Below are positions 1-64,000 of a DNA stretch of 64,000 nucleotides, piece after piece. Each line of letters starts with the position of its first letter. Position 1 is the stretch's first letter. The position numbers and the translations under genes are program-made. The stretch spans positions 114,381-178,380 of the forward strand of contig VRVR01000056.1 in the NCBI GenBank assembly GCA_009859145.1. Direction: 5' to 3'. This DNA is from Andalucia godoyi And28. Lineage: Eukaryota; Protista; Jakobida. The notes under the pieces were generated by a model. It ran no database searches, was not told the DNA's origin, and saw nothing but the letters and a program-made list of their open reading frames with translations.

Positions 1-3000
1 GGGTCCATGGTGAGAGACACAGAGGTGCACCCACGATTCACTGTACAGATCATCGAGTGAGGGAGGCAATGCAACCTTGGCCGAAAACGAATCCTCATTC
101 GGTCGATGCATCATCATGCTTTTGCCGACATTGAGCAAGAAAACAAGGGACATTGTCCCATTTGCAGTTCTTTCGACGGAAACGGCAACGGAGCAGAAGT
201 CTTCACGCTTGCCGTGTTCGTTAACGATTGACAGAATCATCCAGCGTCCTTCATGCCGGGGCAGGCACAAATGGCAATCGAATGCCCAGCCATTGGATGG
301 GGGTGGTGGGAAGACCATGCCGTCCAGTACTCGAATCATTGACTTTGCACGTGATTTGTCCTCTCTGCCTACCATTTTCCAAATGTTATCCCTCGAGATC
401 GACACAAGATGTCTGCTGTACGATGACGAAACCTTGTCGGATATCGCATCAACAAACCTCAATACCCTCGAGGAAGGAGAAGACATCAGTTCCTGGATTG
501 TTGAAAGAAGTGGCATCGGAAACATTGAGGAGGCTAGCAAGCAAGAAAACAAGGCGTGAAAAGCATCTGACGGGAAGTACAGCCTGCCAAATCTCGAAAA
601 AAGAGCCAAGATCTGTTGCTGGACACCGGATTCCGTGAGACGGTCCGCAAGGCTCGGGACTGGGAAGAAGACAATCGGAAGCAAACGAGAAACCAACACA
701 TCTGACAGACGACTCCTCGCCACGATTTCGATCTGGATGGGGTGGAGAGCTGACATGAGAATCTCAATTGTGGAGGAAAGGTACGATGACGACAGATATG
801 GATCTGGGCATTGAAGCAGATAGTGGACAGAGCATTCCGCGACAGTTGCAATCAGATGAGGGATCACAAGTCTCGCCTTGCATCCTCCCTGCAGACCAGC
901 AAGAAAGTCTGCCACAAGACCGTTATCATAAGGAGAATTGTCATCAAAATGTTCTCGAATGGAAGCGGTCCAATGCATGACGACGTCGGACAGTGAAGCA
1001 GCATCATCATCCGGTCGACCAAGAGCCAGTTCGTCACTGAGTTGTAAAATTTGAGACAGTGGAGAAAATCCAAGGGACACAGCAAGCATCCAGCTTAAGA
1101 GATGAATGCATTCCAATGCCGTTTGCGAGTTTCGCATAATACCAGACCGGTCAAACATTGGTGCAACCCATTCGTAGGGCGCCTTGAACCGCAAGCGAAG
1201 AAGCCGATCCGTCTTGTTAATCGCCTCCGACGAATCGAAAATAACAAGACTGAGAAGCGCAAATGACCGAATGCAAAACGAGAAGTCGTGAATTTTCAAA
1301 TGAATTGCAGACAACAACACCGGAAGACCACCACAGTGCAAAAACAAGCGAGCAGAAGACGGACGATCGAGAGCAACGACATGGACCAGAAGGGTAATGA
1401 GTTCTCGAGATGGGCGCGACGAAAGGCAATGGATACAATCCTCCATAAACGTTTCTTTTGCCATCGCGGATTCCGAGGCATACAGCTGGCATAAAACAAG
1501 CAGGCACGTCAGAACAGCAGTGTCGTCGGGAGATGACCCAAGAGAGTCGTTAAAAATGGAGAATAGTTCCTTCCAGCTTGAATGCAGGGCTCTGTGCAGA
1601 TCCAAACTCGAGGATCTCATGAGAATGATGTTGCACAAGACATACACCGCAACACGTGGATCATCTTCGCATTGAATATCGTCCTTCCTTCTCCGACAGC
1701 AAACAATCAGTCCACGAATGGCATCGTCTGTGTGAAGAATGGGCCGGATGCTAGCATCCGGCAAATCAGATCTGCCTTCCGAAAGATACCATATCTTATC
1801 CACAACCATCCTTCGAACTCTCGGACTCGGGGAGTGCAGCAGTTGAATGAGACGTGGGTAATCCCGTCGATTCACCAGTCCTCCGGCAATAGCATCCGTA
1901 ACTGCGTTGAGAACAGCACGCTGCGTCGACGCGTCCGTTGCCGAAAGGGCTTCTGGAGTCAGCAGAAGCTTCGTTGGCGAGCTGCGATTCCAGACACGGT
2001 AACTGCGCGCCAGCGAGAAGACCCGACAAGCCGCATTACACAGATCACTTCTTTGCGCACGAACACCCACAGAGAGCAATATCGTAAATATGCTTTCTTC
2101 AATGTCGTTCAGCGCCCCTGACTCGATGCTACTGCGTGGGAAATGGCTTTCAATGATGCGAAGAATGTCGAACGCAATCACGTCCCTGTACGGCGCAAAA
2201 AACGAATTGCGAGAGCTTGATGTGTCGGGAATCATCACTATGTGCACAACGCCGGATATCAGCTTGGAGAGAGAGCTGAAATGGAAAGATGCTGGGTCGG
2301 ATCCTCTGGGATCGTAGAAGGCGCGAGAAAGAAGATGGTCCAGACTAACGAGACCGACCAGTGACGCGATGACGGACAAGCGTCGCGCCGTCGGTGCATC
2401 CTGTTCTTGAACCGCTTTGACGCACAGTTCCCCTACCTTCTCCGCAAACGCAGCCCGAATTTCAAACGAATTCGACTGCAGTATGCAATGCCGGCTGAAG
2501 ATCAGGCACACGGCGAGCCCGACCTCCGAATGGGTCGATTTTGCAGCTGCAGAAACGACGTTGGCCACGACCTCGGACGCAATCGACGGGTCCGTTGGGT
2601 CCAAAAACTTGTGGGTTCGGTAGCAATAGGATGCGCGGAACAGCAGCAGCAATGAAGGATGGAGATTGGCGAAATCTGCGTATTCGACGACTGAATCTGG
2701 ATGAATCACGAGTCTGTTCACGACATGCATATCGGGTCCTCGCTCATCATCCTGAGCTGGATGGGCGCTACGAACCATGTTAAACGCGAGAAACTGAGAA
2801 GCACAACCAAGCACACCAATCGGCAGCTTTTTCCTGCAGAATAAGCAGCACCGCGCAAGCAAGTGCAGCAGCACAAATGCCTCGTCCAACACCGCCTGCG
2901 AAAACGCCATTCCGTTACCCAAACCCGCAATATTCAGCAATTGGCACGAGCACTCAAACATCAGCTCCGCAAAGAACTTGCGCTCTGTCGGCGTCACAAA

Positions 3001-3129
3001 CGAGGCAGAAGTCGGAAACGGACAGTCTTGCATCAGCACCGAAAGAATCCTCGGCAGCAGCACATTGGACGGCGGTCGAATGTCTGCAGGAGAATTCAGC
3101 AAGATAATCAGGGATTGATAGTCAATCAT
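1..3129 (-). CDS. Large protein, 3' end beyond the window (at least 1043 codons); possibly BEACH-family (Lvs/WDFY3/NBEA-like) N-terminal helical region plus ConA/LamG-like domain
   Basis: I read this frame by hand: no stop from ATG 3129 (MIDYQSLIILLNSPADIRPP) to position 1. It is absent from the ORF track because it has no stop inside the window. The last part, GWAFDCHLCL...SESWVHLCVSHH, resembles the LamG-like domain of BEACH proteins. The CDS is well supported; the family is tentative. Confidence 0.6.
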   Translation of the reverse strand, partial: MIDYQSLIILLNSPADIRPPSNVLLPRILSVLMQDCPFPTSASFVTPTERKFFAELMFECSCQLLNIAGLGNGMAFSQAVLDEAFVLLHLLARCCLFCRKKLPIGVLGCASQFLAFNMVRSAHPAQDDERGPDMHVVNRLVIHPDSVVEYADFANLHPSLLLLFRASYCYRTHKFLDPTDPSIASEVVANVVSAAAKSTHSEVGLAVCLIFSRHCILQSNSFEIRAAFAEKVGELCVKAVQEQDAPTARRLSVIASLVGLVSLDHLLSRAFYDPRGSDPASFHFSSLSKLISGVVHIVMIPDTSSSRNSFFAPYRDVIAFDILRIIESHFPRSSIESGALNDIEESIFTILLSVGVRAQRSDLCNAACRVFSLARSYRVWNRSSPTKLLLTPEALSATDASTQRAVLNAVTDAIAGGLVNRRDYPRLIQLLHSPSPRVRRMVVDKIWYLSEGRSDLPDASIRPILHTDDAIRGLIVCCRRRKDDIQCEDDPRVAVYVLCNIILMRSSSLDLHRALHSSWKELFSIFNDSLGSSPDDTAVLTCLLVLCQLYASESAMAKETFMEDCIHCLSSRPSRELITLLVHVVALDRPSSARLFLHCGGLPVLLSAIHLKIHDFSFCIRSFALLSLVIFDSSEAINKTDRLLRLRFKAPYEWVAPMFDRSGIMRNSQTALECIHLLSWMLAVSLGFSPLSQILQLSDELALGRPDDDAASLSDVVMHWTASIREHFDDNSPYDNGLVADFLAGLQGGCKARLVIPHLIATVAECSVHYLLQCPDPYLSSSYLSSTIEILMSALHPIQIEIVARSRLSDVLVSRLLPIVFFPVPSLADRLTESGVQQQILALFSRFGRLYFPSDAFHALFSCLLASSMFPMPLLSTIQELMSSPSSRVLRFVDAISDKVSSSYSRHLVSISRDNIWKMVGREDKSRAKSMIRVLDGMVFPPPPSNGWAFDCHLCLPRHEGRWMILSIVNEHGKREDFCSVAVSVERTANGTMSLVFLLNVGKSMMMHRPNEDSFSAKVALPPSLDDLYSESWVHLCVSHHGP

Positions 3130-4001
3130 TGCACACCAGCAAGCATTTCAACACCAATAAATACAAAAAGCAAATCAGAACAAAAACATAACAAAAAACA
3201 ATATTTATGAAAACGTCAATACGATTGTCGTAATAAAATAAACTAAAATAGTATCCTCGTTCATAAAAGCGTCGATTGGAGGTGCGGACGCCAGGATTGG
3301 AAAGAGACACGGACGGCTGACAGCTTTGTGTATCAAAACACTGAACATCAAACGATACGAATTTTCTTACCGTAGTCAAGTCTACTATTTCTTATTTTTT
3401 CTTCGCTTTCCTTTCTGTGTGTTGGTGTCTTCAATAATCGAACCTTCAAGCAGCACCTTTCATCAGAGACAAAGACAAAGACAAAAACATCTCATGGCTC
3501 CAAAGAGGGGGTCTTCTTGACAAACGCAAACCGGCCGTGTTCAAAGATGCCGAGAACGAAGAAACCCGTTGATCCCCTCTTGTCGAAGGCGGAGAGCAAG
3601 AAGATGGTCATCGTCAGACGGCTGGGCAAGATATTTTAAATTCTCGAAGATGTGATCGATTACGTTCGGAAATGCGCTCTAAGCTAGAGAACAAGAAGGA
3701 GCAAAGACAAAAGCGCCGTTCGCCGACGACATTCTGTTTCCTCCAACGTTCAATTTTGAATGTTGAGTCGACTGCGGAGTATGCTGGTTGCGAGGACCCT
3801 TTGATGTCAAGCAATCTGCATTGAAGAGCTGGTGCTTGCCCCCCCAAATGAAAACAAAAGCATACATATGGCTTGGATCTGTCTTTGGTCTTTTTTGCTT
3901 CGTGCCGTCTGCTGTACTCCCTGATAGCTTGCACTCTGAGAATTCCCGATCGCAAGGAATCGCCCGTCGTCGTCGTCTTTCTTGTCTTTCTTGTTGATAT
4001 C

Positions 4002-4003
<2 letters not shown>

Positions 4004-4045
<42 letters not shown>
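4004..4045. repeat. (TG)n microsatellite
   Basis: About 21 TG units ending just before ATG 4050. Confidence 0.95.
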
Positions 4046-4048
<3 letters not shown>

Positions 4049-4049
4049 C

Positions 4050-5327
4050 ATGATTCGAGCTCCACTGTCGCATGTAAAAGTGCTTGATTTGTCGCGGGTC
4101 CTTGCTGGGCCCTGGTGTACACAGCTTCTTGCAGACTATGGAGCGACGGTCTTCAAGATTGAGAAGCCTGGTCAGGGCGACGACACACGGAGCTGGGGTC
4201 CTCCGTTCGTCGACGAATCTCGTTCCGCGTACTTTATGTGCGCGAACAGGAACAAGTATTCGGTGTGCGTGGACTTTTCAAAGCCAGAAGGCGCCGAGCT
4301 TGTGAGGTCGCTTGCGTCTGCTGTGGATGTGCTTGTGGAAAACTACAAGGTCGGCGGACTTGCAAAGTACCAGCTGGATTTTCAGTCTGCCAAGAAGGTG
4401 AATCCGAGAATTGTGTATGCGTCAATTACGGGATATGGGCAGGAGAACTCGCCTCGCGTCGACGAACCAGGATACGACTTTATCATTCAGGGCATGGCTG
4501 GACTGATGTCCACGACTGGTCCTGCCAATGAGCATTACAAAACAGGAGTGGCTGTCAGCGACGTTCTCACTGGGATGTACGCAGCAACGGGTATCCTCGC
4601 TGCGCTGAATGCCAGTCCCCGTGTGGCGGCGCATGTGGATGCGTCGTTGATGGACTCGCAGCTTGCGGGAATGGCCAACATTGCTACCTCGTACTTGTAC
4701 TCGGGCAACGTTCCACGGAAGCCGGGGAATTCGCATGTGAACATCTCTCCGTACTCTTCTTTTCGTGCAAAGGATGGTGTGCTCATTGTGTGTGTTGGGA
4801 ATGACGAGCAGTTTAGAAAGTTTGTACAGTGTGTCTTGACGGAAGACGCACCATATGAAGAGGAGCAGCGCATTCTCAAGGAATTTGCCACAAACAAAGC
4901 CCGGGTAATCCATGCAGATGATCTGGCAGTCTGGATCAATGAAAAGCTGCAGATTAAGACCTGTTCGCAGTGGATTGCAGTCTTGAATGATGCTGGTGTC
5001 CCCTGCGGTCCGATCAACAACATTGGACAGGCCTTCCAGGAAGAGCATTCGCAGCAACGCAGGATGGTTTCCTATCTGAGGGACAAGGATCCGGGTAAGA
5101 TAGAGGAGAGTCCCCCGCGGACCGCGGCCCAGTTGGCAACCGCGTATCCAGTGCCGTCTTGTGGAGTTCGCTTCACCTCGGACTCCGGTCTTGGACTGCG
5201 GGCCCCGGAAGATTCGTGGGCGCCTCCAAAACTTGGGGCCCATACTCGACACGTTCTGGTTGACCTGGTTGGCGTGTGCTCCCATGCCCAGTTTGACCAG
5301 CTTGCGAAATCCCGCATCGTCCAATAG
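4050..5327 (+). CDS. SUGCT: CoA-transferase family III (CaiB/BaiF; succinyl-CoA:glutarate CoA-transferase-like)
   Basis: VKVLDLSRVLAGPWCTQLLADYGATVFKIE, GDDTRSWGPPF, NRNKYSVCVD, DVLVENYK, GYDFIIQGMAGLMS. The ORF part upstream of 4050 is translated microsatellite. Confidence 0.9.
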   Translation: MIRAPLSHVKVLDLSRVLAGPWCTQLLADYGATVFKIEKPGQGDDTRSWGPPFVDESRSAYFMCANRNKYSVCVDFSKPEGAELVRSLASAVDVLVENYKVGGLAKYQLDFQSAKKVNPRIVYASITGYGQENSPRVDEPGYDFIIQGMAGLMSTTGPANEHYKTGVAVSDVLTGMYAATGILAALNASPRVAAHVDASLMDSQLAGMANIATSYLYSGNVPRKPGNSHVNISPYSSFRAKDGVLIVCVGNDEQFRKFVQCVLTEDAPYEEEQRILKEFATNKARVIHADDLAVWINEKLQIKTCSQWIAVLNDAGVPCGPINNIGQAFQEEHSQQRRMVSYLRDKDPGKIEESPPRTAAQLATAYPVPSCGVRFTSDSGLGLRAPEDSWAPPKLGAHTRHVLVDLVGVCSHAQFDQLAKSRIVQ

Positions 5328-5474
5328 CACCCCACGCACCCCACGCATTCACGCACTCCGGCACCACCGGCACACTGACGCGCGGCACTCCCCCGGAGTA
5401 CGCACGCACAGTCAGTCAGTGGTTTGGGCTCGGGGCTATTTTCTTACTTTTATGTTACGGATCTCTTGTACCTT

Positions 5475-6087
5475 TTATCGATGTCTCGCAAATGCGCTTC
5501 CGATATGTGCTGCAACCGCCGCAAAAGGATCTTCTGCAAATGTCGGATCATGAAACACAGCCGCAAATTGCTTGGTTTCCTCTGTCCGAATGATCGCCCT
5601 GTTCCGTTCCGTCAGTTTCCCGACCTTCATGAGCGGCGCTTCTGCTTCTTTTTCAAGCTGCATGCGCTTTGCTTCTTCTTCAAGCCGCTGCTGCGCCGAG
5701 TCCGCTGTGATTTCCTTGATCACATCGTTGAGATCGTTCTGAAGCCTTGAAAACGGCTGCTTCTTCATTGCCTCCGCTCTTCCTACACCAGCCAGCCGGC
5801 CAAATAGCCATCATCGATAATTAGAATCGCTCAACTTACAAAACTGCAAAAAACTCGTCGTCCTCTTCGCGCACAACCACATAGATGTATTTAAAATAAA
5901 AATAAAATAAAAATAAAAAACAAGAACACATACGCGATGCTTTAAGCTTTTGTTTCATTTGGGAAATTCTCGCTTCTTTGGCAATGCGATCTTGCTGCTT
6001 CTTCTGGCCCTTTGTCAGCGGTGCATTCACTTTTGTGATCTTTTTCACTGCAGCTGCTGTGATCGGCTTTTTCACGGTTTTCCCCAT
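5475..6087 (-). CDS. SLX9: SLX9/FAM207A-like ribosome biogenesis protein, 2 exons (6087-5934, 5782-5475)
   Basis: Intron 5933-5783 (GTATGT...GTGTAG) joins KLKASR to RAEAMKKQPF in frame. Basic N-terminus; C-terminal FAEDPFAAVAAHI matches the SLX9 motif. Confidence 0.7.
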
Positions 6088-6581
6088 TCCCCGATTGCCC
6101 CTGACCTTGTCGATCTTGTCGCCGACGGTAACAACGTCGATGAAGAAGATGGAGATGATACAGTATCATCGGAGCGGAAAACCAAGTGCAGGTGACCAAA
6201 CGGTGGAGATCGAGCAACAACTGCGAAAGTCGACACGCATCGACTGCCCGCTGTCTCAGCAACCATTGAATCTGTGGCTGGTGGCTGCTGTAGTCGGCAG
6301 TTCGGAGTCTGCATCGCGAACCAATAGCTCCATGCCGACACTACGGCCGCGCCAGAAATTGCGGCGCCGATCCTTTTGGACTTTCCATAGCACAACAAGG
6401 ACGACGACGACGACGACGACGACAAGGATGACGATGACGAGGAACACGAGTTGGTGCTGCGATAGACGAGTTTGCCAACTGCCAGGCCGAACCACACGCC
6501 GAAAAACGCTCCTACAGCAGCTGTAACGGGTGCAAGTTGCTCGCACGGCGTTGCATTGGGCGGGAGTCGCAGATTGCTCAT
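6072..6581 (-). CDS. Hypothetical small membrane protein (two hydrophobic segments separated by poly-Ser)
   Basis: ATG 6581; AAVGAFFGVWFGLAVGKLVY and IGAAISGAAVVSAWSYWFA. The stop overlaps the SLX9 start by 16 nt, so the 3' end is doubtful. Confidence 0.35.
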   Translation of the reverse strand: MSNLRLPPNATPCEQLAPVTAAVGAFFGVWFGLAVGKLVYRSTNSCSSSSSSLSSSSSSSSLLCYGKSKRIGAAISGAAVVSAWSYWFAMQTPNCRLQQPPATDSMVAETAGSRCVSTFAVVARSPPFGHLHLVFRSDDTVSSPSSSSTLLPSATRSTRSGAIGEWGKP

Positions 6582-6839
6582 CGTTCTCGTCAAAAAAAAA
6601 AAATAATAAAAAAATACACCCTCCCTGGCCGCGTAACGCCACTTAGCGAAGACTCGGAGACGTGTTTTATTAGTGTTGTACCCCGAAAGCCTCTTTTATT
6701 TGTCGGAGGGCTTTGCTGAGAAACGGCGAGTTTTTGGAATGTGGTCGCCATGTTTCGACGAGCTACAGTGTTTTTTAATGTACAGTACATTCAAGCGATG
6801 TCTCCGATCGAACTTGCAGTGGGTGGGAAAACCAGCCCA

Positions 6840-7310
6840 CTACGACAGCGGAGGAGGCGGGGCGACGGGAAATGTGTCCGCTGGGTCGAACGGGTCCGGC
6901 GACAACTCGATGCCAAACGACGAGGGCTCGCTGGAGACGTACGAATGCGCGATTCCTGGCTTGAGAACAACCAACGTCCCCGGGAGCAGCGTTGCTCTTT
7001 TGACGACCACAGCATCTGCTTCACTACAGCCGCCACTGCTATGGTTGGCACCGTGTTCATGTGCATGTGCAGGAGGAAAGAAGAACTGGGCGTGGATGCA
7101 TCCTGAGAGCACAAACAGGGCCTCTGTCTTTTGAGTGTGGTAGTGGTTGCCGCGAGGACACCCGCGCTGGAACTCGATTGCAAGGCAGTTGCGAACCGTG
7201 TCAAAGACGTTCAGCGCAAACGCAACACCCTTTCCAACGTCAAACCGCCCAACCTGCGGAATCACCACAGGCGGACTATCAAGGACCGTAATTGACACAT
7301 AATCATCCAT
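6840..7310 (-). CDS. Cupin-domain protein (WxcM/FdtA/CapF C-terminal-like sugar isomerase/epimerase fold)
   Basis: Cupin motif 1 RGNHYHTQKTEALFVLSG and motif 2 LKPGIAH. Likely start MDDYVS at 7310. Confidence 0.7.
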   Translation of the reverse strand: MDDYVSITVLDSPPVVIPQVGRFDVGKGVAFALNVFDTVRNCLAIEFQRGCPRGNHYHTQKTEALFVLSGCIHAQFFFPPAHAHEHGANHSSGGCSEADAVVVKRATLLPGTLVVLKPGIAHSYVSSEPSSFGIELSPDPFDPADTFPVAPPPPLS

Positions 7311-7596
7311 GTTCATGCTCACGCTCATGCTCATGCTCATGCCCAACGTCCACCACCACCTGGCTCCGAGAACGGTTTTGGCTTCGCGTGCGAAAAGACG
7401 CAGAAGCCTTTTCTGTATCAAAGGGCAGAGAAGAGGAGGTTACGACTGGCAGACAGACAGCGTCAGAGGCTCCAAGCAAGCGAAACACTCAAGAGCCTCA
7501 AACCCTTCTCTGCACGTCGCAGGAAAAACGATAAACACCAACAAACCGGCTGCCGAGGAGCACTGCTTCGAGCACTGCTTCGAGCAAGGTACGCGG

Positions 7597-7614
7597 GTGT
7601 GTGTGTGTGTGTGT

Positions 7615-7685
<71 letters not shown>
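7597..7685. repeat. Compound (GT)n/(GA)n microsatellite
   Basis: About 10 GT units then about 34 GA units, ending just before ATG 7687. Confidence 0.95.
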
Positions 7686-7686
<1 letters not shown>

Positions 7687-7691
<5 letters not shown>

Positions 7692-8961
7692 GAAGAGTGT
7701 GTGTGCTGTGGTGGTTGTCGGTTTGTTGGTTGTGGTTGTTGGGTTGTTGGGAAGCTCGGATGCAGCGGGGATTCGGCTGCGGACGAAGCCAAAGCCATAT
7801 GAGCTTCCGGCGAGATACCACGAGTGTGACGGTGCGCCGTTCGGGACGTTTGTGATTGACTTAAACTACGGGACGTCAACACACATTGTGCAGACGTTGT
7901 TGGAGAGGAACTGGACGCAGAAGAACGTGTCGGACTGTGCGCTTTACGATCTCAAATGGACGTGGTCGTTTAGTCGAGCAAAAGCGCTGCTGCCGTGCCA
8001 GATGGTAAACCACTTTCCGAATGCAGAGCTGACAATCGGGTCAAAAGATGGGCTCTGGGAAATCATCGGGGCTGGTGCATACGAGTTTGTCCCGGACACG
8101 TGGAACTTGGAGCACGGAGCTGTGGAGCTGCCGCCTAGAGCCTCAGAACACGGCAGGCTGGGCCAGTACTACGTGTCGAAGAAGTCGAATCAGAACCGCG
8201 GAGTAGGAATCCAGGTTCTGTACGTCCCGTCAAGAGGATACCGATTCCCAAAGGAACCGAATCGCATCCTGCAAACGTACGTCGCAAACCCTTTGCTGCT
8301 GCCAGACGGGCGCAAGTTTGACATTCGGATTTTTGCGCTTGTGACGAGTCTGGATCCCCTCGTGGCGTTTCTGTCGACGGATTTTTACACTCGGCATGCC
8401 GCACATCCATACGAGCTGTTTTCGAATGAGCAAATTGCAAGAATCGAGAGCTCGGACGAACCGTACGTTGTGTTTGCGGACATCTACTCGCAGCTCACGA
8501 ATAAGCAGGTGTCAAAGCAAGTGTCCACCGACACGCTGCAGTGGCCTTCGGAGCAGCTCATTGCGTGGATTGGGCGGGAGAAGTACGACGAAGTCGTGCG
8601 GCCGCAGCTGAAGGAGATCGCTCGGAAAACGCTTCAGGCATGGTCGGACAAGTGGGGCAGTCGCGATCACCGAATGCGGTCCTTTGAGCTGCTTGGGTTT
8701 GATATCTTGCTTGATGACAATCTCAAGGCCTGGCTGATCGAAGTCAACATCGCGCCGGGACAGCATCTCAATTCGCCCGTCGTGAAGATCCACCATCCCA
8801 GAATGATCAAGGACATGTTCTCTGTTGTGCTGGACCACGAGAACGCTTGCCCGCATATGGTCGGTGTCTTTGAGAACATTGCGTGTGGGTACGCAACCGC
8901 CACGGAGGAAGTCCTCGAGGACGGGACAGTCGTCGTTTCCCCCGAAAAAGATGAATTGTAG
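7687..8961 (+). CDS. Tubulin-tyrosine-ligase-like (TTL/TTLL) ATP-grasp protein with N-terminal signal peptide or anchor
   Basis: KKSNQNRGVGI, ILQTYVANPLLLPDGRKFDIRIFALVTS, FELLGFDILLDDNLKAWLIEVNIAP. N-terminus MKKSVCAVVVVGLLVVVVGLLGSSDA. Confidence 0.85.
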
Positions 8962-9024
8962 AACAAACAAATAGCAAATGAATTCTTTTTTAAATTACAC
9001 ATTTCACCACCATCAGAACCAAGA

Positions 9025-12000
9025 TCATCCATGGGAAGTGGCAGCATAGAACTTCAAAACCTTGACCGCATAGTCTCGATCGGTGGCAGAGTCGGCAATG
9101 AAAAACATGACCTGGTCATCCGGCTTCGACTGCCCAACGAACCGCAACGTGAACCCGCGCGATTCCTCATCCGGGGTAAGGCCCGCCTTGCGTCGGATGC
9201 TCTGTAAGCCGGCGACATGGTCGAACCACCGATCCAACACATATGACTTGGTCTTCTTCTTCTTCTCGTCTTGTGCAACCGTGCATAGGAAAGCACTACC
9301 ATTCGAATACAAAGAAAACTGAACAAACTGCGAGATCAACTTGCCCTTTCCAGCCTCGGAAAACCGCTGGACTGCAATCCAATCTGTCGGCAACACCGAT
9401 GGATCACGCGGATCATTCACCGCAGCTGCGCGGGGAGGCGATCCCGAGCGACTCTCCTTCACCGACAAATTCTGCATGCGATCTGGCAAGCCATCCTCTG
9501 CGGAAACTGCGGCGTTTTGCTGTTGCTGTTGCAGCTTCTTGCTGTTCTGTGCGGCAGCCTTCGCCCGTTCTTCCTCTTCCTCCCTGGCTTCTGCTTCAAT
9601 CTCTGCTCGAGCCTTTGCCAGGGCTCTGGCTTCAGCTCTTGCTTGCGCCCGGGCCAAGGCTTCAGCCTCCGCCTGCACACGAGCTTCTTCCTCTGCCTTC
9701 AGTCGTGCCTCTTCCTCCTCCTTGCGAATCGCCTCCAATCGTGCCTCTTCTGCAAGCCGTTCTTGCTCGCGCGCCTCCTCTTCCGCCCGACGGAGGCGCT
9801 CTTCTGCTTCGCGCTGTGCAGCCTCTTCTTGCGCGCGTTTTTCCTCGCGTGCCGTGTGAATGCGAAGAGCATTCTGTTCTTGCAGAGATGCACCTGCCTC
9901 CGCGCTCACAAGAGCAGTAATGGCCATAAGCCACGCACGCATAATCAACACGGAATCGCATTCGAGGTACACCGTATCCGATTCTCCAAACGTTGAGACA
10001 GTCAATGACCGCGATTCAATGTCATCCGACACATTCGGCACATTGTCTCGGATGCCTTGGCGGACACCCGTGATCGTAATGAACTTCTTTTTCCCGCCGA
10101 TGAACAGCTTCTTTCCGTCAATGTCCACGTGGAATTGGATCCTCTTCGGTTTTCCTTTGCCCTTCTTCGCATGCTGACTGAGTTCACAGCCTCGCTGAAC
10201 CACCAGTCTGCATCGGACAATGTCATCCGAAATGTCATCCATCACCAAGTCCGCTCCGGCGCCAGTTACTTCAATAGGCTGAGACGCGGCTGCGGCACCA
10301 GTCGTGTTCGACGGGGACGGCGGGTTACTTGCATTCGAGCCTTGTCGTCTTCGGAAAATAGAACCTTTCCTCTTGGACTGCACAACCGAGCTCGACGTGG
10401 ACCTTGCCGATTCCGAAACCACAGAACCTGTTTCGTCGTTCATGTTGGATTGGCGATCTGCATCCCCAATGCCACCATATTCAGAATCGCATGTTGATAC
10501 CACGTGCTTCAGCGCATGATACCAGGCATTCCGATCCTCCAAATCTTTGCAAATCAAATTCAGCGATTCATCCTCGTCTTGCACAAGCTCAAGAACAAGC
10601 TCGCGATCGCCATCCCCATTGTCAGCTGCACAAATCTCCACGGAAGAGTATTGTACTCTCCTCTCCGACTTTGAAGAAGCTGTCTGAGAGTCGCGCCAGC
10701 GCAATACAGGAGCATCTTTGTCCATATAAAACCATCGCTTGTGCGGCTTCCCTTTACCACCCTTCGTTCGCTTCTCCAAGTACCCTTCACGCGCATACTG
10801 GGAAGCGACTGGTGGCGCCGCCTGCTTGGCTGCCGCTGGAGAACTTTGCGCTTGTGGACTCACTGCTGGACGAGTCTCGGATTCCTTGGTCACCGCATGG
10901 TTGTGGCGTTGCAGCGCATCCAAGGTAAGTCCTCCTCCGCCGCCAGGACTAGCCGCGCTGCTCGACGGTGATGCCATCGCCTCTGCGTCATCGAGGTCAT
11001 CAAGGCCTGGGTCATCGTCGCCTCCCATGAGGTCTTCCAAATTAGCTGCACGTGCCCCGCCGTCCAGTTCAGTTGGCGCATCTGAATCAAAAGATCCTTG
11101 CTTCTTATGCTTCGGTTTCTCAGGAGTCGCAGACTTGGTGCGGTCCGCATTCCGAATGGCAACTTGCAATCCCTTTACCCAGGCGTCTCTTTCGGTATGC
11201 GAAGAACACAGCAGGATAATGTCACCCATCTTACCGGCACACTTCACAATCAAGGATAATGGACGGTTCTCTGCTTCCGTGACCTCGGAGGATGAGGTGT
11301 TGCTGCATGGAAGCACAGCGATCATGACGCCTTTCCGAACTCGTTTCGCACCCTTGGTGTCGCCCCAGCACAGCAAGCCCTCCGGCATCTTGGCAGAGAA
11401 GAATCGAGGATGGGGCTTTCCTTTCCCTCCCTTTGTGTACTTGCTCAAATACGCACCATCACACACAGTGATAAACTCCGGAGACGCATCCGACTGCGTC
11501 CGAGGTCGCAAGAACCCGGCTTCGCCGCCGCCGCCGCCACCGCCCTTCCCGACAGCAGAACCGGCATAGACGGATTCGGCTACCGTGTCCCCAGAGCCGC
11601 CTGTGGATGTCGACGCAGCATCATCACCGGCACCTCCAGCGCCTCCAGCTCCCCACAATGCTCGCATTGCGCGATCCGCAAAGGTCAGCGTCGATCGTTC
11701 TGAATCTTGCTTCTCGCAAACGAGCTGAATGGCGTCAATCCATCGAGCAACAACGTCAATAGTAGGGGCAACAACATAAACATCTTCTCCATCCGCACAC
11801 TTGACCGTGAATGCTCGGCGTTCTATATCCGGGGTCACGCCATCGATCTCAACCTTGCGACCAAATCCACGGAGAATGCCGACCATTTTTGCCTTTCGCC
11901 ATTGCTTGGACATTTTTGTGTCGGCCCACTTGATTTGCCCACGAGGAACTTCAACCTTGAAGTATCGCGAATGCGGCTTTCCCTTCCCACCCTTGGTGTA

Positions 12001-14049
12001 CTTCATCATCTGCGATCCTTCGGTAACAAAGGAAAGAAGCATGTGCTCGCGTTCCTGCTGCGACAATACGACACCGTCTTCACCACTTTCCGAATGAAAA
12101 CCATCTCGTGTAGACGCATCGGCACCATGGGAGGGACTTTCGCCAGCTCCAGACGCATGACCGCCGGCACCATTTCCGACAACAGCAATGTTGGAAAGAG
12201 ACTGATTCTGGCGGGAGGTAATAACGTAGTCTAGACCCTCAATCCAGTTGAAGAACGCTTCATCATCTTGGACTGTGACCATCAAATCGCCATCGCCCCC
12301 ATTGTTCTTGATGGTAAACGATTTTGACATCAAGTTGGCAGCGATGGGTACATCAACCTTGGGCTGGACACCCGTAATCAGCGCCTGCTTGAATCTTTTT
12401 GCGGTCTTCTTGTCTGCCCATGCAATCAATCCAGTTGCGACCGAGACCCTGAAGAATCTCTTATGCGACTTTGCAGAATTAGGCTTTGCATACAGCAGCA
12501 TCTCGGATCCTTCCTCGATGTACGCCAGAGCGGTCTTCTGCGCTTCTGTCGGTCCTTGCGGCTCCGCACTAACTGCGGCCGTCCCCGCTTGTCCATCAGC
12601 CGCACCCAGACTGTTCTGGATTTGAGAGCTGTTCTGAGACGATCCCTTTGTGGGGCTGAGATACCTCTGGTTGTCGCTCTGGAACTTCTTCAAAGGAGAC
12701 CGTTCGTCCGCAGCTGCTACTCGGGCTTCCCACACCTGCCTTGTCTTCTCGACACGGGTCTCAAGCTTCGGATTCTTGAGAAGCTTCTTTGCATCTCGAT
12801 CTGCACGAAGAGAACGTTCACGTTTCTGCAACACAGCCTTTTTGCGCGTTTCCTCCGCTTGAAGCTCCGCCTGCTCGCGCTGCAGTCGCTCCTGTCGCTG
12901 CCACTGCAGTGCATACGCCATTCGCTTCCTGTCCACCGCAGAGCCCCCCGTGACATTCGATCCAGCATTGCTGCCTGGTGTCAGCAGCAGTCTCTTCCCC
13001 GGTGTCCTGTTTTGCTTGTCGGCATTTGCGGACCCAAGGGGACTTGCTGGAGTGCGGTCTGCCTGCATCGGAGACAACGGCATCCCGGGAGTTGCGCCCG
13101 ATCCTTCACCACCCGCGGCAGCGTTGGGCGATGCAGCAACCGGGGAGCCTGGCGCATCAAGCGCTGCATCAATCGAGAGCCGGCCTTTTTGAATTTCCAG
13201 CTCTCGGATTCTGATCCTACGAGCCGCGATAGCCTCGTTCTTTTCCTTTTGCTTCTGCACAAGCCACTTTGATTTTTCCACCAACTTTTCAATCTTTTCT
13301 CTGCGATCTCTCTCTTGCGTCTTTTGCAGCTGTCTTAGTCTTCTCTGAATGCGCTTCTCTCGCAGGTAGTCTTCCTTCAATGCCAGGGTCCGCATCAAAT
13401 CAGAACGCTCACGCTCTTCTGCAGACAATTTAATATGCGCCGACGGCTTTGCGCGGAACGTATACGAATACGCGAGAAACGGAGTCTGCCAGTCATCGTC
13501 GGAAAAGTAGTCTCGCAAAGACGTGTCTGTTCGCGGAGTCGTGGCGCCCGACGACGAGCCCATTGCCGCATACGACGACGGATACAGCGAGTGCGAAGTC
13601 GTCGATGGCCCAACGTCTGAATGATACCCCGAGGACGCCGAGCGAAGAGGCAGCATCGGAACAACCGCCGGCCGTCCTCCGCTGCCATGACCACCCCCAG
13701 CCACCTGCCCATTGCCCACACCCATGCTGCTGCTGCTGGAGTGGCTTGGCCCGAAAAACGATGCCTGTGAAAACGAAGAGCCCGATGCATTGCTGTTGTT
13801 ATTATTGCTGTTGCTGTTGCTGTTGCTGTTGTTGTTGTTGTTGTTGTTGTTATGAGGAGGGGGATGAAGACCGGGCTTAGAGGGCTCTGGAGAGGCAGAC
13901 TCGTACTTTGCAGCCTTTCGCTGACGCCGAAAGTCCCGCAGCAGGTCCTCGGAACCCATTTGCGCCCACTCAAGATTTGCTCGAAGCTGCGCACGAAGAT
14001 CATCCAGCTTCTGCAGATTCACAGACGGACGACGACCCGACATTTCCAC
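9025..14049 (-). CDS. 1674-aa protein with six PH-like domains, two coiled coils and low-complexity linkers
   Basis: Repeated EG(S/Y)xxxKYTKGGKGKPHxRxF...W-x-x-[AG]-[LI] units. Poly-Asn and E/A/R-rich coils. Confidence 0.8.
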   Translation of the reverse strand: MEMSGRRPSVNLQKLDDLRAQLRANLEWAQMGSEDLLRDFRRQRKAAKYESASPEPSKPGLHPPPHNNNNNNNNSNSNSNSNNNNSNASGSSFSQASFFGPSHSSSSSMGVGNGQVAGGGHGSGGRPAVVPMLPLRSASSGYHSDVGPSTTSHSLYPSSYAAMGSSSGATTPRTDTSLRDYFSDDDWQTPFLAYSYTFRAKPSAHIKLSAEERERSDLMRTLALKEDYLREKRIQRRLRQLQKTQERDRREKIEKLVEKSKWLVQKQKEKNEAIAARRIRIRELEIQKGRLSIDAALDAPGSPVAASPNAAAGGEGSGATPGMPLSPMQADRTPASPLGSANADKQNRTPGKRLLLTPGSNAGSNVTGGSAVDRKRMAYALQWQRQERLQREQAELQAEETRKKAVLQKRERSLRADRDAKKLLKNPKLETRVEKTRQVWEARVAAADERSPLKKFQSDNQRYLSPTKGSSQNSSQIQNSLGAADGQAGTAAVSAEPQGPTEAQKTALAYIEEGSEMLLYAKPNSAKSHKRFFRVSVATGLIAWADKKTAKRFKQALITGVQPKVDVPIAANLMSKSFTIKNNGGDGDLMVTVQDDEAFFNWIEGLDYVITSRQNQSLSNIAVVGNGAGGHASGAGESPSHGADASTRDGFHSESGEDGVVLSQQEREHMLLSFVTEGSQMMKYTKGGKGKPHSRYFKVEVPRGQIKWADTKMSKQWRKAKMVGILRGFGRKVEIDGVTPDIERRAFTVKCADGEDVYVVAPTIDVVARWIDAIQLVCEKQDSERSTLTFADRAMRALWGAGGAGGAGDDAASTSTGGSGDTVAESVYAGSAVGKGGGGGGGEAGFLRPRTQSDASPEFITVCDGAYLSKYTKGGKGKPHPRFFSAKMPEGLLCWGDTKGAKRVRKGVMIAVLPCSNTSSSEVTEAENRPLSLIVKCAGKMGDIILLCSSHTERDAWVKGLQVAIRNADRTKSATPEKPKHKKQGSFDSDAPTELDGGARAANLEDLMGGDDDPGLDDLDDAEAMASPSSSAASPGGGGGLTLDALQRHNHAVTKESETRPAVSPQAQSSPAAAKQAAPPVASQYAREGYLEKRTKGGKGKPHKRWFYMDKDAPVLRWRDSQTASSKSERRVQYSSVEICAADNGDGDRELVLELVQDEDESLNLICKDLEDRNAWYHALKHVVSTCDSEYGGIGDADRQSNMNDETGSVVSESARSTSSSVVQSKRKGSIFRRRQGSNASNPPSPSNTTGAAAASQPIEVTGAGADLVMDDISDDIVRCRLVVQRGCELSQHAKKGKGKPKRIQFHVDIDGKKLFIGGKKKFITITGVRQGIRDNVPNVSDDIESRSLTVSTFGESDTVYLECDSVLIMRAWLMAITALVSAEAGASLQEQNALRIHTAREEKRAQEEAAQREAEERLRRAEEEAREQERLAEEARLEAIRKEEEEARLKAEEEARVQAEAEALARAQARAEARALAKARAEIEAEAREEEEERAKAAAQNSKKLQQQQQNAAVSAEDGLPDRMQNLSVKESRSGSPPRAAAVNDPRDPSVLPTDWIAVQRFSEAGKGKLISQFVQFSLYSNGSAFLCTVAQDEKKKKTKSYVLDRWFDHVAGLQSIRRKAGLTPDEESRGFTLRFVGQSKPDDQVMFFIADSATDRDYAVKVLKFYAATSHG

Positions 14050-14558
14050 AATCTATCACCACCACGACAAAAACGACAGACAAATCACAGTGTGCACAGA
14101 ATTATGCTCAGAAACAACACACACACACACACACAAATAAAAAATAAATAAAAAGAGAGAGGGCGAGAGAGAGAACGAAAGTAACACTCAGAAGCAAAGC
14201 CCAAGGAAAAAATCTGACTGTGCATGATGATCATCATGCGGTGTTGAGCGTTCAGCCGTTTGAGGGGACGGGCTCTTGACCTTGCATTTTCAGCATCACG
14301 TGATGCCACACCGTTCTCCGCTGCCATGCCTCCCCCGCACTTTGCCTGCGGAGAGTGAGCACGTGTGTGTGCTGGGAGGTTTGAATAAGTATATAAGTAT
14401 ATAAATATATATATATATATTTCCACTTCCGATGGGGATTTCCGTTGGAGGTTTCGCTGGTTGCTGGTTTTCTTCTGGTAGCTTGTGCAATCGCAAAAGA
14501 CAAGAATTAAGAATTTTTGTAGTTAGAACACCTTGGATTAGTCTGAGAGTGCTGTGAG

Positions 14559-16016
14559 GTGTGGATGATGGATCGCAGGTTCTTTTTATTAGTGGGGTTA
14601 TTGTGCAGTGTGCTTTGGTTTGCATCGTGTGTTGGAGCGAGTCGGACGGAGCTTTCAGATTCTGGGGAAGCAGACCGCATCACATCGCTTCCTGGCGTAT
14701 CATTTGATCTGCCGTCTCGTCAGTACTCGGGGTATTTGCAAGTGTCTGAAACCCGGAGGCTCTTTTATTGGTTTGTGGAAGCGGAGATCGATCCTGCGAA
14801 TGCGCCGCTGATTAACTGGGAAAACGGCGGACCTGGATGCTCGTCCGTGTCTGGGCTTCTGACGGAAAACGGCCCGTTTCGCCCCGCGGCGTCTTCACGA
14901 CATGCGTCCATCGATCCGCTGAGCATTGAGCTCGAGTACAACGAAGACACGTGGACTCGGAACTACTCGGTCCTGTTCATCGAGTCACCAGCATTTGTGG
15001 GCTTCTCGACGTCCACGGATCCGCATGATGCAGTGGTCGGTGATGCACGGACGGCACAGGACATGTACAATGCTCTTGTTGCTTTTGTTGCGAAGTTCCC
15101 TCGGTATGCGAACCGGGACTTGTGGATCTCCGGAGAGTCGTACGGAGGACACTATGTCCCGCAGCTCACGCAACTGATTGCGCAGTCCAAGGCGCAGCCC
15201 GCATCGCAGAGCATGCAGCTGCAGCTGAATCTGAGGGGATTTCTCGTCGGAAATCCCTGGACGCATCCGTCATACGACGCACGCTACGGCGAGCTTGGAA
15301 CTTGGTTTTCGCACCAGGTCATCGATTCTGCAACGTATGCCGCCATGGTCCAGCAATGCGATTTCTCCAAGGGACTGCCTCCTGGCGACGGATCGGCCTG
15401 CGACACGCTGTATGCGCAGGCGATGCAGCAAGCCGGGAACATTGATTTGTACAACTTGTATGAGGATGTGTGTCTGAGCACATCGAAGAGGGCTGGATTG
15501 ATGAACTTCAATCCCGCGGCCGCACTTGCAGTGTCGAGGTATGCCCCGCAGCCCACACCGCCATGCATCGATGTGTGGACCGAGGCGTACATGAGCCGCG
15601 CAGATGTGCAGTACGCACTCCATGTTACCCCGACGCTGCAGTCCGAAGGTGTGAAGTGGGTCGAGTGCACCTCTGCGCTGAACTACTCGATGACTGACTT
15701 GCTGACTCCCGTGGTTCCCGTCTGGACAGATCTCATTGCCAACTATGGTTCCCTCCGCATGCTGGTCTACTCGGGAGACGTGGACTCGGTTGTCGGGACT
15801 GCCGGTACCCGAGCCTGGATTGAATCTGCCCTGAAAGCCCAGGTAAAGAGACCCTGGACAGGCTACCTTGTCGATGGCCAGGTTGCCGGCTACTCTGTTG
15901 TCTATGACGGCCTGACATTCGTCACTGTCCGCGGCGCTGGACACATGGTCCCGTCCTTCCAAGCACACAGAATGCTCCACGTCCTCCATTCCTTTATCAA
16001 CAACATTGACTTTTGA
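14559..16016 (+). CDS. Serine carboxypeptidase, family S10 (secreted)
   Basis: QYSGYL, LFYWFVEA, WENGGPGCSS, FIESPAFVGFS, GESYGGHYVP (Ser), YSGDVDSVV (Asp), TVRGAGHMVP (His); signal peptide. Confidence 0.95.
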   Translation: MWMMDRRFFLLVGLLCSVLWFASCVGASRTELSDSGEADRITSLPGVSFDLPSRQYSGYLQVSETRRLFYWFVEAEIDPANAPLINWENGGPGCSSVSGLLTENGPFRPAASSRHASIDPLSIELEYNEDTWTRNYSVLFIESPAFVGFSTSTDPHDAVVGDARTAQDMYNALVAFVAKFPRYANRDLWISGESYGGHYVPQLTQLIAQSKAQPASQSMQLQLNLRGFLVGNPWTHPSYDARYGELGTWFSHQVIDSATYAAMVQQCDFSKGLPPGDGSACDTLYAQAMQQAGNIDLYNLYEDVCLSTSKRAGLMNFNPAAALAVSRYAPQPTPPCIDVWTEAYMSRADVQYALHVTPTLQSEGVKWVECTSALNYSMTDLLTPVVPVWTDLIANYGSLRMLVYSGDVDSVVGTAGTRAWIESALKAQVKRPWTGYLVDGQVAGYSVVYDGLTFVTVRGAGHMVPSFQAHRMLHVLHSFINNIDF

Positions 16017-16123
16017 TCCCCGTGTCATTTCCTTCTCGGCGTCGCGCAAGTCCCACCCCTGTAGTAAATGAAAAAACAATGATGGGTGAACCGTTTACTG
16101 CGGCACACCCCGAGGTTTTATAG

Positions 16124-16384
16124 AACTCTCCAACCCAAACGTCTGGTGGACGGCTGTGAATATATCTTAGGATCGTATGGCTGAGTTGGCAGCGGTCGGC
16201 ATTGATGCTGAATGAAGGCCGACCTTTCTCCCCTGCAGAATGCTGTTACCGGTGGCGGCAGGTCGAGCCCCAATGAGACACTGTCGGATATTGACAACCG
16301 ATTTCCTTGTAATCGATGAAAGGCGTTGATGCTGACTGTAAAGGTCCCCTTTCCGCCAAATAAGAGGTTTTGGGTTGGAGGGTT
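16124..16384. mobile_element. MITE-like element, copy 1 (about 260 bp, about 17-bp terminal inverted repeats)
   Basis: Left AACTCTCCAACCCAAAC, right GTTTTGGGTTGGAGGGTT. The interior aligns by eye with the reverse complement of 55149-55378. Confidence 0.75.
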
Positions 16385-16639
16385 TCTACTTTAAAAGCGA
16401 AACCTTCGTCGTCTACTTTTTATTCTTTGGTCTTTCTTCCTCCTCTTGGCTTATGCACATGAATAATCACCTCGTCGTCCGTAGAACAATGGCGACCAGG
16501 TTTCATGCGGTGCAAAACAGCGACGCCACCTGCCTGATTCCCCCCTGCGTGCTTTTTTGAGCATTGCTTGAGGGATGAAGACCAGTGGAGGACTGCGGAT
16601 TCACGTTCAACAGGCTTTCTGATGTATTATTCATTTATA

Positions 16640-17490
16640 TGCAAGTTTCCTGATCTGGCGTTTTGCTGTGACGGATTCTTGGTCCATTCAGATTGTTTCT
16701 CGCGAATCTGCAGTCACACCCTCTTTTCCCACCCAGTTCGTTAGTTTTATACTCTCTCTCTCTCTCTCTCTTTCTCTCCTGTCACACACGCACACACATA
16801 CAGACACACACACGTATGCATACATACCGGTTGGGACAAACTCTGATTCGCCTGCACAATGCACGTTACAGTTCGTACCTTACCCAACACCGCGTATGGT
16901 TGCTCCGAGGCAGCGATCGGATCGTTGCAATACAGACGTCTGACTAGGCTGTCCTTATCGTCCATCCGCACTTGGCCATCACATCGCACAATTCTCCTCT
17001 CCGGCAGTTTCTGCAACTCGTGGCCGCATCGACAGCACACCGTTGAAGTGTTCCGCTCATCCACTGCAATGGTCTTAAAGTAACGTGCGAAAATGCCTTT
17101 TCTCATTGCTGATGTCGGTACACTCGCCACACCCTTCTGCCATGCGATGCAGAACCAGCGTCGCCACCGTCGGTCGTCGATCGTCAGTATTTCACAAACC
17201 TTTTCAAGAGAACAGATCCAATGTTTGCCGTTTGTGAATAAACATGTCCATCCTTGCAAGTCCACATGCAACTGATCAATTGGTTTTGTACAAACCTTCC
17301 ACCTGACTGTTCCAAAAACAATCGAACTCTGTTTGCGAAAATCGCACAGTCTGTATGAGAGAGCACCGGCAAGAAATCCAGAGTCGAAGAATGTACCATT
17401 CGCTGCATGAGCGCACACCCGTTCTCGCGAGCATCGCCACAGTAGAAAATGATTTTAAATAAATAAGGATGGATCCGCCGTGGACGATGT
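16640..17490 (-). pseudogene. Degenerate Fanzor/TnpB (IS200/IS605-derived RNA-guided nuclease) C-terminal remnant
   Basis: GGDAGSASHG (frameshift) KGVASVPTSAMRKGIFARYFKTIAVDERNTSTVCCRCGHEL matches the Fanzor G...P...VDE..TS..C..C RuvC-II/Zn-finger block. Upstream SEWY/DSGF segment. Several frameshifts. Both boundaries are approximate. Confidence 0.7.
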
Positions 17491-17895
17491 TACTTACATG
17501 GCTCCTGTATCGTTGGGGAAAACCGCTCGTTCATTGTGTGGTTGGAGGCGTGGGGAGATGCAACATTCAGCTACTCCTCCTTGCAATCGTGGTGAACTTG
17601 TGTCGTCCGCATCCTCTTGTGTGGCGGCTTGTTTTATACGCCGGCGATACTTTGATATTCTTTGGTTTTTTAATACTTTACATCGAGTTTCCTGGGAGAC
17701 ACAAGCACAGTTTGGCGAGTGCCGGCAAAAAGACCAGCAAGAAAAGGTGAGTGCACTTACTGTAATGAAATCGAATGGGACGCCGGATGATGCGCCCTAC
17801 CGTGGATTGAGGAAACGGGCTGGAGCCTTTAGAGCTTTGAGGGTTTACGGAGGGCGTGTGCGTGTGCGTGTGCGTGTGCGTGTGCGTGGGCGTGG

Positions 17896-18786
17896 ATGCC
17901 ATTGAGAATGGAGTTGGGATCGATGGGACTTGGGGCAAAAAGGGTCGAGATTGAGGGTAGAGTGGTGTGTATCGGGGATGTGCATGGGCGCGTGGCCAAG
18001 GTGCAAGAGCTGTTTGGACACTTGCGAACGAAGCTTGTGGATTTCGACGACTATAGCGTTGTTTTCATGGGAGACTACTGCGACAGGTTTTCAGGGACGC
18101 GGGAGACGCTCGATTGGTTCGTGGCGCTGCAGCGAGATCGTCCAAAGACGTATTTCCTGTGTGGAAACCATGATTTGGGAATGATGGCGTTTCTGCAGGT
18201 GTTTTCGGTTCCCGAGGAGATCCGGGTGCGCCAGGAGCGGACGTTCCCTACACCGGACCAGTTGTACTGTGGGCCAGGTTATGAAACGATGCACTTGCAA
18301 GGCAGAAGATGGGGCTTCCTGCCAAATAGCATTTACAGCGCAAGCCGAACGCTCACGAGCTACGGGCTGTCACCTACGGATGGCGAGGCGTTCCGAGCGG
18401 CTGTTCCACAGTCGCATCGTGAGTTTCTCAGAGATCTTCCGTGGATCATTGAGCATCCGTGCTTTTTGTTCATCCACGCGGGGCTTGAGGAGCTCCGCAA
18501 TGTGGACGAGCAGGTTGGCGAGCTGCAGAGGAGAGATGTGCACATTGCGCGCGTGGATGGACTCAGCTCTCGGGACTGCGATGGCTTGCCAAAGGACGGG
18601 CGATGGGTCGTTTCGGGCCATGTGCAGGTCGCCAAGGTCCGCGCCGAGCAAGGAAGGCGCAGATGGCTTGTGGACACTGCTGGAACGACGGAAATGGAAG
18701 AAAACAGGTTCAGTGCGCTGGTTATGGATCCCGCGCATCTGGAGCGCGTGCGCATCATCACCATGACTGCCGATTATGAAATGTAA
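17896..18786 (+). CDS. RLPH2: Rhizobiales-like PPP phosphatase (RLPH/Rhilph), RLPH2-like
   Basis: GDVHG, GDYCDR, GNHD, HAG, SGH motifs plus GPGYETMHLQGRRWG and SIYSA, resembling the plant RLPH2 insert. Confidence 0.8.
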   Translation: MPLRMELGSMGLGAKRVEIEGRVVCIGDVHGRVAKVQELFGHLRTKLVDFDDYSVVFMGDYCDRFSGTRETLDWFVALQRDRPKTYFLCGNHDLGMMAFLQVFSVPEEIRVRQERTFPTPDQLYCGPGYETMHLQGRRWGFLPNSIYSASRTLTSYGLSPTDGEAFRAAVPQSHREFLRDLPWIIEHPCFLFIHAGLEELRNVDEQVGELQRRDVHIARVDGLSSRDCDGLPKDGRWVVSGHVQVAKVRAEQGRRRWLVDTAGTTEMEENRFSALVMDPAHLERVRIITMTADYEM

Positions 18787-19002
18787 TGAGAACGAAAACA
18801 TGGTGCCGATTCCAGTGATCAAAGCAACAACAGCAACATTGATGATGATGATAATAGTAATAACGATGAAGAACTAACTGTACAATATGTGTGCTGCATG
18901 ACGGAGACGCGAGGTACGCACCAAACGGCGCGGGAGGCAGCAGAAACAAGAAAACGAAATGAATGGATGATGATGATGATAAGGAGGAAGACGCATGCGG
19001 AG

Positions 19003-20658
19003 TTACTCTAAGATAAGGGAGGTGTTGAACCGGCAGAGGTTGTAGGCATCTGGAGAGAACGTCTCGAGAGCACAAAACAGATTCTTGCGTCCATTGAGAT
19101 AGTAGCTGTCTCGGCGGTTGCTCCAAGCAATGGCGGTTGGGAGATCGTGTTGCAGCTGGTTTCGCAGATTGAGCAACGACGCAGTGCTCAGGTCCGACAG
19201 ACCATACGCAGACTGGGCATCGTACAGTTTGAACCACTGAGGCTTTCGAAGAGCGTTGGAGGCCTCGAGCAGCAGGAACCAGCTTTCGACGTTCAGCATG
19301 CGGAATGTCTGTCGATCATATGTAAACATGCGAAACGTGGGGTTGTTGAGATAAACCGGAGACACCGCAGGGGCAAGGAGCGCAGATCCAAACGGACCGA
19401 AGCCGGTAGTCGTGTTGTACATCAGTCTGAAGTCGTCGACGTGGTAGTGGCCAAAGTGCTGCGAAGCCACTGTTGCCTGGGCCTCCACGGACTCCAGCAT
19501 CTTTAGATAGAACGACACGTACGACGCATTCCACATGAAGCCACCATCGTAGGCTTCAACGCCAGGCGGAATGTGGCCTGTGATCAGAACGCGGTCTCCT
19601 GCGCTGTATGCGCTCTTGATTTCATTCAATATGAACGTGTCCTGTCCACACGGAACATCCATTCCGAGATTCGTCTCACTGCGCAGCATTTCGCCTGAGG
19701 CGTCCTTGAACCACCTTTCAAGCAAGCGCCGCTGCACCTGCCGCTCCAGAGCAAGGGCATCTTCATCGCATCCAGTGGATACTTGGAACTGCGAGAAAAA
19801 GAGTGTATTGAGCCCAAGAACGCGTACCCCCGGGCGAGGGCTTATACTGTAGTATGCCCCGGTGAGAAAGGTTGCCTTTGCAGACTGTGGCAGCCAGCGC
19901 TCAAACACGCTCCACAGATCCGCCAGCCACGGATTCGGCCCACAGGAGAGGCAGTAGTCTGGAACCACATCATTGTTTCCAAGGACCGGAATCATCATCG
20001 TGTTGGGAAAGTACTCTGAGATCAGGTTCACGGCTGCCTTGATGATCTGCAGAGTGATCGACGCATTCGGTAGATGATGCGCGCTAAAGTCTCCAGTCCT
20101 ATATGCACACCACATCCATAAATTAGTAAATCAATAAATAATTATTAGATATAAAGATTAAAAATTAAATTAAATTAAAAAAAGAAGCAACCGCAGCACG
20201 ATGAAACCATTCCACGAACAGGTGAAGAAGAGAAGGACATACAAGAGGATGAAGTCCGGGTTTGGGAAAAGCAGTTTCATTTGCGCGAGGGTTGCGTCCA
20301 GCAGCTGCAGTGGTGCATCGCAGCCAAACCGGCCGTATGGATTGACCGTTTGCGCCGCCATACAGACGGTGCTGCCGGAAGTCGGTCTGCAGTAGGACGT
20401 CGAGTCGCAGGCGGGATCGTACAACGGGTCGATGTGCATGTCCGACAGCTGGAGGTAGTACCCTGCGTCCACCGAATCCGACGGCGACTGCGAAGGCGAA
20501 GCGCGTTTCTTTGCAGTCAGCGTCAGCGACAGAACGATGACCGCAACTGCTGTAATAACAAGGGTTGCAAGAGCCACACATGTCCACTTGCGTTTCTTTG
20601 TCCATGTACTTGTCGTCGACCCAGCATGCTGAGACGGCAGCAGCAGTTCAGAGGACAT
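19003..20658 (-). CDS. Acid sphingomyelinase-like phosphodiesterase (SMPDL3-like), type II membrane, 2 exons (20658-20243, 20098-19003)
   Basis: LSDMHIDP, YGRFGCDAP, FILL|TGDFSAH, LGNNDV, GHIPPG, FGHYHVDDF, NNPTFR. Intron 20242-20099 (GTATGT...ATAG) restores the frame. Confidence 0.9.
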
Positions 20659-20966
20659 TCTCGCGCCCTCCTACAGCAAATATCATGCACTCCAGTTGGT
20701 GTTCAGGAGTGGATTATGAAGCACGACTTCGGGAGCGAAACCCCGACTGCCGAGCTCTTTGGACTGGCAGAAAGGACTTTGTTCTTCGCGATCGGGGTGC
20801 GGAGCTGAAATGACCCGACAATGACCCGACGCAGCAGCGGAATTTCCCCGACTTGCCCTCCCCTCCCGATGCAAGGTTTTTGCTTTCGTCAGGCGGTTCA
20901 TCACGTATGCACTTTCTCCTTTTGGTCAGAAAGGGGGAGTTTGGGTCTGGCGTGTCTGGAGAGTTG

Positions 20967-22662
20967 ATGAAGCGCTTCGCAACGATGGCCACGAAGCATT
21001 TTGACGTTTGCGTGATTGGGGGTGGTGCTGGGATGAAGATCTATAATGAGGCTTCAGAACGCAGCCTCAAAGTAGCTCTCTGTGAAATGGAGCGGTTCGG
21101 TACGTCTCTCTCATTCTTGCCCCCCCTTTCCTTCTTCTTCTTCTTCTTCTTCTTCTTCTTCTTCTTCTTCTTTTCTTTTCGCTCTGCTTCCTCTGCGGCG
21201 TTTTTTTTCGTTCTGCCATGAGAGAAAAGAAAGGACGTATGAAGAAGCGCGTGCTTTTGGAATGTGTATATTTACCTCCTTTTTTTGATGCGTCCGTACG
21301 AACGAACGAACGGACTGTTATTGTATGTGCATGTATGAAGGCGGAACTTGCTTGAATCGCGGATGCATTCCGTCAAAGTGCCTTATACACCCTGCGGATC
21401 TGGTGACGCAGATCCAGGAGGACGCTGCGAAGCTGTCGATTACGGTTCCGGGTTCTGTGTCCGTGGATTTTCCAGGCCTTGTCGACCGAGTAGCCAGGCT
21501 GATTGATGCCGATGCAGACTCGATTGCTCCCGATGTCCTTGCCGACGAGAACGTGACGTGGTTCCGCAACCCTGTCAAGTTTGTGGGCGAGCGTGTGCTC
21601 TCGGATGGCGAAACGACGTTTTCTGCAGACAAGGTGTTCATTGCGGCTGGCGCGCGAGCATCCATCCCGGATGTTCCCGGACTTGCAGGAACGCCGTTTA
21701 TGACGTATCGCGAAGCACTCCGCAACAAAGCGCTGCCTAAGAAGCTCTTGGTCGTCGGTGCTGGTTACATTGCAATGGAGCTTGCGCACTGGATGGGGTC
21801 TATGGGTTCCGATGTAACTGTGATTGCGCGGTCCGAACACGTCCTCCGCGCATCCGACCAGGAATGCGTCCGAGAGTTCCTGCGCGTGTTCTCCAAACGA
21901 TACGACGTGCGATTGAACTGCGGCGAATGGAAATCGTGCGCATTTGACGAAGCCACGCACGAGTTTACGCTCAAGTTTGCGCACGGACTGGAAATCAAGG
22001 GCGATGGGCTGCTGGTCGCCACCGGGGTTGTGCCGAACTCGGATTTGCTGGATCTCAAAGCTTCGGGAATCGCAACGCGGCATGGGGGATTTGTGAAAGT
22101 AGACGACCGGTTGCAAACAACGTGCAAGAATGTCTGGGCGTTTGGCGATGTTGCAGGAAACTTCCTGTTTCGCCATTCTGCCAACTTTGAGTCAGACTAC
22201 TTGAATGACGTTGTGTTTGAGCGTGGCGGAGATCCTGCGAGCGCAGAGCCGATTGACTATACTGGCATGCCGCATGCCGTGTTTTCATATCCGCAAGTCG
22301 CCGGCGTTGGAGAGACCGAGGAGGAGCTCGTAAAACGCGGCGCCAACTACGTGTCTGGAGTGAATCCGTATGCAAAGTCGGCCATGGGCATGGCGCTCAT
22401 CAGCGATCATGGATTCACAAAGATTCTTGTGGACGCCGACTCCCGACGGATCCTTGGGTTCCACGCCGTCGGTCACGAAGCATCCACGCTCGTGCACAAC
22501 GTCATCCCGCTCTTCCGACTGGGCGGAAAGCTCGAGGACTTGCTGTACTGCGTCTACATTCATCCTGCGCTGAATGAGCTCGTCCGGAACGCCGCACGAA
22601 GAGCCAGGAATGCCCTCGTCCAGAAAGGCCATAAGATCCCGTACCTCCTGTCCATCAAGTAG
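20967..22662 (+). CDS. Class I pyridine nucleotide-disulfide oxidoreductase, mycothione reductase-like / prokaryotic E3-like, 2 exons (to 21099; 21341-22662)
   Basis: VIGGGAG, FG|GTCLNRGCIPSK (redox CxxxxC), VVGAGYIA, AFGDVAG, HPALNE. Intron 21100-21340 (GTACGT...GAAG). Start could be 20967 or 20985. Confidence 0.85.
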
Positions 22663-23193
22663 CAAATCAAAAAAGACAACTACAAATAGACAACTACAGT
22701 ATCAGTTGATCAATCCAGCAACATACCAAAATACCTCATGAGATTATCAGGGAGAATAATGAAATAATGAAATTTCTCAGACATGGAAATCTAGAATCCC
22801 ACAGCTGACGTACTCGATGCTATGCCTATAAAAAGGTAAACGATGGCCGTGTCACTGGAGCATCATGTTCACACCACTCGACATCAAGTCCCTGTCTCGT
22901 TTCCGGATTGGGGTCTGGTGGCTTCCCAGACCGAATCTCTACGTACGGAAGTATAAATACGTCCGAACGTACGTCTCTGCGACTGGTTTCAGTATTTTTT
23001 TTCTTCCCTTTCTTCTTTTTCCTTCTCCACATAATCCAAACAAAAGCAAAAGAGCAAAAACAAGAAACCACAAGTCCAATCTTCTCTCTCTTTTTTTCCC
23101 CTCCCCCATTTTTATTGTCCTCAGTGCTGACGTCTTCCATTGTTGCGAACTAATCTATATAGTACTTTTTTTGTATTGCCCACCTACAACAGA

Positions 23194-23619
23194 ATGCCGC
23201 GCCCCGAAGTCTTTGATATCCCCATTCCTCGCTCTGCGAATGTGCCGCCCGTTGCGCAGCGCTTGGCCTCTGCTACGTCGCCGCAGCGCGACTCTGAGTT
23301 CTACGAAGAGCGGTTTGAGCGCGCGCTGAACAACCGAGCATCCAGGCTCTCGCGCATCTCGCAGCGCAACCAGTCGCACATTACGCATGCAAAGGAAATT
23401 GCCGGGCGCGTAAACAATCTCCGAGACGAGGAACACAAGAGCTACGAGCAGGATCTCAAGGACAAATTGGATCGAGCGGACGAGCGCCGCTCTGAGCTGC
23501 TGAACCAGAAGAGCACACATGCACATGAGCAGGTTGCTCGGGTTAAGAGGATTGCGAAGGAAGTCCGTCAGAAGCGAGCATCGGGTTCTCCGGAAGAACG
23601 CATCGACCCCGTGATGTAA
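23194..23619 (+). CDS. Small charged helical protein, stathmin-like / TCP11 N-terminal-repeat-like
   Basis: 141 aa from MPRPEVFDIP; RFERALNNRASRL and LKDKLDRADERRSELL repeats. A likely upstream intron (GTACGG...CAACAG) ends 1 nt before the ATG. Confidence 0.55.
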   Translation: MPRPEVFDIPIPRSANVPPVAQRLASATSPQRDSEFYEERFERALNNRASRLSRISQRNQSHITHAKEIAGRVNNLRDEEHKSYEQDLKDKLDRADERRSELLNQKSTHAHEQVARVKRIAKEVRQKRASGSPEERIDPVM

Positions 23620-23906
23620 TCTCGGATAAGTGTATCGGTATGTGTGATCTGCTTGCACTCTGATGTATTCTGTGCTCTTGTAGTATTCGTTCTTGTCTTT
23701 TCAGTAGTACCAAAAAAAAAATAATAATAATAAAAGAGAGAGAGTAAGCATTAATAAACGAATAATAAACGAATAAACAAATTAAATAAAAGAGAGAAAA
23801 AAGAAGACCAACGTAGCTTGCTTCACTCACTGACTCATTCACTCACTCAGTCTCTCGCTGGATGGGCTGACTGGCTAGCTTGCTTACATATACGCGTACA
23901 TCCACA

Positions 23907-23959
23907 CATCCAAACATCCAAACATCCAAACATCCAAACATCCAAACATCCAAACATCC
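23907..23959. repeat. (CATCCAAA)n 8-bp tandem array
   Basis: Six full copies plus a partial, between convergent genes. Confidence 0.9.
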
Positions 23960-24033
23960 GTCCGTCCTGGAAAACACCACCGCACCTTCCAAAACACCAC
24001 AATGCAAAGAGAATCCGGCAGCAATGCGCGAGT

Positions 24034-25470
24034 CTACTGGTGTGCAGAGGCTGGCCGGCGCTGCTTCGGAGGCGATCGCACATAAATACGAGACGGCTCC
24101 TTGAGTCCAAACTGAGCAGGCGGAAGGGCGCGGTGGCATTCATTGCAGGAGTATAGCCGCTCGACCTCGATAACCTCCACGGGCTGTCCCTCGATCTCAT
24201 CTCGAAGGCGTTCGTTCCCGAGTCTTTCCATCTTTGCACGGACCTGGTCATCCAAATCATGGCGCAGAACATCCTGCATCTCCTTTCGCGGCGCTACAGT
24301 CTTCTGCTGTTCCTCCATCTTTTGAATCGAAAACGTCTTGAGCAGACCCATGTCTTCCTTTCCGGGGATGGCATCCTTTCGCGGAGTAACCATCTGTTCG
24401 TCAAGCTCGCGAGCATACTGCGACTTTTCTCGTGACGAACGGTCTCGCTGTGCAGACAGCGACTGCAGGTACGCCTCGCGTTCTCGCGAAATGCGGATCG
24501 CGTCTTCTTCACGCTCATTCTGCCGCTGCAACGACGCCTCACGTCTCTGCCGCTCACTCTGCTCCTTGAGCTCCTGTGCATACTGTTGCCTCCTATCCCG
24601 CGCACTCTGCGCACCCTGGCCCTGCGCATCCCCTGCACGTCCCGGCGTCCCCAACGAACTGCTCGACCCACCCAGCCCGAATTCACGAAGTCGGTCTTCA
24701 GCAGCTCTTCGCGAAATCTCCTCGGCAACTCTCGCCGAGCGTTCCTCACGCGCACTCAGCTTCCTCGCAATGGCGTCCGGCACACGCGGCGACTGGATCG
24801 CAAGTGATGTCCTTCCATCTCCATAGACGTCATCTCCCCCGTGCTTGTTCTTCTTCTGTCCAGTCCCCTTGATCTGTTCTTCGAGCTCGGCAGCATACGC
24901 ACGCTGACGACTGCGACGATCTGCCTGTCCACTTGCGTTTCCAGAACCAATGGTAAGACTCGTGTTGGTATCCTCATTGTCGATCGCACCCGCACGCTGC
25001 GACTGGTGATGTCTGCGCGCTTTCTGATCGGACCACGTCTTCTGCAGCTCGGCATTCGCAGCTCTCTGCTCTTCACGCTTTCGCATCTGTTCTCGCAATG
25101 TCTGCTCCTGCGACCGCAGCAGATCCTGGCGTTCGCGTTCGCGTTCTGTCTCCTTCTCGTGCAGTTCTCGCTCCCTACGAGCGTGTGCATCGTGAATGTT
25201 GGACAACGTGACTTCCGCCGCCTTATTCACTGCAGACTGACGACACATCCGCGCCTGATCGCGCTCGCGGTTCTGGCGATCCACCATTGCGTTATCAATT
25301 GCACGGTCTGCATTGCGATCCGCAGACGCTCGGCTTGCCTTGTCGCGCACTAAATGATCATTGACGCAGATGTTGCACGTCAACGGTGTCGGAAGAACCT
25401 GCGTCTTGTGCTCCACTACAACTCGAGGCACCGCAACTCCAAGCGACGAAAGAATATCAAAATCGGACAT
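24034..25470 (-). CDS. Coiled-coil protein with repeated YxxELxxQ motifs (ciliary microtubule-inner-protein-like)
   Basis: RAYAAELEEQIK, QQYAQELKEQSE, SQYARELDEQM, LRHDLDDQVR; E/R/Q-rich. Start MSDFDIL at 25470. Confidence 0.6.
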   Translation of the reverse strand: MSDFDILSSLGVAVPRVVVEHKTQVLPTPLTCNICVNDHLVRDKASRASADRNADRAIDNAMVDRQNRERDQARMCRQSAVNKAAEVTLSNIHDAHARRERELHEKETERERERQDLLRSQEQTLREQMRKREEQRAANAELQKTWSDQKARRHHQSQRAGAIDNEDTNTSLTIGSGNASGQADRRSRQRAYAAELEEQIKGTGQKKNKHGGDDVYGDGRTSLAIQSPRVPDAIARKLSAREERSARVAEEISRRAAEDRLREFGLGGSSSSLGTPGRAGDAQGQGAQSARDRRQQYAQELKEQSERQRREASLQRQNEREEDAIRISREREAYLQSLSAQRDRSSREKSQYARELDEQMVTPRKDAIPGKEDMGLLKTFSIQKMEEQQKTVAPRKEMQDVLRHDLDDQVRAKMERLGNERLRDEIEGQPVEVIEVERLYSCNECHRALPPAQFGLKEPSRIYVRSPPKQRRPASAHQ

Positions 25471-26043
25471 TCCAAGCTCCAAAACCACCAACAGCGACCG
25501 TGATGGAAGTCTCAAAAATATTTAAAAAACAATTAAAATATTGATCTGTTGAATAATTTTGAAAAATACATATTCTGATCGTCATACCGACATTGAGAGC
25601 GTTTGGAGGACGGATGATGAGTGAGCTGCTGTGCATTCGGCCCGGCGCAAAAAGCCCCAAATAAAATCACAATGCAAAACAAAAGAAAAACCTCAAGGTC
25701 CAACTGCTCTCATCGGGATATTTGGCCGTAATTGGTAATTTAAACTTCCGACAATTCACGCCTGCATGCGGCGCTGCTTTCCCTTTCTGCCAGCTCCTTT
25801 CGCACCACCATGCGGGACGTGTCGAACTTTTCGGAAGCAGAATGCAGTCATGCTCCCTCACATACCGAATTTTTTTTTTGTTGCAGACTTATGATGCATG
25901 TCCGTCGTCAGGTTGCGGCGGAAATGCCATGCGTCTTGCGTGAAACGGCTTGATTTTTTAAAAAATTTAATTAGTCTTTTTTGAATTATTTATTGACGAG
26001 TTGCATTTTTTTTTTTTCCTTTTCTTTTTCGTTCATTGATTCA

Positions 26044-27432
<1,389 letters not shown>

Positions 27433-27936
27433 TTAAATAACAATAATCACCAACATTAATTATAAAAACAACCAGAATGGGAAAAAAAAAATCAAATACA
27501 AATCCCACAAGTACGAAAACAAAAGACACCAAAAGGTCTTTGCGTGTGTGTGTGAGAGATAGCCTTTGAGAAAACCCCGACAATGCGCGAATGCAAGGCT
27601 GGTTGAAATGTGTCGACACGACTGGGCTCAACTACGATCGGCGAGGAGGGAGCACGGTGGAGTACGGCGGGCTGCATCCGTTGGCTGCAACTTGCTGTCT
27701 AGTGGAAGACGAATGGGAGCGGGGCCGCGTTTGGTGGGGTTCCAGGGTTCAAGCAATCGAGGGTTCATGCAACTATTCAAGTCGACAAGCTCTTCTCGCA
27801 GCATCGTCGGCTGCCCCCCCCTCAAAAGAAGAAGGAGGGGAAAGTAGCCCCCCAAAAATAATCAGACTCTGGAGTAGCATATCGGTATGTTTCGTCCGTA
27901 TTAATCAGCTTCCGGTGTTGCATATGCTTAAAAAAA

Positions 27937-30900
27937 ATGTATCGCGTACTGTCGTTACTGGTAGTGGTATCTGTTATTCTGTTGGTTGCGAGGTGCAGCG
28001 TGGCTGTCGCGAGAAGGAGCGATGATGGTCTGTGGGTTCGTCGCAGCACCACTTCCGCCATAACCTCCGATGGCGGTGCAGAGGCACAGTCCATGCTGAA
28101 TGTCGAAGCGCTCTTGATGAAAAAGTACAAATCCTCGAAGCGCATATCCAAGGCATTTGACAAGCTTGTTTCTTCTGCATTCTCGGACCACTCTGCATCA
28201 ATCGCAATGCACTTCTCCTCCTCCTTCTCCTCCTCCTCCTCCTCTTCTTCTTCTTCTTCTACTACTACTGCAAGTACTGCTGCTTCCCAAGGAGGACAGA
28301 CGCATGCACAAAAAAATTTAAAGCTGCAGTTCCTTGTGAAAAGCACTCGGGGAACAGATGCCGAGTGGTTCAGCGCCATTCGCCAAACGATAGCCGGTGA
28401 CCATGTCTCCGCGAAGAACGCACATGTTGAATACTTTCCAAACGACGCCGCACTCGTGTTCTGTGATGTGTCGGCTGCCAAACGGCTGATGCAACTGGAT
28501 GATGTGAGCTTTGTCGTTCCCGTCGCGGCTGAATGGAAGACGCTGTCACAGGTCCCGCTCGCGGACCAGCTGCTGCTTGATTACGAGCCGGGCGATCCCA
28601 ACCGATTGGAAATGATGATGACGATGGTGCAGTCCACTGAGCACGGAGGCGCCGCAGAGATCGAACGCGTGCCTGCATCGTTGAGGCGGGCATTAGAGGC
28701 TACCGTGCACATCGCAGTCGTGGTAACGCGGGATGAGGACGACAATGAAGATGCAGGGCTGCGAATGTATGCTCAGGCGATTGCATCTGCCATTCACTCT
28801 GCGGGCTACGAGGAGGTTTCCTTGGTGGATGTTGTGTGGAGCTCGCATGAGGTTGTGCTTTCTGTTCAAAAGTCAAAGCTCATTGAAGTGTCGGCCTTGC
28901 TGCTGCGAAGCAATCGCGTGATGGCAGTATTTGAAAAACCAAGATCGCGCGTAATGAACTCGACAGGCAACAAGATCGTAACGACAGGGTCGCCGACATC
29001 ACCGACGAATCCATACGCGGGACTGTTGGATGGCACGGGTGAGATCATCCACATTGCAGACTCCGGCTTGGACTTCTACCATTGTTTCTTCCACGACACT
29101 GTGAGTCCAAAGACGTCGAAAACCATGGTTATGACGGCAGAAGCCGAGCGCGCTGCCCGCCGGAAGGTGGTTGCGTATTGGCAGTTCATGGACGGAGCTT
29201 GGAGCTGGGCGGATCACGGAACACATGTTGCGGGTACTGCTGCAGGCGCAGCCGCAAACAGCATCTTGTCTCTCGAGAATGGACTGGCTTCCGGGGCCAA
29301 AATTGCCTTTACGGACATTGGCTGCCAGACAGCAGGTGGGTGTACGTGTGGTCAGACATCGTCGGGATCGGTCCTACCGTGTGATTGCGGCAGCGGGAAG
29401 TGCGCGGAAAGCGACAGCTCAGTGTACGTTCCAACATCTCTCGACACAGCGCTGTTCCCGTACGGGCTGGCGAACGACGCATTCATATCCAGTAATTCTT
29501 GGGGTGGCGGATCGTCGTACGGAAGCTCGTCTCGGCAGATCGACAGTGCTGCGTATCAAAACTCCTCGTTGGTGATCCTGTTTGCAGCTGGAAACGCCGG
29601 CGACGGACAGACAGTGTCGCAGCAAGGAGAAGCCAAGAACGCCATCACGGTTGGGGCGTCAATGACGGGCCGCGACGACATGATCGACATTGTGCAGAAC
29701 AAGGTGGATCCGAGCCACGATGGTGGCTTCGCATATGCCACGCAGATTCTGAACTGTGCTCCTTCGGACGTAGCGACTCGAGACGACTGTGCGTACTTTA
29801 TGAATGAGAACTTTGATGCTTGTTCCACGAGCGGGTACTGCAGCGCGGGATCCTCGTCGGGCATCTCGGGGTGCGGCTGCATCCCATGCGTTGGATCGAA
29901 CTGCTACTTGATCGGCCGTTCATACTGCGCGTCTTGCGTGGTGGTGAGCTATCAAAACACGCCCGAAACGAACCTTTCTCCATGGTCACTCGCGATTTTC
30001 TCTTCCACAGGTCCAGCCACAGACGGCCGCATCAAGCCGGATGTTGTCGCGCCGGGTTATCTGATTGCATCGTCGCGCGCATACCCAGGCTCTCTCGCGT
30101 CGTCAGCGGATGTTTGCGGAACGTCTGGGAGGTATGCGTCATTTTCCACTCCAAAACCTCATCTTTTTGCCACTCAAGGTGTATGTATCTTCTTCTTCTT
30201 CTTCTTCTTCTTCTTCTTCTTCTCCGTTTTTGTTTCACCACCCTCCCCGCCCCATTTCTGTACCTTTGCACTGACTGACTCATAATGTTTTGTTCATCTT
30301 CTCGCCGTCTTCTACTGCTACTTCTTCTTCTGGTTTTAATTAATCTTGATTGGCGATTCGTAGACGTCAATGAGCACACCGCTTGTTGCAGGGTACGCTA
30401 CGCTGGTGCGCCAGTACGTTCGAACGTACTATCCGAACGCCGCAGGCACCACGGCCGGTGCCACTCCCATTTCCTCTCCACCATCCTCTCTGATCAAAGC
30501 CCTCATTATTCAATCCGCAACGCCGCTGAATGGGATATACTGTGCCGGAAGCAAAGGCAACAACTGCAACAATCCGCAGTCATTGAACTATGGCCGTCCA
30601 TATCAGCAGGGATTTGGCCGCGTCGATCTCCGGACCATCATTCCGTTGCCAACAGGATCCGAATTCGGTACCACTCGCATCCTTGCATATGAAGACGGCG
30701 CGAACGGCGTTCTGGCCACCTCGGGCGCCACAGCATCGTTCAGCGTGAATGTGACTGCTGGCCAGTGCTTGCGCGTCACCCTCGTATGGACCGACGCGGT
30801 CGCCAGCTCATCGGCAGCTGTGCAGCTCGTCAACGACCTGGATTTGATTGTCTCTGGCGACGACGGGTCCACAATCTACGGAAACGAGCAGTACTTCAAA

Positions 30901-31191
30901 ACCGTTGACCGAACCAACAATGTCGAAAAAGTCATGATTCCCTCCATTCCGCCTCCTCCGTCCTCACCATCACCATCCTCGTCGGCGACATACTCCATCA
31001 AGGTGTCCGCGTACCGCGTGACGACCCCACAGGGATTCTCGCTCGTTGCATCCACAATGCCATCGACGCTCTGTGTCGAAGTCTCGGCTGCCGACGCCGA
31101 GGGCCCAAATTCCGCATCGCCCTCCGCGACCCTTGTCTTCACCACCACCCTGTCTATCCTGGCTATTCTCAATCTCTTTTTTATCCTGTAA
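27937..31191 (+). CDS. Subtilisin S8 protease of the KP-43/TagA-C type, signal peptide, C-terminal hydrophobic (GPI-like) tail, 2 exons (27937-30180, 30364-31191)
   Basis: HIADSGLD (Asp), DHGTHVAGT (His), FAAGN, GRIKPDVVAPG, QG|TSMSTP (Ser, restored by intron 30181-30363 GTATGT...GTAG), QGFGRV, LRVTLVWTD...LVNDLDL...NNVEKV. Confidence 0.92.
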
Positions 31192-31283
31192 TGCTGTCAT
31201 GCAGAAAGTCTATTACTTTTTGTAAACAGAAAAGACGACAGTCGGCTTTCTAGTTCTTGCTGTTCTTCGTCCCTCGGACGCAG

Positions 31284-32366
31284 CTAGTACCAAATTGTAC
31301 GCGTTCGATGGTGTGGATGGATAGTGTGCCCGCTGAGGACCATTCGTTCGCCCCGCTGCCACAGCGCCCAATCGATCTGCACTGCACATACATCGTCACG
31401 ATGATGGTGCCCGTCACGAGGAACATCCTCGTGCACACACGTCCGTAGTTTCTCCTTGATGAGCTCGACGCAGTGGACGGTGGCTGCTCGAATGGCCGTC
31501 TCATCGCAGGATCCCGGATCCAGCTCGGTGTGTTGCATGATGCGCGTCTCCAAATCCTCTGCGTATCGCAACACACCCGCATCATGCAGCACTTGCGGCA
31601 CACGATAGTCTGCGAACATGGTCAAGTTGTGGATATCTGCAAACGACGCGATCCCCGTTCCTCGAAGCGCACCCCACACATCCGCCACAAAAATCTGCGC
31701 CCGCTTGTAGAAGTACACTGGAAACGCGTTCCCATTCTCACTGCCTGCTGTGCACAGCACTGTGTGATCTTGGAACGCTGGAAATCGGGTCGCGACCAGA
31801 TGAACGAGCCGCACGGCCGAGTTTTCGCACTGAGAAAGCAAGTCCATCATCGAGCCACGGAACTCGCAGAGGACGATCTCAAAGTTCTGCCGGATGAACG
31901 CGGCCCGCAGCTCGAGATTCATCGACTGCTCATCCACTCTCGCGGCCACACTCCCTTCGGCAGCGGATGTAAACCACTCGCGGATGGTGTGCGCCGTGGT
32001 CTGGGTCGCGAGGAACTCGGGAGTGAAGCGCTCGGGATGCGCCTCCAGGGCACGCCGCAGGCCAAGGGACAGGTGGTGGTACTCGAGCCCCGCGCACGGC
32101 CAAAAGCAAAAGTTGAGCGAGTCGAGAATGAACAGATACGTCAGCAGCCGCTCGGGATGCTCCGTGCTGTCATAGTGCACCTGGTCCGCATTCCACTCCA
32201 CCGTCACCGACCGTAGTCCATCCCCCGCCGGTTTCAAACTGTCGTAGAGCGTTGCGGAAAGCTCCTTTGCAAAGTCCGCCAACCGGTCCTCGTCCACCCA
32301 CACACGACGCCCCGCAGCTCTCGACGCTTTTGCACAGCTCTGTCGAACCAGCTCGCACGGATCCAT
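31284..32366 (-). CDS. QNG1: Queuosine salvage protein / queuosine 5'-phosphate N-glycosylase (DUF2419)
   Basis: YLFILDSLNFCFW, FYKRAQIFVADVW, LTMFADYRVPQVL, EIRA-like AIRAA, DWALW, HHRTRTIWY. Confidence 0.92.
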   Translation of the reverse strand: MDPCELVRQSCAKASRAAGRRVWVDEDRLADFAKELSATLYDSLKPAGDGLRSVTVEWNADQVHYDSTEHPERLLTYLFILDSLNFCFWPCAGLEYHHLSLGLRRALEAHPERFTPEFLATQTTAHTIREWFTSAAEGSVAARVDEQSMNLELRAAFIRQNFEIVLCEFRGSMMDLLSQCENSAVRLVHLVATRFPAFQDHTVLCTAGSENGNAFPVYFYKRAQIFVADVWGALRGTGIASFADIHNLTMFADYRVPQVLHDAGVLRYAEDLETRIMQHTELDPGSCDETAIRAATVHCVELIKEKLRTCVHEDVPRDGHHHRDDVCAVQIDWALWQRGERMVLSGHTIHPHHRTRTIWY

Positions 32367-32714
32367 CTGTGCGACCGTCTAATCTCCTCCCTCTTCCCCC
32401 CCCCTCACACACAGAGTCCACCCCTCGAGTTCTCACATTCGACAGTCGACAGCGGACAACGCCCCCCCTCCCCCAAGCACTGGAAAAAAAGCTCCTAGGA
32501 TCCAGCATCACGTCTTTCAAGAACCCTAGCCAAAACACAAAACCTTCGTCCAAACCCTCCCTTTCCCCGTCTGTTGTGATGCTCCTTCCTCATCTTTGCG
32601 GTTTTTCAATTGAAATTTCTCTTCTTCCTCCACCACGCTCGGCCTTCGCTCATTCAAGTATACATTCATACATACATACATACACACATACATACGTACA
32701 AAAAAAAAATCATC

Positions 32715-32918
32715 ATGGTTGGAGTGGAAGCGTGGCGATCGGCCGGAATGACGTATTTGCGGTATCTCAATGTTGCGTCGCAGGCACTGCGAGTCGTTCT
32801 GAAAGGCGAGCTCAAGACCAAGGCAAAGGCACGCTCGGATTTCCAGATGCGAGTCGGGACATTCGACAATGGCCGCATCAAGGACCGCAAGGACATCAAT
32901 CCCCAAGCTCATCTCTAA
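32715..32918 (+). CDS. ATP5F1E: Mitochondrial ATP synthase F1 epsilon subunit
   Basis: 67 aa; WRSAGMTYLRYLNVASQALRVVLK matches the WRxAGxxYxxY signature. Confidence 0.92.
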   Translation: MVGVEAWRSAGMTYLRYLNVASQALRVVLKGELKTKAKARSDFQMRVGTFDNGRIKDRKDINPQAHL

Positions 32919-33176
32919 ATGTCCTCAATCCCAATCGCCAATCGCCAATCGCCAATCGCCTATTTTTGTTCTCTCTCTCCAACCCCACGCATCATCGAGA
33001 AGTAAACACCTCGGCTGCACAGTCCACTCTCGCGACATGAACAGCAGCAACATGATGGATAATATTAAATATGAAAAAAACGTATTCGTTCGCCTTGTTT
33101 GTTCCTTTTCTTCTTTTTCTTCCATTCGATCACTCTTTTTTACTTGTAGGATTCCTTCGCCTTCTTCGGACAGTGT

Positions 33177-34040
33177 TTAAATGCGGTCGTCGAGGACAAT
33201 GGCAACGCCGTACTTGACGTCTGCGATGTTCTTGACGTTGGCCTCTACACCGATGGTTGCCTTGATGCCCTGGGCGATGCGTCGGACGACTCCGAGTGCG
33301 ACCGAGGTGTCGGCTGCCTGGTTGACCTTGGCGCGGACGACGGTTGCATTGTCGACGACGTACTGAGCACCGACGGTGGCAGACACGTCCTTTGTCTTGA
33401 GTCCATAGACGGTCTCGACGGCGACGGCAAGGTTCTTGTTGACGGTCTGGACAACGGCGACCTGGGCAGTCGTGGCCGAGTTCTTGATCTGTGCAACAAT
33501 CTGCGTCGACGGCAGGTCATAGGCGGCACCCACGTCGTACGACTTGAAGGCCATGGTCTTGACGTCAAAGTCGGTCTGCGCACCTGCGGCAAAGTTTCCT
33601 CGGGCAAAGATGAGCTGGTCCTTGGCCAGCGCAACACCCTTTGCACAGGTCATTTCGCCAACAAACGACAGTCCAAGCTCGCGCTTCACGTACTCGATGT
33701 TCGTGACCACCTTTTCCTGCGGGGCAAGCGCCTTGAGGGTCGTCTGCACCTCAACTCCATACGTCAATCCCGGGAGCAAATCGGTCTTCTTCACTCCAAC
33801 CTTGGCCTTGTTGGCAGTATCAAGCTCGGCAGTCACAAGCGCGCCAGTCGCCAGATGCAACTTCTCAAACGACACCGTCGCCTTCGGAAGAGACGCGCCG
33901 TGCGTTAGCTCAAGCTTCGTCGTGAGCAGCGCAAACGGGTTCGTCGTCTTGATCTCCGCAGAGTGGCCAGTCGCACCAAATCCAGTGTTCAACACATTCT
34001 TCACAGGCTTGTTCAAATCGGCATATGCTGGAGCTCCCAT
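33177..34040 (-). CDS. VDAC: Mitochondrial outer-membrane porin (VDAC)
   Basis: PAYADLNKPVKNVL N-terminal helix, amphipathic beta strands, VRAKVNQ, C-terminal KYGVAIVL; 287 aa. Confidence 0.9.
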   Translation of the reverse strand: MGAPAYADLNKPVKNVLNTGFGATGHSAEIKTTNPFALLTTKLELTHGASLPKATVSFEKLHLATGALVTAELDTANKAKVGVKKTDLLPGLTYGVEVQTTLKALAPQEKVVTNIEYVKRELGLSFVGEMTCAKGVALAKDQLIFARGNFAAGAQTDFDVKTMAFKSYDVGAAYDLPSTQIVAQIKNSATTAQVAVVQTVNKNLAVAVETVYGLKTKDVSATVGAQYVVDNATVVRAKVNQAADTSVALGVVRRIAQGIKATIGVEANVKNIADVKYGVAIVLDDRI

Positions 34041-34904
34041 TTCTTCGTTCTGGTACTGCTTTGGCGTTTTTTTCTTTCTCTTTTAGTATTCACAAGAGGT
34101 CTTTTGCTTTTTGTTGGCGGAACAATAATTCAGGTGAAACAGGAGAAAAAGGGAAAGAGGGGGAGGGGAGGAAGGGGGAAAAAAAAGGAAAAAAAAAAGA
34201 GAAAGAAAGAGAAAGAAAGGAGAAGGAGAAAAAGTAGCAAACAAAGGAATCCAACAAGGAGGAAATGGAAGGAAGAGCCCTCCAACAGAACCACAAAAGA
34301 GACGAGAAAACTGACGAAATGGGTTGAGAATCCCAGTTTGGAGGCCGGTTTCTCTTTTGTGTTTTCTGTTGTTTTGTTTTGTGGGAGGGCTTTTTTTTCC
34401 CCCTTTGGAACCAGGTTTTGGTTTTTCACTTCCCTTTCACTCGAGAGAAGGGCGGAGGGAAAAGGGGGGGGAAGGGAGCGGCGATTTAAAAAAAAAGAAA
34501 ACGAGGAGACGTTACAGGCGATGGAATGCAGTTGCTGCTATTTGGTATCCATGCATTGTGGACAGCGGGTATTTCTACACGACCTGTCAGTCTCCGCCGT
34601 GTCAGCTCGTGCTTCAAGTGACATTCCACCCCCCAAAAAATGACCGCATTCCTCATCTGCTTCCTCAACCACCCGTTTTCCCGCTCCCGCCACGCAGCCT
34701 CAACCCTCGTAAACACAAAAACACAACAAAATTCTCCTCTAATTTTCCCCGAGTCTCGCTCGATTCTTCCTTTGATTTTTAAAAAATTATGTTTTGCTAA
34801 TGTTGTTTTGTTTTTGACCCAACCTTTTTCATATATTACTATTCTTGTTGTTTGTTTTTCATTTTAAAAAAGAAGAAAAAAAGAGGAAAGCGGGTGGCGA
34901 GTGG

Positions 34905-36401
34905 ATGGCGTTGGCGTCGAGTACGGTGGTTGTGGAGCTTCTTCCTTTGCGTCAGTGCATCCGCGACGCGCTGTTGCAGACGCATGGTGCAGCGAACCTG
35001 CGATTGACGCTGCATTCTTACAAGCCGCTTTCTACGTTGTTCCGCTACATGAGCTCCAAGTGGAGTCTGCCGGCCGACGCCGCGCTGCGCATCATCACGA
35101 CGGATTCCCGGGCGGTCTTTACAGCCGCTACGCACGACACCGTCCCTCTCGACCGATTTTTCACGACGTCGCAATCGCACGCCACCTCCGCCGCTAACAA
35201 GAAACATTCTTCATTAGACAGCAGCAACGGGAGTCCCGAGTCGCTGCATCGAACACATATCCGGCTGCTCTATGACTTTCTCGTCGACTCGGAGCGACCA
35301 AAGCCATCATCTTTTTCCGCGGCAGCGTCGTCATCGGCGCCGTCATCCTCGTCATCGGCGCCTGCTTCTGTTGCATCGCTGGCCAGCAGGCCAGCCGCGA
35401 CGACAGCCACTGCCATCACAACAACAGTGACGGGCGTGACAGCGGGAGGCGTGACGGGGGCGAGTGGGTTGAATGTGCAAGCAGGGATTCAAACGCGGTT
35501 GGCATCGTTTCATGGATTGACAACCTTGCAGCCTCTTGGCCCTGCCCCGACAGCGGCTGCCACATCGACATCGACAGTGACAGTGACAGCGACTGCAGCT
35601 GCAACACCGCCGACTCTCACTCCTTCTCCACCCGCCCAAACATCGTCTCCTATTCTCCAGCAACACAATAATGGACCTGCCAGTGCCAGTGCCAAAAGTG
35701 GGAGTGGGAGCGGGAGTGCCGTGAGTGGCAAGAAGAGAGGGCGCGGAGAGAAGGAGACAGTGACCGAGGACCCGTCTCTCAATGGCAATCATCCCGGCGG
35801 AAACGGAAATGTCGACGGGATTGGGAATGGGAATGGGAATGGGGGCAAGCAGCCGAAAAGGAAAAGACAGGCTACAGGAGCGAAAAAGAGTGCCAAGAAC
35901 GCGGCAGTGGTCGAGGCCGGGATTGCGGAGGATAGAAGAGTAGAAGACAGAGGCGGGGCGATAGTGGGAATGCCGGTGGAAGAGGGAGAAACGATGCCGT
36001 ACGTGCCGCTGCATCACGAGTCGTCGTCCATGTCGGCGTTCTATACTGTACCGTCAACCATCATCGACAGTGCCTCGAATTCACACTTCCACCTGCATCT
36101 CGGAATGCACATGGGAATCGGCACGAGTCTGGGTGGCGGGATGGGTGTGGCGATGACGATTGGGTCTGGACTGTCCAACTTGATTCCTGCGACCGCTGCA
36201 AGCACACATGCGGTGGCCGACAGCGAGTGGATACCCACGCCGATGCAGACGCCAATGCCAATGCCAATGCCTCCGTCAGCCGACTCGAGTTCGACAGGTT
36301 TTGGAAATGCGCTTGGGACAATCGGACTTGGGTTTGGCCAGTGCTCAGTCCCCGGACTTTTTTCTCTCGCCTCGTCCTCGTCCTCTTCTTCTTCATGTTG
36401 A
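34905..36401 (+). CDS. Low-complexity protein with a CRAMP1/TSL-kinase-interacting-protein-1-like N-terminal segment
   Basis: VELLPLRQCIRDALL...ANLRLTLHSYKPLSTLFRYMSSKW resembles TKI1/CRAMP1 LELTLSxRKxISSVLxHLxxKW. NLS-like KKRGR and KRKRQ. 5' exons are possible. Confidence 0.45.
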   Translation: MALASSTVVVELLPLRQCIRDALLQTHGAANLRLTLHSYKPLSTLFRYMSSKWSLPADAALRIITTDSRAVFTAATHDTVPLDRFFTTSQSHATSAANKKHSSLDSSNGSPESLHRTHIRLLYDFLVDSERPKPSSFSAAASSSAPSSSSSAPASVASLASRPAATTATAITTTVTGVTAGGVTGASGLNVQAGIQTRLASFHGLTTLQPLGPAPTAAATSTSTVTVTATAAATPPTLTPSPPAQTSSPILQQHNNGPASASAKSGSGSGSAVSGKKRGRGEKETVTEDPSLNGNHPGGNGNVDGIGNGNGNGGKQPKRKRQATGAKKSAKNAAVVEAGIAEDRRVEDRGGAIVGMPVEEGETMPYVPLHHESSSMSAFYTVPSTIIDSASNSHFHLHLGMHMGIGTSLGGGMGVAMTIGSGLSNLIPATAASTHAVADSEWIPTPMQTPMPMPMPPSADSSSTGFGNALGTIGLGFGQCSVPGLFSLASSSSSSSSC

Positions 36402-36422
36402 ATGACACCAAGCCTTTGCGCG

Positions 36423-36510
36423 GTTAGTTCGTTAGTTCGTTAGTTTGTCAGTTTGTCAGTTTGTCAGTTCGTCAGTTCGTCAGTTAGTTAGGTAGTTAGT
36501 TAGTTAGTTG
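36423..36510. repeat. Degenerate GTTAGTTC/GTCAGTTT/TAGT tandem array
   Basis: Drifting 8-bp and 4-bp units between two convergent stop codons. Confidence 0.8.
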
Positions 36511-36683
36511 GTAATAGTATGAAAAAAGGACCAACAGTCATGAATCGGCTGAGGAGTGATTGTGGAGTGAAAATAGTATGACTTGTAAAGCGGATGATCG
36601 TTGATTGAAAAAACTTGGAAACAACAATTGAATTTCAAGAAAACAGACCTAACCTTGCGCTCTAGATTTACCATTCATGATGA

Positions 36684-37691
36684 TCACTTTGGTGCCGTGT
36701 GTGAAGCAGAGGGGGGAGAAGAAAGCGGGATGCCATTGACGAGAACTTTGATTCCACGGTGCCGTGCGTATCCGATGCCGGACCAGAGAGTTGTGGCGGC
36801 GACGATGCACTCTGCGGCCGAGATCCAGCCGCCAGGAACGACTTGTGCAGCGGTCGCGAGCGCACCGGTCATAAGAGACAGCTGGGCCAGTGTGTTGATT
36901 TTCGAAGCAAGCGACGGAAGAACAATAAACGACACTCTTGGGTTGCCAGCCGGTCCATTCAGCACAGGCGATGACGACGACGAAGGAGAGGAAGGTGAAG
37001 GGAAGAGGGAAGAGGAAGAGAAAGATGAGCGAGACAAAGATTGGAGAATGTGATGCTTGTAGATGAACGAGCCGGCAACGAGGCAAGCATCGCGGAGGAC
37101 GACGAGAGCGACGAGCTGCCAGTGAATGAGGTCCGCGTACGTAAGCGAGAGAGCCATCGTGGCCATCAGAAGCTTGTCTGCAATGGGGTCGAGATAGGAG
37201 CCCAGCACCGTGGTCTGCCCGAGTCTCCGTGCAAGATATCCGTCCAGAACATCCGTGATCGATACGGCGGCAAGCGCGCACAGCGCCGTCGAGTACTGCG
37301 AGGACAGCACCCAATACCCAATCACAGGCGTTGCCAGCATTCGCGAATACGTAAGCAGGTTCGGCACCGTCCACAACTGCGACATTAACGGCACATTCTC
37401 CGGCCCTCGCGCACCGTTATTGCTTGTGTCGTTGTCGTTGTCGCTGCCAGTGTTAGTGTTCGTCGAGCTCGGCGTCTTTTCCATTCGATTGCATCGGTGC
37501 TTTTGAGTGTCTTCATCGTGCCTGCGGGACGGAGGCACTGGGGGCGTCGGGGCGCTGGTGCTGCAGTAGAAACGACGGACGGAAGTGCGTACGGTGCAGT
37601 CGTAGCAGCTGCCAGCGACAGCTCCTGCTTTGCAACTGCGAATCAGACGAAACGGCGACACCAACACACGCTTTGGCACGCTTTGGAACAT
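36684..37691 (-). CDS. CRLS1: Cardiolipin synthase (CDP-alcohol phosphatidyltransferase type) with a mitochondrial-targeting-like N-terminus
   Basis: WTVPNLLTYSR, TDVLDGYLARRLGQTTVLGSYLDPIADKLL, SKINTLAQ. R/S-rich start MFQSVPKRVLVSPFRL. Confidence 0.85.
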   Translation of the reverse strand: MFQSVPKRVLVSPFRLIRSCKAGAVAGSCYDCTVRTSVRRFYCSTSAPTPPVPPSRRHDEDTQKHRCNRMEKTPSSTNTNTGSDNDNDTSNNGARGPENVPLMSQLWTVPNLLTYSRMLATPVIGYWVLSSQYSTALCALAAVSITDVLDGYLARRLGQTTVLGSYLDPIADKLLMATMALSLTYADLIHWQLVALVVLRDACLVAGSFIYKHHILQSLSRSSFSSSSLFPSPSSPSSSSSPVLNGPAGNPRVSFIVLPSLASKINTLAQLSLMTGALATAAQVVPGGWISAAECIVAATTLWSGIGYARHRGIKVLVNGIPLSSPPSASHTAPK

Positions 37692-37974
37692 GTTGAGTCG
37701 TTTGCTTCGTACGTTCCAGTCCTCCTCCTGTATGTATGTACGTGTGTGTGTGTGTGTGTATGTGTGTGTGTATGCGGCATCCAGCCTCTTGTATTGCAGA
37801 ACATGTTCTTCGCCAGATCGACAGACCAAGATGCGGGCAGAAGGACGCTCCGTGCTTTGACAACCTGCAGTACGACTGTGGGTGCATGTTGTTGAGTGAG
37901 TGCTACGGTAGGTTTTTTATTACCGGAATGCTCCCGTCCATCAGTGGCGCGGAAGAGGAGTTGTGTAGGCGAGG

Positions 37975-38093
37975 GAAGGGAGGAAGGGAAGAAGGGAGGA
38001 AGGGAGGAAGGGAGGAAGGGAGGAAGGGAGGAAGGGAGGAAGGGAGGAAGGGAGGAAGGGAGGAAGGGAGGAAGGGAGGAAGGGAGGAAGGGA
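37975..38093. repeat. (GGAAGGGA)n polypurine tandem array
   Basis: About 14 near-perfect 8-bp units. Confidence 0.92.
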
Positions 38094-38130
38094 GATCAGG
38101 TGCGGTTTTTTATTCGCGCGGGCTGCTGTG

Positions 38131-40131
38131 TCATTGTGCATCGAGAACGAGGTCTGCGATGAGATCGACTTTCCAATGAAGCGCCCACGCGCGTATTCTC
38201 TGCTTCCACTCACGAAGCTGGAGAGTTGCTTCGGAAAACGCTCTTCCTGATTTCGAGTGGGGGAAAGTGGGTCCGTTGAGAAATGCCGCTTCGTTTCTCA
38301 ACATGACCAGTGCTTGCTCCAGAAGCCCATTCCGACACAGCCGCTCGATCTGCTCGCCCTTGTGAACAGGAGTGTCTGGATCGAACTCGGGCTCATGGAT
38401 GAACACCGTATACTCCGCCACGGGACCCCGAACATGGGCAACAAGCACCTCAAACGCAGCAGACTGGCCACTGCTGTGCATGACTTCATACGTCGTCGAT
38501 CCAAACGCGCTGTCGAGGGCTCCACTGCCTGTGGGGCTCGCCGTAGGAAGCAGACTCGTCCCCACGACTGTCGCCGATGGATTTCGAACACGCGCAGCGC
38601 TTGCATTTGTAAATGGAGAAGGCGACGGAGAGACCAAGGGCGAAGGAGAAGGCGAAGGCGGTCTGGGGCTTGAGACAGGTGCCACCAGCGAAGAGGAAGA
38701 CGACGCCACGGAACCAGCACCAGCACCAGCATCTGGGTGCACAGTGAAAGCGAGTCGCGGTCCCATATGAGAAATCGCAATTGTGGAAATGGGTGATTGA
38801 AAACCGGCGACAGAACGAGAAGCAACCACAGTGCCGACAACATGAGAAATCGCATCGACAAGCGCAACATCGCCATCGCCGTATCCCACAAGCATCACAC
38901 CACCACCGCGAGAGCTCGGCACAAATACGACATGGCAAATGTCAAACTTAGAGTCAAGCGGACGGAATGTGGAGGCGTCTTCGAGATTGACGATGGATCC
39001 ATCGCGAAGACCGACGTACGGATATGCGAGTGCAGAAAAAGACATGTTTCCGAGCGCCGATGAGGTGAGCAGATGCGGTGTGATCTTGCGTTCGGCAATA
39101 AGCTGCAGCATCGGCTGGGCATCTACCTGACCAGAGGAGGACTCCTCGCCCACGTGAGAAAGCGACCAGCGGGAGACAACCAGGCTGCCGTTCGACGATC
39201 GCAACGTTACAAACTGCGGGTGATGAACGGAGGCCGCAGGGTCTGACAAAGAATGCATCGCAACAGAACTCGCCGAGAGCCACTGTGCTGCATCACACAG
39301 CACTGGCGGAACTTCTTCAATCAAGCACGGAATCCCCAGCAAAATCGATTCTGCAGAACCACTGCCACTTCCACCTGCTGACGCAGCGCTAGATGATCCA
39401 GGAACTACAGAGGACCGGGGTGCAGACCGAGGCTGGAACGAGCACGAAAGGATGCGAATCGCTCCAGAGCCTTGTTTTGCAGTAGCGCTAGCGCTACCGC
39501 TGCTGGACTGCAAAAAGACCAGCGCAAGATGTGCCGAGCTGCCAGATCCAAGCGACACCTCCGAGATGGCCCAGTCTGCAGAGACTCGAATCATTGCACT
39601 GTTCTTCACGCTCTTTGAATCCTGCATGAACAGGTCCAGTTTGACCGGAGAAACAGGCGGCCGAACGAGAATATGTCGGTCGGCCGCAGTGACCCCAATC
39701 GACGCCGCCGAGCTGAGTGAGCCACACAGCAACTTCAGCGGAAACGCGCCGATGGACGCCCCAGAATGCAGATGCACAACCACTCCAGAGTCCAGCAGAC
39801 AAAGCGATCCGCGGATCGACAGTATCCGATTGCTCGACAACAGATGCCGGTCGCGCTGGCTGTGCTGCTTTACAAGAGATTTCGGCGGAGTCGCAGCGCG
39901 CTGAATCCGCGGGTACTCCTGCGGAACAGTTCCAGAAAGCATAGTCCCACCTTCCCTCTCCCTCTCCTTGTCCTTGTCCTTACCTGACAACGACGACGAC
40001 GACGAAGAAGAGGAAGAAGAAGAAGAAGAAGACAATATTAGGGACGGCGGTGCGCTCGACGGCTCCGAAGATCCATACACTCGAATTCGAACGTAGCTGG
40101 CAAACCTTTCCCTTGCTTCATCGTTGCTCAT
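38131..40131 (-). CDS. 666-aa protein, possibly WDPCP/Fritz-like beta-propeller
   Basis: Long ORF. LLDSGVVVHL, WAISEVSL, MLVGYGDGDVALVD and IERLCRNGLLEQALVML loosely recall WDPCP. Family is speculative. Confidence 0.45.
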   Translation of the reverse strand: MSNDEARERFASYVRIRVYGSSEPSSAPPSLILSSSSSSSSSSSSSSLSGKDKDKEREREGGTMLSGTVPQEYPRIQRAATPPKSLVKQHSQRDRHLLSSNRILSIRGSLCLLDSGVVVHLHSGASIGAFPLKLLCGSLSSAASIGVTAADRHILVRPPVSPVKLDLFMQDSKSVKNSAMIRVSADWAISEVSLGSGSSAHLALVFLQSSSGSASATAKQGSGAIRILSCSFQPRSAPRSSVVPGSSSAASAGGSGSGSAESILLGIPCLIEEVPPVLCDAAQWLSASSVAMHSLSDPAASVHHPQFVTLRSSNGSLVVSRWSLSHVGEESSSGQVDAQPMLQLIAERKITPHLLTSSALGNMSFSALAYPYVGLRDGSIVNLEDASTFRPLDSKFDICHVVFVPSSRGGGVMLVGYGDGDVALVDAISHVVGTVVASRSVAGFQSPISTIAISHMGPRLAFTVHPDAGAGAGSVASSSSSLVAPVSSPRPPSPSPSPLVSPSPSPFTNASAARVRNPSATVVGTSLLPTASPTGSGALDSAFGSTTYEVMHSSGQSAAFEVLVAHVRGPVAEYTVFIHEPEFDPDTPVHKGEQIERLCRNGLLEQALVMLRNEAAFLNGPTFPHSKSGRAFSEATLQLREWKQRIRAWALHWKVDLIADLVLDAQ

Positions 40132-40325
40132 AGTATTCCCTCTGCACGTCTACGTCTCTCCGTCTCTCTTGTGTGTTGCCATTTGCAGCTGGAAAAATCA
40201 AAGATAAATGTGGCTCGTTTTGTCGTTGCGTGTCGGGAATTTGCACATTGGAATCCTGGACTCAATTGTGGACCTCATACATGTCAGTACTGACGCACAC
40301 TCTGCTGCTTGTTCGTGCTGCTCGC

Positions 40326-40361
<36 letters not shown>

Positions 40362-40777
40362 GTTGTCGTTGTCGTTGTCGTCGTCGTCTTCGGTCTCATC
40401 AGACGTATTCTCCCGATGCAGCGGAAAAACCGGTTCTTCCTGTTTGCATGCTTGCACAAAGAATGATTCAAACTTCATATAGGTCCAGTAAAGATACCCA
40501 TTAAAACATAAAAAGAAATTTGAGTTTTCACGGTTGCGGCTAGCTGTGGAGGATGTGTGCAAAGAATAAATAATAAATAATAATAAATGTATAAATAAAA
40601 TAAAATAAACCGACAGGCGAGGGGGATGGGACGATAACACGCAGAAGGAGAAGGAAACGAAACGTGAATGTTGAGCGTAGTTTACAAGATGAAGGCAGGG
40701 GCGGGGAAGAAGATAGTGGGTAGTGGCAGCAGCAAAGGGAGAGACGAGTCACGTGCCTTGCCGAGTTGCGGGGTTGA

Positions 40778-42919
40778 TCAGGAGGACTGTGATGGGCCGC
40801 CGTCGGGACCCTGGCCACTGGAACTATGGGCATGTGCACCATGGCCCATAGGTGCGCCGAACTGACCACCCTGCTGATACGCATCATAGTATTGGGGGTA
40901 CTGGCGCATTTGCATCATCATCATCATTTGGGGGTCATATCCGGCAGCAGCAAGGTTCTGAGGATTGATAGGGTTTTGAAAGCCCTGGGAATTACCAAGA
41001 TTCTGTCCAAATGCAGGGGTGCTGGGCGCTGATGGCATGCTGCCGCCGCCACTCATGGACTGCAATCCGGACGCAGCGGCCGCAGCCGCAGCCGCAGCAT
41101 TCTGTTGTCGCATAAAAGCCATCTGCATTGCCTGGAGCTGATCCATGTTGAGGTTCATGTTGGGAACCTGCATTGGCACCTGTCCTCCTCCCATGCCGAG
41201 CTGCATGGAATGGAACGGCATTCCCATTTGCATGCCAAACATGGCATTGGACATTTGCTGAGCCTGCGCCTGCTGCTGGGCCGCTTGCGCGGACTGGGCT
41301 TGCACCATTGCTGAAATGGCAGCATTCTCTGGAATTGCCTTGGAGTTGCTCGGAAGGGACTTCTTCTTCTTGGACCGTGGTTCTCCATTCGCGCCTTTGC
41401 CAATGCTCTCGTCGTGGTTAGCAAGGGCAGCAGCAGCAGCCGCCGCGACCACAGGGTCCTTTCCCTTCTCGCCTTCCAGCATGCTCTCCAGCATTGGTCG
41501 CCACGTTCGGACACGAGCGTTGATGAACCAGTTGTTGAGCTGCGTCATCGTGAGGCCTGTCTGCTGAGAAAGATCGCGCTTTTCTTCCTCGGAAGGATAC
41601 GGATGCAAGAAATGCTGAAACAACCACGTTTTCAGGACATTTGTCGCGTTCTTGGGAAGATTGCCGCGTTTCTTGGCCTTGAGCAGGTACGTTTCCTGCA
41701 AATAAAATATGCGAGAAACATACTTCTCCTTGAGCTGTTCAATCACCGTCTCAAACTTTCGGTAGAGGGAAATCAATCGGGCGACGCGTTCTGATTCCGG
41801 AACAGGTCGAACCAATGAGTGCTTGTGCAACAACGCATCGGACCGCTGAAGCCAGGCGTCACGCTGTGCGCGAACGTACGCAACTTCGGTTTCGTAGTGC
41901 GATTGCAACGTTTCAAACCTGCCCAGAAACGCAGCGACGTCGTCCGAATTTGCGCGGTCCTTGGCTTGGGTCGACGCCGATGCGGAGGCGGAGGTGGCAT
42001 CTCCATCTCCGGAGCCCGAGTCGATCCGGCCGATAAACGTCTCGAGAATATCTGATTTCGACATTTCAATCAAATTTGCATTTCGCCTGCGTTCATTTTC
42101 GGAAGCCGCATTGCGAGAATCCGCCTGGCCGCCATTGCCATTGAGACTCGCGAGGGAAAGAGCATTCGGCGACTCCGTTGTCGCTGGTGCCGATCCAGCA
42201 GTTGCTGTCGCATTGCCAGATCCGGAAGAATTCGACAACACAGATGGGGGAATCTCTGCCAGGATTGTTTCCACTGGCTTGGTGAAATCGGCAGGAACAA
42301 TGAACGAATCGAGCAGCTTGCGAAGCGCATCGTACTGCGGATGTTGGACAAGGTCTCGATCACGGGTGTCTGGACTGAGAAGTCTCGCGGCCTCGATCTT
42401 GAGATGGTCGTATCTTGCCTTGACCACCGCGACGTACTGCTCGACGGTTATTTGCGGCGGAGGATTAAGATACATAGGCGCATTCACGGGAATTTGTCCA
42501 GTCTGCGATTGCAGGAAATGCATCATTTGCTCCGGAAGCAATCCCATCTGCTGCAGCGGCACAGCAGACGCAAGTCCCGGAAGTTGGCTTTGTGGCTGAG
42601 GAGCATTTGCAGGCAAAGCCGAGCCGGAAGATGAAGAAGATGCCGATCCTGACGACGACACGGACGAAGAAGAAGGATTTGCACTAGATGCGGGGACAGA
42701 AGGGGTTGCCAATGCTGGTTGGCCTCCCGCGGATGGCCCGGCGGAATCGATGCTCGTGGAGGCAGGGTTTTCAAGAGCGTCAGGGTTCTGGTTGAGGTGG
42801 TTGGGGTTAGGATTCTGGTTCTCGCTGTCCAGCGGTTCTTGTTTTGGGACTTCTGTTCCCTGAAGGGCTGCGTTCATGTGTGCTTCGGTTCGAGCAAGCG
42901 GATCGAATTGGATATTCAT
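40778..42919 (-). CDS. TALE-class homeodomain transcription factor A with MEINOX-like and PBC-B-like domains
   Basis: [62 protein letters not shown]; upstream LQSHYETEV...[15 protein letters not shown]...[14 protein letters not shown]. First ATG is 42919; the frame is open further upstream. Confidence 0.93.
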
Positions 42920-43890
42920 GATTGGCAATGGCGGTCCTCGTTTTCTAACCTTTGGTGTGTGGTGGCTCGGAAGTGGTGGCGGAGGTGGTGCTGCTGTGGG
43001 TCCAGTTGATACCGATGGTGAAGAAGATAGTGAAGATGGTGTTTTCGTAGATGGAAATCGCTGCAGATTGGCGGCGGAAGAGTGGGAGGTAGCGGCAGCG
43101 AGCGTAGCCAATAACTGAGAGTCGGAAGGTAACGGAGGGCGCCAAGACACAGAAGATTTGTTGATGGGCGCAAGACGGGTCTGAAGTGAAGAGAGGAGGC
43201 CCGGTATGAGAGGAAGAAATTGAGGCGGGAAGATCGTGCTGAGATTGGCTGGAAAAGTCAGAGTGCGATGGTGTATGAGAGTTCCTGGTCAGAGGACACG
43301 CGTTGGCATCCCAGGCTGTCCTGCTCGACGTTCCTTCCCTCCACCGTCTTCGGTGGTTGATGGGCTCTGAAGGATGATGCTCTCTCTGCTCTGCTCCGTC
43401 CATGCGGCTCAACCGATTTGCCGATGTGTGCAGAGAGACTGGGCAGAGTGCTGGGGTCTTTTTGCGTTTTGCCTGTCGGGATGGAACACGGTTTGCGAGG
43501 AGGGCGGGCACGACCAAAGGGCCAGAATCGGGGGTTTCCGGTCATTGATGGGGCGAGACAGGCCTCTCCGGTGCTCCAAGCCTCCCCCTTCTCCTTCAAA
43601 CTCACCAACCCTTGCCCTACCTGTACAGAAAACAAAAAAAAATGGAAAAAAAAACAGCAACAACGCTCCCCGTTTTGGCAAAACCCTGTCTGACCTCTGC
43701 TCCGCCCCGTTCCTGGCTTCCTCTCACATCAAGTCCATCAGCTCGTACGGTTTTGCCCGCCTCCAACCTTTTCATGATAGGTTTCATTTCTAATATATAT
43801 ATATATATATATGTATTTTTTTATAGTTCCGAAAACTTTACAAACGCCAGCCCCGCCGCCCATCTCCTGCACCGTTTTTTTCTTGGCTGC

Positions 43891-45600
43891 ATGAAATCAA
43901 CGCTGCCTTCATCGGAAGACCACGCGCGACTTCCAGATCCTGCCACGGATGCGACGCTTCTTGCAAACAACGGCAGTGCCACCTCCTTGTCCGAACAGCA
44001 ACAGCCGGCGGCAGTCACTGGACTACAGCCACCATCGGCGCATCTCCAGCGGCAGCGGCAGCTGCAGACTGGCACTCCGCAGCCGTGGCAGGGCCTGCTG
44101 TTGCCGCAACATGCTACTGGAGATCCGTCTGGATTCTCGAATGCCGGGATGCCGTACTTCCCAATTATGAGTGTCCAGGTATCCCAAATCCCACACCTGC
44201 AATCCCACGTCCATTCCACTCACATGCAGCAACAATGGATGTTGCAGCAAAATTCCTTTTCCATGATTCATCATCAGCATCAACATCATCATCATCATCA
44301 ACAACAACAGCAACAACAACAGCAACAACAACAGCAACAACAACAGCAACAACAAGAAGTAGGAGGAGGAATGGCCGAAAAATCGTCTCGACCGGATGCC
44401 GCGCAAGATGCAGAGACGGCGGGTCCGAACTCTGCGAATGGCCGTTGGGACGCAAGTCAGGCCGCGAGTCAGGCCGCGAGTCAGAGCCTGGAGCAGGGGC
44501 AGGCTGCGAACCATTCCCAGTCTTCTGCATCGACGGGGACCCCACAGGCCCTTGCGGGTGCGTCATATCCAATTATCGGGCATCAGCAGCTGGTGGACTT
44601 GCGTTACCGGTACGAGGCAGTCAAAACAGAAGCCACCAAGATCCTGTCGTTTGACTACTTTGCCGCAGTGAGCATGCTGCCGTTCGACCACGATGTCAAG
44701 AAGCTTCTTGATCAAGGGCGCCAGTCCGCAGACTTCCGCTTGCCAATTCTCAACAATCTCTTGCGAGTTCGCGGTCCGTCGGTGCGTGAACGGGCAGAGA
44801 CCGGGCTGGATAAGCCATTGATCGAAGGATCGGAAATCCAGATTTTGGAATTCCTCTTTCAGAAGCGGGATAACCCAGCGTTACAGATTGTCCGGTCTTT
44901 TGGATCGTGTTTCACGGTGCAGAATGCGGGCGTTGGAGGCTCGAGCGATCCGCAGAACACGCAAGCATTTCCAGTGCACCCGGTTCTAGTACCCAACCCC
45001 TCGATCCCTGAGGAAATAATAACGTTCATGAGCAACTTCCTCTCGCTGCAGCATCAGTACGCAATCGAAATGTCGTACATTTTCCAACAGGAGGAGTTTT
45101 GGCTGCAGTTGGCGGATACCATGCTCGCCCGACACTCTGCGACACGCGTCGTTTCCGAATCAGAGCGACTCTTCCGACTTTCGTACATGAACCAGATTTT
45201 TGGAAGCCTAATTTACGAACTAATTGAACGGTACTACGCAAAAATCCTGCTGCTCTGCGACAAGTTCGGCCCAAAGCAAAAGAGAAGGGGAAATCTGTCC
45301 AAGCACGCGGTGTCGATTCTTCGAACCTGGCTTCTCGAGCACATCCAGCATCCGTATCCAGAAGAAAAAGAAAAGAAGGATCTCGCGACGAAGACGGGTC
45401 TTTCGCTGAATCAAATCAACAACTGGTTCATCAATGCACGCGTCCGTTTGTGGAAGCCATTGGTTCAGCCGACTCTCGAGCAAGGGCAAGGGCAAGAGCA
45501 AGGGCAAGGGCAAGAGGAAGGGGCAGCCGTCCATGCAAGCGCCTCCACCGCTGCAAAGGCTGCCGAAAAGCCCGCATCCAAGAAGCGCAAAACAGCATAA
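43891..45600 (+). CDS. TALE-class homeodomain transcription factor B with PBC-B-like domain and poly-Q/H
   Basis: [62 protein letters not shown]; upstream LQHQYAIEM...[15 protein letters not shown]...[14 protein letters not shown]; C-terminal KKRK. Confidence 0.93.
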
Positions 45601-45704
45601 TGCAGCAGCATAAAACAGGATAAAATAACAAAAACAGCCCAAAACCCGAAACAAACAAACAACAACGCTCAAAAGAAAGCCTGAACAACATGCAGCGCAA
45701 CGGG

Positions 45705-46055
45705 TTACAAGATGCGAATCGACCATTCGCCTCCCACAGCAAAAAAGAGGTTGGCAAACGAGAATATAATGACAAAGATCGCAAGCTCATAGACGGTAAG
45801 AGAGGCTTTGTTGGAAGTATACATTCCCGCAACCCCAGCGGCAAGAATTGAAGCTCCGAAGAAGGCAATTACAAAACCAGCGATTGCAAAAGCAAACGGA
45901 AGGAAAAGCGTTGACAATCCGCGGAACTTGAAACCTCGGAAAGCCCAAAACGACGTGAGAAAATACGTGCCGCTCACTGCCAGACACGTGTACAGCGTCA
46001 CACGCCACCAAATATCAATAAACGAGGTGGACTCGCTTGCGGACGAGTCGCTCAT
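45705..46055 (-). CDS. TMEM170: TMEM170-family small membrane protein
   Basis: 116 aa with three hydrophobic segments; FIDIWWRVTLY and SILAAGVAGMY resemble TMEM170 EMWYGVFLW and TSAAIAGVY. Confidence 0.65.
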   Translation of the reverse strand: MSDSSASESTSFIDIWWRVTLYTCLAVSGTYFLTSFWAFRGFKFRGLSTLFLPFAFAIAGFVIAFFGASILAAGVAGMYTSNKASLTVYELAIFVIIFSFANLFFAVGGEWSIRIL

Positions 46056-46450
46056 AGATAGGCTGGGCTGTCGATACAATGAACATGCAAGCTCAAAAGC
46101 AATGCGCAATGCAGCACCGACGGACAAAAGAACGTTGGGCGGTCAAACACACACAAAAAAGAAAAAAAGAGAAGCTCAACGGACGTTTCGTTGCAATACT
46201 TCTTTTGCGGAAAAGTCTTATTCAATTTTTTTTTCAATTAAAATGTTATGATTATGATTATTATTATTATTATTATAGTTTTTTTACAGCTGTCGCTGAG
46301 CATTCGACGGGCGGATTGCGGATTGCGGAAAATCGCAGAGAACGCAGAAAATTGCCGACGCTTTTTCTTTGTGCTCTCTTCATAAAGAGTCAATCGACCT
46401 AATTCTGGAATTTCCCGTCCCGAATTCCCGATGCTGAAAAGAAGAGTGCG

Positions 46451-49400
46451 ATGCAAATGATAAAATGCAGATGGGCGTCTGTGTTCTTGCTCCTTGTCTG
46501 TTGGCTGCTGGCCCTTGGGACTGCGCTGCATGCTCGTGCAAGTGTAATTGGAGCGGAAAGAGGGACATCAAGCGGACTGGATGATGCATCGTCATCCGAT
46601 TGTGCGGTGCTGTATGACCTGTGGTCAGCTACCGGTGGTATGCAAGGAAAGTGGTCTCCCAACACTACGAACTGGACTTTTCCAAATGGACCTGCTTCCC
46701 AGAATTGCTGTTCGTTTACAGGTGTCTCATGCGACTCTTCGTCAATGCGCGTGGTGTCGCTGAGCCTGCCAGGCATGCTTCTGACAGGACCTCTTCCGCT
46801 GTCCATATCACTGCTGTCTTTCGTCGTGTCGCTTGACTTGTCACAAAACTCGCTGAATGGAAGCATAGCCGATATTGCGTGGTCGTCGCTTCCTGTTCTC
46901 TCCAGCCTGGATCTGTCGGGAAACAAGTTTAACGGATATTTGTTCGCGTACTTCCCGCCGTCTCTGCAATACTTGGACTTGTCTGCGAACCAGCTGGAGG
47001 GATGCATCCCAGCACCCTGGCAAGGAAACACAGTCCTGTCCGTGCTGTTACTCCATTCCAACAAGCTCAGCTGCGAGTTCCCTGCGCTGTTGGTATCCTT
47101 TGCAAACCTTACCGTCCTTGATCTGGGGCAGAACAACTTTACGGGATCAATTCCGGGCAGTCTCGCGCAGCTTCAGAAGTTGGAACGCATTTCGCTCGTC
47201 CAAAATGTGCACTTGTCAAACCAGTTTCCTGCCATGTTTGTGACTTCCATGCCTGGTCTGCGGCAGATTCAGCTTGGCTGGTATCCAAATGCTCCCGCCA
47301 CTATGTTTCCTCCGTCGTCTTCCTGGAACTGCCCATCGCTCGAGATCCTTGATGTTCTGCAGCTTGGCCTGGTGGGCTCCATTTCCGAGGGCATTTGCAA
47401 GTGTCCTAACCTCCAAAATCTTATCCTCACCGCCAATCATCTCGTCGGACCAATTCCAGAGTGCCTTGGGGGATTGACAAAGTTGCAGCGACTGCTCTTC
47501 GCCAACAACAATCTTACGCTTCCCATCCCTTGTGCGGTTGCGCAGATGCAGAGCCTTGTTTCCTTTGCTCTGGCATACAACGACTTCAGCGGCGAAGTGC
47601 CGCCGTGTTTCTTCAACAACCCGAACATCACCGTCATCGATTTGAGTGCCAATCAGTTTTTCGGCAATCTTCCGGATACCATCGGCAATGCAACATCACT
47701 CGTATCATTGGACCTCAGCTACAATCAGTTTTCGGGCCCCATTCCCGCATCGATCGGCAATCTGCGGAACCTTGCCGAGGTGCATTTCCCTTTCAATAAC
47801 TTCAGTTCCTCGATCCCGTCCTCTTGGGTGAATCTAAAGTCCTTGGAAGTTGTCGATATTTCCCATAACCAGCTTGTCTCCGGGTTCACTGTGAATCCGT
47901 TCGACGCCGAGTTTCTGAGGTATCTCGACATCAGCTACAATGGGTTTTCTGGAGACTTGAGCGGTTGCTTTTTTTACCTGCCATCGATCACCTTTCTTCT
48001 GGCGTCCAACAACAACTTTTCTTCGGGGCTAACATCCTGTGGTCTCCCGATCCCCCAAAAGTCTATTCTCTCGGTTGTCGACATCAGCGAAAACGGATTT
48101 AGCGGCGAGCTGCCTCTTGTCTTCTGTGATCTTCCAGCGTTGCAGGAATTGCGGATTGCGAACAATGATTTTGATCATTTACCATCGTGCATTGCAGCAT
48201 CGAGTTCCCTGAAGCTGATCTCTGCTGCTGGAAACAATCTTCGTGATCTTCCCTATGATTCGTTATCCAGTCTCTTCCTTCTCACAAACATTGACATCTC
48301 CTCAAATTTCTTGGGCGCTGGAGGCAGACCGTTTCCTTTGCGCTTGTTTCAGCCACCATTTCGGTTATCGACGATCAACATTGCCAATAATTCCTTTGTA
48401 GGCCCGTTTCCCCTCAATCCGTGTTATGGACTCTCTGACACCATTTCTTCAGTCGACCTCTCGTACAACAACATCATAGGCATTGACGTGACGGATCCAA
48501 GAAATACCGGGCGCTACTGCGGAACGACATTTCCTTCGTTGTCCACACTGTCCATGGTCGGATGTGGGATTCCCCAAGTGTACGGTTCTCCGTACACAGT
48601 GCAGAGTTCCGGTTCTGTTATCGGGTCTTCCCGATTCTTGGTTTCCAGCATGCAGTATCTCGTTGAGTTTTTCAGTGGACTTCGGCAGCTCCAGATCGAC
48701 GATAATGAAGATCTGGAGGGTGCACTAGCGGAAGTTACGGAGCTTTCTGAAATGAGCTTCTTCAGTGCCACTGGAACTCGCTTCAGGCGGGGCTTGTACG
48801 ATGCAGAATTCCTGTATCTCGACCTGACGAGAACCACGTTCTATGACAATTTTGTATGTTTTGACGCTCTTGGGCATTCTGGGATTCTGTCTGCCCAACT
48901 GGACCCTTTCTATTTCAATTACACAAACTGTTACTGCAAAGAAGGGTTCTTTGGCAAGGCTCCCTTTTGCTTGTCCTGTCTGACGATTTTTGGGAAGAAT
49001 TTTGTCTGTCCAGGGCCGATGTTTTCCAGTACTACTAGGAATGACATCAAGTCAGATTCTGGCTTCGTTTTTGCGCAGGGAGGGTATTGGGCGTCTCCAC
49101 CCGTGTCGGTGGAAGAGATGCGCGCTGGAACTGCGTATCCGTCTCACATGGAGCCGTGCGCGTACTATTCGACCTCGCTTTCGCCATGCCGGCCGTCAGC
49201 GGATGATCTGTTCCAAGTGTGCAAGGAAGGGTACGAGGACCGGCTCTGTAGCCGGTGTTCGCGCGGCTACTATCCGGTAGGGTCGGTTTGTGCTCAGTGC
49301 CCCTCAAAGGCTGTGACAGGTGTTGTGCTGGTTGCCTATGTTTTAACGATCTTCTTGCTGACATTTCTCGGGTTTGTGAACCGCCCGTCGTCATCGGGGC

Positions 49401-50440
49401 CGATCAAGGTCCTTGTATTTTTTCTTCAAATGTGTTCTTTCATCATTGTCCCATTCCCAAACTCATCCGCAACTGCAAGCAGGTTCTTCTCCGTATCTCA
49501 GTATTGGATTTCATTTGCACATGTCCATCCAGTCACGTCCCCTCACTGTTTTGGGTCCGAGCTCTGGAGTTTCGAATTTTCGTACTGGATGCGCCTGTCG
49601 ATTCCGATCCTACTGCCCGTTTACGTGGGCTGCATCGTTGGATTGTTCTGGCTGGCCAAGAAGGCCAATATCCTAGTTCAGGCGGCCAGCGTCGTGCTCG
49701 CGAGATGGAGCCAGGCGCTGATCTTCCTCATGTACTTGCTGTACATGACTGTTTCCGAAGCCGTCATGCTTCCGCTGCTGTGCTCGAATGATCCGGGTCT
49801 GCATCGGGACTTCATGGTCAACGTCCCCTATCACGAGTGTTCTCCGACGCTTCAAGCCGTGTCTTCTGTGGCGTTTGTGTTGTACGTCGTGGGCCTTCCT
49901 GTGTCCGCATTCTACTTAATGCGCCGGCAAGGATGCCGAAGCATTGTTGAATTTCTGATGTCTTCCTACACGAAGAACATGAAATACTGGGAGTTTGTGA
50001 TTGTTGTGCGCCGAATCCTCGTTCTCGTTCTGTTCTCTCTTGTTTTTAGCACTTCCATCTGGCAAGCTTTTCTGGTTGGACTGACGCTTGCATCTTCCTT
50101 GTTTTTCCAGGTGTACTTCCAACCTTACAACGTGGCGGTTGACAACTATGCCGAAGCCGCATCCTTGGTCCTCTTGCTCGTCTTCTTCTCCCTGTACTTG
50201 CGAGTTGACGCTCCATTTGTCGGTGACACAACCGGAATGGTTGTGGCGTCATTCTTGCTCCAAGTCAGTTTCATTGCGTTCATGATGGGTCTCATCTTTC
50301 TTCGAACAAGACTCTACCGGATTCTTTCGCAGAGGCTCAGCTCGAAAAACAAGCCCGCCGACGTCCGTATGCGTACCGAGACCGTGCAGGAAATGAATGA
50401 ATCCCTGATTGCCGTGATGCATCCAAATCAGTCCTTATAG
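46451..50440 (+). CDS. Cell-surface protein: signal peptide, LRRNT cap, about 20 plant-type LRRs, Cys-rich EGF-like segment and a multi-pass TM C-terminus
   Basis: CCSFTGVSCD cap; LxxLDLSxNxLxGxIP repeats; CKEGYEDRLCSRCSRGYY...CAQCP; about 9-10 hydrophobic helices with FLMSSY...YWEFVIVVRR. No kinase domain. Confidence 0.85.
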   Translation: MQMIKCRWASVFLLLVCWLLALGTALHARASVIGAERGTSSGLDDASSSDCAVLYDLWSATGGMQGKWSPNTTNWTFPNGPASQNCCSFTGVSCDSSSMRVVSLSLPGMLLTGPLPLSISLLSFVVSLDLSQNSLNGSIADIAWSSLPVLSSLDLSGNKFNGYLFAYFPPSLQYLDLSANQLEGCIPAPWQGNTVLSVLLLHSNKLSCEFPALLVSFANLTVLDLGQNNFTGSIPGSLAQLQKLERISLVQNVHLSNQFPAMFVTSMPGLRQIQLGWYPNAPATMFPPSSSWNCPSLEILDVLQLGLVGSISEGICKCPNLQNLILTANHLVGPIPECLGGLTKLQRLLFANNNLTLPIPCAVAQMQSLVSFALAYNDFSGEVPPCFFNNPNITVIDLSANQFFGNLPDTIGNATSLVSLDLSYNQFSGPIPASIGNLRNLAEVHFPFNNFSSSIPSSWVNLKSLEVVDISHNQLVSGFTVNPFDAEFLRYLDISYNGFSGDLSGCFFYLPSITFLLASNNNFSSGLTSCGLPIPQKSILSVVDISENGFSGELPLVFCDLPALQELRIANNDFDHLPSCIAASSSLKLISAAGNNLRDLPYDSLSSLFLLTNIDISSNFLGAGGRPFPLRLFQPPFRLSTINIANNSFVGPFPLNPCYGLSDTISSVDLSYNNIIGIDVTDPRNTGRYCGTTFPSLSTLSMVGCGIPQVYGSPYTVQSSGSVIGSSRFLVSSMQYLVEFFSGLRQLQIDDNEDLEGALAEVTELSEMSFFSATGTRFRRGLYDAEFLYLDLTRTTFYDNFVCFDALGHSGILSAQLDPFYFNYTNCYCKEGFFGKAPFCLSCLTIFGKNFVCPGPMFSSTTRNDIKSDSGFVFAQGGYWASPPVSVEEMRAGTAYPSHMEPCAYYSTSLSPCRPSADDLFQVCKEGYEDRLCSRCSRGYYPVGSVCAQCPSKAVTGVVLVAYVLTIFLLTFLGFVNRPSSSGPIKVLVFFLQMCSFIIVPFPNSSATASRFFSVSQYWISFAHVHPVTSPHCFGSELWSFEFSYWMRLSIPILLPVYVGCIVGLFWLAKKANILVQAASVVLARWSQALIFLMYLLYMTVSEAVMLPLLCSNDPGLHRDFMVNVPYHECSPTLQAVSSVAFVLYVVGLPVSAFYLMRRQGCRSIVEFLMSSYTKNMKYWEFVIVVRRILVLVLFSLVFSTSIWQAFLVGLTLASSLFFQVYFQPYNVAVDNYAEAASLVLLLVFFSLYLRVDAPFVGDTTGMVVASFLLQVSFIAFMMGLIFLRTRLYRILSQRLSSKNKPADVRMRTETVQEMNESLIAVMHPNQSL

Positions 50441-51107
50441 TTCTTCTCGAGCGATGTGCTGCAGAATTGCTGCGGCATTCTGCTCAAATCACCATCATCT
50501 TTTACTTGTAACTTTTCTCAGCCTTCTATCTTTTTAGAATTTTGAAAGAAGAAATTTTATACAATAGCAAGCTGCAAAGCATAATACCAATGCGACAGAC
50601 AGAGAACTCATTTTTTCCAAATGCACAGAGAGTAAAGTGTGCACTGTGGACTGAAGACGCTGGTCTCATCTGGAATGACAATGCTTCTGATCCATCACGC
50701 CTTTCATTTTACGTGTCCCGATCCGTATCCAACCGGCCCATCGCTGACCGTGCATCATCGATGTTGGCATCCGTGAGTAACTTGGCTGTGTGGGAGAAAA
50801 ATAGAGAAAAGAAAAAGAAAAAGAAAAAGAAAAAGAAAAACAGCAGCATCAGCAACAACAACGACGAATGACAATGAATTGGCATGAGTGAAAAAAGACG
50901 AATAGACTAGCACCACCTGAAATGCCTGGATGAGTGGGGTAAAGTAAGATAAAAGAGCAGGCTCTCGGGGGTCACAAGGTTGCGGGAAGCACCTAGATAT
51001 CACGCATATCGAGGCTCGCCACCTTGCCAAAAGGTCGTTTCTTAATAAACAGCGCCATTATCCAAGCGGTTCCTTCGTCACAACTCTTTTCGGCCAATCA
51101 CAGAAAG

Positions 51108-51539
51108 ATGTCAGGGATTGGATTTGCATGCCTGCCTGCGGCAGTTACGCTGGCGTTCATCCCGCATTTCATCAAGGTCTACTACGTCGCGAAGCTGACG
51201 AAAATTGATATTCGGAACACGCGTGAATCGACAGAGCGCGCGCTTGCCAAAGACTCGCCTCTGACGCGCATCATCAAGAGGTCTCTTGCATGCCACAATA
51301 ACCATCTCGAAGGACTGCCGATCTTCATTGGTGCGTTTTTGGCCGCATTCGTTTCCGGGGTTCCAAAGTCCAGCATCAACAGCGCTGCGCTCACGTACGT
51401 TTTTGCGCGCGTGCTCTTCACGTACTTTTATGTTACCGGGGACCAAGTGTGGAAAGGATTTGCGCGCTTCCTGTCCTTTTCGGCTGGTCTATTCTCCTGT
51501 TTCTACCTGTTTACTCTCGCGACTATTCGCATGTGGTAG
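51108..51539 (+). CDS. MAPEG-family membrane protein
   Basis: IKRSLACHNNHLEGLPIFIGA (RxxxAHxNxxE), YVFARVLFTYFY; hydrophobic helices. Confidence 0.85.
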   Translation: MSGIGFACLPAAVTLAFIPHFIKVYYVAKLTKIDIRNTRESTERALAKDSPLTRIIKRSLACHNNHLEGLPIFIGAFLAAFVSGVPKSSINSAALTYVFARVLFTYFYVTGDQVWKGFARFLSFSAGLFSCFYLFTLATIRMW

Positions 51540-51819
51540 TCTTTCAATCAACAAGGCTTTCAACAGTCTTTTAAATTTCTTTTTAAAGAATTATTTATTT
51601 ATTTATTTACTTTTTGCAAGCGTTGCTTTCGGCATGCACATCACTTTCTCTTATTATTGTGTGACTGTTGCTCAAACAATCCATCTTTTTTTGAGCATAA
51701 ACGACAACCATAATGGGAACTTCGTGAAAAAAGAAGGAGAGAAAACAAAAAAATATATATATATAAATAAATAAATAAAACAGTTCACAGAAACGGTACA
51801 AACGAAAAAGGACAGGCTC

Positions 51820-53088
51820 TCAGTGTTTGAGAGTGCAGCGGAACATGCGCACGGACTTGGGTTCGATTGAGAAGGTCAAGCCCGTCGCGATGGAGCCGAG
51901 GTCCTTGTGAGCCCACAAGTCACGGACTTGAATGGTATCTGCGGTGGTCCAGCCGGTGTTCGGGATCTGGGGCCACTTGACGGTGACAGACACTGCCTTT
52001 GCATCAAACTTCGAGTTTGAATTGTACAAGATAACGGCAACCGAGCCATCCGAGAGCAGCTTTGTCCATACTTGGCCGCCGTCTGTGCCATTGACGATGC
52101 GCTTCCCGCCGGTCACAATTGGATCCTGGTTCACGGCGATAACTTCCGTGTTCATCAAGATTGACTTCTTCGCTGCATCCATGTTTCGAATATCGGTCGC
52201 AACCAGCAGTGGAGACGAGAACAGCGACCAGAACGAGAATTCCGTCACAGACTCTTCGTATGAAAACGTCGGAAAGAGTGTTTCGAGGAAGTCTGCATCG
52301 AGGAACGCCCCTGGTCTGGAATAGGTAGCAATGTCCGAGTCTCCAAACTGCTCAATCACTTGCTTCGTGCCGATTCCGTTCTTTCCCTCCTGCAAATCAT
52401 AGTCGAACAAGGGAATGTGATCATGCGTGGCGCGTATCATGGTGGCGAACTCTGGAAACGTAGTCCACGGCTGACCCTCTCCCCATTCGCACGTGGAGAA
52501 CATCATATCGCGGCCAGACACATCGATCCAGTGCGAAAAATTGGAGTACAACTGCTGCGGTGTAAACCCAGAAGGATGGTGGCAGTAGTCCAACTTGATC
52601 ATATCGACACGCCAGTTGGCCATTGTGCGAGTATCGACATCGTAGTAACCCCACGATCCGGGCCTGTTGCCCTTGCATGTCTTGGTTCCAGAGCACAGAT
52701 AAATGCCTAGCTGAAGTCCAAGCCCGTGGAGATAGTCTGCCAGGGCAGGAATGCCAGACGGGAACCGCTTCGGATCCCACGTGACCTCTCCGCGCCCAGT
52801 CCTGTTCTGTGCAGCCCAGCAATCATCCAGCGCAATCATCTTGTACCCAACCGCAGTCATTTTCTGATCCACGAGCGCCTTTGCAATCGAGTGGATCTCA
52901 GACTCCCGGCAAAAGTCAAGCAGACCACACACATCATCCGTGCACCACGTGTTCCACCCCATCGGAGGCACCGCAGGACGAATCAGAGCACTGTCGCACC
53001 CATGGAAGCACAAGCCTACAATCACCACAAACAGGCACACAAGTAGAGCATCTACCCTCGGAATTCCACAATCCGAACGCGCCAACAT
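51820..53088 (-). CDS. Alpha-galactosidase / alpha-N-acetylgalactosaminidase, GH27 (secreted)
   Basis: PPMGWNTW, IALDDCW, RFPSGIPALADYLHGLGLQLGIY, WRVDMIKLDYC, FSLWS-like FSFWSLFSSPLL, EVIAVNQDP. Confidence 0.95.
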   Translation of the reverse strand: MLARSDCGIPRVDALLVCLFVVIVGLCFHGCDSALIRPAVPPMGWNTWCTDDVCGLLDFCRESEIHSIAKALVDQKMTAVGYKMIALDDCWAAQNRTGRGEVTWDPKRFPSGIPALADYLHGLGLQLGIYLCSGTKTCKGNRPGSWGYYDVDTRTMANWRVDMIKLDYCHHPSGFTPQQLYSNFSHWIDVSGRDMMFSTCEWGEGQPWTTFPEFATMIRATHDHIPLFDYDLQEGKNGIGTKQVIEQFGDSDIATYSRPGAFLDADFLETLFPTFSYEESVTEFSFWSLFSSPLLVATDIRNMDAAKKSILMNTEVIAVNQDPIVTGGKRIVNGTDGGQVWTKLLSDGSVAVILYNSNSKFDAKAVSVTVKWPQIPNTGWTTADTIQVRDLWAHKDLGSIATGLTFSIEPKSVRMFRCTLKH

Positions 53089-53552
53089 GTTGCAAAGCAA
53101 TTCCAAAAAATATAATAATAATAATAATAATGATGATAATAATAATAATAATAATAATGATAATAACAAACACACAGGCAAACTCACAGTCCACAATGCC
53201 TAACGAGCCTGCACGTTTCCGCGGACCCGGCAAAAAAGACCCCGAAACAAATCTCCGCCGCCCGCTCTGCCCGCCGAGCCCCATACATACATAATACGTT
53301 GCGTCTTGGGGAAAGTGAACTTCTATCGTGACGATGCATGCGTTTCCACTTCTCCGCTGTTTGTCCAGTGTAAGGAATAATCGGCACGCCGACAAGTAGA
53401 AGTTTGTTATTCCAAAAATAGGAGAGTTCGCAAAAGTGTGTATATTCATGTGGTCTGAGAACAACGTGGTTGGAAAGGCCATTCTCTCTACCAGCAACTT
53501 TGAAACAAAAAGCAGCGAAATAACCAAATTTTTTAAAAGCTAATTTCACCGA

Positions 53553-55106
53553 ATGAGCTCGTCTACTTCTTCGCTGTGGGTATCGGAAGATGTGGAGTTC
53601 CCCACGTTTCCTAAGCTTGTCGGTCGCGACCACTGGTACGATGTCGTTGTCGTTGGTGGCGGCATTTCGGGATTAACCTGCGCAGCACTCCTGAAGCAAG
53701 CTGGCAAGAGGGTCGCGGTGGTCGAAGCTGCAAAGTTTGGACCAGTTGGGACGACGCACAGAACGACTGCGCATATCACGCATATCGAAGACACTGAGTT
53801 CCACAAAATGATTGGTGCCTACGGGCTGCAGGCGTCGTCCGAGGTGGCGCAGGGTATGTCTGCAGCGTTCGACCTGATTGAGAGGCTTCCGAAAGAGTGT
53901 TCCTTTGAATCTGGGAACGACTTTCGGCGCGTTCCTGCGTATCGGTATGCAGAAACATCCAAGGACAGCAAGAAGGTAAAAGAGGAGTTCGCTGCGCTGC
54001 AGAAAGTTGGCATCGCATGTTCGCATCCGTGCCCCAAGCCGGATTCGCTACTGTTCGACGTGCAGTACTGCGGTCGAGTGGAAAACCAAGCGTTGTTCCA
54101 TCCCATGAAACATCTTGTTGGTCTCGCCAAATTCGTCCATAAAGAAGGCAGCGCCGTGTTTTGCGAGTCGCGTGTCACAAAGTATGGAGACAGTACGTCG
54201 ACGAATCCGAACTGCTGGATTGAAACAGATGGGAAGGCAAAAATACAGTGCAGGGACTTGATCATCGCCACCCATTCACCGACCGGGGTGTGGCTGTCAT
54301 TGCATCCTCGACTGCTTCCGTACCGCAGTTATGTAGTCGTGGCTCGCATTCGAGGGAAGCTGGAAGATGCGATCTACGACGACACCATGGATCCCTACCA
54401 CTACATTCGGCCGTACAAGAAAGGAGGGGATGATTACGTGATTGTCGGTGGGGAAGACCATCCTTGTGGTGAGAAGTCCGACACCATGGAGTCCTTTGCT
54501 GTGCTTGAGGAATACACGAGAAGCAGATTTCATGTCGAAGAAATCAAGTATCACTGGTCTGCGATTTATTTTGTCCCGACCGACCGACTGCCATACATTG
54601 GTCGCGGGCCAACCTGCCGCAATATTTACGTTACCACGGGATACTCTGGATGTGGAATGGCGTACGGCACGCTGGGAGCCATGCTGTTGCGAGACATCAT
54701 AACGGGGAAAGCGAATCCGCTGGAGAAGGTGTTTTCGCCGAGCCGAATCAAACCGCTTTCTTCCTTCACGGGACTGATGGAAGAGACGTGGCACAATGTC
54801 AAAGGAATGGTTATCAACCGTCTTCCTTCTTTCAAACCCACCCAGTTCTCTCCTGATAATCTCCGTCCTGGACAAGGGGACGTCGTCACCCACAAGGGGT
54901 CCAAAGTTGCGGTTTTCAAAGACCAAGATGGACAGGTTCACACATACTCGGCAGTGTGCACCCACATGGGTTGCATTGTGGCATGGAATGATGCAGAAAA
55001 GCATTTCGACTGTCCTTGTCACGGCTCTTGTTTTGATGCTAAAGAAGGTTCAGTTAAATCCGGGCCGGCTTGTGTCGCTTTGCAGCGCAAGGAGCTGACT
55101 TGGTAA
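53553..55106 (+). CDS. FAD-dependent oxidoreductase (DAO family) fused to a C-terminal Rieske [2Fe-2S] domain, YhfW-like
   Basis: DVVVVGGGISGL, GTTHRTTAHIT, LPYIG, TGYSGCGMAYG; Rieske CTHMGC...FDCPCHGSCF. Confidence 0.92.
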   Translation: MSSSTSSLWVSEDVEFPTFPKLVGRDHWYDVVVVGGGISGLTCAALLKQAGKRVAVVEAAKFGPVGTTHRTTAHITHIEDTEFHKMIGAYGLQASSEVAQGMSAAFDLIERLPKECSFESGNDFRRVPAYRYAETSKDSKKVKEEFAALQKVGIACSHPCPKPDSLLFDVQYCGRVENQALFHPMKHLVGLAKFVHKEGSAVFCESRVTKYGDSTSTNPNCWIETDGKAKIQCRDLIIATHSPTGVWLSLHPRLLPYRSYVVVARIRGKLEDAIYDDTMDPYHYIRPYKKGGDDYVIVGGEDHPCGEKSDTMESFAVLEEYTRSRFHVEEIKYHWSAIYFVPTDRLPYIGRGPTCRNIYVTTGYSGCGMAYGTLGAMLLRDIITGKANPLEKVFSPSRIKPLSSFTGLMEETWHNVKGMVINRLPSFKPTQFSPDNLRPGQGDVVTHKGSKVAVFKDQDGQVHTYSAVCTHMGCIVAWNDAEKHFDCPCHGSCFDAKEGSVKSGPACVALQRKELTW

Positions 55107-55148
55107 AGTACAAACGAGGCACTGACTCATAATACTAAATATAGATGC

Positions 55149-55378
55149 CACCTCCCAACCCAAACCTCTCCAAGCATTTGGCTCGCATGCTGCGCCTCAG
55201 ACAGATTATTTTGGCGTAAAGTGACTTTATATATCAGCATCAGCGCCCATCATCGATTACAAGGAATCGGTTGTCAATACTCGACAGTGTCTCTCAGTAG
55301 GCCTCGACCTGCACACCTTCAGCCATACTATCCGATGATATATCACAGCCGCCCACCAGACGTTTGGGTTGGAGGGTT
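55149..55378. mobile_element. MITE-like element, copy 2 (inverted relative to copy 1)
   Basis: Left CCTCCCAACCCAAAC, right GTTTGGGTTGGAGGGTT. Shares GAGACACTGTCG..TATTGACAACCGATT.CCTTGTAATCGATGA (reverse complement) with 16124-16384. Confidence 0.75.
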
Positions 55379-55485
55379 ATATGTACACACTTAGAGACGG
55401 GAGGGGGGATTGGAGAGAGAGAATAAAAGACTTGAAAATAGAACAAAACAAAACAAATACAAAACAATAAATTAACAAATTGAAA

Positions 55486-57246
55486 TTACTTCCGGAGTGC
55501 ACCTTGTGGAGCAGTCGCGGGACGAGGGTTTGCTGCAACAGATGCTTCACGGGAGGAAATCAGCTCCCACGATGCGCACGGAACCTTGGACGCGGAAAAT
55601 CTCGCCGTGGCTGCTAGTCTTCGGTCAGCTTGTCGCACTGAAAGCGGGAGAGACTTGATTTCAAGCCCCGGAAACAATGATCGTCTTGGAGCCAGCGGAC
55701 GACTGTAAGGTGGAATGCCTTCTTGCAGGCACGGCGACCGGCCGACAGCAACAAGACTGGGTCGAACACCTCTTTCCGAGAACACGGCAGCGGGAGCCGC
55801 GTGATGTGTACGATCTGGCGACGGAGGCTTCCAAAAGAATCCAGATGTGGATGCAGGGGTACGGACGGGTCGTGGTGCAGCTGGCGCCAGAATCACAGGC
55901 GATGAGACGAGCGACGATGCCGAGATACCAGAATTGGATAAAGTCTCCACAGCAGACAAGTCATCTGATGCTGTCGTCACAGCAGATCTGGGACGCACAG
56001 TGACCTGGGGTCTGGCCACCCGCAGGATTCCTTCCTGCTCCTTCTCAGGAGACTGATGAGGGCTTTCTGATGAGACGGCTTGTGACGACAGCAGATCCCG
56101 CTGCAATGAACGCTCCGCGAGGAAGACATCATGCAGAAGAGACTTGCGTATTTCTTCTTTGCGTTCCCGGATCGCTTCCAGCCGAGTTTGCAGCGCATTT
56201 TGATACTTCCATTCGTACACTTGCCCGTCTGCATGCGCAGTGATCAGAGTCTCCTGTGCCTGTACGACATCCAAGACGGGGCAGTTGGCCACGTACGAAT
56301 ACACCGGTTTGTTCGCCTTCAGCGGAACTGAAACCTGGCAGACCCCGGAAAACGTCGCGGCAATGAGGCAGCCGTCTTCGGCGACCTGCAATTTCGAGAT
56401 TCCTGCCCCATTTGCAATGCACACCTTTGCCAATGGGATGCGAAACACAGACGGTCTATGGGTAGGCCGAGATTCTGACTGCGACGGCAGCGAGTTCAGC
56501 ACGCTCGTTTCCAAAGCCGATGATGGCTCCCCCAGCGCCCACGTATAAACAGACCCGGAAAGATCCCCAGAGAAGAGCAGCCTGCTTGCTTCGCTTGGAA
56601 TGTAATTTGGGTCTGCAGAAAGAAGATGGTCGGGTGCTGCGGCCAACCAGCCATTTGTTGCTCCGCGTCTGGTTCCGAAGCGTATGCAAGACACCTGCGC
56701 TCCATGATCAGCAAAGACTGTATGAGGCGACCGATGGAAGCGGATATCAAAGATCTGCACGGCGCGATTCAGCCCCCCCATTGCAATTTGTTCGTCATGC
56801 ACGTCAAAGCACGTGAACTTGTTCTCGGAACCGTCGAATACGATTGCTGGCTCGCCGGTTCTCCAATCAGACACCACGACGCGGTGGTCCATACCGCACG
56901 AAACAAGCATTGTCCTCTGAATTAAAGCCTGCGACACGCAATCGTCATGAACCCGAAGAACAGACGCGCATTTTCCTTGCTGTAAGTCAAACCGCCGTAC
57001 TGTCTGATCATGGGATCCCGAAACAACATGATCTCTGCCGAGACACAGCGACGTGAGAAATCCTGTGTGTCCTCGACATTCCATAACCGGCACATCCGAG
57101 CTTGCAGACCACAGCCGAATCACATTGTCTCCGCCCCCCGTCGCAAGCAATACGTGGGTTGCATCCACTGCAATGCAGTTGCATGAGTCCAAGTGCGCAT
57201 GTTCTCGGCGAATAAACAAATAAGACGCATCCACAAAATGCGCCAT
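55486..57246 (-). CDS. WD40-repeat protein with a disordered Ser/Pro/Arg-rich C-terminus
   Basis: ATGGGDNVIRLW, GHTGFLTSL, VSGSHDQTVRRFD, VSCGMDHRVVVSD, DHGAQVSCI, TAHADGQVYEW. Confidence 0.85.
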   Translation of the reverse strand: MAHFVDASYLFIRREHAHLDSCNCIAVDATHVLLATGGGDNVIRLWSASSDVPVMECRGHTGFLTSLCLGRDHVVSGSHDQTVRRFDLQQGKCASVLRVHDDCVSQALIQRTMLVSCGMDHRVVVSDWRTGEPAIVFDGSENKFTCFDVHDEQIAMGGLNRAVQIFDIRFHRSPHTVFADHGAQVSCIRFGTRRGATNGWLAAAPDHLLSADPNYIPSEASRLLFSGDLSGSVYTWALGEPSSALETSVLNSLPSQSESRPTHRPSVFRIPLAKVCIANGAGISKLQVAEDGCLIAATFSGVCQVSVPLKANKPVYSYVANCPVLDVVQAQETLITAHADGQVYEWKYQNALQTRLEAIRERKEEIRKSLLHDVFLAERSLQRDLLSSQAVSSESPHQSPEKEQEGILRVARPQVTVRPRSAVTTASDDLSAVETLSNSGISASSLVSSPVILAPAAPRPVRTPASTSGFFWKPPSPDRTHHAAPAAVFSERGVRPSLVAVGRSPCLQEGIPPYSRPLAPRRSLFPGLEIKSLPLSVRQADRRLAATARFSASKVPCASWELISSREASVAANPRPATAPQGALRK

Positions 57247-57603
57247 CTACACACACATGCGCCAAAGCACGCTCAGTCGCACACACACACACACACACAC
57301 ACGCACACACACAAGCAAGAGCCACTGGAACAGCTACACGGTCCGAATCAACCACCCTTCGTCACAAGACCACGAGAGCTTCGTCAAGCACGAAAAAAAG
57401 AAACCGGCCACGATGAATCAGAAACAGTCCCCGGACATAAAACCCCCGCTCTCCAAACTACCGACTGTACAACATCAAAAAAAGAAAAAGAAAAAGCCCA
57501 CTGTTGAGCGTGCGCGCAATCGATCGGTCCGTCTCTCTAACACCCAATAGGCAATGGCCCGACGATCTCCAGCTTTCTCGGCTTTCTCTCCCGCTTCACC
57601 ATC

Positions 57604-57634
<31 letters not shown>

Positions 57635-57682
57635 CCTCCTTTTTAAAAATTCAAAACCAAGACATTGGCTTGTCGTGGGAAA

Positions 57683-58486
57683 ATGGCTGATCTTGCGTCG
57701 ATTGTACATGCGTTTGTCATGCAAACGCCGTATGGGCAGCTTGCGGAAGTCGTTGCCGACATTCGGAAGCTGTCGAACGGCGATGCCGAGACACGAAACG
57801 AGGATCTCGAGTCAATGTTGCAGTCTGCGTGTGCGGACTACCACGGAGAGAATGCAGCCTTGGTTTCTCTAGAGGATGGATCGCAGCTTCTGGCGACTAC
57901 GTTTGGACGCATTGGCGGAACCAATCGGTTTGTGGACCCTGTTGCACAAAAGTCGTTTGCTATTGATGTGGAGAACCATGCTGCGGTGGACATTGAAGAT
58001 GACGCGTCGTTTGCAGTTGACGAGCTCCAGGCTTCTGCGGACGAGTATGTTCGCAGCTACTATGTGTCCCACGGAAAGTCCCTTGTGCATGCTCTGGCAG
58101 ATGGAACGATCGGCGTTACGGTGCGCGGTGCAAAAGGATCGGGCAAGAACTTCTGGGCTGCCTCTTGGACTGCTACGTATGTCCTGACTCCCGGAGGCGT
58201 CCTCGACGGGAAAATCAGATGCTGTGTGCATCTCTATGAAGAAGGAAATGTGCAGCTTTCCCCGCATTCGTCGTTCCACGAAGAGAATGTTTCCAAGGAG
58301 TCGCTGTTCCAAGTCATCGGCAAGTTCGAAGATGCATTCCATGCGTCGATCGAGGAAAATTGCGCATCCATGAGCAGGACCACTTTCAAGGCTCTTCGCC
58401 GCATGCTGCCAATCACCGGAGAAAAGTTCGACTTTGCATCCGCATCGCACTCCCTCGCGTCTGAGCTCACTTCGTCACGAGCCTAG
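57683..58486 (+). CDS. CAPZA: F-actin capping protein alpha subunit
   Basis: FVMQTPYGQLAEVVADIR, NFWAASW, VHLYEEGNVQL, TFKALRRMLPITGEKFDF. Confidence 0.95.
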   Translation: MADLASIVHAFVMQTPYGQLAEVVADIRKLSNGDAETRNEDLESMLQSACADYHGENAALVSLEDGSQLLATTFGRIGGTNRFVDPVAQKSFAIDVENHAAVDIEDDASFAVDELQASADEYVRSYYVSHGKSLVHALADGTIGVTVRGAKGSGKNFWAASWTATYVLTPGGVLDGKIRCCVHLYEEGNVQLSPHSSFHEENVSKESLFQVIGKFEDAFHASIEENCASMSRTTFKALRRMLPITGEKFDFASASHSLASELTSSRA

Positions 58487-59367
58487 TTTTGTGTGCGAGG
58501 CGATGCATTGCTGTTGGTATTTCGTGTTTCAAGAGATTGGTTTGTGTTTGAAATTTGTTGCTGTGTGATTAGGTTGTCTACGTGCTGCCGAGTTTTTTCT
58601 TTTCTTTTATTAATTATCTTTTATGGAGACGCTGTTTTTGTCCTACTCCTGTGTTGTTTCTCTTATCCCTCAATAAAGAAATGAAGAAGAAAAAGAAAGC
58701 GCCTGGGATACACTGCATCAATACGAATTGCGTCTAATTGGGTACTATTGCTAACCGGACTGGAGAAAACCCCATGTTAGAATTTCAAAAGCATGTTTGC
58801 TAAGATGATGAAAACGCAAATAAAACATCATCGGATCCGCTCGCATGTTCGAGCAGGCTCCCCGCCCCCCTCTGTCTTTCATGCTCTCTTCGCTTGGAAA
58901 ATTGGTTTCGTCTTCTCGGTGCTTGCATGTGAAGAAGCGGGCGGGGAAAAAAAAGAAAAGAAACACGTTGTTTTCTTCAAAAGGTCGGTGGATGAACTGC
59001 GGAGGAAAAGGGTCGAAGGCTCCCTTCCTCGTCCTCCTCGCTGGAAGCACGATGTTGATGGTTGGCGCCGTTCTGTGGGGCGCGTACGTCCGCAATAAAA
59101 TCGTGCACCTCAGCGCCCCCATGATACTTTCTATTCGCCACATTCTCAAAGTACCGTTGCATCCTTTTGTTTCTCTTACCCTCAGCTTCACTCCGAAATG
59201 CTTGGCGGTTGCCTCGGTGCGTCCATTGTCCAATACACCGTTCCATCATTACCTCTGCTTCGTTTGAGATCCAGTTGATTGTTTAAAACCTAACTAGTTA
59301 TATAATGTAAGAACCCAAATCAAATAGCGCGGTTGCGCAAATCTGTCTTTCCTTGCTCTCCTCATTT

Positions 59368-60092
59368 TCAATCTCGCTTTAACACGACACGATAGCGCGC
59401 CTTTTTCGAGCGGACTCGCTCAATGCCTTGATTGCAGCCTTCCGTGGCCATGGGCAGCATCTCGATTTTGCACGAACTCCATGCGCCGCTGCGACATCCA
59501 ACATTTCTCGGATAGAGGCCGGGAAGCCGATGAGAGAGCCGCAGATGCTCGTCCGTCCAAAGAGCACGGATCCGGCGTGAAATGAGAAAGGCTCAGATGG
59601 GATTTGTCAATCAGATGAAATGGGTAGCGCCAAAAGAACGGGCTTCTGCTTCCTTTTCTGGCGAAGTGGAGATGGCGGCGGCACGCTCATATCCAAGAGC
59701 CTTCGCGAACTGCAGCGCAAGATGTCCGAGACCGCCGATTCCAATCACTCCCACTGCCTTGTCTGTGGGGCGTCCATAGAATTTCAATGGAGTGAAGACG
59801 GTGGTACCGGCGCAAAGCAAAGGTGCCGCTTCTTCGAAGTCACCTCCGGGATGACCAATGCAAAGTGTTCATCACAACGAATCTCGGAAGAGAATCCACC
59901 GTACGTCATGCGGCCATCGTCGTTTCCATTGTAGGTGAGCACTGCTTTTCCACAGAACGATTCATCCTTGTCATGACAGTCGTTGCACGACCCGCGCTGT
60001 GCACCAACCCCAACACGGTCGCGCCATACCAGTCGTTGTCCATCTGGTGCACGTCCGAATGGCAAATTCCACAAGCAGTGATGCGAATGCCT
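59368..60092 (-). pseudogene. Pseudogene of a Zn/NADPH cinnamyl-alcohol-dehydrogenase-family ADH (YahK/ADH6-like)
   Basis: Collinear fragments ACGICHSDVH, DRVGVG, TYGGFS, APLLCAGTTVFTPL, VIGIGGLGHLALQFAKALG, FGATHFI*, SICGSLIG, RYRVVL across frameshifts, stops and deletions. The GHE motif is missing. Confidence 0.85.
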
Positions 60093-60779
60093 GGATCTTT
60101 GTCATACGGTTCTTTTTTCCCTTTTGGCTTTTGTCACTGAAGTTATAGATTACATAGGGATAAAGGGATAAATAAATAAATAAATAAACAAATAAACAAA
60201 TAAATGTGAATATATATATATATATGCATATACATATTTATAGCATTATAGAGTCGTTGAATAATGACACGTCATTGTCATGCATATGCGGGAAGTATGC
60301 ATAAACAGACACAGTCAATACTAGCCGACACGAGCACGTTTGTTTCACAGGGAATCCGTGCTTACGCACGCTCGGCCAAAATTCAGCCTGTGACACCAGT
60401 TTGAGACCTCTCAGATAGTACTCAAACATTATCGTCGAATCCGCTGCAAGACTACCAATTCCAGCAACGTCTGTTCCATAAGGCGACCGAGTATCGCGAG
60501 CGGCGGAAGCAAAGTGTTTGCAAGTCCCGCGTGTTGCTCACCGATTGATCGGATGCAAGATTGAATGTGCATGTTCAGTGTACAATGTAGGCGCAGGTCG
60601 TGTGGCGATTGCCCCCCCTCCCCCCCCCCCCCCACTTCCACCTCCCGAACTTCGCAATTCCGTAGCCCCCTTCCCTGCTTGGGGTACGACCAGCAGCATA
60701 TGGATGCACAAAGCCTTTTTTTCGCTTCCTCCACCCCGAGCATATTGCTGTCCTCACAACAACGCTGCCGAGGGGATTT

Positions 60780-62375
60780 TCAGCTGGTGGGAGGAAAAGG
60801 CGGCGGTTGTTGGGAGGGCAGCACAGTCGGTGTGATGCCGTGCTGCCGGACGTACTGCAAAAACTGCGTAGGCAGTTCAGCGCACGTTTCCCTGGCCAGA
60901 GCACTGGGATGCGCGTTGGCAAACTTGACCATCGGCACAAACTGTACAATGTCTCTCTGCGCAGTCCTCCCTTGACTTGACAAGAGTCCGTCGTCAGCGT
61001 CAAGAGCATTCATGTTTGTAAAGTCGGCAGTTCCAACACCAACGATGATGATCGAAAAGGGCAATGCAGACGCATCGATGATTGCATGGATCGTCCGCTC
61101 CATGTCATGAATTTCACCGTCTGTCATGATCAGCAACACCGTATATACTGCCGGTTTCGATGCCGCGTGGCCTGCAGCGGTCCGAATGATGTGCTCGAAC
61201 AGCGTCGGCCCTGAAAGCACCGTAGAAAGCAGTGCACTTCGGTAAGCATTAACAATCCCCTGTACTCCCGGCGCGGAGATATCGATGGGAAAACAATGCG
61301 ACACCATTCCGTTGTTTGGCTTGCCTCCGAATCCGTAAACGGGAAAGAGCTTGTCGGAGTCGTACGGCTCAAGAATGCTGCCAATCGATCGTATGGCGCT
61401 TTCGTACGCATTCATCGTCCGGCCCGTGGGATCCCAATAATGCAGAGACCTCGGATCCACAGGATCAAGGTTTGAAGCCGTGAAATCGATAGCGACCAAG
61501 AGCGAGATCTCGTATCCAGCGCGGATGTATTCGATGAAGGAATACTCTCTTACGAATCCCACGTTCCGGAACACGACCTTCCCGGACCCGTCATATGCCT
61601 TGCCCTTCTTCTTTCTGCGCTCGGCTGTTTGGCTGTTCCACAACACAAACACTGCGCCAGCAACAATTGCCTCCATCGGTGCACGGAACGATCCTATATA
61701 TTCTGACTTGCCGCTGCGATTCCAGTCAAAGCAATCGACTTGCACAGGCCGTTGCAAATCTCCATTGCAGAGCAGACTGGTGCTGCATTGCAGTGGCTTC
61801 CAAACCGGATTCAGCGAATTCTTGACCACTTCAGTCTTTGCAACAGGAACAGCGGATCCATCCTCCATTAATCTGTTGAAAATCAAAAATGGATCCGCTT
61901 TTCCAAAGGTATCCATCTTTGGCAAATCCTGAGCAATGATATCCATCGTCACGGTGCCAACAACCCCGACATTCACCTCTTCGCAGCGAACAATCATCTG
62001 GCCAGAGGGGTGCAGAGGCAACGTCAGATGCGACGCCCGTGCAGCCACGCATGTCGACAGCGTCGTATCAACAGAGCCCAGAAAATCCTGCCGGCTCAGA
62101 TCCTGCAGATGCGAAGCATCATCAACGTCATAAACAGAAAATCGCATCATCTGCACCTCCTCGAAACTGTAGTCCACGGTTATGGGTTGCAGGAATTTCG
62201 GATCCAAGGTATTCTTCTGCCACTCTGTTCTGCCAACCTCGACCAGTTGCTGTGTTTGGCGATTCAGCAGAAACGCGACGACGACCGGATCGGACAGCGA
62301 GAACGTGTCCTTGTTTCTCAAGTGGTGGCATTCGAAAAACAGTTGAATCCGGGAATGGCAATCATCGACAGGCAT
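60780..62375 (-). CDS. CPNE: Copine (C2A-C2B-vWA)
   Basis: LRNKDTFSLSDP, EVGRTE...LDPKF, MDTFGKADPF, VAIDFTASN, YDSDKLFPVYGFG, LSGPTLF, LLIMTDGEI, SIIIVGVG, RDIVQFVP. Confidence 0.96.
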   Translation of the reverse strand: MPVDDCHSRIQLFFECHHLRNKDTFSLSDPVVVAFLLNRQTQQLVEVGRTEWQKNTLDPKFLQPITVDYSFEEVQMMRFSVYDVDDASHLQDLSRQDFLGSVDTTLSTCVAARASHLTLPLHPSGQMIVRCEEVNVGVVGTVTMDIIAQDLPKMDTFGKADPFLIFNRLMEDGSAVPVAKTEVVKNSLNPVWKPLQCSTSLLCNGDLQRPVQVDCFDWNRSGKSEYIGSFRAPMEAIVAGAVFVLWNSQTAERRKKKGKAYDGSGKVVFRNVGFVREYSFIEYIRAGYEISLLVAIDFTASNLDPVDPRSLHYWDPTGRTMNAYESAIRSIGSILEPYDSDKLFPVYGFGGKPNNGMVSHCFPIDISAPGVQGIVNAYRSALLSTVLSGPTLFEHIIRTAAGHAASKPAVYTVLLIMTDGEIHDMERTIHAIIDASALPFSIIIVGVGTADFTNMNALDADDGLLSSQGRTAQRDIVQFVPMVKFANAHPSALARETCAELPTQFLQYVRQHGITPTVLPSQQPPPFPPTS

Positions 62376-62410
62376 CCTCAATCCGAGAAGTATATGTATG
62401 TATGTATGTA

Positions 62411-62445
<35 letters not shown>

Positions 62446-62833
62446 CCGATAGAATGCTGGATTCAGAGACGCGATTCGCAATACGCAGCTTGCAGTTTGC
62501 GATGCTGCTTTCGCCCGACGTTCAATCTCTCCAGGAGGCTCGGCAAGCCGGCTATTTCGGACCATTGCAAGAAGCGTCAAGTGAGGTCAGAGGAGGTCAG
62601 AGGAGTCAGAGGAACACCGAGGGGCTTGATGCTTCGATGCTGGTAAGAAAAGGTGAAAAAAAAAAATAGAGGTTCAAGTCGTCCCTGATTCAAGTGTCCT
62701 ATGCCACATCGATGCATGCAGTCTTTTTGGACTGTTGTTTCTTTTTCACTTGTTGCATACTTGCTTCTCGTTTTCCATTTGTTCTCCATCCTTTCATTGC
62801 GCTTGTGTCTTTTGTTGTTGTTGTGATTGTAAT

Positions 62834-63571
62834 ATGTCTCGTGGAAGCTCTGCAGGTTACGATCGCTTCATCTCCATCTTTTCTCCGGAAGGGCGGCTTT
62901 ACCAAGTAGAATATGCCTTCAAGGCGGTCAAGACTCCGCAGCGAACGACGGTTGCCGTTCGGGGAGCGGATTCCGTCGTGGTGGTGACGCAGAAGAAGGT
63001 TCCAGACACGTTGTTGCGCGCCGATTCAATCACATCATTGTACCAAATCACACCGACCATTGGGGCTTGCATGACGGGTCTTGGGCCGGATGCACGACGG
63101 GTTGTGCAGATCGCAAGGCAGGAAGCAGCCGATTTTGCCTACGAGAATGGCTATGACTGCCCTGTTTCGTACCTTGCGATGCGCCTTGCGGATCGAGCCC
63201 AGGTCTGGACGCAGCGTGCAGGATCGAGACCCCTTGCGGTGCAGGCGGTGCTGCTTGGCACTGAAGATGAGAATGGCACAAGGATTCCGCAATTATTCAA
63301 AATTGATCCCGCAGGTTACTTTGTTGGCTACAAGGCATGTTCTGCTGGCTCTCGCGAAACGGAAGCTACGAATTTCCTGGAAAAGAAGCTCAAGAAGGAT
63401 ATGAAAGACCCATTGCAACTGGCGCTGCATGCCTTGCAGCAGACTCTTGGAGGCGATTTCAAGAGTTCAGACATTGAAGTGGGGATCTGTTCCTTGGATA
63501 ACAGAAACTTTCGGTGCCTGAGTTCCCAGGAAATTGAAGACCAGCTCACTCTGCTTGCAGAGAGGGACTAG
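62834..63571 (+). CDS. PSMA6: 20S proteasome subunit alpha type-6 (alpha1)
   Basis: MSRGSSAGYDRFISIFSPEGRLYQVEYAFKAV, FKIDPAGYFVGYKACSAG, ATNFLEKK, DIEVG. Confidence 0.96.
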   Translation: MSRGSSAGYDRFISIFSPEGRLYQVEYAFKAVKTPQRTTVAVRGADSVVVVTQKKVPDTLLRADSITSLYQITPTIGACMTGLGPDARRVVQIARQEAADFAYENGYDCPVSYLAMRLADRAQVWTQRAGSRPLAVQAVLLGTEDENGTRIPQLFKIDPAGYFVGYKACSAGSRETEATNFLEKKLKKDMKDPLQLALHALQQTLGGDFKSSDIEVGICSLDNRNFRCLSSQEIEDQLTLLAERD

Positions 63572-64000
63572 TATTTGTAAATGCATTTTTAAGGGATGAG
63601 AATGAATGTTCCCCCTCCTCCTCCATCCGTTCTTCACGCGTGCCATAGCTCTGTGCATCCGCTGGACGTTGCTGTCCTGCCAAAGGAGCCTGGGCAGATC
63701 GGTCGTGCCTTGTCACCACCATTATCGACAGCCGCCCCCCTCAGCCGGCCTGTCGCGCCTGCTCAGAGAAACCACTGCGGACATTCTGATTGCCAGGGTG
63801 TCCAGCAGTTGTCTACTATGACATTCTGAGGCCTGCACTCCTTGGAGATGGGGTCTGTGTGCTCTTCATCAACCCCCAGCAGCAATTTGGCATACAACGC
63901 CACAGATGCCGCCTTGCAAGTCTCCCACAAACACGGATTTTTGCAGCAAAAGCCTCCGCTGCCATCCACTGTCGTACAGAACAGAAACAAAATGCACGAG

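Follow-up and report, generated by a model that had tools for sequence, protein, structure and literature searches.

Two divergently oriented TALE homeobox genes of the jakobid Andalucia godoyi And28, here called A and B, are paralogs of the same domain class, and on balance we favour the reading that they stem from an inverted tandem duplication and that each copy would be an alternative partner of a KNOX/MEIS-class protein whose gene lies at another locus. The pair lies in a stretch of 64,000 nucleotides of contig VRVR01000056.1 (the window), where its neighbours are housekeeping genes; one protein encoded in the window falls into a cluster, at 90% or more, with ANDGO_01194 of this species. 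An initial annotation had described two TALE genes with HPYP and WFINARVR motifs, placed head-to-head with about 970 bp between their start codons, and this is confirmed, the spacer measuring exactly 971 bp. The same annotation ranked the locus as the window's best candidate for an undescribed system; it is instead a modest addition to a known family, and not a new kind of system.

Both genes are intact and intron-free in our ORF analysis (Table 1). The frame of A is open 5' of its ATG as far as 43150, and that of B is open from 43612, giving B 662 open codons. The spacer holds a (TA)n run at about 43792-43821, beyond which a search for repeats yielded only chance-level matches; Rfam and tRNA scans of the spacer gave zero matches, and it contains zero TGACAG (MEIS-type) sites, a motif that is under-represented over the whole window. 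Such a shared spacer may permit co-regulation of A and B, though head-to-head arrangement is the default in this genome: the window holds at least six other divergent ORF pairs, unrelated to A and B and with spacers of 357-1210 bp, and the same layout has been reported as the norm for Andalucia godoyi (PMC7050145). The orientation of A and B is therefore to be read with caution, because divergent pairs are common in this compact genome.

Table 1 Features of the A/B locus, with positions numbered from the first nucleotide of the window.
Feature	Position	Strand	Basis
Gene A (ATG 42919, stop 40778), PBC-homology TALE homeobox protein, 713 aa, conserved Discoba ortholog	40778..42919	-	ORF, Pfam and EukProt
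A upstream conserved blocks, aa 157-181, aa 195-212 and LIEMS..IL..F.GR aa 282-298	42026..42451	-	Alignments
A PBC-B-like domain, aa 318-412	41684..41968	-	Pfam PF03792, hhalign
A homeodomain, aa 416-471 (HPYP loop 41594-41605)	41507..41674	-	Pfam
A helix 3 and conserved 15-residue tail	41465-41536	-	Sequence
Divergent spacer between A and B start codons, 971 bp	42920..43890	.	Coordinates of ATGs
Gene B (ATG 43891, stop 45600), fast-evolving paralog of A, 569 aa	43891..45600	+	ORF and Pfam Homeobox_KN
His/Gln run in B, aa 127-155	44269..44355	+	Sequence
B upstream conserved blocks, aa 228-252, aa 267-282 and aa 309-325	44572..44865	+	Alignments
B PBC-B-like domain (putative), about aa 366-460	44986..45270	+	Alignment with A and AlphaFold2 model
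B homeodomain, aa 465-519 (HPYP 45349-45360)	45283..45447	+	Pfam
B helix 3 and tail	45418-45480	+	Sequence

Pfam assigns both proteins to Homeobox_KN (PF05920), A at E 3e-20 and B at E 9e-20. Each carries the three-residue PYP-loop insertion between helix 1 and helix 2 that defines TALE homeodomains, with an HPYP loop and the helix 3 motif WFINARVR in both; residues W48, F49, N51 and R53 are present throughout, and the same 10-residue helix-3 string occurs in the two proteins. In a fold search, the AlphaFold2 model of the B homeodomain matched the MEIS1 homeodomain (5ego_A) most closely, with a TM score of 0.95, an rmsd of 0.5 and 55% identity. Compared with one another, A and B are 31% identical over 371 aa (BLASTP, E 6e-49) and 44% identical in the core, a likeness far above chance by which they are judged to be clear paralogs. 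The two upstream blocks that the initial annotation had quoted are present in both as claimed, one of 13 residues (aa 169-181 of A, aa 240-252 of B) and one reading LQSHYETEV...RPVPESER in A and LQHQYAIEM...RVVSESER in B, and a third shared block of 17 residues accompanies them.

The region preceding the homeodomain places the family more closely. PF03792 (PBC) scores 29.4-31.5 bits for A against a cutoff of 25, with profile positions 90-180 matched, and the Stygiella and Acrasis proteins also pass this cutoff, the match in each case covering the PBC-B half of the profile. Comparison of the family with metazoan PBX (P0093) by hhalign gave a probability of 99.5% and an E-value of 2e-22, spanning both PBC-B and homeodomain. 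For B there is no direct Pfam PBC match, and its ortholog P0312 scores E 0.11; B aligns with the PBC-B region of A column for column, retaining the conserved residues of the family, and its AlphaFold2 model shows two long helices at query residues 147-191 and 196-232 with pLDDT >90, a level that holds across PBC-B and homeodomain. The PBC-B homology of B thus appears to be transitive, through its alignment with A (E 6e-49), the conserved residues and the modelled hairpin. The fold search returned a solved structural counterpart for the homeodomain alone and none for the hairpin of B.

Neither Pfam (E up to 10) nor hhalign detected PBC-A homology in A or B. No MEINOX motif was detected either, since full-length A and B gave no Pfam match to KNOX1/KNOX2 or Meis_PKNOX_N at E up to 0.1, and their N-terminal parts gave none to a KNOX/MEIS N-terminal domain at E up to 10. 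The upstream blocks are common to A, B, P0312 and Stygiella, and in A they may be what is left of PBC-A, which in animals binds MEIS. A and B appear to be built alike, with a PBC-B-like helical hairpin immediately preceding a MEIS/BELL-type homeodomain, and both are therefore placed in the known PBC/PBX/GLX group of TALEs. Members of this group outside animals (PBX-Glauco, PBX-Red, GLX and Naegleria gruberi ID 78561; PMC6219170) have a PBL domain directly N-terminal to a WFINAR-type homeodomain, as A does and B appears to, and A is an ortholog of the heterolobosean member; the Andalucia godoyi locus differs in being an inverted tandem duplicate, with one copy evolving much faster and with PBC-A and MEINOX not detected. 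With animal PBX/Extradenticle, the partner of MEIS/PREP, A has PBC-B homology and the TALE loop in common, whereas helix 3 reads WFGNKRIR (Gly50) in the animal proteins and WFINARVR (Ile50, MEIS/KNOX/BELL-like) in A and B, so that neither belongs to the strict metazoan PBC class with Gly50 and full PBC-A and PBC-B.

A has orthologs in Stygiella, Acrasis, Willaertia and Naegleria, and a EukProt protein (P0001, 713 aa) is identical to it. A scan of JGI metagenome contigs with an A-type profile yielded seven loci; five were shorter than 3 kb. The initial annotation had proposed a comparison of synteny in related protists: at the four loci that could be read, those of the three heteroloboseans Naegleria, Willaertia and Acrasis and a 37-kb contig, the A ortholog is solitary, and a further TALE gene is absent from the surrounding 10 kb.

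B also has an ortholog, P0170/P0312, from an uncultured relative, which matches the B core better than A does (E 3e-54, 295 of 303 query residues) and is intact in P0312 at 490 aa. An exhaustive phmmer search of proteins with the B core found this single B-type cluster, and none of the heterolobosean or Stygiella proteins was closer to B than the A-types are. B itself gave no self-match in the protein collections searched, and exact look-up of three start variants was also negative; it is probably an unannotated gene of the Andalucia godoyi genome. A word-indexed homolog search with full-length B, probably spoiled by the His/Gln run, returned only plant and animal matches at the level of the homeodomain, and the same kind of search with the B core recovered neither A nor any B-type. 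Cyanophora (tig00020927) and red-algal PBX-type TALEs are recovered by the B core, and an earlier study (PMC6219170) used a Cyanophora sequence, 20927.63, for comparison of the PBL domain. When the literature was searched for Andalucia godoyi in combination with TALE or homeodomain, none of the ten best-ranked papers named the species. From consecutive JGI sample numbers, we infer that P0312 and the A-type protein P0002 come from one organism. On the relative's contig L009, a divergently oriented ORF begins about 810 bp upstream of the B-type gene; as a candidate A homolog it showed no significant similarity (E 2.3, with only 34 aa on the contig), and the DNA upstream of that gene gave zero blastn matches to the window at E <= 1e-5.

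The two copies have evolved at very different rates. The homeodomain of A is 97% identical to that of P0002 and 82-90% identical to those of its Stygiella and heterolobosean orthologs, whereas that of B shares only 54-58% identity with any homeodomain of the A type or with that of its own ortholog. Expressed as differences, 2.9% of homeodomain positions separate A from P0002 and 45.6% separate B from P0312, so that the B homeodomain has changed about 16 times more. A is slow-evolving and B fast-evolving, and despite its rate B keeps its recognition helix, the PBC-B signature residues and the invariant homeodomain residues.

The duplication itself was described as old and inverted in the initial annotation. 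The copies are indeed paralogs and not recent ones: in a neighbour-joining tree built on distances, B clusters with its ortholog P0170/P0312 at 96% bootstrap, and A with P0002 likewise at 96%. The event is best placed within the Andalucia branch of jakobids. B-types are 41% identical to Andalucia-like A-types in the PBC-B part and 27-28% identical to Stygiella and heterolobosean A-types; over the 158-column core the order is the same (48% versus 40%, bootstrap P > 0.999). Our timing rests on these region-wise identities and their bootstrap, because signature columns are ambiguous, with nine on each side. We regard it as unlikely that the pair predates the split of jakobids and heteroloboseans, with B a second ancient Discoba TALE class lost or missed elsewhere. 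The tree puts the B clade outside the Discoba A-types, 14 core columns are uniform among all Discoba A-types and different in both B-types, and at several of them the B-types show states that are frequent in other supergroups (e.g. RLWKP versus RTWRP); the node in question has only 32% support, however, with B on a long branch, and both the PBC-B identities and the single B-type cluster, without heterolobosean or Stygiella members, argue against so early an origin.

On the reading we favour, a single Discoba PBC-homology TALE homeobox gene would have been duplicated in inverted tandem in the Andalucia branch of jakobids. A would have retained the ancestral role, as the slow-evolving ortholog of the gene in Stygiella, Naegleria, Willaertia and Acrasis, and B would have retained the DNA-recognition helix, the TALE loop and the PBC-B helical hairpin, with its other homeodomain surfaces and C-terminal tail changing fast. 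Most likely, A and B would each bind DNA as the partner of a hypothetical KNOX/MEIS-class TALE encoded elsewhere, a role assigned by analogy because every characterised PBC/GLX/BELL-type TALE acts in this way; B would offer that TALE a second choice of partner or compete for it, comparable to the fast-evolving Class-B/Mam-B proteins of green algae, and would not be the partner of A. In characterised KNOX/BELL and MEIS/PBX dyads, a PBC/BELL/GLX-type protein is paired with a KNOX/MEIS-type protein, the TALEs of Naegleria comprise one PBC-type and one MEIS/KNOX-type, and in three green algae both non-KNOX paralogs bound KNOX and not one another (PMC6219170). The asymmetry between A and B matches that of the chlorophyte pairs GLX/Class-B and Mam-A/Mam-B, lineage-specific non-KNOX duplications in which the homeodomain and interaction domain of one copy diverged fast. 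For the chlorophyte pairs KNOX binding without mutual binding was demonstrated, and the head-to-head linkage of A and B is not a reported feature of those pairs.

The initial annotation had proposed that A and B, jointly regulated from the spacer between them, form a heterodimeric switch of the life-cycle or mating-type-like kind; in such a case the dyad would derive from a self-associating ancestor. We consider this quite unlikely, disfavoured by our analysis and not refuted. The divergent orientation across a 971-bp spacer, the retention of the duplication since before a speciation and the very fast change of the B homeodomain surfaces around a preserved helix 3 would all fit, and fast surface evolution occurs in some sex-related regulators. 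The divergent ORF on L009 would fit as well, but it lacks significant similarity to A. Joo et al. have proposed that a homodimerising proto-TALE gave rise to dyads by duplication (PMC6219170), and OUROBOROS (ORO) and SAMSARA (SAM) of Ectocarpus, which like A and B are both TALE-class without canonical KNOX/BELL domains, bind one another through their homeodomains and without KNOX/PBC logic (PMC6368402), so that pairing within one class is not impossible. The function of ORO and SAM was shown genetically. To our knowledge, no report describes ORO and SAM as neighbouring genes or as closely related paralogs.

Against a switch of this kind stands the membership of A and B in the same TALE group, both being of the PBC-homology class and neither having a KNOX/MEIS domain; moreover, same-class paralogs tested in green algae did not interact (PMC6219170). 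A orthologs function without an adjacent partner at the four other loci, the neighbours of the pair are housekeeping genes, and divergent pairs are the default in this genome. The basidiomycete HD locus (Ustilago bE/bW, Coprinopsis HD1/HD2) resembles A/B in its divergent homeodomain pair and short spacer, but its two partners come from distinct homeodomain classes and occur as multiple alleles that vary at the N-terminus, whereas A and B are same-class paralogs, 44% identical in the core and seen in one haplotype. Active dimers at the basidiomycete locus form only between products of different alleles. We know of no sexual cycle described in jakobids.

That B is redundant, its constraint relaxed, and on its way to loss without a function of its own, is very unlikely: its roughly 16-fold greater homeodomain change, the missing direct Pfam PBC match and its absence from public protein sets (it may have escaped both annotation and detection as a transcript) would agree with decay, but its 569-codon frame (662 open) is intact, another organism has an intact 490-aa ortholog, B preserves its HPYP loop and helix 3 together with the invariant residues of the homeodomain and the signature residues of PBC-B, and its model exceeds pLDDT 90 over PBC-B and homeodomain.

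No switch for the haploid-to-diploid transition is better conserved than TALE dyads, and Discoba sit near some proposed roots of the eukaryote tree; TALE dyads in Discoba bear on whether this switch dates to the last eukaryotic common ancestor. One highly speculative scenario, to which we give little credence, is that A and B are a young lineage-specific dyad in which a PBC-type homodimer, through the fast change of the B surfaces after duplication in place, became an A-B heterodimer gating a so-far-unobserved sexual or encystment transition of jakobids; if true, the locus would display in a present-day organism the passage from proto-TALE to dyad which Joo et al. postulate in early eukaryotes. 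Through the A/B locus, jakobids join the lineages with a PBC-homology TALE, and the locus holds two copies, duplicated in place, that have evolved in a strongly asymmetric way. Should this organism have a KNOX/MEIS-class partner, the favoured reading of A and B as its alternative partners would give a simple system of three proteins in a genome that is compact and nearly free of introns, in which one could see how partners that arose by duplication share a single co-factor or compete for it.

Two paralogous TALE homeobox genes, A and B, point away from each other with 971 bp between their ATGs. Each protein has the HPYP loop typical of TALE homeodomains, a helix 3 reading WFINARVR and a match to Pfam Homeobox_KN (E 3e-20 for A, 9e-20 for B), and BLASTP aligns them at E 6e-49 with 31% identity across 371 aa. 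With both reading frames uninterrupted, these results confirmed the initial annotation of two divergent TALE homeodomain genes with shared upstream blocks; in addition to the two blocks described there, we found a third, LIEMS..IL..F.GR in A and LIEGS..IL..LFQK in B.

Features of the A/B locus and its surroundings, in window positions
Feature	Position	Strand	Description
Gene A	ATG 42919 to stop 40778	-	uninterrupted ORF, 713 aa
Gene B	ATG 43891 to stop 45600	+	uninterrupted ORF, 569 aa
N-terminus of B	43891-43910	+	MKSTLPS
A stretch resembling MTLPN(K/R)xxY(D)	42919-42960	-	straddles annotated ATG
(TA)n microsatellite	43792-43821		~70-100 bp upstream of B start codon
Ser/Ala-rich ORF	38131-40131	-	666 aa, directly downstream of A
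Leucine-rich-repeat ORF	46451-50440		1329 aa
DAO-Rieske protein	53553-55106		517 aa

Genes in the window are closely packed, introns are almost absent and GC content is ~52%. This agrees with the description of the ~20 Mb Andalucia godoyi genome as having few introns, short spacers and neighbours that are often divergent (PMC7050145). The window holds at least six further divergently oriented ORF pairs, with spacers of 357-1210 bp, and in this setting the arrangement and spacing of A and B are unremarkable. The neighbours of the pair (a subtilase, a queuosine salvage protein, a VDAC porin, a CDP-alcohol phosphatidyltransferase, the 1329-aa leucine-rich-repeat membrane protein, an alpha-galactosidase and a copine) are ordinary or housekeeping genes. 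Scanning the 971-bp spacer returned no Rfam match, no tRNA and no TGACAG site, and its sole notable element is the (TA)n run, possibly a TATA-like or length-variable promoter element.

Several neighbouring ORFs had features of their own. The Ser/Ala-rich ORF has no Pfam domain. The leucine-rich-repeat ORF matches DUF7630 weakly and encodes a C-terminal half that is long and hydrophobic; its exact sequence is absent from the protein collection, and its public gene model may differ from the ORF read here. The DAO-Rieske protein falls into a cluster at ≥90% with EukProt EP00762 Andalucia godoyi ANDGO_01194.mRNA.1, which has only 417 aa, suggesting two different gene models. This match, along with the presence of A in EukProt, assigns the window to the jakobid A. 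godoyi or to a strain nearly identical to it.

A exceeds the Pfam PBC cutoff of 25 bits (29.4-31.5 bits) over the PBC-B half only (profile positions 90-180), as do its Stygiella and Acrasis relatives, and the family profile matches metazoan PBX (P0093) with 99.5% probability across PBC-B and the homeodomain. B has no direct Pfam PBC match, and its ortholog scores E 0.11; what ties this region of B to PBC-B is its column-for-column alignment with that of A, with family-conserved residues kept, together with an AlphaFold2 model in which two long helices (pLDDT >90) run into the homeodomain. The modelled B homeodomain is closest to MEIS1 (TM 0.95, 55% identity), consistent with the Ile50 in helix 3 (WFINAR) of both A and B, where animal PBX has Gly50. 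Pfam detected no KNOX or MEIS N-terminal domain in either protein. A query with the B core also retrieved Cyanophora paradoxa tig00020927 and a red-algal (Timspurckia) protein; Joo et al. 2018 defined the classes PBX-Glauco (glaucophytes) and PBX-Red (red algae) and used Cyanophora 20927.63 as a comparison sequence for the PBL domain (PMC6219170). The PBC-B-like domain of A and its probable counterpart in B, the lack of a KNOX/MEIS domain and the Cyanophora and red-algal PBX-type matches argue, on sequence and modelled structure, that A and B belong to the known PBC/PBX/GLX (non-KNOX) TALE group; strictly defined, the metazoan PBC class does not include them. Several B-core matches in the representative library (P0171, P0172, P0180 and P0190) carry 6-10 tandem TALE-like homeodomains per chain, with six matched stretches in P0171, the one of the four that was read.

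The closest relatives of A comprise P0002, from an uncultured organism, with 77% identity over an aligned 158-column core of PBC-B-like domain and homeodomain, and proteins of the jakobid Stygiella incarcerata (P0003/P0313) and the heteroloboseans Acrasis, Willaertia and Naegleria. Exhaustive phmmer with the B core identified a single protein cluster nearer to B than A is, P0170/P0312 (E 3e-54, 295/303 residues covered, N-terminal block included), encoded on one Logan contig and one JGI contig. As the JGI sample numbers of P0312 and P0002 are consecutive, these B-type and A-type proteins probably both come from one uncultured relative. On its contig L009, a minus-strand ORF (1-105) with the N-terminus MATPTASNMPFTTPVQ... 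has its start ~810 bp upstream of the B-type gene, is oriented away from that gene and is cut short by the contig end; its 34 residues present there show no significant similarity to A. Downstream of the B-type gene L009 has a NeuB-like gene, unlike the window, so that synteny is not conserved on that side. The pairing seen by the initial annotation did not recur at related A-type loci: the A-type gene is solitary in Naegleria fowleri, Willaertia magna, Acrasis kona and one 37-kb contig (4/4 loci), with no second TALE gene detected by tblastn in their 10-kb flanks.

Heterolobosean A orthologs (P0005, P0006, P0010-P0015) open with a conserved motif, MTLPN(K/R)xxY(D), with which the B N-terminus may be compared. 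The A frame stays open for another 77 codons upstream of the annotated ATG, with no ATG among them. P0211, an A-type variant near-identical to Stygiella incarcerata P0003, has unrelated insertions after HPYPSE and after NNWFIN, inside the homeodomain, which resemble retained introns; should they be introns, where they lie could matter for the argument on TALE ancestry from intron positions.

Sequence identity by region among A-type and B-type proteins
Comparison	PBC-B part	Homeodomain
B-types vs Andalucia-like A-types	41%	58%
B-types vs Stygiella A-type	27%	57%
B-types vs heterolobosean A-types	28%	55%
Among A-types	35-61%	82-97%
B vs its ortholog P0312	47%	54%

Neighbour-joining grouped A with P0002 and B with P0312 (bootstrap 96% each), and the attachment of the long B branch received 32%; more telling are the region-wise identities. 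Across the 158-column core, B-types share 48% identity with Andalucia-like A-types versus 40% with either outgroup (bootstrap probability >0.999 for the nearer relationship); for scale, the PBC-B parts of Andalucia-like and Stygiella A-types show 44% identity. These identities read as a duplication among jakobids, at about the time of the Stygiella split or later, and preceding the divergence of the uncultured relative; an older origin of the pair, before jakobids and heteroloboseans separated, is less likely. Strongly asymmetric divergence appears to have followed this jakobid duplication: the homeodomains of A and P0002 differ by 2.9% and those of B and P0312 by 45.6%, ~16-fold more, and despite this fast change B keeps helix 3, the TALE loop and the invariant homeodomain residues.

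In the characterised KNOX/BELL and MEIS/PBX dyads, a PBC/BELL/GLX-type protein pairs with a KNOX/MEIS-type protein, and Naegleria has one TALE of each type (PMC6219170), the MEIS/KNOX-type one in Naegleria gruberi being ID 79931. In work on three green algae, both members of a non-KNOX paralog pair bound KNOX but did not bind one another, and the fast-evolving algal paralog has been proposed as a modulator of the KNOX/GLX dimer (PMC6219170); A and B resemble such a pair in belonging to one class, with one copy conserved and the other diverging rapidly. By this analogy, we lean slightly towards A and B being alternative or competing partners of a hypothetical KNOX/MEIS-class TALE encoded elsewhere in the genome, outside the window, in which case the two would have common DNA-recognition chemistry and differ in their protein-contact surfaces.

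The initial annotation had instead envisaged an A-B heterodimer, expressed from a shared bidirectional promoter, as a mating-type-like or life-cycle switch, a reading favoured by the homodimerising proto-TALE postulated by Joo et al. (PMC6219170), by the binding of Ectocarpus ORO and SAM via their homeodomains (PMC6368402) and by the short divergent ORF on L009. We consider it improbable, since A and B have same-class architecture, A orthologs are solitary at other loci, the neighbourhood is housekeeping and divergent pairs are ordinary in this genome. That B is a decaying copy is unlikely, given its intact 569-codon frame, its intact ortholog, the conserved residues kept and the fold confidently predicted by AlphaFold2.

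The 713-aa A protein is present in EukProt (Andalucia godoyi), as are those of several neighbours; B gave no self-match in word-indexed or exhaustive searches of the protein collections, and three start-codon variants gave no exact look-up match there. Absent from collections that contain A and several neighbours, B has probably been left out of the public annotation. PBC-homology TALEs were already known in Discoba, from Naegleria (PMC6219170), and in a literature search for TALE/homeodomain genes with Andalucia godoyi no top-ranked paper mentioned the organism. The interest of the locus lies in an inverted duplication in situ, whose two copies evolve at extremely different rates and one of which, B, is apparently unannotated.
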